A DNA stretch of 64,000 nt from Sphyrna mokarran (taxonomy: Eukaryota): the NCBI GenBank assembly GCA_024679065.1, contig JAGIQG010000021.1, forward strand, positions 41,106,001-41,170,000. Direction: 5' to 3'. Position 1 is the stretch's first letter. Each line of letters starts with the position of its first letter. The notes beneath the pieces are model-generated. The model was not told the origin of the DNA. It ran no database searches and saw only the letters and a list, made by a program, of their open reading frames with translations. Below, one piece after another: positions 1-64,000 of this stretch. The position numbers and the translations under genes are program-made.

Positions 1-594
1 CTGCTCCGTCTTGGACTTCCTCAATGATTGTTCACCTCCCAATGATTGTTTCTTCTGAGACTGCATTCCACGCCTTTCATGAAGCTGCACTCCAGTGTCT
101 AGTGACTGGCACAATTTGAATTCTTTAGTGGACGGCTAACTTCACTGTTGTGCTATTCTTGGATTTTTTTCGAGCTCCAATGATTTCAGCTGTATCAAAC
201 AATTAGGGCTCGCAGACTTTCCTGAGCTTTATCCCTCTCAGCATCAAGCCCCGCCGATCTACTGTCTCCGGCTTGGCTTCCCAGGACTTCCCTTCAGCCA
301 GAAATGCACAAACCTATCCAAAGGCTCTTGCGACTTCACCAGAGCCCCTTCTGCAGAAAGCCAGCTTTTGCTGCCTGGAACTTCCTCTTCTACTTCTCAG
401 CGTACTCAGTCACCTGCCACCTACCACCGCAGGTCTTGTGGTTGGATTGCATTCCACCACTGTACAGGTTCCCTGTAATGGCTTCTGGAAAACCTTGGAT
501 AAAGTGGGACATGCCATGTGTGCCAATGACTGCTCCATATGCCAGAACTCCCAGGTTATGCCTGGATTTTTAATCATTGGTCTTCTCCTGTCAA

Positions 595-800
595 ACATAG
601 AATCATTGAAGACAGGAGCAAGGGGAGGCCATTTGGCTTTTTGAGCTTGCTCTGCCATTCATTATGATTATGACCAATGGTCCAACACATTAGCCTAATT
701 TTCCCCGTAACCTTTAATCAGACTCACCCGAAATGCTATATCCAACCATCCCTTGAATAAATGCAATGTTTTGGCATCAACTATGTCTTGTGGTAAACAT
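595..800 (-). mobile_element. Old CR1 LINE 3' tail fragment
   Basis: Reverse complement gaatggcagagcaagctcaaaaagccaaatggcctcccct... resembles the other CR1 tails in the window. Confidence 0.6.
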
Positions 801-1872
801 CCTAGAAAGATGGGTAAGTTTGCGGTTTTTAACTCAAAAGCTTTATGTAAAATGCTATTGCTTAAACTGTTGTGAAACAGTTAACGAAACCATGTAAAAT
901 GTCAATCTTGTGACTAAATACTATATTTCTATGCATCCAAGTTATTTACTGCTGTCCCACAGGTGACCGGCAATTTTGTTGTGAAAGTGAAATTTGTTTG
1001 AAGTATTTTCTAACCTTTGTCCTGCACTATCCCCAGGATATGACAGTGCAAGATCGTGCATTTGAATGCAAATTATGCCATTGTCAGTTTAATGTCCCAA
1101 ATATCTAATATACTAATCAATTGTTTGATTACTGCATTAGTTTTTTTAACCGTGCAATTAAATCATAATTATCATGGTGATGTAATCAGGTACATATGTA
1201 CAAAAATAGGCACAAATTGCCTAAACTGGTCCAAAAGAGATAACAGGGAGCATCCCTTTGCATGCTAAGAAATGGGGGTGGGATAACAGAATGCAAAGTA
1301 GCTGTGCAGCCCTCAGAACCTGTGGCAGTCTATATTCTTAAAGCATTATTTGCCACCCAGTGTTTTGTCATTTAATTTCTTTAGCATGTATTGGGCTGTT
1401 TTTATTTGAAATTAGCCAGAAGGATTAATTGATAGGGCGACACAACTTGAGATATTTTATACTAATGAGAAAATTCATTGTTGGACTTTTCCTGAGGTTA
1501 ATATTTTGCACATAGAAAAAGGTTTTGAATGTTCTGAATTTACTAAGTACTTGGCTGAAAGTTCCTCCTTTATCAACAACAAAGGGCAAGTATTGCTTTT
1601 TAAAAAAAACATACTAGATTTATACCGTTTAGCTCAAAACCCACTACAATCCTTTTCATTCGCTCCAGCCTGAACAAACCAACAATTCCGTAGCTCTGCT
1701 TTACGATGTAGGAAATATGAATTATAAATGGAAAAATAATATTCTGAAATGTTGACTTTAGATAGTAAAATGTTTTATTTGCCAAGTTTCAAAGTACAAT
1801 ATCCAACTAAAGACTGAAATCTATTGCAGTTTTGACTTTGGTGGTGACAGCATTAGGTTTTAGGCTCACTGA

Positions 1873-4061
1873 AAGGGTGGTTAGAGGAAAAATCGGACCT
1901 CTTGGGGACAGAGGAGGGGAACTGTGCTTAGAGCCCGAGGGAATGGCAGAGATTCTGAATGAATACTTTGCGTCGGTATTTACGAAGAAGAGGAGCTTGT
2001 TGACAGCTCCTGTCTCTGAGGGAGCTGTGGACCAGTTGAGGGAAATATCCATACCGAGGGAGGAAGTGTTAGAGCTTCTAGGTAGCATTAAAACTCCAGG
2101 GCCTAATGGCATTTATCCCAGGCTGCTTAGGAAGGTGGAAGGTGAAATTGCTGGGCCTCTGACGCAAATCTTTGTTTCTTCTTTGGACACAGGTAAGGTC
2201 CCAGAGGACTGGAGAATATCTAATGTTGTACCGTTGTTTAAAAAGGGTAGAAGGAATAACCCTGGAAATTGTAGGCCAGTGAGTTTGATGTCAGTGGTAG
2301 GGAAGCTGTTGGAAGAGATTCTTAGAGATAGGATGTATAGGCATTTAGAGCGTTGCGATCTGATTAGGGATACACAGCATGGCTTTGTTAAGGGGAGGTC
2401 GTGCCTTACAAATATGGTAGAATTTTTTGAGGAGGTGACGAAAACGGTCGACGAAGGGCAAGCCGTTGATGTCTATGTGGATTTCAGTAAGGCATTTGAC
2501 AAAGTCCCTCATGGGAGGTTAGTTGAAAAGGTCAAGGCTCATAGGATACAAGGACAGGTAGCTAGATGGATAAGTAACTGGCTTGGTAATAGAAGACAGA
2601 GTAATAGTGGAAGGGTGTTTTTCTAGCTGGAGGTCGGTCACGAGTGTTGTACTGCAGGGCTCTGTACTGGGACCTCTTCTATTTGTAATATATATAAATG
2701 ACTTGGAAGAGGGAGTAAGTGGAATGATCAGCAAGTTTGCAGACGATACAAAGATGGTTGGACTCGCGGATAGTGAGGAGCATTGTCAGGCGATGCAACA
2801 GGACGTGGATAGGCTGGTAGCTGAGCAGATAGATGGCAGATGGAATTCAATCCTGATAAATGCGAGGTGATGCATTTGAGGAGAAAGAATGTAGGGGGGA
2901 GGGTATATGACCTATTAAGAGTATAGAAACGCAGAGGGACCTGGGGGTGCAGGTGCACAAGTCTCTGAAGGTGGCAGAGCAGGTGGAGAAGGTTGTGAAG
3001 AGCATATGGTATGCTAGCTTTTCTAGGAAGGGGTATAGAGTACAAGAGCTGGCCTTTAATGTTGCAGTTGTATAAAATGTTGGTTAGACCTCATTTGGAA
3101 TACTGCGTCCAGTTCTGGTCGCCTTACTACTGGAAGGGAGTGGAGAGAGTGCAGAGGAGGTTTACCAGGATGCTGCCTGATATGGAAGGTCTGAGTTACG
3201 AGGAGAGGTTCGGCGAACTGGGATTGTTTTCCTTAGAAAGATGTAGACTTAGAGGAGATCTAATAAAGGTATACAAGATTATGAGGGGTACAGGGTTAAG
3301 CTTTTTCCTAGGATGGACTCGAATAGCATGAGGGGTCACGGGCTTAGGGTGAGGGGAGTAAGGTATAATTTGGATGCTAGAGGGAGTTTTTTCACACAGG
3401 GTGGTGGGGGTATGGAATGAGCTGCCAAGTAAAGTGGTGAAGGCAGGCACTCGAGTTATTTAAGAGATACTTAAATGGGCACGTGAACAGAATGGGAACA
3501 GAATGGGAATAGAAGGGTATAGAAAACTGATTTAAAATAGGGATCATGAGCCTTGGGAGTCCCTGGGAAGTGTGTAAGTAGATGATGATATTGATGTACT
3601 TGTTTTTATCCTACAGGTGCTTGTTGTCTAACAAGGGGCACACACGTGATGGGTCATGAGAGGGCTGCTCTTAGATTTTTTTTGAGAGTATCCTAGTGCT
3701 TCACGTCGTTAGTGTACGCTTGATCTGGACCATTTGATGGGCAACACGACAGCTCGGTGGTGACTATCACTGCGCTGTGCAGATACGTGGATTTGGGCCT
3801 GTGTCTGTAGGAGTTTGCACATTCTCCCTGTGCTTGCGTGGGTTTTCTCTGGGTGCTCCGGTTTCCTCCCACATCCCAAAGATATGCTCTTAGGCTGAAT
3901 GGCAAAACAAATTCTCCCTAAATTCTCAAATTTGGTTTTTAATCCATGGATCTATAAACATAGACAGGGATCATGGGTAGAGGTGGGAACATCGGGATGG
4001 CGGCGTGGGCTCGTTGGGCCGAAGGGCCTGTTTCCCATGCTGTTTTGTTCTTTGTTCTTTG
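1873..4061 (+). mobile_element. 5'-truncated CR1 LINE (frameshifted RT) with V-SINE module in 3' UTR, copy A
   Basis: ORF pieces with QHGF, DFSKAFDKVPH, QGSVLGPLLF, SKFADDTK, RPHLEYCVQFW. V-domain about 3800-3895. CR1 tail gggccgaagggcctgtt + (ttctttg)n. Confidence 0.92.
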
Positions 4062-4929
4062 ATCTTAAACCTAGGAATGTCAAGTTGAGAAAAGGTCATT
4101 TGGACAATCTAAATTGTTTCAGTGCCCAGTTTGAAACTTTTTGGTCATTACCTGAAACAGAATCTGGCTGTTTTTTTTCCTTCAGGTACATGACTGGAAT
4201 CAGTGTTTATTGGAAAACAGAATACAACCTAGTACACTCGGACCTGCTGCATTAAATTCTGTTGCTACCCTGGCTACTCACTGTCTCCTTATAATCAACC
4301 TTGCTGATACTTTTCACTGTTTCTCACTTCGTGTATTCTTATTTTTTGACATACTTTTGCTTTCACTCCTCCGTTTCACATGCTTTGTATTTAGTGCTAG
4401 TCTTTCCAATTTTTAGATGTGAACTTTAGTTGCACTTTGGCCAAATTTTGTTTTTCAAAAATATAATTGAAACTAAGCAAAAAGTAAGAAAGCCTAAAAA
4501 AATCCCTACAAGTTTCTTGTCTGTTTTGTATTATCGCTGACTTAAGGCTTGTCTTGTTGAGAAGCCTGACCCTAGAGTTTATGGGACTTAATGTCCAATA
4601 AAGCAACAGGTAACATCACCCAGGCTGCACTTGTGTTACCATGTGAGCAGAATAAAGAATTCTAGTGATTCCTGATACTGCCCACCTACCTTGAGTCTGT
4701 TAATATAGTAAGCATTGAAGGATTGATTGTCTTTGATATGTGGGAAGACTGGCCATGTACTTATGATTGTGGATGTTTGTGTGTATCTTTAAGCAGAACT
4801 TTAACTTTAGCAAAGAATTGTCTGTGTGAGAAACAAAGGCTTTTTGAGAAATTTCATTATCTGTAGCAAATAAAAAGTTAAGGATAGTTAGGTGCACTGT
4901 ACAAATCTGCTGAGATTGGTAGGTCAGAG

Positions 4930-6680
4930 GATTGGACCGATTTTAAGAATCAGTAAAGAATGACTAAAGATGATAGAGGCAGAAAGAAGCGTATTTAATC
5001 TATCAACTAATATAAAAAGGTAGTGTTTTTACAAGTCTTTGAATTAGAAAAGAATAATTAAAATGAGTGTTGGTTCTCTAAAGAATGTGTCTGGGAAATT
5101 GATAGAAAATAGAAATGTTAGAGGCTTTGAACAGGTATTTTGTGTCTTTATAGTAGATGACTTAAAAAACTTCACAAAAATACTTAAGCAGGAGATGATG
5201 GAGAAGGATGAATTTAAAACAATCAGGATCACCAGAAGAAAAGTACTAGGAAAACCCTTGGACCTAATGGCTGATAAGTTTCCAGGACCAGATAGTCTGA
5301 TCCTCCAGTGTTAAAAGTGGTAACAGAGATAGTAGATGCTTTGATTATTATCTCCCAAAATTTCTTAGATTCTGGAGTGGTCCCAGTGTTTAGAAAACAG
5401 CTAATTTAAAATCTTTATTCAAGAAAACGGGGAGTCAGGAAACTATAAGCCAAACATCTGTCGTAGGGAAAGTGCTAGAGTCCATCATTATGGTAGGGTG
5501 CTTAGAAAATCAGGCGGAACCAACAGCTAATTGAAAGAGAAATTGTGTTTCATTAGTCTGAGTTTTTTGACACTGACTTCCAAGATAGATAAAAGGGAAT
5601 CAGTGGGATATGGTGTCCTTCGATTTCCAAGAGGCATTTAACAAGGTGCCACATCAAAGATTACCACACAAGATAAGAGCACAAAATTTGGGTATATTGG
5701 AATGCATAAAAGATTGGTTGATTAACTGGAAACACAGAATTGTTGGTCATCTTCGGATTGGCAAGCTGTACCTAGTGGAGTGCCATAGGGTTCGGTTGCT
5801 GATCCTTCAAATATTTACAATCTGAATCAATGACTTGATTGAAGGGACTGAACATCTTGTAGCTAAACTTGCCATGACACCAAAATAAGTAGAAAAATAA
5901 GCTGCTCATTGGACGTAGAATGTTAGTAAAGAGGTATAGTCAAGTGAGTGGGCAAACATTTGGCAGATGGAATATAAAATGGATCAATGTGAACTTATTC
6001 ATTTTGGCAGGAAGAATAGAAAAGCAGCATGCTGTTTAAATGAACTCTACATGAAAGCTCAAGATGTGCTGGTATATGGATCACAAAGTTAGCATGCAGG
6101 TACAACGAGAAATTAGGAGACAAATTCAATGTTCATAGTTATTGCAAGAGAAAGGGAATATGAAAGGTTTACTGCAGCTGCACTGAGCCTGATGGAGATC
6201 ACATCTAGAGTACTGTGTACAGTTTAAGTCTTGTAAAAAAAAAACAATAGTTTTGGAAGTAGTTCAGAGAAGGTTGACTCGACTCATTTCTGGATGAAGG
6301 GATTATCTCATAAAGAAAGGTTGAATATGTTGAGTCCATACACATTGGAGTTCAGAAAAATGAGAGGTGACCTTACAAAAACAATTGAGATCTGGAGGGG
6401 ATTGATCAGTGAATGTCCAGAAGATGCGTTGTCTTGTGGGTTACATAGTTTGAATAAGAGGTCTCCCTTTTAAGATGCAGATGAGAATTTTTGAGTGTTA
6501 GTCTGTGATGGATCTTTAAATTTTGTTCAAAACTGTTAGATTTTTGACCAATAAAGGAGTCAAGGATTTTGGGGCAAACAGGAAAGTAGAGCTGACACGA
6601 CAATGAGATCTGACTTGATCTTATTGAAAGGTGGAGCAGGTTGAAAGGCCGAATGGTGTACTCCTATCTCTATGTTCATT
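4930..6680 (+). mobile_element. Old degenerate CR1 ORF2 and tail
   Basis: Remnants ADKFPGPD and DFQEAFNKVPH, tail ggccgaatggtgtactcct. Confidence 0.8.
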
Positions 6681-7524
6681 TGTCCCAATCTAGTGATAGA
6701 AACATTATTGGGAAAGGACGATTAAAACCAAGGAAAGCCTGTTATTTAGCAGTGAATACTTCATTAGTTTTGTCTGAAACCCAAAATCTCTGAAGTTTAA
6801 ACTCTTAAGGTAACTCTGCTCATAGGATTCATTGCTTGTTTAAGTGCAGTCTTTAGATATCCAGAAGCAGTCATATAACTAAGACATAGCGCATGATGTC
6901 ATTGTACATGGGTGCAAAGAGGGATGGTAGACAAATGCCACTTGCTAAAATCTAAATGCAGGTAAGGTGAGTAGTTATGGATGAAATGGAGTATATGCAA
7001 AGCAAACCTTAGATCAAATGACACAGGCATGTTATTACAATCTGAAGTGATCAGTAACTTCCAGTTGGTAACTGAAAGCATGGCATGAGAAAATTTCATG
7101 TTTTAAGACTTTGTCTCCAACAATAAGGTGATGAGCACTTGATTAAACACTATTTTTATAGCCAAATTAAAAGGGGAAGTTCTGTTCTATAATTTAAAAT
7201 TGAACCCAACCAAAAAACTACATGAATGTGATTTAGTGCCCCTTTAATAGTTATTTGATGTTTTCTCCCTGAACTATTTCAGTGGTTCTTACCTCCCAAG
7301 GGTTTAGCTCCATTTCTGTCTTTTCCCAGCTTGGTAATGTTTAACCAGAACTGTCTTTGGCACTGAAATATTTCCCCCAACTCAAGCCAGGTAAACTTCC
7401 AGCTTTGTCTCCAGTCTTCACAAATACATTATTTTAATTGGGGCTTTTTTAAAAGTTCATTCATAGGCTAGATAGACCTGCATTTATTACCCATCCCTAA
7501 TCGCCCTTATGAAGGTGGCGGTGT

Positions 7525-9660
7525 GAACAAAGAACAAAACAGCACGGGAAACGGGCCCTTCGGCCCAGTGAGCCCGCGCCACCACCTCAATGTTCCCACT
7601 TCTACCCGTTCCCTGTCTATGTTTATAGATCTATGCATTGGAACCAAATTTGAGACCATTTAGGGAGAATTTGTTCTGCCAATCAGCCTAAGAGCACATC
7701 TTTGGGATGGGGGAGGAAACCGGAGTACCCGGAGACAACCCACACAAGCACAGGAAGAATGCGTAAACTCCCACAGACGCAGGCCCAAATCCATGTATCT
7801 GCACAGCACAACAATAGTCACTGAGCTGTCGTGTTGCCCACGAAATGGTCCAGGTCAAGCGCACACTAACGACGTGAAGCACTAGGATACTCTTAAAATC
7901 CAAGAGCAGCCTTCTCGCGACCCATCGCACGTATGCCCCTTGTTAGACAAGGCGGACCGAAGTACTTGTAGGATAAAACAAATACATCAATATCATCGAC
8001 AATTTACACACTTCCCAGGAACTCCCAAGGCTCATGAGCCCTATTTTAAATCAATTTTCTGTATCCCTCCATTCCCATTCTGTTCATGTGCCCATCTAAG
8101 TATCTCTTAAATAACTCGAGTCCTGCCTTCACCACTTTACTTGGCAGCGCATTCCATACCTCCGTCACACTCTGAAAAAAACTCCCTCTAGCATCCAAAT
8201 TATACCTTACCCCCCTCACCCTAAGCCCTCGTGCTGTTTGAGTCCATCCTACGAAAAAGCTTAACCCTGTTTACTCTATCTATATCCCTCATAATCTTGC
8301 ACACCTCTATTACATCTAAGTCTACATCTCTCTAAGGAAAACAACCCAATTTGCCTCTCCTCGTAACTGACCTTCCATATCAGGCAGCATCCTGGTAAAC
8401 TCCTGTGCACTTTCTCCAGAGTCTCCACATCCTTTTGATTGTAAGGTGACCGGAACTAGACGCAGTATTCCAAATGAGGTCTAACCAAAGTTTTATACAA
8501 CTGCAACATTAAAGGCCAGCTCTTATATTTTGTACCCCTTCCTATGAAGGCTAGCACACCATGTGCTTTCTTCACAACCTTCTCCACCTGCTCTGCCACC
8601 TTCAGAGACTTGTGCACCTGCATCCCCAGGTCCCTCTGTGTTTCTATACACCTAATAGGTCTGCCCTTTATCAGATAACTCCCCCCTACATTCTTTCTTC
8701 CGAAATGCATCACCTTGCATTTATCAGGATTGAATTCCATCTGCCATCTATGTCCTGCTGTATCGCCTGACAATGCTCCTCACTATCCACAAGTCCAGCC
8801 ATCTTTGTATCGTCTGCAAACTTGCTGATCATTCCACTTACTCCCTCTTCCAAGTCATTTATATACACTACAAATAGAAGAGGTCCTAGTACCGAGCCCT
8901 GTGGCATACCACTAGTGACCGACCTCCAGCTAGAAAAACACCCTTCCACTATTACTCTCTGTCTTCTATTACTAAGCCAGTTACTTATCCATCTAGCTAC
9001 CTGTCCTTGTATCTCATTAGCCTTGACCTTTTCAACTAACCTCCAATGAGGGACTTTGTCAAACACCTTACTGAAATCCATATACATGACATCAACGGTT
9101 CACCCTTCATCGACCGTTTTCGTCCCTCTTCAAAAAATTGTACCAGATTCGTAAGGCACGACCTCCCTTTAACAAAGCCATGCTGTGTATCCCTAATTAG
9201 ATCACAACGCTATAAGTGCCTATACATCCTATCTCTAACAATCCCCTCCAGCAGCCTCCCTACCACTGACATCAAACTCACTGGCCTATAATTTCCAGGG
9301 TTATTCCTTCTACCCTTTTTAAACAACAGTACAACATTAGCTATTCTCCAGTCCTCTGGCACCTCTGTGTCCAAAGAAGAAACAAAGATTTGCGTCAGAG
9401 GCCCAGCAATTTCACCTCGTGCCTCTCTCTAAGATAAATGCCATCAGGTCCTGGAGATATATCAGCTTTAATGCCACCTAGAAGCTCTAACACTTCCTCC
9501 CTCGGTATGGATATTTCCTTCAACTGGTCTACAGCTCCCTCAAAGACAGGACCGGTCAACAAGCCCCTCTTCTTCATGAATACCGATGCAAAGTATTCAT
9601 CCAGGATCTCCCCCATTCCCTCGGCTCTAAGCACAGGTCCGATTTTTCCTCTAACCACTT
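7525..9660 (-). mobile_element. 5'-truncated CR1 LINE with V-SINE module in 3' UTR, copy B (same subfamily as A)
   Basis: Minus-strand ORFs VVRGKIGP, YMDFSKVFDKVPH, SKFADDTK, RPHLEYCV. 3' UTR colinear with 3540-4061. Confidence 0.92.
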
Positions 9661-10472
9661 GCATTAATACTGTAATGAAGCCATTGCGAAAACCCCCCAG
9701 CTGCTACACTCGCTGTCTTCTTGAACTGCTGCAGTCCATGTGGTGCTTGTAGAGAGGGAGTTCCAGGATTTTGACACAGTAACAGTAAAGGAACACTGAT
9801 ATATTTTCAAGTCAGGATGATGAGCAGCTTGGAGGAGAATTTCCGGTGGTGTTCCCTTGTGTCTGCTGCTCTTGCTCTTTTAGGTAGGAACTGTTGTGAG
9901 TTTGGAGGGTGTTATCAAAGTAGTCTTGGTGAAATCCTGTCATACATCAATAGTGAAAAGAATGACATTCCCTCCACAAATGTCGAATCAGTGGGCTGCA
10001 TTATCCTGAATGGTGTCAAGCTTCTTGAGCTCCCACTGCATTCCTGCACTGAAGTTTCGACCTGCTGCTGCTACTATCCTGAATCCTGAAACATTACCAA
10101 CATCTGAGAGTTTCCAGGGGTGTGTTGGAAACCCCACCCTAATGAAAGCCTATATTCATGATTAAGTGAACCACATGGGTTTCCTATCCAAGCGGAAATG
10201 CTGATTAGTTATCCTTAAGACCTCAGCTCTCATTTTATCTTGAATTGAATTGACAGTTTAAAGCATATCTGTCATTCTAAAACCTTCCTGGTATTTTACA
10301 AGCATAGATGATGCTACTATTTCCACCTTATACTTTCTTTCCAGCAAAGAATCTGGCCCTCCTTTTAATCTGTACCAGCCAGTCAACAGTCCTATTTAGG
10401 CAGATCTCAGAGTAATTCACCTGCTTCCTTCATTTTAACCTCAATTAAAGAAACAGTCCCAAAGTGTAACAA

Positions 10473-11325
10473 TGTAATGAAGGTGACTTGATGCAGTTCA
10501 TTTATCTAAAAGAAAGCTATAATTTTCTATCACCTCATCTAACCATTAAGGCCCAGACCATAAGCTCCAAGATATTTTGTCAAGTTAACCCAGACCTGAC
10601 TTTTATATTTGATTTTGGCATTAGAGTGAGTATAAGGTATTTCACTCCAGGTATGTTTCAAGTGATTCACTAGGAAGGTTTTATCAAAACAAACTTCGTC
10701 TAACACAGTTAGAATATAACAAAAATAGTATAACTTTTAACAATTAAAATAGTTGGACATGGTAAAGTATAATTTTTAACAGCTAGCTATCTTTATTGTT
10801 CCAATTTATACTAATATCCCATAGACATTTCTGTAGAACTAGTTAGCCACAGAAATCAAAGATGCTTATGTGATGCTAGATTTTTAGCTTTTTAACTGCT
10901 TCTGGTCAGAGATCCAGACATCAATTTTCAGAGATCCAGTATCAAACAGCAGAATCTCCAAGAAAGAAACCTATCTCCTGGCAGATTCTAGTCTCCAAGC
11001 CCACGGAAGGGAAAAGAAATACGCTGCTTTCAATCTCAAAAGCAGCACCCAAACTTGAATATTCTATGTTAGCGCAACTTCCCCATTACGTGACCATACT
11101 TGCCAGTCATCCCATCCAAACCGTACTCTGCAAAATCCCCAGGAGAAAATGGCAGAATTTATTAATTCAGATTAAAACCAATATTCTTGACATTGGATGC
11201 AATTATGCTGCTGCAGCAACAGTATAGGATGCCGGAAGACGGGGGCTCTGAGTGCATAAATCGATAACAGATCCTGCACAAGAATATGGCTCAAATACAT
11301 TTGCTAAAGGCACAGTATCATCACA
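10473..11325. mobile_element. Unclassified repeat, solo-LTR-like
   Basis: Ends tgtaatga...tcatcaca (TG..CA, short inverted termini). Homologous to 13968-14665. Confidence 0.5.
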
Positions 11326-12949
11326 CTATTCCTTAATGATTCACCTTTTTTCCCTCCACTCCCTAATCTAAAAGTCCACATGACTATTGATTAATGTGTG
11401 AAGAATAAATTTGGACCATCTTCACTTTGTCATCTGCTATTTGTCAATTTAACTGCAGTTAGTCTGCTAATTTGACCTTCCTTTTACAATTCGCTATATT
11501 ATATAATCTTGTTGATGATCCCTTTCAGTTGCTCCCTTTCAAACCTGAAGAATTTAAGTTTCTGATATCTTCTCTCATAGCTCACTCAGTCCTTCTGTGC
11601 TATAGATCAACATTTTGGGGTTCTTCTCCACTTTGCTTGCAAATATCGAATGACTTTCTGCTGATTTGATGAAATTTGACAGCAGTGGTTGAATTTCAGT
11701 CCACTGGAGCATTTTGCAATTTCAACATTCAGTGTGTTTGTAAAACAGAGACTAAGAGAATTTTCTTGGTGTATCTCAAAGAGGGGGGTGAGAAGAGGAA
11801 GGGAGTGTTTCTTCAGCTGATGTCAGCTAACAGGCACTTGTGAAAGACAATATGCAGTTTAATAGGAATTTTTATTTGACCAATATGTATTGGGAGAGAG
11901 TCAGAGGATTCCAACTTCTCTCTCATGAACAGCAAATAAACAAGCTGATATACATTTCTGAAGATTAGATCCTCCCACCTAACCTGTTATCCAAGCTGGA
12001 CGAAGCAATAATATTTATACACTTTATTTTCTTTGGCCATTAGCATCCTCCCTTCCAGCAGAATTCGGAATTAATTGGTCAACCAAATCCAGAGGTTCTT
12101 CGCCTCCCACTCCCTCCCCCATTGCCTACTTATCCATGCAAATCCAGTTGGTTCAAGGATCGCTCCTAACACCTGGGAACGAGAAGGGAGTCATTTTCTT
12201 GTCTGTTTTCTCCCCTTGTCAGTGGAGGCTGAATATGTCTATTCATTGCAACTAGAAGCTGAATCCTTCTATTCATTTTCAAAAACTGGAAGCTTGTAGT
12301 TGCTTGGACTGCCTCTGATACCATATATGCTGTATGCTTCATTGTTCCGAAAGAATGTAGCCTGTCTAAGCTTATTTCCCATTGTGCTTGAGGGTTAAAT
12401 GCTTGTTGGCCAAAGCTTGCAAGTAAATTCAAGAATACAATTTAAATTTACAATACTTGTTAAAAAATTATGTACTTATACAGACAATACTTTTGTATGA
12501 GGCACATTGTGATACTTTTGATTATGTTTAAGGCATATTGCAGTCCCCATTTTAAATTAATCTTTGTTTTAATAGTTTCAAAGCAGAGTACATTGCAGTA
12601 CAGTACAGAGACATTGCATTTTTCTTTCACAACTTAAACCAATTCTATGACTTAACCCAATATATGAAGTTGTATTTTGTCATTGACTAAATGCCAGATC
12701 ATTAAACAAAATTCATTTTTTCAGCATATTTGTTGTCAATAATGCTTTCTTAAGAAAAATCCTCTTCAAAATACTTCCAGTATTAATCCAACTGAAATTT
12801 GTTTAATACATCATATTGCTATTGAAATTTGATCTCAAATTGATGTGGTTGCATTTCCAACTGTGTAATGAACTTGAGATATTGAAGACTGAAAAGCTGT
12901 AGTCCTTGTTTTCCCAGCATGCAGTTCCTAAGAACCTATGCTAATTGAT

Positions 12950-13505
12950 GACAGTGGTTAGAGGGATCTGGGTTCAATTCCAGACTTGGGTGATTGTGTG
13001 TGGAGTTTGCACATTTGCTCCATGTCTGTGTGGGTTTTGGCTGGGTACTTTGGCTTTCTCCCTCAGTTCAGAGATGTGCGGTTTAGGTGGATTGGCTATG
13101 CTTCAAAAATTGTCCCTTAATGTCAGGGGGATTAGCAGGGGTTTCCAGGATAGGGCTTGGGTGAGGTTGTTGCAGGTGCAGACTCTGCACCATACTACCC
13201 ACAATGATTAGCACTGTTGTCTCTCAGTGCCAGAGTCCCAGGTCCAATTCCCAGCCTGGGTCACAGTCTGTGTCCCCGTGTCTGCACAAGTTTCTTTTGA
13301 GTCCTCTGGTCTCCCACAGTCCGAAAGACATGCTGGTTAGGTGCATAAGCCGTGCTAGCTTCTTTAGTGTATGCCAGGGGTGTGGTGGAGGGGAATTTCT
13401 CAGTAACTTTATTGCAATATGAATGTAAGTCTACTTGTGACACTAATAAATAAACTTCAAAACTCTATGGGTCAAATAGCCTCCTGTACTGTGGAGATTC
13501 TATGA
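12950..13505 (+). mobile_element. Two nested tRNA-derived V-SINEs (HE1-like)
   Basis: Outer SINE has ggttcaattcc B box and V-domain ggagtttgcac. Inner SINE about 13187-13461 ends taataaataaact. actct repeats at both junctions, and the outer tail resumes at 13462. Confidence 0.8.
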
Positions 13506-13967
13506 ATTATTTGCAAGCCAAGTAATAGCACAATTTAGATATGTTGTATCAAACTATTGTTTCAAAAGTTTTTCATTATTCTGTCGCAGATTGTTTCCTG
13601 CAAATTGCTTGAGCAAGTGAAGTTTTAAGAGCTTTGAAATCTTAAACACTTTGAAAGTCATGAACCTTATTTGCATCCAGATTTACCAAAAAGCCTAACT
13701 TTTCCAAAATAGATTCAGTTTAATAAATCTTCCATGAATGATTTTAGTTTCCTGACAAAACTGCATTTTGTTTCAATTGGAAGGATCTCTATTTTGGTGA
13801 GATGGAAAGATAAGACTGAGTGAGATTCATTGGATGTTAACTGAGCATCTTATCACAACAACTTTATATGATGGCCAGACTCTGGCGGGAATGGTGGAGT
13901 GTGGATTGTGGTTGAAATGTGTCACGCTTATGGTTGCAGTTGGAAGAACGAGAGCCTGATGGATGGT

Positions 13968-14665
13968 TGTAGAAGTGTTCAGACCCAGGCCAAAGGCTCT
14001 AAGTCTTTTGTGATGTTAGTATCAACCATAAGTTTTATATTTGATTTTGGCTTTGGTGAACCAGGTATGATTCAAGTGACTCACTGCAAAGCTTTTATCA
14101 AATAAAGTTTAAGAAAACCGTTACAATATAACAAATTAGCACAACTTTTATCAGACTTAAACATGACACAGTGTAACTCCTAACAGCTAGCTATCTTTCT
14201 TATTCCAAGTTGAACACGTTACACAGAAATGCACCCTCCTTCAGACTTAGCACAGAAACAAGCATGCTCATCTGATGCTGGATTTTCAGCTTTGTAACAC
14301 CTACGTAACATCCAAGTCAGCAGTTTTCTGAGAGGCATGTTCGAGTGGCCAAATTGCAGAGAGGTGAACTTACTGAAATGAAACTAAAAACTGAAATGCT
14401 CTGAAAAATAGCTGTCCCTAGCCACATGAAATGACTTGTCAATCACCCACAATCAAACTTCACTCAGCAATCCTAGGGACCACTAAAACCACAGAATACT
14501 GCATTAGTTCAGATTAAAATCAACATAATATAAATTGTACTGCTTCAGTAACAATAAAGGTTTCAGTAACAGTAAAGGACACCAGCTACAGACAACACGG
14601 TGCCAACAAAACATCCTGCAGACAATCGTGATCAAAATACATTTCTTAAAAGCATAGTCATCACA
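13968..14665. mobile_element. Second copy of the solo-LTR-like repeat
   Basis: Shares ttttatatttgattttggc, ccaggtatg.ttcaagtga, aacagctagctatcttt, ttcagattaaaa and the aaatacattt...catcaca end with 10473-11325. Confidence 0.5.
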
Positions 14666-16084
14666 TGGCAGATGTTACAAGGATGGATTTGCTGAGTCAG
14701 TCAAGGCTTTCAGGAGTGGACAATGGGATGCTGGCCACAAAACCATTGAAGCATGAGAGTTAGTACCAGAGAGTTGTGGCGTGATTTTAAGTGGCTGTCT
14801 GTTTAAAAAGAAATGACCAATTATTGAATTAGTTGAAGCTGTAAATGTCATTCTGGCTTTTGATTTTCTGGTTTGTTATTTTAAGTAGAATGTGCCATGT
14901 ATTTAAACCAGATCTTATCTACTACATTGAAGTAATTAATCCTTTTATACGGGTAAATTACTCAAGGTATAATTCTCACTTTATGGACTCCGATTTCCTT
15001 ATGTCGTGAATGTAACCTAAGGGCAGTAAAACCCAGTAGGTTTTAAAATGCTTGTCCTTTAAGAGCATGTTACATCATTCCATTACTTGGATCTCTTAAT
15101 CTCTATATTATGTAATTGTCCCAGTTTGTGCTTTTTATATATCAATGGGATCCAGTTAATTATCTTGATAATAAATGCAATAAAGGCACTTTCCTTGGTT
15201 TTCCTGTATGTGCCACATTAAGAAAAGTTACCCATTTGTAGTATTTGGAAGGTGAAATTGCCCTGTTACATGTTTTTTATTGTGTTTTTCAAACAGAATT
15301 GAAACACAGAAATCTCAAACAGAAGCCCTTCCTCAGTCCAGACCAAGATCCAGAGGGGAGGAGGGTGGGAAAGTTGGTATGTGGAGGAGAACTTCACTCA
15401 AAAAATGAGGACTACTACACTTTTGGTTAGTGACCTACATTATTTTACTGCTCATTGCCCTACCACACCTATCCTAAGCCCACTGAATCTCAGAATAAAT
15501 TAGTACAATTTAGGGTGTGACTAAATAGAAGTCCTAACACAGGAAGAACATTTTTGAGGCTATACCTTAACAATTAATTTTTGACTGTTTAAATTTGAAA
15601 AAAATTATTGTGCGTGAAGTGCGAATGTTATAAACGTTGGTTAGTATAAGGGCATTACATTTCCCTCAGTGATGTTAGTAGAATTGTAGGCAACGTCACT
15701 GAATTTCGATTTACATTTTTGTGTTTGAAGTTTATTACTGGAGGTTTTGCGGCCAGTATTGAGGTGTCGTTAGATTTTAACGTGGACTTGGGTAATCTTC
15801 TGGAAAATGGTGAGGGAAGGTATCCTTGGTACATGGGGATGCTGCTCTCAACTGCCCCTAAACTGACATTTTAGATAAAAGAATGGCAATTGCGCTCTTG
15901 ATTCTGCCAGAGTGCTGTTGGACAGGCCTTGGTATTTGATTTTATTTGTGTGCTTGTGCAAGTTTGGTCGTTGTATGGCAGACTCAAATATGTATGTATC
16001 CATACGTGTACACAGCACAGTAATTTTAAAGACTCGTGGAATGTTGAGTGGGATGCAACGGATGGGTAGATATGAAGCTTGGCT

Positions 16085-16650
16085 TGACCTCATTTTGAGT
16101 ACTATGTTCCGTTCTTGACATTGCGCTGCTGGACTGATGTATTGGATTTGATGAGATGCAGTGCAAATTCACAAAAGTAATGCCGGCATCAAACTGAGAG
16201 GACAATAGATTAAGTTTTGTATTCTGTTGAGTACAGAGATTAATCTCTGTACTCAAGGGAATGATGATCTCATGATTCCATTGATGATCTCATTGAGGTG
16301 TTAAAATTGATTGAAGAAATTAGATAGAGGTAAACAATTTGCCTGTGGCAAAGTCCAGAATGAAAGGGGACAGAATGTAAAATATAAGCTAGTCATTCAG
16401 TTGTGATGTGAAAAACTGCTTCAACCACACAAAGCATTGTGAGAATCAGGTATACTCTTCTCCCAGAGGCTTTTTGAGGTTGGGTCAGCTGAAAATTTCA
16501 AAACCTGACATTGCCAGACTTTTGTTAGGTGATTGTGTAGAAGGTTATCGAAACACTCAAGGGTAGATGGACTTGAGATACAGATCCAATTGAGTGGCAG
16601 AACTGGCTCAAAAGGCTGAATGGGCAACTTGTTTCTTTGCGTATCTTTTA
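16085..16650 (+). mobile_element. Ancient CR1 3' fragment
   Basis: gacctcattttgagtactatg (RPHFEY) and CR1-type tail ggctcaaaaggctgaatggg. Confidence 0.6.
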
Positions 16651-17164
16651 CCAAAGAGAAAGGAGACCAATGTGTTTTTCAACTGCAAGATGTAGTTGCA
16701 TTTTTTTTTCTTTGCATGAGGCTCTCTGAAAATAAGTGAGGTTTAATACATCTGCCTTTTCTTTTGAAACTGGAACAATGTATGTTCAAGTACTAATTTT
16801 CCTTCTGAATTTGTTATGGCAGTAAACATTTTATGCTGAAAGTCACACAGTGAACTTACGAGCGCATGTACTCTGCCGCTACTAGCTTTAAAGCAGACAG
16901 TAAGCTCCATTTCATCTTGATTCAATGTTATCACTTACCCCTAGCTAGAAACTGATTGTCCTGATGAAGAGTGAACTCTCTATTTGTTCTGATACTTGCA
17001 GAGATAATTAAACATTTAAGTGTTTTGAGCACTGGAATGAGTGATACCCAGAACTTAAATTAAGGGAATGTAGGCTGTCAGGAAGTCCAGCGAATTCTGT
17101 GAAACGATTCAGGAATCTGGTTGATTCTGCACTGGGTTTGGACTCTGATATGGTGTCAAACTGA

Positions 17165-17937
17165 AGCAGTTTGGAGTTTAATCCAGATAAATGAGAGAGT
17201 GCCTTATGGAAGGTTTAATACAGATAGGAAATATACAGTAAATGGCAGAGCCCTTAAGGATATTCATAGGTAAAGGGATCTGGGTGTACAGGTACATAGG
17301 TCACTGAAAGTGGCAATGCAAGTGGAGAAGGTAATCAAGAAGGCATATGACATGCTTGCCTTCATTGGCTGGTTTAAAAATTGGCAAGTCATGTTGCAAC
17401 TTTATAGAACCTTGGGCCGCATTTGGAATAGTGTTCAGTTCTGGTCGCCATACTATCAGAAGGATGTGGAGGCTTTGGAGAGGCTACAGAAAAAATTTAC
17501 CAAGATGTTGCCTGATATAGAGGTATACAGCATATACAGCTATGAAGAGAAGTTGGAGAAATTTGGTTTGTTATCACTGGAGCGACAGAGGTTGAGGGGA
17601 GACCTGATAGAAGTCTACAACGTTGAGAGACATGGACAGAGCGGACGTAGTCAGAAGCTTTTTCCTGATGCGAAAGACTCGGGGCATAAGTTTAAGGGGC
17701 AAGGTTTAGAGGAGATATACAAGGCAGATTTTTTCCAGAGTAGTGGATGCCTGGAACTCATAGTGGAAGCAGGTACAGTATGACTTTTAAGGGGTATCTT
17801 GACAAATACGTGAATAGGATGGAAATAGAGGGAAAGGGTCCCCGGAAGGGTAAGGGGTTTTAGTTAAGTAGGGCAGCATGGTCAGTGAAGGCTTGAAGGA
17901 CCAAAGCGCTTGTTCCTGTGCTGTGACGTTCTTTGTT
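17165..17937 (+). mobile_element. CR1 3' fragment
   Basis: ORF 17310-17783 (QFWSPYYQKDVEALE, RLRGDLIEVY) and tail. Confidence 0.85.
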
Positions 17938-19273
17938 CAGTGAGATTGCATCCTTTAGGCCGTCTCTGAATCAAGGACAGATAGTAATTGGATGTGAGAT
18001 TCACTCTACTGGCTTAGTAGTGGTGCAAAGTGAAAATTACTTTATTTCAATTGTGCAAGTGGTGCAAGTGAAAATGTACCATTAAGAAAATTCTGCTCAT
18101 TAATGCATTTTTTTCTTTGGAATTTTTTATGGGGGTGTGGATATCAGTACTTCGTTTTTAAATTTATAAAATACTTAAAGTTTTGACTTATTTTCTCATA
18201 ATGGTATTGATTGTGCGCGAAAATGGGAAATCACCTACTAAGCTGTTTTATTTGATTCAGAAATTTTTGGTGTATGTTACCACACTTTCTATGTAGAAAA
18301 GCAGAGGGATATCGATACATGTGGTGTGCAGAAGCTGTGTAGTTTTATGCTTGGAGGTCTATTTGCTTTAAAAATGCAGTCTTTGCTACCTATGTTTAAT
18401 TAACTATCATGAAGAGAAGCCAGTTGAGCAGTTCCATTTTTGATGCATATTATAGATTTCAACGGCATTTGGCCTGAGCTTTAAATTCCGAGAGTTGCAA
18501 AGTATTTTTGTTTTTAAGGGATGTTTTACATGCTTGTAATAAATGCTGCGTTAAACTTTCAATTATTGTGTTTCCTGCTGCTTGGGTATGAAATGTCGTT
18601 TTTGCTCAGTTGAGTCTGAACACATCTAGTCTGTCTGGTAAAATCCATCCTCGGAATAGTTTTTAAAAACGGACTTCCTCTTCGACAAGATTTATACAGG
18701 CTATATAACATAGAAACAGGCCATTCGGCGCAATCAGTCCGTGCCAGTGTTTGCTCCCCATTCAAGCTTTCTCCAGTCTTATCTGGAAGGGGTATGTCCC
18801 ATCAGATTAAATGAAAACATGAAATTGACCAACTCAAATTGCAAATGTTTTGATTTGTTTGTGTCGGCAAGTAACATTGCAGTTTCTAAAATGTCTTTGG
18901 CACTTAAACTAATTTTACGAAGGGAAGTTCATAAAGCAGAACTGCAGCAACAGGAACATGTATTGTTCAATGCAACTTTCCAACTTTGGAAAAGTTAATA
19001 TGTGCAATGAAAATATGAAGATTAAAATTAATTTTCTCATATCTAAAGATTTAAACAAGAAGTGTAAGACATTTATACCCTATTTGGAAATGAATAACAT
19101 TTTACTTTAGCAAAATTAGGTGACTATAAACAGTTTGTCCAGAATCAACATATTGTAATTTGTAGGTTTTACTTGAATGTATCCTAAATTGAATTGGCCA
19201 AATGAATTGAAAGAGTTTTGTGAAAATATCAGTTGGTTGCAGGGGCACATCGTAATGGTGCCACCCTTATGCA

Positions 19274-20600
19274 GGCTTTTAGATACAGAAGCAGAATTTG
19301 GCCATTTGGCCTGTTGAGTCTTTTCATGGCTGATATGTTTCTCAACCCCATTCTCCTGCTTTTTCCTGGAACCCATATCTATCTCTCAAATACACTTAGT
19401 GACCTGGTCTCCACAGGCTTTATGGCAGTGAATCCCAAAAGTTCACTGCCTGCTGGCTGAAGAAATTTCCCCCCTCATCTAAAGTCATTCCTTTACTCTG
19501 ATGCTATGCTCTCGGATCCTAGTCTGATGTAACGGAATCATCGTCTCCATGTCAAGTCTACCTAGGGATTTTGTATGTTTCAATGAGATTGCTCCTCATC
19601 TTTCTATACTCCCAAGCACAGTTCTCAAACACTTATTATACATCAAACTTTTCATTCTTAGGATCATTCTCATGAACCTCCTCTGGATCCTTTACAAGGC
19701 CAGCACATCCTTCAATGATGGATTTGAAATTGCTCTCAATATTCCAAATGCAGTTTGACCAGAGCTTTATAAAGCCTTATCAGTGCATCCTTGCTTTTAA
19801 GTTCTAGTCCCCTTGACATGAATGCTAACAGTGCATTTGCTTTTCTAACTATCAACTCAACTTGCAGGTTAAACAATAAGAAAATGCTGAACCAGGAATC
19901 CCAAAGGACTTGGAATGATTTCTAAATTATTTTCTGTCTTGGAAAATAGTCTGTGTCTCAGTTATTACAACCAAAGTACATAACCTCACACTTTCCCATC
20001 TGTTAGTTCTCGTAACTGTCCAAAACCTTCTGCAACCTCCCTGTCTCATTACTACCTGTACCTCCACTAGACTTAGTATCATCTGCAAACTTAGCCACGG
20101 TGTCTTCAGTTCCTTTATCTAGATCATTTGTATATAAAGAGAAAATTTGTGGTACCAACACTTAAAGCAGCTGCGTTTTTTGTAGCAACAGTAATTGAAG
20201 TATTTTTAATAATTCTAAAAGAACATCCCCAAAGAAAACTACATACTTAGACTAATTATTCTTTCTAGTTTTTAAAAAAATACTATTTTTGCCCACCACT
20301 AGAGGAAATCTGACTATGCATACTACATAGGAGAGCCAGTGGACATTATCTACTTGAATTTCCAAAAGGCCTTTGACAAGGTGCCACATAGAGAGCTGTT
20401 GAATAAGATAAGAGTCATCAGCTGCCATCCTGAAAAGGCCGTCTTTATTCCCCCTCTGCCTTCTGCCAGTCAGCAATCTTCTGTCCCTACTAGCACCTTG
20501 CCTGTAACACCATGGGCTCTTATCTTATTCAGCAGTCCTCTGTGGCACCTTGTCAGAGCCTTTCGGAAATTCAAGTAGATAATGTCCATTGGCTCTCCTG
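19274..20600 (-). mobile_element. Old CR1 3' portion interrupted by an inverted duplication at 20161-20418
   Basis: Antisense CR1 tail near 19280-19370. RT motifs resume at 20419 and reach the DIIYLNF region at about 20600. Confidence 0.75.
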
Positions 20601-20787
20601 TATAATATGCATAGTCAGATTTCCTCTCGTGGTGGGCAAAAATAGTATTGCTTAATCAAAAAAGAATAAGTAGTCTAAATAGTAGTTTTCTTTGGAAATA
20701 TTTTTTAGTATCATTAAAGTTACTTAATTACTGTTGCTACAAAAAATGCACCTGCTTTAAGGAAGGGAATCATGGGGTGGGGGGGGG

Positions 20788-21150
20788 GGTGGTGATGGCC
20801 TAGTGGTATTATTGCTAGAGTATTAATCCAGAAATTTAGCTAATTTTCTAGGGACTTGGATTCGAATCCCGCCACAGCAAATGGTGGAATTTGAATTTAA
20901 TAAAAAAAATCTGGAATTAAAAAACTGCTGATGACTATGAAACTATTGTCAATTGTCGGAAAAACCTATCTAGTTCATTAATGCCCTTTGGGGGAGAATG
21001 TGCAGTTCTTACCTGGTCTGGCCTACGTGCGACTCCAGAGCCACAGCAATGTGGTTGACTTTTAACTGCCATATAAAAGCAATTAGGGAAGGGCAATAAA
21101 TGCTGGCCAGCCAGCAATGGCCATGTCCCAAAATGAATAAAAAAAATAGA
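20788..21150 (+). mobile_element. Deu-SINE-like (SacSINE1-type) SINE
   Basis: tggcctagtgg A box, ttcgaatccc B box, body ...ccacagcaatgtggttgact..., tail gggcaataaatgctggcc...gaataaaaaaa. Confidence 0.75.
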
Positions 21151-21719
21151 AATAAGAATGGATCATTCAGCCTCTTAAACCTCTTCCATAACTCGGCTAC
21201 AACATGAATGATTTGTGCCTCAGCTTCAGTTGCCTATTTCGTTTCCTTTGTTATCCTTACCTAACAACAAATATCTCTCAAATTTTACCTTACCCAGTAG
21301 ACTTTTAAGGGACTGACTTTGATTTAATTGTCCTTTATAGAAAAAGTCACTCCTGATGTAACTCTCCCCAGTCTTTGAAACTGCCATGGTTGTCCCTTCC
21401 CTCAAAATAACACCACTCCTCCATTCTTCCAAACTACTGTCCCTTCTCCAAAGTCCTTCAATGTGTTGTCACCTGCCAAATCTATGCCTTTTCCAAAACT
21501 GTTTGAATTCCTCAAATCATATTTCTGCTCCTGTCAGAGTATCAGAATCCAAAGTGATATTGTGTGACTCCTAGTTCTGTTGGCAGACTTCAGTAAGGCT
21601 GACTGCACCATTCTCCAATGCTTCTGTGCTGCTTTTTGGCTGGGTGAGATTGGATTTGCCTGGGTCTATTCAATCAATCTCATTTGGTTCCCAACTCCTC
21701 CCCACCCCTCACCCCGTGT

Positions 21720-22247
21720 GGACACTACAGCTAAGAAAGCCCACCAATGATTCTACTTTCTCAGAAAACTAAGGAAATTTGCCAAGTCTGCCACAACTCT
21801 CACCAACTTTTATAGATGCACCATAGAAAGCATCATTTCTGGTTGCATCGCAGTTTGGTATGACTCCTGCTTTGCCCAAGACCGCAAGAAACTACAAAAA
21901 TGTAGCCCAATCCATCGCACAAACCAGCCTCCCATTCATTGACTCCGTCTACCCTTCCTCCTGCCTCAGCAAAGCGACCAGCATGATTAAGGACCCCACA
22001 CAGACTCTTTTTTCTATCGGGGAAAAGATACAAAAGTCTGAAGTCACATACTAACCGACTCGAGAACAGCTTCTCCCCTGCTGCCATCAGACTTTTGAAT
22101 GGACCTACCTTGCAGTAAGTTGATCTTGTAGTAACACGACATTATGCACTCCCTTATTTCCTTTTCTTTGAACAGTACGCTTTGTATAGCACACAAGAAA
22201 CAATAGTTTTCACTATGCCCATATATGTGGCAATAAATCAAATCAAA
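21720..22247 (+). mobile_element. Rex1/Babar LINE 3' end
   Basis: Remnant KKAHQ*FYFLRKLRKF...LTNFYRCTIESI, ends aataaatcaaatcaaa. Confidence 0.8.
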
Positions 22248-22401
22248 AACTTTTGCCAGGATATCACTAGCAGTAGTTTCTGTTCCTGCTCCCATATACT
22301 CTGAGGTAATCTGTTCTTGATCCCTCCTACTTGTATATGCTGTTCCTCAATTAAATAATTAGAGAGCAATTGTTAGTTTCCATGTATATGCTGAGGGCAC
22401 C

Positions 22402-22561
22402 CTGACCAAGCAGGGTGAAACCATGATCAGATCGGTGGTTCGCCCAGGTCAACGCTAGCTCATTGCACTTTGGGTGTGTTGACACCTGCGATGTCCCCAA
22501 ATGCGGGATACTCAGCTGCAAAATTTGTGGTAGTGGGGGATTACGTTCGCGCTCTCCCCTG
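22402..22561 (+). pseudogene. U1 snRNA-derived retrocopy (variant U1)
   Basis: Colinear with U1: accatgatca, U1A loop attgcac, ccccaaatgcggga, Sm site aatttgtgg, 3' stem gttcgcgctctcccctg. Flanked by 12-bp direct repeat gctgagggcacc (22390-22401, 22583-22594). Confidence 0.93.
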
Positions 22562-22621
22562 ATTTAATAATCAAAAATAGAAGCTGAGGGCACCAACTGC
22601 TTCAGCACCTTCCTCCAAGTA

Positions 22622-22823
22622 CTTTGGTTCTTTACACAGAGGGTGGTGAGAGCGTGGAATGCCCTGCCTGCAGCAGTTGTGGACTCACCTACTTTGGGGG
22701 CATTCAAATGTTCGGTGAATAGGCATATGGATGATATTGGAATAGTTTAGGTTAGAGGGTCCACTGGCCGGCGCAACATCGAGGGCCGAAGGGCCTGTAC
22801 TGTGCTGTAATGTTCTATGTTCT
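22622..22823 (+). mobile_element. Short young CR1 3' end
   Basis: FFTQRVVRAWNALP and tail gggccgaagggcctgtactgtgctgtaatgttctatgttct. Confidence 0.85.
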
Positions 22824-22844
22824 GAGTATTTAATAAGTTGATGG

Positions 22845-23875
22845 GATACAAAACCTCATTTCCAAAATTTGACAATGATAAAGATCTGGCAGTTTAAGCA
22901 ATGTTGATGGGTGTATAATACTGCTGAGATATAGTTAGGTGATGTGAATTGGCAAATCTCTAGCTAATGGATTTCTGTTTGGAGAATATAAGGTCATTCA
23001 CTGACCCACAAAGGTACTTCCTGATTGAAACAGTGCAGGTCTAAAGAGATTTGGTGGTCCAGGTACTATACCGTTAAAGTTATGAACAGGCATAGAAAAT
23101 ACTCTTAAGTCTCAGAATGCTGGCTTTGAGTTTAATAGAAGAAAGTAAAAATACAACTTCTGATATACAAAGCCTCGGTTTGTCCATTCCTGGACAGCAA
23201 ACCTTAGGAAGTATATATTATTCTTGGATGGAATCCAGAATAGCTCCAAGGATTAAATTACGAGGGGAAATTAACAAACTCAAGTACCAGTTCCTGGCGT
23301 TTAGAGATTAAGGTGTTTGGATCAAAATTTTCAAGGGATCACAGGACATTGATTGGATAGATAGAGTACCTGTTTCTACTGTTGGGGAACAAAGGAGATC
23401 TTTAAAAATTCATGTCAGGCTATTGATTAGTGAAATTAGCAAAGGGATGTAAAACAGAAAACTTGCTGAATTTACATTCCATTGCTTCCTTACTAATCAG
23501 GCAGTATCAGAGATGGAAGTGGGCAGTTTCACTAATGGGATGTACGTGAGATCAGAAGCTCATCTTGGAATTAAATGTGACATGAAGGTGGCAACCGTCT
23601 GGAGTCATTGGCTGGTATGGTCTGAAAAGAATGGTTGAGTCTTCACAATATTTAGTCAAAGTAAATTTCCAGAGAGTATTCTGGAAATATCAATTGATGC
23701 CAATCAATTGTAAATTTTAAACCTGAGATTAATAAATCTTGGTTGTCCAAGGGTACTAAGAGCTATGGGCAAAGGTAAGTTGGTATGAAGTTAGATTGCA
23801 GATCAGCCATAGTTTCATTGGATGGCAGAACAGACCTTTGGGGCTAAATAGTCTACTCTTGTTCATATGCTCTTA
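22845..23875 (+). mobile_element. Ancient CR1 3' portion with internal insertion
   Basis: Decayed SKFDND and downstream RT motifs, tail gatcagccat...gggctaaatagtctactc. Confidence 0.55.
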
Positions 23876-24432
23876 AATTATCATAGTACTTGTCCATTGT
23901 ATTGGATTGGTAGAAATTTACTGCAACTAAATATTGTGAAGACTCAATGATACCTTTACATGCAGTTGAAACCTTAGTGTCACATTTGATTCCATGATGA
24001 GCTTCTGATCCCATATCTGTCCCATCACTGAAATTGCCCATTTTCACCTCTGACAGTGCCTGATTAGCAGGAAAGACAATAGGCAACAGAATATGAAATT
24101 CAGCAAGTTTTCTGTAGCTGCGCAACCATTGGTGCGACCATAGCTGGAGCATTGTGTGCATACGATATAATTGAGTTAAAAGAAGTATGGAGAAACTCTA
24201 TTCAGTTTATTCCTGAGGTGAGGGGTTTATCTTGTGAAGCAAAGCTGAATAGATTGACCGTATACCTATTGGAGTTTAGAAGAATGAAAAGCGATCTTTG
24301 TGAAACATACAGGATCCTGAGGAGACTTGATAGGATAGAATGATTCCACTTGTGGGGCAGACTAGAACTAGGGAACACAGTTTAAGAATAAGAGCTTTCT
24401 CTTTTAGGACTAAGATGAGAAGATTTTTTTTT

Positions 24433-26268
24433 GGACACGAGAAGATGTTGGCTGATAGGATTAAGGAGAATCCTAAAGCTTTCTTTCGATATGTTAAGAA
24501 TAGAAGATTGGTTAGGGCAAGATTAGGGCCAGTCATAGACAGCAGTGGGAAGTTGTGCGTGGAGCCTGAAGAGATTGGTGAGGCACTGAATAAATATTTC
24601 TCTTCGGTATTCACGCAGAGTGCTGGAAATGTAGCTGTGGAGAGCACTGAGGTACAGGGTTGCAAATTGGGAAGTATTGTAGTAGATAGGGAGGATGTGT
24701 TAGAAATTCTCGAGGGTTTGAAGTTGGATAAGTCCCCTGGGCCGGACGGGATTTACCCTAGGATTCTCTGGGAGGCAAGAGAGGAGATTGCAGAGCCTCT
24801 GGCTCTGATCTTCAGGTCCTCGTTGGTTACGGGTGTGGTTCCGGAGGACTGGAGGATAGCGAATGTGGTCCCATTGTTTAAGAAGGGGAAGAGAGACCTT
24901 CCAGGGAATTATAGGCCAGTGAGTCTTACTTCTGTTGTGGGCAAGGTATTGGAGAGAATTATTAGGGATAGGATTTATAGTTATTTAGAGAGAAATGAAT
25001 TGATTGGGGATAGTCAGCATGGTTTCGTGAAGGGTAGGTCATGCCTTACTAACCTCATTGAGTTTTTTGAGAAAGTGACCAGAGAGGTGGATGGGGGTAA
25101 GGCGGTTGATGTAGTATATATGGACTTTAGTAAGGCGTTTGATAAGGTGGCCCATGGAAGACTTCTACAGAAAATGCAGATGTGTGGAATAGAGGGTGAT
25201 TTAGCTAATTGGATTAGGAATTGGCTGGCAGATAGAAGACAGAGGGTGGTGGTTGATGGGAGATATTCATCGTGGAGTTCGGTGACGAGTGGTGTGCCTC
25301 AGGGGTCTGTTTTGGGGCCCCTGCTGTTTGTAATTTTTATAAATGATCTGGATGAGGGTATTGAGGGATGGATCAGTAAATTTGCAGATGATACTAAAGT
25401 TGGTGGTGTGGTAGATAGTGAAGAGGGGTGTTTTAGTTTACAGAGTGACTTGGACAAGTTGCAGAGCTGGGCCGAGAGGTGGCAAATGGAGTTTAATGTG
25501 GAAAAGTGTGAGGTAATGCACTTTGGCAGGAACAATAAATGTGTAGAGTATAGGGCTAATGGTAGGGCTCTTAATAGTGTTGAGGAACAGAAGGATCTTG
25601 GTGTATGTGTCAATAGATCCCTGAAAGTAGGCAGTCAAGTGGATAAAGTTGTTAAGAAGGCATATGGAGTCTTAGCTTTTATTGGTAGGGGGATTGAATT
25701 TAGGAGCCGCAGCATCATGTTGCAACTGTACAAAACTCTAGTGCGGCCGCACTTGGAGTATTGTGTGCAGTTCTGGTCCCCACATTATAAGAAAGATGTG
25801 GAGGCATTGGAGAGGGTACAGAGGAGGTTTACCAGGATGTTGCCTGGTATGGAGGGCAGGTCCTATGAAGAGAGGTTGAAGGATTTGAGGTTGTTTTCGT
25901 TAGAAAGGAGGCGGCTAAGAGGGGATCTTATTGAAGCATATAAGATGATTAGAGGTTTAGATAGGGTGGACAGTGATAGCCTTTTTCCTAGGATGGAGAA
26001 AGCTAGCACGAGGGGACACAGCTTTAAATTAAGGGTATGAGTTATAGGACGGATATCAGAGGTAGGTTCTTTACTCAGGAGTGATTAGGGAGTGGAATGC
26101 CCTGCCTGCGGCAGTTGTAGATGCGCAAGTTTGGTGGCGTTTAAGAGGTTAGTTGATAAGTATATGGAAGAGAAGGGAATGGTTTAGTTTGGAGGGTCAT
26201 TGCTTTTTATTTTGGTCGGCACAACATCGAAGGCCGAAGGGCCTGTTCTGTGCTGTATTGTTCTATGT
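24433..26268 (+). mobile_element. Young 5'-truncated CR1 LINE with uninterrupted RT frame
   Basis: Open frame 24433-26040 with all RT motifs (QGSVLGP, FADD). TSD aaga(t)8-9 at 24420-24432 and 26269-26280. Nested in an older CR1 tail (about 24135-26470). Confidence 0.95.
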
Positions 26269-26859
26269 AAGATTTTTTTTAAGGGTTAGTTTGTGGTTTT
26301 CTGTTTGCGGAAAACATTAAATTTATTCATATTATAGAATTTTTGATACAGGTTTCAAGGGTTATCATGTGGGCGGGTGGCGGGGCATAGACAACGAAGT
26401 AGATCAGCCATGATTTATTGAATGGTGGAGCGGGCCTGACAGGCTGAATGATCTCCTCGTGTTCCTATATAAATATGTTGCTGTTGCCGTGTAGCTTAAC
26501 CATTGGGGAAGAGCTTGGTCCCTTCGTTCTCCTACTTTGAGATGGAGAGGTCAGATACCACAGGTGAGAAGACTGATACAAAAATGGTCTATAAAATGAA
26601 ATGCATCAATCCACAGGGCACTTTTACACATGGATAGTCTCTTCATCCCTTACCTTTCTTTATTTCACTGTGCTTCCTTTGAATCTAGCTCTGCTTTGTA
26701 TTAAAGAGTAGACTGCAAGAGAAAGCTCTGATCTTGCCCCTTTTACTCTTCTCAAAGCTTGCAGTGTCAAGATGTTACACTCCTGATAGCCAGTTGATGA
26801 GGACAAAGCAAGAGCCATTCTTGGAATAGATTTATTAATAGCATTATGGGTGTATATCT

Positions 26860-27360
26860 CCTGACTCCACTCTCCATCTTGTCAGTAGATGCCTGTTTAG
26901 AAGTGCTCAAGAAACCATCCAATTAATACTCTCCACCTCAGATTGATTTTGGTCAGGGCCACCTGACTTGAATGCCTCAGACCTAGACTTAAAGCAATGA
27001 ATATCCCTGTTCGTCCATGGTTTCCGGTTGGGATTTGCTTTCTCGGCACACAGTCTTCTATACACTTTTATTATGGAGTCAGTTATTGTAGTTACATACT
27101 TGTTCAGGTTGGTTACTAAGTTTTTAAATACTGACCAGTCCACTGACTTGAAGCAGTCCTGTAGGGAATCATCTGATTTTTCAGATCAATATTGTACAAC
27201 TTTCTTTAATGGATTCTCCCGTTTCAGATTTTGCTTGAAAGCTGGGAGTAGGAGCACAGCTAGGTGGGAGGTATTTTTAATATTTGTGTAGCAGTTGTCT
27301 AGAATGTTTGGGCCTCTGTTGGAACAGTAGATGAGTTGGCAGTATCTTGGTAGGAAATAG
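26860..27360 (-). mobile_element. Rex1/Babar-like LINE internal fragment
   Basis: ORF DWSVFKN...PNRKPWTNRDIH typical of the region between APE and RT. Confidence 0.65.
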
Positions 27361-29361
27361 AACACAGTAGGCTAACACGGAATTCCATATGTCTTGGTGC
27401 AGTGTATCTTAAATAAGTGAACTTTAATGTGCACTAGAATGGAAGAAACATGAATTGGTATAAAGCTGCGATTGAATTGTGTTACTGTTTGATGAGTCTT
27501 TGCATATATTGACGATGTTGGGCAGGTTCTAATGTCTATAACTGTGATTTTAATGTGATAACTGGTTTGCTTTCATTAAAAGTACATTTTAAAAGATAAA
27601 AATGTACAGTTATTAATTCTGTATTGTATTTTCTTGTAAAATGCAAAGAACAACTCTTCCAATACAAATAAATCTGTCTGCAAATTATTGTTCAACTTGC
27701 ACGTGTCGTTCAAGAGAAATCTTATCAACTTGCATTTAAATTTAATATCTTGTCCAGAAACTACTACATGTTCTAGAACTAGATGATGCGATTAGATGTT
27801 GATCTGTGGAAGCAAGATTTGAACTAATTTCTGGTGATATGAAAGCCTCTTCTGGTGCTAGGCTGAGTCTGTAATCATGCACATTTAATGTCCCAACTTA
27901 GTACCTGTAACATTAAAACCTCTACTTATTCCAAAGTAATGATCAACGAAGCAATCCTCAGTCTCTGAAATGAAAGATGTTCTGTTTCACAACTATTATG
28001 TAGCAAGAAAGTCAGTAACATATAGAATAGTCCTGTGCTTTCCTAGCTGGCTTCCCTTCTTCCACCCTCTTAAACTCATCCAAATCTTGGTTGCTAGTGT
28101 CTTAATTTGCAGCTGTCCTGTTTACTCCAGCATTCCTCTGCTGACTGACTTGCGTTGGCTCCTGGTCCACCAGTGGTTAAAATTTTAATATTTTCAACTT
28201 TTGTATTCAAATCTTTTCCTGACTTTCCTATCTTTGAAAAGACTTTCCCTTCTTTGCAACCTCTTCTAGCCCTCCAATCATTTTATAACCTTTTCCAACT
28301 GTGGCTCCTTGTGCATATCCCACTTCCTTCACACCACCATTAATGGCAGCCATGGGCCTTAAGTGCTCCAACTTGCCTCCAAAACCTGTTTTTTTTCATG
28401 ACTTTACCTCAAAGCTACCTCTGATTTGTTACTTTTCCTAATGCCTCTTCCATTAGCTATTTTGTCACAAAGGTGCAATATTATTCCTAATTTTTATCTC
28501 TTAGATTTGCTTTTCAATAAAGTTCTTTGCAGAATAAATGAGATTCAGGATCACTGATTTGCAGCCATCAAATGCATTATTATTTATTGTATTGTGTTGT
28601 GCAGAGCATACAAGAAGATTTGAATGCAGGCCCAAAGAAGTGAAAGCTTTGTTTCTAATCTGCTATTTAGATGATTCCTTCAATTTTGTAGTTTGTAATA
28701 AATGGCGTGGAATCTGTCACTTGACCTACTTATCACTGTGATCACTGTGAACAATTATAATACAGCATTATAATTCTGCCCTGATGATGAAGGTTGCTTT
28801 CATCACTCATTTTATGTTAGTTTTGTGAAGTTATAGATTTACAGTGTCATTTAATAATTTTTTGTTAAAGTACAAGTATTAATTTCAAGTCCATAAGAGT
28901 TGGAATGTTTTATTTGTTGAGTCATAATGCTTCAACACACTTCAAAGGATTTGCTGTCGCTATTAATTTTTATTGAGGGAAAGCTTAGGTATTGCATCTT
29001 GGGGAAGGATTGAATATTCAAGTTACTGAGTGAAGATGACCAACTTATTTGTGTCAAAAGTAATCGAACTGTGTTTAACGGTAATTCAACCCAAATGTTT
29101 TGTGAATTTTTCCATTTGTATAACCATCTTTTTAAATACTGGTAAAAATTCATTTTAAGTTTAATTTGAAAAATATGCACTTCGACCCTGTCATTATGCA
29201 TTGTAGCTTTCAAAGAAGTCAGTGTTCGTTTTTCAGTAGATTAACCAAGAGTGTTGGGTAAGAAGCCTACTGATCAGTCTTTAACAAGTACAGTGGTAGC
29301 TGTGGAAATTTATTGTGTTGCAATTATTTCTAAAAAAAAATTTTTGTTTTCTCTGCTTTAG

Positions 29362-29394
29362 GCGTTCAGCTAAGCGTCTGTGGAAACGAGCAAA
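29362..29394 (+). CDS. MAP2K4: MAP2K4 33-nt alternative (cassette) exon, (G)VQLSVCGNEQ(I)
   Basis: Acceptor tttttgttttctctgctttag, donor gtaagc. Exactly 33 nt, phase 1-1, in frame with the exon at 41148. Resembles the 11-aa insertion of the long human MAP2K4 isoform (recalled as GFQINFCEKAQS; Q, C, Q positions match). Confidence 0.8.
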
Positions 29395-30559
29395 GTAAGC
29401 TCCAATTTCATGGTACTATATTCTGAAACTTGCTTCTGACTCATAACTGGGTAGTGGGTATCTATACTGCCATTCCAACTAACAGCCTGTGGATCTTTGG
29501 TCTCGCAAATACTACTTCTTTTCTGGGATGCGAATATTTTAGCACTCTTCTGCAGTGTGCTGGCATAGAGATTGTTAGAACTTCAATACAAAGTACAAGT
29601 TCTGTCAGTGTCTTCTTGACATTGCATTTATTTGAAATTGTGTACCAGTAACCATCAGAACTTTTGTTGGATTTCTTGGCAGATGGAGATTATTAGCATT
29701 TACGACTTTATTTCTGAAATGCTGTGTAATTTTCAGTGTTTATCAGGGCTGAAACAAAGGAATGATTTTTTTGTAACAGTAGAACTGTAGAATTATTCCA
29801 CACAAGATCTGTTGTTGAAAGATTTCTCTGGTTTTCAAGCTTGATCATTCCACTATAGAATTATCAATGTTCTGACAATTCATTTATTTCACTTTGGCAT
29901 TATCACTAATAATTGATTGGAATGTAAAACACACAACTGATACTTTTAATGAACCTGTACAGTCAGACCTGTTGTACAGATGGTGTTGGTGGTTTTGCTA
30001 AATTCTTACTCAGTCAGACCTGTAACAGGAGTTTTCCAGGAAATGGGAAGGGCAGAAATTAATGCTGTGATTACAACTTTTAACAAATAGACTAAGGATT
30101 TATTCCAAATTAACTTTGAGATATTTAACCTCAACATAATTACCTGGCTTAAAAGATCACGAAATTTAGGATGTGGCTGCAATGACAATATGCCTAAATC
30201 TTTCACAAACTGGCCATGCACCTCTTACTAAAATTTTTCCACATTTTTTTTAAAAGGATGTTTGAGAGGCTAGAGAGAAGTAGGATTGGTGGTGCGGTAC
30301 TGATCTTGTAACATTGTGACCAAATGTTTCTCTGAATTTTTTTAAACTTCTCATTGAGACTTGGACAGCATTCTGTTCATTTTAATTATGATTGTTATAT
30401 ATAATAGTCACAAAAAATTGAAAATCTTCTCAATAGGATGGCTAAATGAGCTGAATGTTAGGGGAAGTTGCTTAGGTTAGCTTTTGTTGGAGGTGGTCAT
30501 TTGTTATGCATTTGTATAGTATGAAAGTTAGTTGCCACTTGTGTCTTGATGCATGAAGC

Positions 30560-32630
30560 AGTCAGAACAAAGTAGATGAAGTGACGGTGCAAATCGAATT
30601 AAATGGATATAATCACGTTGCCATTATGGAGTTGTGGTTAAAAGGAGATCAAAACTGGGAACTTAATATCCAGGAATATTTGACCTTCTGGAAAGACAGG
30701 AAGGGGAAGGTGGTAGGGTAGCACATTTAATAAGCTATTAAATGAGGCCAGTTGTGAGAGACAATCTAGGTGTGGATGACGTAGAGGTTTTAAAAAAAAA
30801 AGCAAGGGTAAGAAGACATTTGTAAGAGTAGTGTATAGACTCCCAAACAGTAGCTACACTGTAGAAAATGATATATAAATCAGCAAATAATTGGAGTGTG
30901 TAAAAAGAATAGAGCGATAATTATGGGTGACTTTAATCTTCATGTTGATTGGATTAATCAAGTTGGAAAGGGTAGCTAGTGCATTAGGAATAGTTTCACA
31001 GAGCAAACACATCATGGAGCTGACCAAGGTTCAGGCTGTGGCAGATCTGGTAATGAGTGAAGAGGCAGATTTAATAAATGGCCTCGAGTAAAAAATCCGC
31101 TAGGCAGTAGTAATCGTAACATGATAGAATTTAATATTCATTTTCAGCGTGAGGAATTTGGGTCTGAAACAAGTGAGTTTAACTTAACTAAAGGGAATTT
31201 CAATGAAGTGAGGATAGTGTTAGTTAAAATGGACTGGATGGATAGATTAGAAGGAAAGACAGTAAACAAGCAATTGAAGGCATTTGAGGAGGTAATTCAT
31301 GATTCTCAGCAAAAGTATGTTTAGTAAGGAAGAAAGATCCTAAGACAGGGATAAACCAACCTTGGCTAACCAAGGAAGTTAAGGAGAGTACTAAGTTGAA
31401 AGAAGAAGTGCTTATGGAGGCATAAGCCAGTGATAATCCCGAAGACTGGAATAAATTCAGAATCCAGCAAAGAAGAACTAAAAAGATAATAGAAAACGAA
31501 CTATGAAGGCAAACTGGCGACGCATATTAAAAACTGACAACAAGAGCCAAATATATCAAGGGAAGAAGAGGTTAAAGTAAACATAAGCCTCTTGGAAATG
31601 CATCTGTGGAGATAGTTATGGGGAACAAGGAGATGGCAGAAGAGTTAGAGATATCTTGCATCAATCTTTGTGGTGGAAGATACTTCGTACATCCCTGTTA
31701 GTATGGGGGAGGAATTAAGTGCCATCACTGAAGCGATAGTATTAGATAGACTAATGGTATAAAGGCAGTTAAATCCCTTGACCCTGAAGGCTTGCACCCG
31801 AGGATCCTTAAAAAAAAAAGTAGCTACAGAGACGGTGGATGTAATTTTCCCAAAATCCTTTGGTTCTGGAGAGATGCAAGAGGATTGGAAAATGTGGCAA
31901 CCCTATTCAACAAGGGAGGGAGGCAAAAAGGAGGTAACTGTAGCCAATTAGTCTAACACCTATTGTTGGAAAACTGTTAGAATCAGTTATTAAGGAAGTA
32001 ATAGCACATTTGGAAAATCCTAATCTAATCAAACAGTTAAGGAAAATCATGTCTGATCAATTTATTAGAGTTTTTGAGAGTCTCAACCAGAGTGGATAGA
32101 TGAGAACCGGTAGATGGGTTGTATATGAGAAGGTATTCAACAAGATACTTCACAAAAGGTTAAGCCATTAAATAAGAGCCCATGGTGTTGGAGGTAGCAT
32201 ACTGGCAAGGGTAGAAAATTGGCTAATGGGCAGGAAACAGAGTTGGTATAAGAGCTCTTTTTCAGATCGGTGACATATAACCAGTGGTGTTTCACAGGAA
32301 TCAGTGCTGAGACCGCAACTGTTTACATATTAATGATTTGAAGGAAGGAAGTGAATGTACTGTAGTTACCTTTCCACTATTATTGCGCACTTTAAGTTGC
32401 GAGAGGGATATAAGCAGTTTACAAAAAGATATTGATAGATTAAGTCTGTGGGCAAAAAGTTGACAAATGGAGTATAACGTGTGAAAATGTGAAGTTGTTT
32501 GCTTTGAAAGGGAGAACAAAAGAACAAATATTTAAATGGATAAAAGCTGCAGAAAGCTACAACAAAAAGGAATTTATGTATGAAACGTAAAGCTAGCACA
32601 TAGGTGCAGCAGCAAGTAATCAGTAAATAA
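30560..32630 (+). mobile_element. Degenerate CR1 ORF2 including AP endonuclease region
   Basis: Remnants VVYRLPNS, IIMGDFNL, MIEFNI, PWLTKEV and RT motifs, many stops. Confidence 0.8.
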
Positions 32631-33292
32631 TTGTATAACTCCAACCCAAGTTTTCCAAATTTGCCAGGACTCCTTGATGCCGCACTCAGTCAAGTGCTGC
32701 CTTAGTCATTGTCATCTGCTCTCTTCAAGTTCAGCTCTTTTGTCCATGTTCGGACCAAGGCTGTATTCAAGTTAGGAGCCAAATGGCCTTGATGGAATCT
32801 ATACTAAGCATCAGTGAGCAAGTCCTTGCTGTGTAAGGGCCATCTAATAGCACTGTCACCGACACCTTACAAAATTTTTCTATCCCATTTAACACGGTGA
32901 TAGTGCTATACAATGCGATGGAGGATATGCTCAGCCTGAGGATGAGGTTTTCTCGCTGCTACAACTATGAAGTCGTCATTCCGACCTACGCTTGTTGTGG
33001 AGAGATGCATCTGTGGCAGGTTGATTCATGAGGACAAGGTGTAGTGGCTTTTTCCTCTTGTTAGTTTCTTCATGTGCCCAGTCTGGCAGATGTGTCTTTC
33101 TGAACTTCACCTAATGGATGCCCAGTCTTGAGTTGCTAGATCTGGGCAAAATCTATCCCGTTTAGCACCAGATAGTGGTTTTCTTGTTCATGTTGGAGGT
33201 CATTAGGACATTAGGACGGCGGCATGGGCTCGTTGGGCTGAAGGGCCTGTTTCCTGTGCTGTGTTGCTCTTTGTTCTTTGTTGGGACTCTGA

Positions 33293-33572
33293 CATAGAAC
33301 CCCTACAGTGCAGATGGAGGCCATTTAGTCCATTGAGTCTGCACCAACTCTAATAGCATAGCTTATCCGAACCCCCTCTCCCTATTCCTGTAACCCCAAA
33401 CGTTTCCCAGGGCAACGATCTAACTTTCACACCTTAGGACGCTAACAGGCAATTTAGCATGAGTGATCCACCTAACTTGCACATGTTTGGACTGTTGGAG
33501 GAAACCCACACTGACATGTGAGAATGTGCAAACACCATACAATCACCCAAGGCAACTGTGTTAACCACTGTC
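33293..33572 (-). mobile_element. V-SINE (HE1-like) with CR1-type tail
   Basis: Antisense V-domain (ggaaacccacactgacatgtgagaatgtgcaaac) and tail. Confidence 0.8.
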
Positions 33573-34888
33573 ATGAAACTTCATTGGATCCACAGTGAGC
33601 CAGTTGGTGATTTTCTTGCCCATGTTTGGGCTGATTAATGAAACCTCATATGATCCAATGTTGAGAACTCCCAGGGCAACTCTCTTTTGACTTATACCAC
33701 TATGCCTCTGCTGGATCTAACTTGCTGACAGACCAAATATATCCAGGATGATGATGATGGTTTCAGGGGCATTTTTTGCATGCAATATTTCTAAGTATGA
33801 TTGTGTCAGGCTGTTGCTTGACCAATTTGTGGGACAATCAACCAGTTTGGTGCAAGCCACAGTAAGGAAGCTTCTGCAAGATTGATGGGGCAGGGTATGT
33901 GATGGTCATTTCCAATGTCAGTTTCAAGTGGTGGTTGGCTTTGTTTTTTTTCCCCTGGATATTGGCAAAATTGCTGTGGCATTGGCTATGTTTTTTGCAT
34001 CTAATGCCTCATTCCTTTGGAGGAAGCTCCAGACCAGAGTTTTTGCTGATCAAAAAAAACTTGTGCAGTGCCACCCTCCCCAGCTCCCCACACACCAGCG
34101 TTCATCAGCATGGCAATTCTTCTAATGTTAAAGTTGTTTTTAAATTACATCTTAGAAATTTTACATGCATTATTACTAGTGAAAGTATTATGTAATTGAA
34201 CACAACTTTAAATGAAGTCAGCTCACAGTTACAGCATTTATTTCTGGCTCCTTTAGTCTCATTGTTATTTGTGAGATGGCCCAGCAATTTTTTAAAATAT
34301 ATATTAATTTGACTAAGCCACATTAATTGTAACCAGCATATTACTGTTGGCTTGCAAAATAATAGGAAACTGACAGCTGAAATCCTGCCTTTCATATTAT
34401 TGAATAATATCCTATCGACTGAAATAGATTACTTGTTTTCAACCTAAGCTTATGTTTACAAGGAGAGTTGTTTAAAAATTTGAAACATTGTTCATCTACC
34501 GTAGAAGCTTGTTTTCAGAAATGTGGATTCGTTTAGACTTGGAGCATTATTTATATAAATAAAATGATACTAGCTAGCAAAGGTTTTATATTTCTAGCTC
34601 TTTTTTCCCCTGCTTGCCTTTCCTTCCGTAAGTAAAGCTAGGTTTGAAAGAATGTGCTCTGGTAATGATGACTCAGGACTAGCTAAGAGTACGCAAGTGC
34701 TGGCTCCTGTACAGCCTCAACTCTGATAGCAGTTCTTTGTGAATTACTGGCAAATGTGTGAGAGGGGCATCTTTGCAGGATACTGATTGGTGGCTTGCAA
34801 TAAATATTTTTTTCCTGAATGTGTTCTTTTATTGCATTAAATTTGGCCTGCACTGAATTTGCCATTTTGGACAATTTGTGTTATGTCT

Positions 34889-35129
34889 AAGATAAAAGCA
34901 AAATATCATGGATGCTGGAATCTGAAACATAAACAGAAAATGCTGGAAAGTCTCAGCAGGTCTGACAGCATCTCAGGGGAGAGGATAGAGCCAACATTTC
35001 AAGTCTAGATGACCCTTCATCAGAGCTGGCTCTGAGGGGCCCAAGTGAAGGGTCATCTAGACTCAATGTTGGCTCTCTTCTCTCCCCACTGATGCTGTCA
35101 GACCTGCTGAGATTTTTCAACATTTTCTG
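34889..35129. mobile_element. Palindromic Penelope-derived non-autonomous element with minimal hammerhead core
   Basis: Two inverted arms of about 100 bp. Minus strand ctgatga-agggtcatctagactt-gaaa. Direct repeat tttgtgttatgtct at 34875-34888 and 35130-35143. Confidence 0.8.
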
Positions 35130-36296
35130 TTTGTGTTATGTCTGTATAACATGTTGTAACTTCTAAACTGTTAGTTGCTTCAGAGGAAATATTTAATCTG
35201 TAGTAATTTCTCCTTTTGATCTTAACTCAAATTTTCTTTGAGCTGAATGTTATACCTGGCCAATGGATTACAGCGTTTTGCCAAAAAAAATTGGTTAAAC
35301 GTTCAGACCACTGATTAAAATTTAATGTTTTAAAGAAAATTTGCCTGGCTACAATGTATGAATTGTAATGTGGTTCTTAATATCATGAGTTGGACAACGG
35401 TTTGAGTGAATTCTTTCCCTTATAGAACTTGGGTTCTTGTTTACCAATTCTGATCATCATGTTGTCACCAGCACAGTGTCACTGGCCTGTGTTTTTTTTC
35501 CCTGAATGTTATGATTCGAAAGATGGTTGATTGTGAGCCATAAGTGGTTCTTGGTGGTCACACAGCATTTGTGATGTTTGCATTTAACTTTTGTACATCG
35601 TTTACTTAAATCCAATACAAATAATATTTGTAATGATTCAAATGTCTTGAAATTAAACAAGAACTTTTCTAATTTAATGCATGCTGAATTTGACATGTTA
35701 ACTTATTTTGAATGATCTGTTGCAGATAGCTGTCTAATGGTGATTGATTTCTTTCGCACTCAATGTAAGATCATAATTGGGGAATGAGTAGACCATTTAA
35801 CTCCTCAAACCCACTGTACCATGCTGTGCAATCATGACTGATTTGATTGTGACCTTTACTTCATTTACTTGCCTGCCCCAAATAACCCTTGTAGATTAAA
35901 AATCTGGTCTGATTCAGCCTTGGATCACTTCTCACTGAGGTAGAGAATTCCAAAGGTCGACAATTTCTTGAAAGAAATTTCTCTCTGTCATCATCTTAAA
36001 TGAGAGAGACCCTTTTTGCTGAAACTGTGCTTCCTAGTTCTAAATTCTCCCACAAGAGAAAATTGACTTTGAAAGTTTAGGGTGCTTTTAAAGAAGCTTT
36101 CTATGTTGCAGTGTTAGTTTCAACTGGCCTCTGCTACATGATTTTGATTTTAGAAGAAAAATACAAGTCTATAATTTTTTGCAAAAATTGGATTCATGGC
36201 TTTCCTCCTAAGACTTCATACTGTTTGTCATGTTCTTTTAGTAGGCCCACTTGGAAGGGCTTTGAAAATGAGCTGAATTGAGTATTAACATTTTAG

Positions 36297-36810
36297 AGTC
36301 AGAGGTTTACAGCATGGAAACAGACCCTTTGGCCCAACTTGTCCGTGCTGCTTTTTTAAACCCCAAAGCTAATCCCAATTGCCTGCATTTGGCCCCTATC
36401 CCTCTAACTCATCATACCTATGTAACTATCTAAATGCTTCTTAAAAGATAAAATTGTTCATATTCTACTACTACCTCTGGTAACTTGTTCCAGACACTCA
36501 CCATCCTCTGTGTGAAAAAAGTAGCTCTCTGGACACTTTTGTGTGTCTCCTCTCTCAGGTTAAACTTATGTCGTCTAGTTTTAGACTCCCCTACATTTGG
36601 GAAAAGATATTGACTATCTACTTTCTCTATCCCCGTCATCATTTTATAGACCTCTCAGCCTCGTAGCTCCAGAGAGAAAAGTCCCAGTCTATTCAGCCTT
36701 TCCTTAGACCTCAATCCATCAAGTCCTGTTAGCATTCTAATAAATCTTTTCTGCACTCTTTGTAATTTAATAGTGTCCTTTTTATAATAGGGTGACCAGA
36801 ATTGCACAGT
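36297..36810 (-). mobile_element. CR1 3' end
   Basis: ORF 36430-36642 FFTQRMVSVWNKLP and tail. Confidence 0.85.
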
Positions 36811-36849
36811 TTTCTATTAATTGAGAACATTTTACTATATTGTACCTGT

Positions 36850-37720
36850 TTTACGTAATATGTTTCAGAATGTTGAACTGCAAGTTCTATCGCAGTAAAT
36901 TCTACTCATGTTCTGAAGGCTTATTCCAGATTCAGGCTGATGATGCAGATCTCTATGCCACTGTCCCCCACATATCCTTGAGGAGTGCAAGGCAATTAGA
37001 GATCACCTTGGGGGCTACAGTGCAGATCCAGTCAGGGTGTATCACTAACTTGAGACCAACTTCTTTCAATTGAAAGAACCTCAGACAGAATTTTGAAGTC
37101 CATGGGTTGCTAATTTCTGACTCGCTGCCCCCTACTAGCAGCACCACTACCACTTGTAGATGAGCACAGTGATGCCTTTCTGCGTGGGTTTTGACGTGCT
37201 GCCAGGCAGAAGCATATTCTCGTATGCTTCGAGCAGATTTTGGCTGATCCAGTCCCACTGAGTTGCGTGCAACTTCACGGGTAAACCACCGCTTCCGGAA
37301 GTTTTACTCCTCTCGAAGGACTTGATGGCTTTTGTCAGATCATCCAGAGTTGACTGTTTGTCCAGACTTTCCCATGTTTTGTCATCCAAAACCCCTGTGA
37401 TCGAAGACAAGAATGTCTGGGAGGCTGTGCTGTCCTGTGATCTTAACACCATACAGTCCAGCATAAAAAGATGCTGATCCTTCAGAAGTCAGGTTCAATG
37501 AAGCTACTGAGTCTTCCTTCAGGCCTCTGATCACAGCGTGCTCTATGTGTACCTTTTGGAAGAAGAAACAAATACTATCCTCTTACTCCATTGAGCAGAT
37601 TCTTGTCCAGAAGATCATCTTAGAGGCCTCAGCAGCAAAGTGTAAGCCTGTTGACTCTTCACCCTTTGGAGATTGTCCTTTACCTCCACCTCGTTACAGC
37701 TGGAGCATTCTGAATTTTTT
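36850..37720 (-). mobile_element. Tx1/L1-clade LINE RT fragment
   Basis: LDDLTKAIKSFERSKTSGSGGLP...GITVLIYK and LVIHPDWIC remnants. Confidence 0.7.
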
Positions 37721-38451
37721 TTTAGAATTTGGGAAATTCAGAATTGAAGTTGCCTTTGCAACAGAATACTGAGGCTGAATGAGTGGCGATCATAAATATC
37801 CAACCAGTAGTGTAATTTTGTGACTTATGCTCGTTCTAGCTTGTATTTGGGCTGGCCTGAAGTTATAACTCCCACATTACAATGGAGCTATTGCCGAAGA
37901 TGCCGTATTAATGATGCCTTGGTTAAACCATGGAAGATTTGATTTAGAATTGTTCCCAGCAACTGAGAATTGGTGTTTCTTTTCTAATAATACAGTTGTG
38001 GCCTGTACATTTATTTATAAATTCAATATCTGGAACTAAAGTATTTATAACAAAATGTAAATTATTAGTCTTGCATGTCCTTTTAATAATGGCATATCCC
38101 AAATAGGTTGGGATTAATTAGTGTATAAAACAAGTATGCAAAATTTAGATTTCATTGTATTGAAAAAATACAATGAAGTAATTTCATTTGAAACTGATAT
38201 TTTCAGTGTAATTTCACAGCATCAACTTCTGCTCACAGCAAGCATTCAAATGTTATTGCCAGCTTGGCATTCTTCAGTTTTCAGTTTAATGTAGCCACAG
38301 ATAAAGTATAATAGGGTGGCTGTTTAATTTCAACTCAGCATTCAGGTAAAATTTGAAGGTAAAAATACAAGTACTGTCATTACTAGATGTCTACAGTAAA
38401 CCAGGTGTGTAGTCCCGTAACATAATGGTAGTGATTACATTATTTTGTATG

Positions 38452-38950
38452 TGGTAGCATCATGGTTAAATTATTGGGAATTTAGAAGCCGAGGTTAATC
38501 CAAAGATGAGGGGTCAATCCCACCATAGTTGATGATGAATTTGCTTAGTTTCTTACAAGAACAAAAAGCTTCTGGTCTCCATGTAATGACCAGATTGTAG
38601 TGAAAACCCACCTTATTTACTAATGCCCTTTGGGGAAGGAATTTGGTCATTGTACCACATGTGACTTTATAATCACAGTAATGTGATTTATCCTGATCTT
38701 GTTAAGAATTCATTTGTGAGATATGAACATCACTAGTAAGATCAACATTTATTACACATCCTTAATTACTTTTGCAAACCTGCACTGAAATGGCCAAGGC
38801 AGCCACTCAGCTGTATTGAAATCTCTGTAGGAAAAGCTATTATGGATTGCAGTGGTTCAAGAAGGCAGCTTACAGCTGACTTTTCAAAGGCAGTGTGGGA
38901 TAGTCAAGAAATGTTGGCCTTAAGTATGTGTTTAGAATAAATTTGAAAAA
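38452..38950 (+). mobile_element. Decayed Deu-SINE-like element with an inverted tail piece at about 38700-38775
   Basis: Similar to 20788-21150 (ctaatgccctttgggga, agtaatgtg). Confidence 0.6.
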
Positions 38951-39070
38951 ATCCAGTTTTGGCTGTGCACTGCCACTCAGACACAAACCTGTGCTGTGCT
39001 GCTAGTTCAGTGACAAACTCAGTATGTCTTATTTGGTTAGTTTGAAATGATGAAATGAAATGTCAATGTA

Positions 39071-40272
39071 ATTTTTTTTTTTTTTTTAAAGCAACACAGC
39101 ACGGGAAACAGGCCCTTCGGCCCAACGAGCCCGCGCCACCGTAATACCAAATCATTATCCTATTTTAATAGTCCTATATAATAGTATATATATTAATCCT
39201 AATTTGGAAAATTTTCACCATAGGGACAATTTGTTACCCAATCAGCCTAAGAGCGAATTTTTGGGTTGTGGGAGGAAACCGGAGTGCCCGGAGAAAACCC
39301 ACGCAACCACGGGGAGAACGCGCAAACTCCCGCAGACACCGGCCCAATTCCAAGTGTCTGCACAGCCACATCGATAGTCTCTGAGCTGTCATGGTGCCCT
39401 TCAGATGGTCCACATAAAGCACTCATATACGACATGAGGTACCAGGCAACCCATGAATCAACATCCAAGAGCTGTACCCGCACCACCTGCCGAATGCGTG
39501 CTCAAGTTGGTCAATTATGGACCGAATTACCTGTGGAAAAAAGCCGTAGTTAAACAGTCCTAATATATCCCTCTATCTGCATACCGCTCATGTGGCTGTC
39601 CAAGAGACCCTTAAACAGCCCCAGCGTGCCTGCTCCCACCACCTTACTCGGCAGTGCATTCCACACCCCCACTACCCTTTGTGTGAAAAACTGCCCTCTA
39701 ATATTCGTCCTATACATAGCCCCCCTCACCCTATGGCCATGACCTCTCGTCCTATCCATTTCTAAAGGTGGAAAAAGTTTACCTCCATTTACTCTATCTA
39801 TACCCCTTATAATCTTATACACCTCTATGAGATCCCCTCTAAGCCGACGTCTTTCAAGGGAAAACAACCCCAGTCTATCTAATCGTTCCTCATAGGACAG
39901 TCCTTCCATACCAGGCAGCATCCTGGTAAACCTCCTCTGCACTCTCTCCAAGGACTCCACATCCTTCCGATAGTACGGAGACCAGAACTGGGCGCAGTAT
40001 TCCAAGTGAGGCCTAACCAAAGTTGTATACAACTGCAACATCAAACTCCTACTCTTATATTCTATACCCTTTTCTATGAAAGCTAACATACTATACGCCT
40101 TCTTTGTCACCTTCTCCACCTGTGAGGACACCTTCAGAGACTTGTGAACCTGCACCCCCAAGTCTCTCTGCGTCTCTATTGTCCTTATAGTTTTACCTTT
40201 TATCCTATAATTCTCTTCTACATTTTTCCGGCCAAAATGCATCACCTCGCATTTTTCCGGATTAAATTCCAT
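39071..40272 (-). mobile_element. Young CR1 3' portion with V-SINE module in 3' UTR, copy C (second subfamily)
   Basis: Intact 240-aa ORF2 C-terminus (39550-40272), V-domain about 39245-39345, same tail as copies A/B, then an A-run. Confidence 0.92.
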
Positions 40273-41147
40273 TTATACATTCCAAGTAATACATGACTTG
40301 TTTCTCAAGTGGCAAAATAAACGTGTTCCTCAAAGTGGAAAAGGTCATGTATGTGTTTTCTTTTGGAGATGTAGTTAATGTGTAAACATGTAGGGAAAAT
40401 GTAACTTATTCCTATATTCCTACAACTTATTTGGAAAGATAGTGGAAAATCTTCATATTTATTCATTTGAAACAGGCCCAATTTCCCCAAATAAATAAAA
40501 TCTTGCTATGGCCAACACTTTGTCCTGGGGAACCAGTAACCATGGTGTTTGCTCAGGAAATGGACCATATATATCAGAAATTTCCGGATTCACTTTCTAA
40601 TCTGTGCACAGTTAACTAAGTTAGTTGGGGATGACAAAATTAACGCTGCAATCAGCCCATGTTCTTGGTAAGGGAAGAGAAAATTCATTGGAGTTCCCAT
40701 TCCAGATCGCTATCTGGTGAATTCTATTTGGTATTGGATGATGAGACAGTTAAGCTCAGCTGCTTCCCTCCAGCTGTCATTTGCTTTGCAAATCTGTTTG
40801 CTAAGTTGTAATTGTTTTACTATACAAAGTACAGAGTGTTGATGTTTTGCAATTCCAGAATCTTGGGCAAAATCTGTATTGAGACAATTGTTGCTGAAAT
40901 TTGTCACAGGGAAGACAGCAGTAGAGCAAAATGGTATCCCTAAGCATGCCAAATTTACTTCCATTTTAAAAAACAGTCCTCATTTTCCTTCCATTGATGT
41001 TGCGCATCACATTATAAGCTTGAATACTTGTAAAATTGAATAGATCTGTATGTTGAGAAAAGGTACAGTATTTAGGACCTAGTGGATAGTATGATTTTAG
41101 TACAGTATCTTTTCTGCTTTCTTATTTCTCCTCTTTCTTTTAAACAG

Positions 41148-41253
41148 TTAAACGCAAAGCATTGAAGTTGAATTTTGCCAACCCAGCCATCAAGACAACA
41201 GCGAGGCTTCCACTAAATCCAACAGGAGGAGTTCATTTTCAGAACCCACACAT
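41148..41253 (+). CDS. MAP2K4: MAP2K4/MKK4 exon encoding the MAPK docking (D) domain
   Basis: Long polypyrimidine tract + cag acceptor, gtgagt donor. 106 nt reads xKRKALKLNFANPAIKTTARLPLNPTGGVHFQNPH(I), matching human MKK4 KRKALKLNFANPPFKSTARFTLNPNPTGVQNPHI. Confidence 0.95.
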
Positions 41254-42539
41254 GTGAGTCAAGTCTTCTAGCTTTGCAATTTACAACATTCATTCAGATT
41301 GGTAATGTTTGCATCCAACAATACTGGAGCATTCTTGTCCACCCGTTTTTTATTAATCCGGCAGAGATGATGGGTCTGTTAACAGTCTCCGTTAGCAATT
41401 TTCTCTATTCAGACTATAGAGGTGATTCATATATCTCAACCTGAGAATTCTTGCTCTTATTGATTTAGGTGTCTTATTGTTCACTCAGTGCTTTGTTTGA
41501 TGACTAAACGAAAATCAGCACTTGCTACTGTAGGGATGCCATAGCAAAGATTCTTTTTGCTGGAGCACTGCCAAATAATGTTCAGTAGAAATCAATGGGT
41601 TAATTAGTCAAAGTTATTACAACTGAAAATCATGGTACCAACTATTGTTTATAATTTAGAATTCGCTATGAAAATATTGAACAGTTTCAACTTCCTATTT
41701 TATATATGTTGTATGGTATTACAGATTTCCATTTGCACATTTTATTTTGTAATATGCAGTAAATATAGGATGAAAAAGCTTTTCAGAAACATCAATGTTT
41801 GTTGTTTGAAACATGGACCACAACTGATAGTTGGTATTCTATCAGATATCGAGTCCCATTAGTCAGAGACAAACTCCCTTTGTAGCAATGCTTTTGAACC
41901 TGTACAAAGAATAAATAATGTCATCTTATCCTGTGGTTATTTCATTATTTTTCAATTAATATTTTTGCTTTCATGGCCTACCCTTTTTCCGGAACATGTC
42001 ACTAGCCTAAAGCTAGAATGTTACATCTGCCTCATTGTATCTTGAGATGCTACTAAGTCTAAATAATATCTTGCATGTATACTTGTTTTTTAAGAATGGA
42101 ACAAAATTTCTGATAAACAGTACAATTTTTAGTTCTAAATGGTTCAGTGCTTCCCTTAACCATAAGGTCCAAATTGAAGCTCTGGTTTGTTCCGATTTAT
42201 TCTGTAGACTTTACTAGTGGTGGTGACACTTAAGTTCTGAGGAAGCAGACTGTCCTTTGTGATAGAAGTGCAGTTCATGCCATCATTTTAAAATCATGTT
42301 GAAAGCAGACATAGACGCTATCCTTCTAAGATGGTTAAGGTAGTTAATTTAAAAAAATTCAGCATTGGAGGAAAGAAATTGGTTTTGCATATGTTTGAGA
42401 ATATGTTGAGACTACTGAACTTGATCACTATAAAATGTTCCAAAAGAAGTGTATTCTGAATCAGGCATTATTGAGAAAACTGATCACTCAATAACGCATT
42501 TTCCAAGTCTTTACATGGTTTGGTGATCACTTGCTAAAG

Positions 42540-43335
42540 AGTGATTATCCACCTAAGAAACTCTATCACTGGTCATAGGTACTGTGGGTCCTTGCATGGT
42601 TGCTGAGCCCAATCTTAGAGCCACATCTCTGACTGCATACTTGAAAGGTGATTTGGGAGGTGGGCTTAATCCTTGGATTCTAAGTTGCTGGCATTTCTTT
42701 CTCAGGCTCTCTTTCTAGGCCTCCTCTTGCCATTGGGTGCTTTCAAAGAATTATATCCCTTCAATCAGGAGATTCCTCTAAGTAGGTTTCTTCTGAACAG
42801 TGATCTCCCAGATATTGATGTACATGTTGCATTTCTTGAGGTAAGCCTTCAAGGTGTCTTTGAAACTTCAGCTATAATACAGAGTAACTAGTAACATGGG
42901 GGTTTCTTAGGTGGACATCCAAACTTGTTGGTGATCGCCAATACATACAAAGATTCAGAAAATACATGCAGTTATTGATTTCAGTTTTCCAATAATGCCT
43001 GATTAAGAGTGCACTACTAAAACATTTTCTAATGATCAAGTTCCTTTCTCCTTATGCTTGGGTTCCTTTCTTGAGCTGGGCAAAGAGGGTTTGCTTTGGC
43101 AGTCAGGATTCCGACATCGTAAACATGTGGCTGGCCCAGTGGAGTTGGTTTCGGATGATCACAGCCCTGAAGCTGATGCTCTTGGCTCCATCAAGGATGC
43201 TGATGTTAGTATGCCTGACATCCCAACTGATGCAGTGAATATGTCTCAGACAGCATTGATGGTACATCTCCAGGTTCTTTAGGTGGCGTTTGTGCAATGT
43301 CCACATTTCGGAACCGTACAGCAGACTGTAATGAC
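42540..43335 (-). mobile_element. RTE-clade LINE 3' end
   Basis: WTLHKRHLKNLEMYHQCCLRHIHCISW...QLHWASHM, typical RTE C-terminus. Confidence 0.75.
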
Positions 43336-44454
43336 AAGAAGAGTAGAGAAATATGCATCACTTTATTAATAAGAAAAGGTTGTTCTTAAAACTATTCAAT
43401 GTACTGGCTTTTTTAGTATTAATTGACATGCTTGTATGATGGGATTATATTGAAGTAAAATGTATTCCAGGGTTCAACTGATGAAGTTAAAGGGTGGATT
43501 TTAGTTTAATACATTGATGACCCAATTTTCATAACATGTCAAACATTTTCTGAAGAGGATCCTAATTAAATGGAGGAATAATATAGACCTGGGCTTTTGC
43601 ATGTGCAGGGCATAGTTTCAGTTTGCAGATGATATGCAAGTCATTACTCGTAAACAGTAGCAGAATTGAGGATATGTGGATAGATGCATCAGAAAAGCAA
43701 AGTAATGCATTTGGAAGTAAGAGGCAATATTAATTAAATGGTACAAATTTATACAGGAGACAAGAACAGAGGATCAAGGTGTACTTGTCGACAAATCTTT
43801 GAAGATACTGAGACAAATTAAGAAGGTCGTTGATAAAATGTGGGACCCTTGGCTTTACAAAAAGAGGTAGAGAGTAAAAATGCGAGGAGTTATGACTGAC
43901 CCTTCTAAATCATGGCTAGCCCTCGGTTGGAGCATTGCATTCATTATTGGACACTGCCCTTTGGGGAGCATGCCAAGGCCTTGGGGAAGGCTGAGGAGAC
44001 TTAATAGAATGGACCAGACTTGAGATTCGTCATTTACATAGGGACAAATCTGCAAATTTTCATCATTTGAAGGATCAAACAATTTTGTAGGAATTGGTTT
44101 GTGTTGGTGTATTGTTTGGCATTTCCTTGAGTCTCTTCATGGCACATTTTTCCTTTGCATGATGAGATTTGTTGGTCTGAAATATAATATGAATGCCGAA
44201 GGGAGGTTGGCTTATTGTTTCAAAGTAGTGTAGAGTTTGTTTTTTAAAAAAGTGTTTACAAGAATTATTCGTCTTCCATTTTGGAAAATGTTTGCTAGAG
44301 TATGGGGATTTTCACGTAACTTCATTACGGTATGAACGTAAGCCTACTTGTGACTAATAAATAAACATTCTGCATTTTACATTTTATTAAAATGTATTTA
44401 TTTATTTGTCTTGCATTATTGGTCTCCTAGCCAGTCATGTCCAGTACAGAGAAA

Positions 44455-45470
44455 GAGAAGGTTGCAATGGAAGGGTACATTCCTGAATGGAGGATTGTGA
44501 CTATTGGCATTCCTCAGGGATCAGTGCTGGGGCCTTTGCTGCTTGTAATATACATTAATGATTTGGAGGAAAATGTAATTGGTTTGATTAGTAAGTTTGT
44601 GGATGACACACAGATTGGTGGATTTGCAGAAAGCAATGAGGACTGTTCGAGGATGCAGCAGGATATAAATCAGTTGGAGATTTTGCTGGGGTGCTGGCAG
44701 ATGCAGTTTAATCTGAACAAATGTGAGGTGATGCATAATGGAAGACTGATACAGCTGGGAAATGTACAGTAAATGGCAGAACCCTTAAGTGTATTAAAAG
44801 ACAGAGATCTGGGTGTATTGGTGCAAAAGTCACTAAAAGAAGCAACTCGGGTTGAGTAGGTCGTCAAGAAGGCATATGGCATGCCTGCCTTCATTGGCCA
44901 GGGCACTGAGTTTAAAAATTGGCAAAGCCATGTTGCAGCTTTATAGAACTTTGGTTAGGCTGCACTTGGAATATACTATTTGATTCTGGTCATCTCAGAA
45001 GAACGGGCAAACTTTGGAGAGCTTACAGAAAAGATGTACTAGAATGTTGCCTGGCACCAAGGACATTAGCTGTGAGGAGAGGTTGGAGAAATTTCATTTG
45101 TTCTCACTGGAATGATGCAGGTTGAGGGACGACCTGTTAGAAGCCTACAAGATTGAGGGGCATGGATAGAGTGAATAGTCACAAGCTTTTTCCCCAGTGT
45201 AAAAGAGTCAATTACAAGGCAGCATAGGTTTAAGGGGCAAGGTTTAAAGGAGATATGAGGCAAGTTTTTACGCAGAGGGTGGTGGGTGCCTGGAACTTGT
45301 TGGGAGAAGTAGTGGAAAGTACAGTAACTTGAGGGACTCTGGACAAATACATGAATAAGATGGGAATAAAGGGATGTGGTCCCCAGGAGAGTAGGGGGTT
45401 TTAGTTCAGATGGGTTGCTTGGTTGGTGTAGGCTTGAAGGTACTGATTCTGTGCTGTAATTTGTTCTTTG
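44455..45470 (+). mobile_element. CR1 3' portion
   Basis: PQGSVLGPLL, SKFVDDT and tail. Confidence 0.85.
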
Positions 45471-46549
45471 TACAATGAGAATTCCAAGCAGAATTTGCAT
45501 TTCTATTTAGGCTCTTTTTAAGTTAGTTTTTGGTAGTCATTTCCATTAGGTTCAGAAACTGAATGCTATAGTGCTCACATTTACCACTTTTCTTTCTTTA
45601 GTTTCTTATATTGTACGCTGATGTTTTCTGTAGAGCTAGGCCTGCCTAAAAACAAGGCTTGGAACTTGCAGCTGCAGTGGGTAAAGACTTCATATCTTTA
45701 GAAATGAAATGGACGAGGTTTGTGATAAAAATAAAGTGCTGGAAACATTTGGGATTGCAAAATGTGTAACTTAGAAAGTATGTAATTCTGGAACTAGTTA
45801 TTATACTTCATTGTAATTACCTTTGTATTTTCATCCTGGCCAACAGTGTGGCTTTTGTTATATATAAACTTCTGACTTGCTGAGGAAAGCAAGGGACTTG
45901 CAGCACTTCATTTGTAGTGTCTCACAACTGTGTTAGAAAAGAAATATAAGCATTTTGCAATTTATTGCCTCTGGATATCGGTAGAGCATTACATTTACAA
46001 AATGTATATTAATGCTTGTCTTTCAGAGTATTGTGTGTACCTCTCCTCTGTTTAATACAAGTGCATATAGCTGCTTTCCTGCATTTTAGTTCTGTGGCTT
46101 CAGTTTTTGTCATATGGGTGTGTTGAATGTTTGTCAGGACTATTTAATTCTGTGGTGCTTAACTATTGCTTACAATTGTTGTACTTCTGTTCCAATTTTC
46201 TGACTTAATGGAGTAAATAGGGTAATAATTATTAAAATTTCCATATGTGAATAAGATCATGCTGTCATGCACTGGGCTGGGGGGGGCAGGTGGGATGGGG
46301 ATGAGGTGGGGTTCAGTGAGATAAATGAGGAAGTTGCCTTGTGACATTAATCACTTGTGCTACAAATTAAATTGAGTTTCATTTGGCTCAAGAAGTGACA
46401 GTGTGGAACTTGATTCCACTACTTTTTTCTTTCAAAATCATTAAATTTTGCAGCATGGCTGGTAGCCATTCAGCCCATTGCATTTGTTTGCTTGAAGGAG
46501 GTGTTGTGTTTATTTACTTGAAGTTATGAAATATTCTTTCACACACAAA

Positions 46550-49500
46550 GTAGTGCATGAGTAGGCCATTGAGCCCTTTGAGGCTGCTTGGTTATTTAAT
46601 ATGATCATAGCTGATACTCAAGTGCCTCATACTCTTTGTTCAGAATTTTATATGTTTCCATGAGATTTCCCACCCCCTCTTTTTAATCACCAGTAAACAC
46701 AGGCCCAATCAACCCAGTCTCTCTCCATATGACAACCCTGCTGTCCCAGGGGTCAGTCTGGTTAACTTTTGTTGCATTTCCTCCATGACTAGTATATCCT
46801 TTCTTGGGTAAGAAGATGAAAACAGCACACTAACTGTGATCTCACCAAGTCTGTGTACAGCTGCAGCAAGATATCCTTCCTCCTGTATTCAGCAATGAAG
46901 ACCAACATATCATTAGCTGCCTCAACTGCTTGCTGCACCTGCATGCTTGTTTTCAGTGATTGGTGTGCAAGGACAATCTATCACTATTTAAATAATACCC
47001 TGCCGTTCTGTTTTTCCGACCCAAAGTGGATAACTTCACACTTAGCCATATTACACTGCATCTGCCATGTATTTTCTCACTCAGCCAACTTGTTTAAATT
47101 GCCAGTGAAACCTCTTTACATCCTCCTCACCACTCACTCCCACCAATTTTCATGTCACCAGCAAGCTTGGAAATGTTAAACTTGCCTTCCTTGTCCAATT
47201 TGTTAATGTGTATATTGTGAATAGCTGGTGCCCAAGCACTGATCCCTGCAGTGTGCCAGGAGTCACAGTCTGCAATTCTGAAAAATTCTCATTCCTATTT
47301 TGTTTCCTGCCTGCTAACCAATTCTCAACACATGCCAATATATTAACCCTAATCCCATGCACTTTAATTTTGCACACTAACCTCTTGTGTAGAACTTTAA
47401 AGACTTTCTGAAAATGCAAATAGGCCACATCTCGTTGTTTTGTCCTATGATTCTGCCAGTTGCATTCCCACAAAAAGACTCCAGTAGGTTTGTCGAATAT
47501 GATTATCCTTTTATAAATCCACATTTGTCTAATCATGTTGATATTTTCTAAATGTCCTGTTAACACTGACTTTATTATAAGGTCCTAGGATTTTCTCTAC
47601 TGCTATTAGGCTAATCAATCCATAATTCTCTTTTTTTTTTTCTCCCCCTCTTTTTCAAATAGTGGTTACATTTGCCACCACTAATCTGCCAGGCCTGTTC
47701 CATAATGTGTAGAATTTTGAAAGATAACAACCAACGCAACCACTATTTCCATGGCCACCTCCATTTGTAGCCCAGGGTGTACATTATTCAATCCCCCTAA
47801 TTTCTCCAGCACTTATTTCATGCTAACTTCCTTTAATTCCTCCTCACTAGGCCCTTGGTTCTCTAGCATTTCTGAGAAGTCAATTGTGTCTTTCTCCATG
47901 AAGCCAGAACTAAAGTAGTTGTTTAATTGGTCTGACAATTCCTTGTTCTCTATTGTAAATTCTCAACGTCGGATTGTGATCTGCATTTGTCTTTGCTAAT
48001 TGTTTTCTTTTTGCATACTTACTAAGCTTTTTATAATCTGTTTTCATGTTCTTTGCAAGTTTACCGACTCATCCTACTTTTTCCCCTCCTAATTAATGTC
48101 TTTGATCTCCTTTGTTGAATTCTAAACTGCTCCCAATCCTCAGGCTTGATTTTTTTTAGAAACATTATGACTCTTTTGGACTTCGTATAATACCTAACTA
48201 CTTTTGTTTGCCATGGTTAGGCTGCTTTTCCAGTTGTTTTTGTGCCAGGAGGGAATATATAGTTGCAATGCATACATTTGTTACTTAAATATTAGTAACA
48301 AGTCTCACAACATCAGCCCAAAATAAAATAAAGCCCAACAGGTTTATTTTGTAGGACAAGCTTTCAGAGTGTCACTATTTCAGGTGAATGAGGAGTGGTG
48401 TTTACAAACAGGGCATATACAGACACAAACTCAATTTACAAGATAATGCGAGTCTTTAATCAAGCCTTAAAGGTGCTCACAATGTGGGTGGAGGGCGGGT
48501 TAAGCACAGACTAAAGAGGTGTATATTGTCACCAGCCAAGAATGTTAGCGAGACCCTGTGAGCCACAGGGTTGGGGCCACAGACAATGACATGATCCATG
48601 ATCCAAGATCCCAGTTGATGCCAACCTCGTGTGGAACTTGCCCATCAGTTTTGGCTATCAGTTACAGAAACTGATAGCCAAATTCCGCATGCATGAGGAC
48701 AGCCTCAACCAGGATCTTGGGTTTATATCACACTGTCTGTGGCCTCCATGCCTTGATGTGGAGATGCTGGCATTGGACTGGGACAAACACAGTAAGAAGT
48801 CTCGCGACGCCAGGTTAAAGGCCAACACGTTTATTTGGTAGTAAACACCACTAGCTACCCCTTCATCAGATGAATGGGGAGTTCGCCTGGGCTTGAGGAG
48901 TCTCACTAACTGTCCAAGCTGGAGACAATACACACCTCTTTAACCTATGCTTAACCCTCTCTCCGTTCACATTGTCAGTACCTTTAAGACTTGATTATCT
49001 ATAACCTCTTGCATTCCAACCATTATGTTGTAAATTGAGTTTGTCTCTATACATGCTCAGTTTGTGAACACAACTCCTCACTCATCTGAAGGAATGACAC
49101 TCAGAAGTTGTGCCAACAAATAAACCTGTTGGACTTTAACTTGGTGTTGTGAGACTTCTTACTGTGCTTACTCCAGTTCAACGCTGGCATCTCCACACCT
49201 TTAAATATTAGCTATTTCCTATCTACCAAATGACTTTTAATGAAATTCTCCAATCTATCTTGGCCAACACAAGCTTTGTACCTTTGTAGTTTTCTTTGCT
49301 TAAAGTTAGGACTCTAGTTTCAGATTGGGCTACTTCACTTTCTGTCCAGATGAATAATTCAGTTATGTTGTTGTCATTGTTCTCTGAACAACAAAATTAT
49401 TAATTACCCTTTCTCATTGTACAGTGCAAAATCCAGGATAGCATTTCCTTAGTTGGTTCCTCAATGTACTGGTCTGTAAAAATCTATCTACCATAGTAGC

Positions 49501-50870
49501 ATTGTTAATTTGGATGTTCAGTTTATATGTACATTAAAGACACCATGATTACTGTAGCACCCTTGTTGCATGCAAATGCCACATCCTACCTTACTCCTAC
49601 TATTTGGAGGCCTTAGGAGGATTTCCACTAATGTTTTCTGTCTCTTGTTGCTTCTTAACTCCACTCAAACTGATTCTACATTTAGATTACTGAACTCGTA
49701 TCCTACTGTACTGATTTCATCCTTAACTAACAATACCACTTCCTCTCTCTTACTTTACTGGCGCTTCCTGAGTATCAAGTACCCTTGGATATTCAGTTCC
49801 CAGCCTTGATCATCCTGCAACCACGTTTATGTAATCATTATCATATAGCTGTATACGTCAGTTTGTGCTGTTAATTCATCTACCTTATTAGGAATGCATT
49901 CGTTATAGTGCCTTTGCACTTGTCTTTTAAGCATTTTTGCGCATTTATATTTGTGCTATAGTCCTGCTTCCTGCTAGCTCTTATTTTCTTCTCCCTACTT
50001 TGTTTCATTTTTATCTTTGTTTCCTTCTTTTGTGTCTCTCCCCATTCATGTTCCCATCACCCTCTCTTAGGTTGCAACTGGTCTAGGTTGTATTGGTCCT
50101 CAGTGTTGGTCCCAATCGAAATCCATCTCTGTAGCCACTCATTCATCTAGTCAATTTTACTGTTCTACTTGTGATCTTGCTAGTGACTGGCAGTGGGAGT
50201 AAATCTTAGATTGTTATCTTTGAGGTCTGCTTTCTGATTTATTCTCTAGCTCCATGTATTCTGCTTTTAGAACTACACCCCTCCTTTTACCTACGCCATT
50301 GATACTGATATGGACCGTGGCCTTTGGGCTATTCACTCTTCCTTCAGCATATCCTGCAGTTACTCAATGATATCCTTGACTCTGGTGCCAGAGAGGCAAC
50401 ATACCATCCTGGTATCACATCTGTAGTCACAGAAACATCTTGTCTGATTCACTTGTGATTGAATCTTCTATTGCTGTCCCACTTTCTCTTTCTCCATTGT
50501 GATATTGCTGCTTTTGCTGCAATCCCCTGAGAAACCATCTCCCTGAGTGATATCCAAAACGGAAAATCTATTGGAAAGGGAGATGGACCCAGGGGACTCT
50601 TGCTCTACCTGCCTAATGCTTTCATTCTGTCTGGCAGTCACCCATTCCCTTTCAGCCTATGCACTATTTACCTGCAGTGTATGTAAAATCAATGATCTCA
50701 TGCTTGAGCATGCTCCACAGTGATTCCAGTTGCAGCTCCAGCTCTGAAACCCAGATTTCAAGTAGTTGCAGCAGGAAACATTTCCTGCACAGCTCTGGAC
50801 ACTGGAAATGGCCCAAATTTGCCACATTCCACTGGGCAAGCATTCCAGTTAGCTGAGCTTATGCCATGAC
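46550..50870 (-). mobile_element. Near full-length, highly decayed CR1 (ORF1 remnant, APE, RT, tail) interrupted by a Penelope insert
   Basis: RT remnant 47150-47566. ORF1-like MVCCL.GARVKDI near 50370-50410 and Cys-rich N-terminus GMWQIW...SSV near 50760-50840. Confidence 0.7.
48296..49200. mobile_element. Fold-back Penelope-like element remnant
   Basis: GIY-YIG C-terminal peptide QKLIAKFRMHEDSLNQDLGFISH, inverted pLTR-like arms, TSD ttaaatattag (48285-48295, 49201-49211). Confidence 0.8.
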
Positions 50871-51964
50871 TTACCCTTAAATTACTCCTTTTACTTTCTC
50901 CAGTTTAGAGAATATTAAGTCAGTAGCAATTCCCACCTCCTCTTCCTGATGAAAGGAGCACCTTTTTGCCCTGCATCAAACTTCCCCAGTCACCAGTTTC
51001 CAAATTAAGCACTTCAATGAAACCCAAACCGGTGCACATTTTTTAAAGCACCACCACCATGTCCAAACACTTGAAAGATTTATGTAATTAAACTCCTAAA
51101 ATATCCATTTTTTAAAATCTCTCCCTTTACTGTATGAACTCACTCCCTATACTTTGGAAATGTAATACCTTATGTTCTTCAATAAATTTTACCTGCTTTC
51201 TGTAGGCCTTTGTCCTCCTTTTTCTTAAATACTTCTTCAATCAGATGTGTTGCTCTGATGTGCCAATATTATTTCAGGATCCAATGAGAGCATTCACCAA
51301 TCACATTTTCTTCCTTTCACAAACAAATTAGTGAATTTGCTATTGCACTTAAGCCAATGTTTAGAAGTTCTCTTGTTGGCATCGTGATGTAGCTATGTGG
51401 GCAACCTTGCTTTCACCAAGTCAGGTAGAATCCACAAAGAGGAACAGAGTTCAATTTCAGATTAATATCTTTTCATCAGAGCTCATTCTGATGAAACAGT
51501 ACCAAAAGAGCTCTTATTAAAGTCAAATATCACGTCATATGATTATGGCTAAAGTAGCTTATCCTCCCTCGTCTTTCTGGACCTGTCTATGACCTTTGAC
51601 GTGGTTGACTGCATTTTGCACCAATGCCTCTTGGGAGAGATTGCAGTTGCCTGGTTTGGTTCTTCTCTCTCATTGTAGTTGGAGTATGGCTTCTCTTCCC
51701 CACGGCTGCACAGTTACCCTCTATAAACGTCTTCTCATCCAAGACTTTGCTGCCTGTGTACTGACTCGGAACAAGAGCTGTTCGCTCGATACTCTTGTGG
51801 CGTCTGACTTGGATTGGCTTCCAGTTGAGCAATACCTCCATTTTGAAATTCTCATGTTCAGTTTGTTCTAGGGTTTAACATCTCTACTGGAGCCCCATAA
51901 CCTTCCCAAGGCATTGGTATTCTTTCAATTCTGGTATCTTGGGCACCTCTGAACTCCACATCAC

Positions 51965-53020
51965 TTAAAATATGAGAATAAACCAGCAAGAAATAGGAAA
52001 ACAAGACAGTAAGAACTTCTGCAAGTGTATAAAAAAAAGTAGCTAAAGCAAACCATCTTCCCTTGGAAGATGAGACTAGGATATTAATAATGGAAAACAT
52101 AGAAATGGCAGAAACTGGGAATAAATGTTTTGTATTTTTTTCATAAAAAATATCTTTAATAAAAAAAATCAAAGAGCAAGAGGGAGGGAGGCACTTAAAA
52201 CTTAACCCTTTTCTTTAAGTTTAAATAAATTAATGGGACTAAAGGCTGATAAGTTCCCTGGACCTGATGGCTGGCATCCTAGGGTCTTAAAATAATTGGC
52301 TGCATATGTAGTGGGTGCATTGGTTGTAATCTTCTAAAGTTCCCTAGATTTTGGGGAAATGCCAGTGGAATAGAAAACTACAAATTCTATTCGAAAGAAG
52401 GAAGAAGTTAAAGGCCTAAACATCTGTAATTTGTAAAATGCTGGAATCCATTACTAAAATAGTAACAGCAGGGCATGTAGAAAATCATAATACAATCAGA
52501 CAGAGTTGAAGGGCGGCAAGGTAGCACAGTGGTTAGCATCAGGGAACCAAGTTCAATTCCTGGCTTGGGTATGGAGTTCGCACATTCTCCCTGTGTCTCA
52601 TGGGTTTTCTCCGGCTGCTCCGGATTGCTTCCACAGTCTGAAAGACGTACTGGTTAGGTGCACTGACTCAAATAGGCATTGTTGGATTGTGCAATTAGGG
52701 GAATTTCACAGTAAGTTCATTGCAATGCTAATGTAAGCCTTACTTCTGACTAATAAATAAACTTTGTTTTTGTTTCCCATTTAAGACCAAATGAGAGAGA
52801 ATTTCTTTGCTCAGTCATTAATCTTTGGAATTAACTACTTCAGAGAACAATGGAATGTGAATCATTGAGCCTGACTTCGAGTTTTGATCCACAAGGGGGC
52901 CAAAGGTTATAAGGGAAAATGGAATTAAAGTCACAGTCAGATCAGTAGTGATCCGATTTGAATTCTGGAGCAGGCTTGAGTGCTAAAATATTGACCTCTG
53001 CTCCCGTCTCGTATGCCCTT
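51965..53020 (+). mobile_element. Old CR1 fragments split by a SINE
   Basis: GLKADKFPGPDGWHPRVLK remnant, tail near 52940-53010. Confidence 0.65.
52511..52765 (+). mobile_element. V-SINE
   Basis: gggcggcaaggtagcacagtggttagc head, gttcaattcc, V-domain, taataaataaacttt tail. Confidence 0.85.
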
Positions 53021-54194
53021 GGTGGCTGTGCCTTCAGCTGTACCAGCCATGTGCTTGAATTTTCTCTATAAATTCCCTGCCTTGCTTCCTCCCTCTCTTT
53101 TAGGACATCTCAAAGTTAACCTCTTTTACCAACCTTTTGATTAACTATGCACATATCAGTTGGCTTTGCCTGTTTTGCTGTTGGACAATGTCTTGGGACT
53201 TGTTTTAATTACATTAAAGGTGCTGTATAAGTACAAAGTGATGTGTTTTGAATCATCCAGCAGCACCACAGTGAATAAAAATGGAACCTCTTCTATTGCT
53301 ATTCAAAAATGAAGTGCAGAATTGTACGTTTGGTAGAATGGTAGGATACTCTGTTGTAATGCTGAAATATAAAATGATACACCTGACACACAATGGTCCC
53401 AGCAGAAGGTTCAAAAAGACCAAGGATTTAATGCTTATAAAATTGCTTATGTTCACTAAATATTAAGTGGCTTATTCATCAAAATAAAACTGATTTGAAC
53501 ATTATGCCACAAGGGGTGGTGAACCAAACATTGATATAATTTTAAAAGGATGCTTTGCAATGTAAGTACCACAACTCATTTTCACAAGTGTAAGCACAAA
53601 CCGACACCAACAAAAACATAGTATGTTTCAGACACTTAAATGTATTCTCATGAGGGCCATGGTATCTTTAACTGTCTTCAGTGAGTAGACAGTTGGGCTT
53701 TGGTGCAGCATCTCGTATGAAATATCAGCCTGGATTGTGTGCCCAAATGCTGGAATGGAATTTGAATCCATACACTTCTGTCAAATTGATGTAACTGCTA
53801 CTAAGTGAGCCAAGCTAAATTAAGACTACTATTTCCTCAATATTGGAATATTTTGTAGAAATGTTCTATCCTCAACAATTGAAATAGAGTTGTTTGCAAC
53901 CACTATTTTTACTTAGTGACAAAGAAGGCCAGAATTGGATTATTTACCTTTCTATAGAATAAGAAAATAGTAACTGCGTGGACAATGGACAATTAATGTT
54001 GAGACCAGTTTGTTTTATCTTGTTCAGTTCATTACCACATGGTCTGAATACAAGATCACTTCTTTAAAACTCTTGGTGTGCAGGGTTAATTATGTTCTCT
54101 CTTCCCTTTAGAAGTCTTGCACTATGTTCAAGACTGTTCCGTTTTCTATCATATCGGATTGAAGTTGCACCTTGTAGCTTAGCATTGGATGAAT

Positions 54195-54510
54195 CATAGA
54201 AGCCTCACAGTGCCGAAGGAGGCTATTCAGCCCATCAAGCCTACACCAATCACAGTCCAACTCGGGGGTTACGGTTATCTCTGTAACCCCACATATTTAA
54301 CTTTCTAATCCACTGACACTAAGGGACAATTTAACATGGCCAGCACCTAACCTGCACATCTTTGGACTGAGGGAGGAAAATGGAGCACCTGAAGGAACCC
54401 ATGCAGACATGGGGAGAACATGCAAATTCCACTCAGTCACCTGAGGTTAGAATTGAACCTGGGTCCCTGCTGCTAAAGCAGCAGTGCTAACCATTATGCT
54501 ATTGTGCCAT
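54195..54510 (-). mobile_element. V-SINE (HE1-like)
   Basis: Antisense tRNA head (gaattgaacctgggtccctg...gtgctaacca), V-domain and CR1-type tail. Confidence 0.85.
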
Positions 54511-56125
54511 TCGTATGCTTTGGCTTCAGCTTCAACCTGTAAAATCCTCACTTTGAAAGTATTTCCAGTTTGCAGGGTCAGAAGCAAAGTGTCAGTTTGG
54601 TTCAGCATATGTTTGCCTCATGAATCAAAATTGTAGGCTCCATTTGTGCTCCAGGGCATTAAGGCATAATGCAAACTGATCTATGCCTCTGCTGAGGGAG
54701 GTGCTGTCTCTTCAGGTAAAAATGCGGAAGTGAGGGAGCACAGCTACTACATTAAGTTGCATTAAACTTGAAGAAAAGCTGTCTTCTGACCATTATCAAG
54801 AATAGATTAATCTCAGCACTTTTCAATCCTGTGCAGTTTCTGATCGGTACCAGCTCCATCAGAAAGGTCAATTGCTTTCACTCCAGTAACACTGCTTATC
54901 TCCACCCTGCTTCAGTTTGTGATGAAACTTCCTTCATGCTTTTATTATCTCCTAACTCAACTCTTCCAATTCGATCCTGGCTGGATGCCAACCTTCCTTA
55001 AACTTGAGCTGATCCAAAATTCTGTTAGCAATATCCTAAGCTGTACCAAGTTTCTCTTGCCTATTTGCCAGTGTTCGTTGGCCAACGTTGATTCCGGTTT
55101 AGCAGTGTCTCTGTTGTAAAATTCTCATCCACATGCATGAATGCTTCTCCTTTATATATATATCATTTTCTCCACCCTTAGAACTTCACATAAGCTCTGG
55201 ATCTATCATTTTTATCTAATTGCACACCTTTTAAATACCTTCAGAAATGTTGCTACTTTTAAAGGTACTATGCAAATAGAAGCTGTTTATGGGACTTTGC
55301 TATGTTCAAAATGGCTGCTATCTTGTCAATGCAAGTGAGAAGAACCTTCAGTAGAGTGCATAATCTCTTGCATGCAGTGTTATCTTAACAGGTGGGATTT
55401 TTCTCCCATTTCATGATGTGTGTCATGGTGGTAGAAGATAGCTTTCCTCTTGAACGCACCTCTCACTGCTGGGAAACCGTTGGCAGGGATACACATCGGT
55501 GGGACTGCAAGACCCTGCCAGTGTAAAATGCAAGATTTCGGTGAATATTGCTACAGTGAGCAAAATAGTCTGCTCCTATTATCCATAACATCGGATTGTT
55601 TAACTGGCAAACAACTTTTTTCTGAGCGTGCTGAATGTGTTTCTATTTAGGTCATCCACTAAAGTAAAGTTACATTTTTCACATTACACTTAGAAATAGC
55701 TTTGGTTATAGGACCAACCACAAACTAAACTAATGTGAAAAAAATCATATCTTTATTGCCCTGTTATTGCCCTCATCTTTAATTTTTCCAGTTTTTGACT
55801 ACTGATTCCTTTTTCCCTAACTTAAATCCGATGCTAGCTTGTTTTCTTCTGTTCCCACAACCGCATCCACTATTTTGGAAGTGGGAGCAATTGAATTCTG
55901 CCTCCCATTGGCTGAAAAATTGCCAAAGACAATGAGCTGAAGATTATCCAAGTCAAATTCAAAATTCAATATTAATAATTTTTATATTAAAGAGAAAGGG
56001 CTTTCACCGCCCAAGTCTGCCAGTAAACTTATTTGTACCATACAGACTGGAAATAATCCATAAAACTTAAAATAACCATTTATCCAGCTTTTGAACTTGC
56101 TATATTCTTTGTATTATAATTATTG

Positions 56126-56382
56126 GTGGCACAATAGTTAGCACTGCTGCCTCACAACGACAGTGACCAGAGTTTGATTCTGGCTTGGGTCACTACCTGT
56201 GTAAAGTCTGCATGTTCACCCTATGTCTGCCTGGGTTTCCTCCAGTGCTCCGGTTTCCCCTCCAACTCCAAAAAACCATGCTGGTTTGATGCATTGGTCA
56301 AGCTCAGTTCTCCCTCTGTACCCAAGCAGGTGCTGGAGTGTTGCGACTGGGGGGTTTTCACAATAATTTCTTTGCAGTGTTT
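56126..56382 (+). mobile_element. V-SINE
   Basis: ggtggcacaatagttagcactgctgcctcac head, ctccggtttccc core. Confidence 0.8.
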
Positions 56383-58899
56383 GAGAATTTTCCAGGATAT
56401 CCCTATGGAGGGGTGGGGGATCTTGTACTCAACTGACCACACTCAACCAATACAGAGACCATGAAAAATTCCTCTTACAATTTGATGCTGCAAACCGATT
56501 CAAATGGTGAGAGGAATTTTCTGAAGTCTCTCTCTGGGGGGGCCTTGTACTTGGCTGATCTCACTCAACCAATACAGAGACCACGAAAGACAGCACATAT
56601 TTAAAGAACAGTAGAAAATTTATTGCTAATGAATGCATCAGGAGGGAAGATAGTCAGCAAATGCTGATTACCCTCTATGATGTAACAGTACATGCAAAAG
56701 ACAGATATACTTTTTCTGAATGCTTATCTCCAACCCAGCTTGTCACTCAAACTGGACAGTCCAGTTACCATACTAGACATTATTGCCTTAGCCATTAACT
56801 TTCCACCTGTCAGTAAAATCAGGAGCTCATTAGTCTATTGCATCTGAAAGTTCCTCCCTTCTTACTAAGAAACCTAACTACATAAATCCGATAGATAAAG
56901 TTTATTCTCTGTCACTTGCAAATTTTAATTGGTAAAGGGAGTCAGTTCTCTTGCTTGAATCCAGCCCTCCTTATCAGTGTGAGAAACTGTCCCAGCCTTG
57001 CTAACCAGGACTGAATGTACAAGTGAATGTATCTTCATCTAGTCGACTTATTATAATTTGGAATGAGGCTTTTCGTACGAGGAGTATTATACCAGTCTTC
57101 TTTAGTGTTAATACAAGCTTATGATGCAATTTCTCAACTCGATTTGAGTTGAAGAGAAATCTTGTGTCATAGTGCAGGCATATTAATAAGGAAATGAAAT
57201 GGATGGCAAATATATTGGATTGTCTTGTTACCTTTGCCATCCCTTAATGGACCTAGAATGTGTTAGATAGTTGATGAGGATTCTGCCACTATATACAATT
57301 GACAGCATCTGAGGGTTTATATTAAGTAATAAAGTCTATATTTACTTTTGACAGTTTATGATGGAATTTTATGACTTGGTTAGACAATGAATAATGTCAA
57401 AGTCTACTGTTTAGGAAACATTCCAAAATATGTACACAATATTGTAATGACTAACGCACTAAGAGACTAATGTCTTGGTATGGGTTTATAGCATTTTAGA
57501 AGAGCATAATGGTAATTATAATAATTTGTACATAAGTAAATAAAGTTTCAGTATATTTTTTGTTTAAAATATTCTCTCACCTTGTGAATTGTTAAATAAA
57601 ACTTGAGAAAAAAGTTAAATTAAGTCCTCCTCACTGCTTGGGAGGAGCTCCATTGACGATACTCTTCAAAAGCATTCTGGAGAGCAGCTCTGTACAAAAG
57701 ATAAGGAATGCCACATCACACCAGTTTGAGACTTGCCATTGTGACTCCTGTATCCTGCAAAGCCATTTGTTAAGCATGAGAGAGGCCCTATACAATGATT
57801 TTAACGTTATTGACGAAACATGGTTTCATGACTCCTACAAATGTGACAGTTCATGTTTTAGGAAGTAAAATCTTAAGAATGTTGTTGTACAAGGTTTGGG
57901 ATTTGGGTCTTAAAGTCTTTGCAGCACTTGTCCTCAAACTTGGGGAACAGTTCATCAATTTTCTGTGCTGACTCCTCTCCACTTAAGCCAATGCCATCTC
58001 ACCATGTGACCTCTAACTCTGAACTAAAGGGCATTCCTTTGAGCATGTATTCCATTCCCCTCATCTTATTCAGAATCATTGTTCTGCAGCCATTTTGCAA
58101 ATACAATAACAATTTTCATATCAAGATCTCTTCAGTGCCTCAGTCCTTTGCCCTCTGAACTACTGAATTCCTATTATCTCTTTTCTAGTCCTATCAGGTT
58201 TTTATGTATCTTAATTTTTTCTTACCAAACTCTAACTTGGGCTTTTCCAGAATCATTCCACGTGTGCATTTTGGCTGTCAGTCTTCTGCAGCCATGCCTC
58301 CTTCCATTTCTCTCCTCATAGCCTCTGAACTCCCAATTCCCTTCTCCAATCGTTCATTAATCCTTGACCTTTTGGCTTTGTTGCCACCACTCCATCTTTC
58401 CTCTATGCCATGCTTCGAATCCTCCAGAGGGCTCATAGTTAATCAATGCTGTATCAAGCAGCAACTTTGAGTACCTCATTCTAATCTCTCACTGACCTTA
58501 CTGCCCAGTGCACCTAACAATCTTGCCAATCTCCATCCTATCCAACTCATTCCTCCCACTGCTGAGTCTGTGGATTCTGCCCCCTCACCACTCCTCTGAC
58601 TGTTCATTGTGATCACTGATCTTGAACCCTCCTCCTGGCAATGTTTCAAACATTAAACTCGAAGTGACAGTGTAATGTCAGTCTTGGCCTGATCCCCTAC
58701 TCCTCTAACACTTGCCCTTCCTTTGAGCATGTATTCCATTCCCCTCGCATCTTATTCAGAATCATTGTTCTGCAGCCATTTTGCAAATACAATAACAATT
58801 TTCATATCAAGATCTCTTCAGTGCCTCAGTCCTTTGCCCTCTGAACCAAACACTTTTCATCCTTCATGATTTTAATCTCCATCTCAACTCATCCTTATT

Positions 58900-60500
58900 C
58901 TTTCTTGAGTTCATTAACTCTTGTCTTCCTGAATCTCTCCCTCCGTGTAAACCCACCAAATCATGCACCCACCTGCCCATCATATCAATCACAAATAAAG
59001 CCACCTCAGTTTACTTCCTTATATCACTGTCCACCCACAAACCTTCTCCATGTCTCAAAATTTTCCTCCTGTATCTGCCCCTGAAAAAGATTATTGCCCA
59101 ATTCACTTTATATCATACTTCCTATGTCACCTTTCAACTGATGGTCCAAGGAATACAAACTTAAAAGATTATAGTAAACAGTTTAGCCATCCACTGCCAG
59201 ATCTGATTGGACCACGTTAAAGGTGATCAAATCCTGCTCTCTCGTGCTAAAAATGACTATTCTAGGATCACCCTGAAATACAAAGACAATCCCCGGCTTT
59301 TCCCATTTGCAAAATAGTCTTTGTCACCCCTTCTGCCCTGTATCTTTTGCTTTAGCTTCCAGCAACATGAGAGAACTCAGACTGTCTTCTCACTGAGGTT
59401 GATGTAATCCAGTAATCTGTACTGTGCCTGTCTTTCCACTAGCCCACTTGGTCAAATTTGCTCTGATGTTCTCCCTATCCAAACCCTGAACTCGCATCTT
59501 TCTTTATTTCTTATACCTGTTCTCATGCCTTCTCCAAGCTCATCACAAAATTCACCTTATCTCCCTTAACCTATTCCCATGAAACTGCTGTCCACCCAGC
59601 TTCTCCCCTCCAAGTTAATTAATGTTGTTAATGATTTTGCATCTTCATTATCCCCCTCTCCGTTAAATTTACAATTGTCATCCCACTTCTCAACAAAAAG
59701 CAATATTTGACCTCACTGACTTTACAAATTGCCATCCTGTCTCCAGCCTCTTTCCTCTTCAGATTTCTTGAGCGTGTTCTCTCTTCCCAATTGAATGCCC
59801 ATTTTTGCAGGTCATTCATGTTTGAATCCCTCCATGGCCTCTGCCCGTACCAAACTGCCAATACTGCTCTCATCACAATTACAGATTGACTGCGATGAAT
59901 GTAAACTTTCACACTTGTCTTTTTCGACCCAATCTGCAGGCTATGATACAGTCGACCACATCATCCCCCTCTGTTGTCTCTCCACAGTCATCCAGTTCTT
60001 GTGTTATTCTATTATCTAATCCTCTCCAAAATATCCATTGTGTTGGCTTCTCTTTTTATTCTGCATTGTTACCTCTGCTATTCCCCAAAAGACTTATCCT
60101 TGGACTCCCTGCAGTTTCCACCCTTTAGTGACATGATCAGAAAACACTTAGTGATCTCATATTCACCAAAGTCGCCAGTTGCTGAATTATGAGGCTGTTT
60201 AACCAATACCCAGCATAGGATGAGCAGAAATTTCCTGATTAAATATTGGGAAGTGTGAAGCCATTATTTTGGTTCCCATTACAAATTTCATTCCCTGGCT
60301 ACTGACTCTGTCCTCTCTGGTCAAACTCTGGTACTAAGCTAGTCTATTTGAAATCTTAATGCTATATTTGACCCCAAGCTGACCTTCCAATTGTACATGT
60401 CCTCCATCACTAGCATCAATGATTTCCACCTTTTACCACCACTTGGTTTTGCCTCTATTTCATCTCATAATTTACTGAAAATCTTATTTGTGCCTTTGAA
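58900..60500 (+). mobile_element. Ancient L2-clade LINE
   Basis: Pyrimidine-rich, with remnants YQTANTALI and SAGYDTVDH (AFDTVDH motif), ctgattaaatattgggaag, tttgaccccaagctgaccttc. Confidence 0.65.
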
Positions 60501-60526
60501 ACATCTATATTGTTTCAAATTATTAG

Positions 60527-61846
60527 AGAATTATTAGGGATAGGATTTATAGTTATTTAGAGAGAAATGAATTGATTGGGGATAGTCAGCATGGTTTTGT
60601 GGAGGGTGGGTCGTGCCTTACTAACCTCATTGAGTTTTTTGAAAAAGTGACTAAAGAGGTGGATGGGGGTAAGGCGGTTGATGTGGTATATATGGACTTT
60701 AGTAAGGCGTTTGATAAGGTGGCCCATGGAAGACTTCTGCAGAAAATGCAGATGTATGGGATAGAGGGTGATTTAGCTAATTGGGTTAGGAATTGGCTAG
60801 CAGATAGAAGACAGAGGGTGGTGGTTGATGGGAGATATTCATCTTGGAGTTCGGTGACGAGTGGTGTACCTCAGGGGTCTGTTTTGGGGCCCCTGCTGTT
60901 TGTAATTTTTATAAATGATCTGGATGAGGGTATTGAAGGATGGATTAGTAAATTTGCAGATGACACTAAAGTCGGTGGAGTGGTAGATAGTGAAGAGGGG
61001 TGTTATAGTTTGCAGAGGGACTTGGACAAGTTGCAGAGCTGGGCCGAGAGGTGGCAAATGGAGTTTAATGTGGAAAAGTGTGAGGTAATGCACTTTGGCA
61101 GGAATAATAAATGTGTAGAGTATAGGGCTAATGGTAGGATTCTTAATAGTGTTGATGAACACAGGGATCTTGGTGTATATGTGCATAGATCCCTGAAAGT
61201 AGGCAGTCAAGTCGATAAGGTCGTTAAGAAGGCATACGGAGTCTTAGCTTTTATTGGTAGGGGGATTGAATTTCGGAGCCGCAACGTCATGTTGCAACTG
61301 TACAAACTCTAGTGCGGCCGCACTTGGAGTATTGTGTGCAGTTCTGGTCCCCACATTATAAGAAAGATGTGGAGGCATTGGAGAGGGTACAGAGGAGGTT
61401 TACCAGGATGTTGCCTGGTATGGAGGGCAGGTCTTATGAAGAGAGGCTGAGGGATTTGAGGTTGTTTTCGTTAGAAAGAAGGCGGCTAAGAGGAGACCTT
61501 ATTGAAACATATAAGATGATTAGAGGTTTAGATAGGGTGGACAGTGATAGCCTTTTTCCTAGGATGGAGAAAGCTAGCACGAGGGGACATAGCTTTAAAT
61601 TAAGGGGTGGTGGTTTAGGACAGATGTCAGAGGTAGGTTCTTTACCCAGAGGGTGGTAAGGGTATGGAATGCCTTGCCTGCGTCAGTTGTAGATGCGCCA
61701 AGTTTGGTGGCGATTAAGAGGTTAGTAGATAAGTTTATGGATGAAAGGGGAATGGTTTAGGTTAGAGAGTCACTGCTTGTTCCTAATTGGTCGGCGCAAC
61801 ATCGAAGGCCAAAGGGCCTGTTCTGCGCTGTTATGTTCTATGTTCT
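60527..61846 (+). mobile_element. Young 5'-truncated CR1, same subfamily as 24433-26268
   Basis: ORFs 60572-61312 and 61312-61659 nearly identical to the 24-kb copy. One-base deletion (caaactcta vs caaaactcta) shifts the frame. Confidence 0.95.
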
Positions 61847-62031
61847 AGGTGTTTGGAGCTTGGACCTTGAAAGCAATGTTCAAGTGTTCAAGGCCAAATA
61901 TTAGCAATTGGTTTCTAGCTGTTAACATGAAAATGGTATGAAATTTGTAGGTATTTATTGTACTAACCTTTATATGACGTGCTCTTATATGCTTGTCTTT
62001 GTACTTGTGTATCTTTGTACCTGCCACTTAT

Positions 62032-62328
62032 GGGCAGCACAGTGGTTAGCACTGCTGCTTCACAGCGCCAGGAACCCGAGTTCAATTCCTAGCTTGGGCT
62101 GCTGTGTGGAATTTGCATGTTCTCCCTGCCTCTGCGTGGATTTCCTCTGGGTGCTCCAGTTTCCCTTCATTGTCCAAAAAACATGCTGGTTAGGTACATT
62201 GACCATGATAAATTCTCCCTCTATGTACCCGAACAGGTGCCACAGCATGGCGACTGGGATATTCACAGTAACTCCATTGCGGTGTTATTGTAAGCCTATT
62301 TGTAACAATAATAAACTTTTAAAAAAAA
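62032..62328 (+). mobile_element. V-SINE
   Basis: gggcagcacagtggttagcactgctgc head, gagttcaattcc B box, V-domain, aataataaactttt tail. Confidence 0.88.
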
Positions 62329-64000
62329 CATTAAGTGCAATGCTAATTATTTTTGGGACAGGATGCTAATGAGTGAAAAAGCTTAAAAAAAAAACAAGTA
62401 GCACTGTAGGGGATAATGAAGTTCCCTGATGGTTTATTAGAAAATAATTGGGATGCTTTATAAAATTCAAGTACATAGTAACGTTAAATTGCAGTGAGTG
62501 AGCAATCTTTCAGCTGTGAAATTTGTGTACATTATTAATAAATACAGAGGTCGATTCAAACCTGACCAATATAGCATTGTGTAAAAAAAATTTGTGAATT
62601 GGTACACATTCCTCCCTCAACCTGTGTGAGAACTGTCATCCTTTGACCGACAGTGGATGCCCTTGTGTAGATTTTTTTCTTGCCTGCATGAATAGGTTTA
62701 CAGACATTGCACATTGATGCAACGAACAGTAGCAATATTGCAGGGGAAATCAGTAATACTAGAGGTGTAGTTATTTTGGGAGGTGTGAAAGACCTGATGT
62801 ATATGCTTAAGTTTTGACAGCTGCATGAAAATCTTTCCCATGCATGATGAGGTTTCAGTAGCATTGATAAATGCCTTGGGGTCTTGGTTGTTGACACAGC
62901 ACATATGGTCTAACAGTTTGTGTGTCTTGGTTCTTCAGTATGGAGTTGCAGAAAGTAAGTTTTGCTTCAGTTCATGAAGGGACATTTATCTAATTATACT
63001 TGTTAGAGATAGCTGTAGATCCTTTTTGTCTGATGTACTGCATTTGATTGAAAGTCTTTCTAACAGAATATTACATGGGTAAATGTTGTCAACCCCAATT
63101 GTAGATGGCGGCTGGGAGGAAATTTTCCCCAATAAAAATTAACCTAATTAGAGAGCTTAGTCCAGTTTGTTGCTATTTGGGTGAACTGGATAGAGGCAGA
63201 AATATTCTAGCTGTTTTTTTTTAAAGATATAATTTTATAACAAGCTTTGAAGGGTTGAAAATTGGTAATTATGTGCATGCAAGCTTGCAGGTAGTAGGTG
63301 GATTCATTTTCCCCACTGTCATATGATTGTCATTGCATTTACTTAAAATAGCTTGTGGTGATTAGAATCTAAGTAATTCTGTGTTAAGTACGTTACTGTT
63401 TCAGATTGAATTTAGTTCTATTTTTAGCGTTTGGTTAGATAGGAAATATATTCAGGATTGCCTTTTACAAAACAGAGCAGTCTTTGGAATCATTTTGATT
63501 TTACCAAATTTAAGTGACAATGAAATCTATGATTTTGAGAAAATTTTAGATTCTATAAACTCAGATATGCTGTTTTACTGAGTTCTCAAAATTGATTTCT
63601 GAAGTAAAAACTTCACTATTACATTAATGATGCCTTGGGATGGGAATGCACCCATTCTGTCTTAATTAATTTATGATTTATGCTTCATTGAAAGATTTTT
63701 TTCTTTTGGTATAACATGCAAAATATTAGAAACAATGTTACTGGTATCCTGCTTTGTAGTTTGAAAGGCATGTGATTTCCAAAATTCTAACCAGTTCATA
63801 AACTTAGCTATATGAATCTTGCTGAAACACTTTTTCACTTGAAGAGAAAGAAATAATACTAATATTATTGGCTCCCAGTGTACTCCATCTTAATGCAAAA
63901 TATATTCCCAAACTTGCCTAATTATGTGAGATTTGTTACTGAGTGGAGTGAAGCATCTATGTATTCATATTTAAACCTGTTTCATCGTGATCCATTTACT

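What the first reader, a model, noticed from the sequence alone, without database searches (positions are those of the whole stretch)
3535..4061. CR1 LINE families that carry a decayed V-SINE inside their own 3' UTR
Seen three times (3535-4061 +, 7525-8060 -, 39090-39550 -): ORF2 stop, 150-200 nt spacer, ggaccat.tg..gggca.ca.gacagctc (decayed tRNA-like head, no recognisable B box), a well-kept V-domain (ggagtttgc...ctccggtttcctcccaca.cccaaa...ttaggctga), a short linker, then the CR1 tail. Copy C has a different ORF2 subfamily, spacer and linker but keeps the same module, so it is inherited within the LINE lineage and is not a chance insertion. Known: shark HE1 SINEs borrow the CR1-type LINE tail, and the function of the V-domain is unclear. 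Inference: the reverse capture occurred, and the V-domain is kept because it benefits the LINE RNA (stability or retrotransposition).
Basis: partly seen in the sequence, partly recalled or inferred. Interest (0 to 1): 0.75.

Follow-up and report, generated by a model that had tools for sequence, protein, structure and literature searches.

The report
Shark LINE keeps a captured SINE
One lineage of shark jumping genes (CR1 LINEs) carries, in its own untranslated tail, a piece of a parasite element (a V-SINE) that has changed far less than the sequence around it, which hints that this long-unexplained conserved SINE domain helps the RNA that carries it get copied.

Summary
Observation confirmed. 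Three 5'-truncated CR1 copies (A 1878-4061 +, B 9657-7521 -, C 40275-39090 -) run ORF2 stop, spacer, tRNA-like head remnant without B box, V-domain, linker, CR1 tail. Their ORF2 ends form one clade (100/99); 3 of 3 carry the module, 0 of 6 other CR1 3' ends inspected do. Spacers are homologous and the V copies share private states: one capture, inherited. Between subfamilies (A=B sites against C) V is 84/93 and the head remnant 52/59 identical, against spacer 73/125, linker 42/74 and third codon positions 129/185. Between dead copies A and B every part decays alike (8-15%), so the constraint acted on active elements, not on genomic copies. The head is therefore remodelled and kept, not just decayed. 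Best reading: a cis-acting RNA element kept by element-level selection (0.55); main rival: recent block exchange between subfamilies (0.25). Limits: three copies, A and B probably from one source element, no genome-wide count, Repbase/Dfam unchecked. A 2016 paper says such domains are not found in LINEs; ten literature searches showed no CR1 case. Precedent for capture: MER6.

The parts
1878..4061 (+). Copy A: 5'-truncated CR1 LINE (subfamily AB) with the module in its 3' UTR
1878..3535 (+). Copy A: broken ORF2 remnant (RT and C-terminal part), stop at 3533-3535
3536..3727 (+). Copy A: spacer of unknown origin, homologous to the spacer of C
3728..3797 (+). Copy A: remodelled tRNA-like SINE head (A-box-like trace, no B box; predicted new hairpin at its 3' end)
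3798..3903 (+). Copy A: V-domain with the 39-nt hairpin core
3904..3989 (+). Copy A: linker (first ~20 bases still SINE-like, rest fast-evolving)
3990..4061 (+). Copy A: CR1 tail stem-loop and short terminal repeat
7521..9657 (-). Copy B: 5'-truncated CR1 (subfamily AB); same 5' end point as A
7784..7850 (-). Copy B: head remnant
7678..7783 (-). Copy B: V-domain
7521..7592 (-). Copy B: CR1 tail
39090..40275 (-). Copy C: young 5'-truncated CR1 of a second subfamily with the same module
39550..40272 (-). Copy C: open ORF2 C-terminal frame, 240 codons plus stop
39412..39549 (-). Copy C: spacer
39343..39411 (-). Copy C: head remnant
39237..39342 (-). Copy C: V-domain
39090..39145 (-). Copy C: CR1 tail, followed by an A run
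33208..33280 (+). Tail-only insertion with the same tail type as A/B/C; too short to show the module

Best explanation
A V-SINE entered the 3' UTR of an active chondrichthyan CR1 once, between the ORF2 stop and the LINE's own tail (shown: order, homology and single origin; inferred: route, SINE insertion into a source element or template switching during reverse transcription). The lineage went on as coding LINEs and split into subfamilies (shown for two). The SINE's Pol III B box was lost and its 3' part eroded, while about 175 bases (remodelled head plus V-domain) changed as slowly as the best-kept ORF2 windows (shown). Because inserted copies lose this block as fast as any other part (shown), the filter acted at each round of copying: elements with an intact block left more copies (inferred). 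Most likely mechanism (inferred, untested): the block is a cis-acting RNA element of the LINE mRNA; its hairpins dock a host RNA-binding protein that keeps the RNA stable or brings it to ORF2p just upstream of the tail stem-loop. Loss of the B box would stop every copy from giving off a competing SINE-like Pol III RNA (inferred).
For: One clade, 100/99 in a DNA tree of 8 window copies and in a protein tree of 60 rows. Module in 3 of 3 clade members, 0 of 6 other CR1 3' ends inspected. AB against C: V 84/93, head 52/59, spacer 73/125, linker 42/74, codon positions 1/2/3 156/190, 167/197, 129/185, four-fold sites 23/34; V against spacer p 1e-7, linker 6e-7, third positions 8e-5, four-fold 0.004; head against four-fold 0.027. 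Block 136/152 equals the best 176-base ORF2 window (0.90). A against B differences are even: ORF 72/663, spacer 21/186, block 20/173, linker 7/83, tail 9/61. Module V copies are one group against 6 free copies (95/98), with 9 of 90 shared columns in a state no free copy has. Tail is of LINE type, not that of the free SINE. The 39-base core folds as a hairpin with an internal loop (A -13.5, C -15.7 kcal/mol; 9 of 9 pairs kept in A and C, 8 of 9 in B), as described for the Vhc subdomain (PMC4758252, section read). Identity rises gradually on the 5' side (about 0.5, 0.7, 0.9), less like a sharp exchange tract.
Against: Three copies, in effect one contrast of two subfamilies; A and B share a 5' end point and probably a source. 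No genome-wide count. No segment of the module folds better than shuffles (z from -2.1 to +0.6), and only 1 of 61 predicted pairs shows a two-sided change; 2 of 7 variable core columns are paired against 18 of 39 paired overall, not significant. PMC4758252 notes that the Vhc hairpin does not appear kept within whole fish V domains. V is not significantly more conserved than codon positions 1 and 2 or the tail (p 0.08, 0.27, 0.20). At least one state I counted as private also stands in MER6 (by eye), so the donor may be a V-SINE family absent from this window. In the first DNA tree a long-branched distant CR1 left the clade unresolved. Segment borders were set after seeing the alignment. No protein partner or activity was measured.
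Confidence: 0.55

Rival explanations
1. Recent exchange, not selection: the SINE was captured once and drifted, but the head+V block was later swapped or converted between subfamilies AB and C by template switching (the 'conserved domains are recombination hot spots' idea), so it only looks young.
For: The block is more alike than most of ORF2; identity falls quickly at its 3' edge (0.79 to 0.35 over 60 bases). Template jumping between this CR1 and V-SINE RNA seems to happen here: B's 5' junction carries a 46-base piece of a free V-SINE 3' part (78%, E 2e-6). Module exchange is a published hypothesis (PMC5804259, passages).
Against: Needs two switches bracketing just this block while spacer and linker, homologous on both sides, stay diverged; the 5' edge is gradual. 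It does not explain why the V core is still about 90% like MER6/Ac1-type V domains (by eye) while the head beside it moved far from SINE heads.
Confidence: 0.25
2. Repeated conversion from an abundant free V-SINE family that is not sampled in this window keeps the V part fresh; no function for the LINE.
For: V-SINE copies are dense here (five loci in 64 kb); only 6 free copies of two tail types were compared; published V domains share at least one module state.
Against: The remodelled head, which no free copy has and which lacks a B box, is as conserved as V (52/59); module copies are 85-90% alike but 59-74% like the free copies.
Confidence: 0.1
3. Neutral hitch-hiker: a SINE that landed in a successful source element is carried passively (as argued for MER6), and the contrast comes from small numbers, fast indel-rich spacer/linker evolution or local mutation-rate differences.
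For: One subfamily contrast; 34 four-fold sites only; no folding signal over shuffles; MER6 shows passive carriage is possible (PMC6887750, parts 1-3 of 5 read).
Against: Three separate near-neutral yardsticks (spacer, linker, third codon positions) agree at 0.57-0.70 against 0.89; alignment bias would raise, not lower, spacer identity; mutation since insertion is even across segments.
Confidence: 0.07
4. Reverse direction: this CR1 3' UTR is the source of the V-domain.
For: LINE UTRs are the source of part of the Ceph domain (PMC5786205).
Against: The clade is nested among chondrichthyan CR1s whose inspected 3' ends lack V; a tRNA-like head trace precedes V; V/Vhc occurs in SINEs from cnidarians to vertebrates (PMC4758252).
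Confidence: 0.03

Closest known systems
HE1 V-SINE and its partner HER1 (CR1-type LINE) of sharks and rays (table in PMC3747384, passage seen; original papers not held)
   Same: tRNA-like head, V-domain and CR1-type tail in the same order; free V-SINEs of this build are in the window.
   Different: Here the head and V lie inside an ORF2-coding LINE, upstream of the LINE's own tail; B box lost; no boundaries of a separate insertion. Identity to HE1 or HER1 reference sequences could not be tested.
MER6/MER6A MITE (PMC6887750, parts 1-3 of 5 and supplement passages)
   Same: A V-SINE without a working head carried inside another mobile element and spread by it; V sequence about 90% alike by eye.
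   Different: MER6 is a non-autonomous DNA transposon with no RNA stage, and the paper reports neutral-rate divergence; here the carrier is a coding retrotransposon whose RNA holds V, with slower change between subfamilies.
Ingi-3_AC 5' UTR with a Ceph-SINE/RTE-like stretch (PMC5786205)
   Same: A LINE UTR that may have taken sequence from a SINE by recombination.
   Different: 5' UTR; the stretch is itself RTE-derived; suggested only, no test of constraint.
Short-3'-UTR chondrichthyan CR1s (6 copies in this window; named relatives from sharks, rays and Callorhinchus at 54-69% protein identity)
   Same: ORF2 C-terminus, 5' truncation, tail stem-loop.
   Different: Their tail follows the stop within roughly 100 bases; the module clade has a 460-525-base 3' UTR.

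Membership tests
CR1-clade LINE (chondrichthyan) | ORF2 homologous to and nested among CR1 ORF2 proteins | tested here: met
   nested among elasmobranch CR1 proteins; amniote CR1 outside
CR1-clade LINE (chondrichthyan) | 3' tail stem-loop ending in a short tandem repeat | tested here: met
   stem-loop in A, B, C like the other window CR1 tails; A and B end in a short repeat, C in an A run
CR1-clade LINE (chondrichthyan) | Source elements coding (purifying selection on ORF2) | tested here: met
   positions 1/2 82-85% against position 3 70%; C frame open over 240 codons
CR1-clade LINE (chondrichthyan) | Full-length copy with ORF1, endonuclease and RT | not testable with these tools
   all three copies are 5'-truncated; no genome held
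V-SINE superfamily | V highly conserved domain | tested here: met
   by-eye match to published MER6/Ac1/Racla domains
V-SINE superfamily | tRNA-derived head with Pol III A and B boxes | tested here: not met
   B box 3 mismatches, A box 2; head only modestly like free heads; no tRNA or Rfam hit
V-SINE superfamily | Short unit that inserts on its own | tested here: not met
   3 of 3 module copies are joined to spacer and ORF2; no free copy of this module in the window
HE1 / HER1 specifically | Identity to the HE1 and HER1 reference sequences | not testable with these tools
   reference paper not held; Repbase/Dfam not available; names recalled and seen in a table
Vhc subdomain | 37-39-base hairpin with an internal loop | tested here: inconclusive
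   predicted in A and C, weakened in B; no excess stability over shuffles for the whole V segment; figure of the published structure not seen

The most novel reading that the evidence does not exclude
This is an autonomous LINE lineage that domesticated its own parasite: it took a SINE highly conserved domain, removed the Pol III promoter and keeps the V-domain plus a rebuilt head as a working RNA element. That would be direct evolutionary evidence that the V-domain serves the retrotransposing RNA itself, independent of Pol III and of host benefit, and would give the first autonomous element in which its function can be assayed.
Probability: 0.45. Interest if true: 0.8.

Novelty: new variant of a known kind. 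Interest (0 to 1): 0.6.

Why it matters
[quoted passage not shown] This lineage separates the ideas: the domain sits in a Pol II-type coding RNA that needs no tail exchange, stays conserved between active subfamilies, and decays neutrally once inserted, which points to the element and away from the host. Because the carrier encodes its own reverse transcriptase, a simple deletion assay could test V function without a helper element.

Tried and rejected
Finding more copies: no genome is held for the window. A module pattern gave 0 stretches in viral contigs, 0 in metagenome contigs and 1 in genome contigs, a bacterial chance match with no V context. A tail pattern gave 0 in viral contigs. C's ORF2 gave 42 metagenome loci, all distant CR1s (27-72% best segment); 0 of 42 match either module UTR or a free V-SINE; 0 in viral contigs. 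A translated spacer+head frame of C found no protein. The run search listed 20 runs, 1 with half or more of the words; none was laid, so the shares are no evidence of spread across species. Earlier findings of the scan: nothing by place or first word search, one unrelated note. Rfam: no hit in C's spacer/head at E up to 10; no tRNA gene. Spacer origin: no other match in the window. A splice-acceptor-like run in the spacer was dropped: 16% of 852 background windows hold one as good, and B lacks the AG. Local DNA duplication of A into B was considered: flanks are unrelated and nearly all indels are private, so two insertions from one truncated source fit better. Rows left out: the long-branched CR1 at 19.4-20.0 kb was in the first DNA tree and left out, and its 3' end was not inspected; the fragment at 22.6-22.8 kb and tail-only pieces were too short for trees; 52 of the 120 listed proteins entered the protein tree.

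Full report
Setting. The window is vertebrate DNA rich in CR1 LINEs and V-SINEs; the closest named proteins to copy C's ORF2 end are from sharks, rays and chimaera. No whole genome is held, so all counts below are for the 64-kb window unless stated.

Observation. Copies A (1878-4061, +), B (9657-7521, -) and C (40275-39090, -) are 5'-truncated CR1s. Each runs ORF2 stop, spacer, head remnant, V-domain, linker, tail. A module pattern occurs 3 times, 0 times in 100 shuffles. C's ORF2 end is an open frame of 240 codons. The V segment matches free tRNA-headed SINEs at five loci and by eye the V domains printed in the supplements of PMC6887750 and PMC5804259 (about 70 of 78 letters for A against MER6). 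The head is only modestly like free SINE heads (0, 76 and 12 of 2000 shuffles for A, B, C) and has lost the B box (3 mismatches against 0-2 in 6 of 6 free copies; consensus recalled).

One capture in one lineage. A, B and C form a clade at 100/99 in a DNA tree of 8 window copies, and in a protein tree of 60 rows a 100/99 clade with three unnamed ENA proteins whose DNA I could not see. With a long-branched distant CR1 included, the first DNA tree left the clade open. The six other CR1 3' ends inspected (17.9, 22.8, 26.3, 36.3, 45.5, 61.8 kb) have short UTRs and no V: 3 of 3 against 0 of 6. The spacer of C is homologous to those of A and B (0 of 1000 shuffles), the linker weakly so (1 of 1000). 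Module V copies group together against 6 free copies (95/98), with 9 of 90 shared columns in a state absent from all free copies; at least one of these states also stands in MER6, so the donor may be another V-SINE family. The tail is of the LINE type, not that of the free CR1-tailed SINE, so the SINE came in upstream of the LINE's own tail. Direction is SINE into LINE: the clade is nested, a head trace precedes V, and V/Vhc is far older (PMC4758252, section read).

Independence. A and B start within a few bases of the same point, lie 3.5 kb apart in opposite orientation, have unrelated flanks and almost only private indels. They are best read as two insertions from one truncated source. The evidence is thus one subfamily contrast.

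Constraint. At sites where A equals B, identity to C is: V 84/93, head 52/59, tail 43/52, codon positions 156/190, 167/197, 129/185, four-fold sites 23/34, spacer 73/125, linker 42/74. V exceeds spacer (p 1e-7), linker (6e-7), third positions (8e-5) and four-fold sites (0.004), but not positions 1 and 2 or the tail (0.08, 0.27, 0.20); the head exceeds four-fold sites (0.027) and spacer (4e-5). The 176-base block (136/152) equals the best ORF2 window of that size (0.90); the tail core is higher still (25/25, 26/28). Borders were set after seeing the alignment. The control is the key: between dead copies A and B, differences are even over ORF (72/663), spacer (21/186), block (20/173), linker (7/83) and tail (9/61). 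So the block is not protected in the genome; it was kept, or refreshed, in the chain of active elements.

Structure. The 39-base core folds as a hairpin with an internal loop in A and C and is weakened in B, as described for Vhc (that paper adds that the hairpin does not appear kept in whole fish V domains). A new 8-9-pair hairpin is predicted where the B box was (pair probability 0.85-1.0 in A and C, about 0.35 in B). But no segment beats shuffles clearly (z -2.1 to +0.6) and covariation is nil with three rows (1 of 61 pairs). Structure is a lead only.

Mechanism. Shown: anatomy, single origin, coding carriers, slow block between subfamilies, neutral decay after insertion. Inferred (0.55): the block is a cis-acting RNA element that raises the copying rate, most likely by binding a host protein that stabilises the RNA or brings it to ORF2p beside the tail stem-loop, the part that stringent LINE proteins recognise (PMC4176376, listing only); B-box loss would silence a competing Pol III transcript. 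Rivals: recent exchange of the block between subfamilies (0.25; B's 5' junction holds a 46-base piece of a V-SINE 3' part, a sign of template jumping here); conversion from an unsampled free SINE (0.10); neutral carriage and small numbers (0.07); LINE origin of V (0.03).

Known work. PMC5804259 (passages) lists three untested explanations for these domains and says none has been found in LINE sequences. PMC5786205 (parts 1-4 of 5 read; supplement searched) compared Repbase SINEs with LINEs and reports no V-domain in a LINE. PMC6887750 (parts 1-3 of 5) describes V carried in the MER6 DNA transposon. PMC13343379 (abstract, passages, supplement search) surveys vertebrate CR1-group elements and mentions no SINE in a 3' UTR; its consensus set is on Zenodo and was not seen. 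PMC4824008, PMC3747384, PMC5499810, PMC11481361 and bioRxiv 2025.02.02.635956 were seen as passages only and showed no such case. Ten searches found no CR1 with an internal V-domain. The original HE1/V-SINE papers, Repbase and Dfam could not be seen, so a library entry with this build may exist. It works like MER6 in carrying V without a promoter, it is a CR1 by the tests that could be run, and it is not a V-SINE (head and autonomy tests not met).

Verdict. A real, inherited LINE-SINE composite with a clear constraint signal from a thin sample. New variant of a known kind; interest 0.6. How common the module is genome-wide and across species remains open.

Noticed in passing
window 1878 (+) and 9657 (-): Copies A and B are 5'-truncated within a few bases of the same point, 3.5 kb apart and inverted, with unrelated flanks and private indels; suggests one truncated source RNA used twice.
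   Followed up: partly
window 9657-9712 (-): B's 5' junction carries a 46-base piece like the 3' part of a free V-SINE of the second tail type (78%, E 2e-6), a possible template jump from CR1 to SINE RNA; B sits inside another repeat's tail (L2-like, recalled).
   Followed up: partly
window 22399-22561 (+): Full-length U1 snRNA copy (Rfam 101.8 bits) flanked by a 12-13-base direct repeat, a retrocopy; a CR1 3' fragment starts about 60 bases downstream but outside the repeat.
   Followed up: partly
window 12940-13500 (+): A V-SINE of the second tail type is nested inside a CR1-tailed V-SINE; two V-SINE tail types coexist in the window.
   Followed up: no
window ~3600-3620 (+), ~39545-39528 (-): A pyrimidine run with CAG is the best-kept block at the start of the spacer in A and C; as a splice acceptor it is not above background (16% of windows) and B lacks the AG.
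   Followed up: yes
window 39075-39090 (-): Copy C ends in a run of about 15 A instead of the short terminal repeat of A and B; target-site run or tail change not settled.
   Followed up: no
window 20229-20723, 23454-24115, 48294-49197: Long fold-back (inverted) arrangements; the first overlaps CR1-like sequence.
   Followed up: no
window 24170-26290 and 60516-61850 (+): Two young copies (93% alike) of a short-UTR CR1 subfamily, active alongside the module clade.
   Followed up: partly
proteins P0002, P0034, P0059: Unnamed ENA proteins fall in the module clade and imply at least two more subfamilies or species; their 3' UTRs could not be seen.
   Followed up: partly
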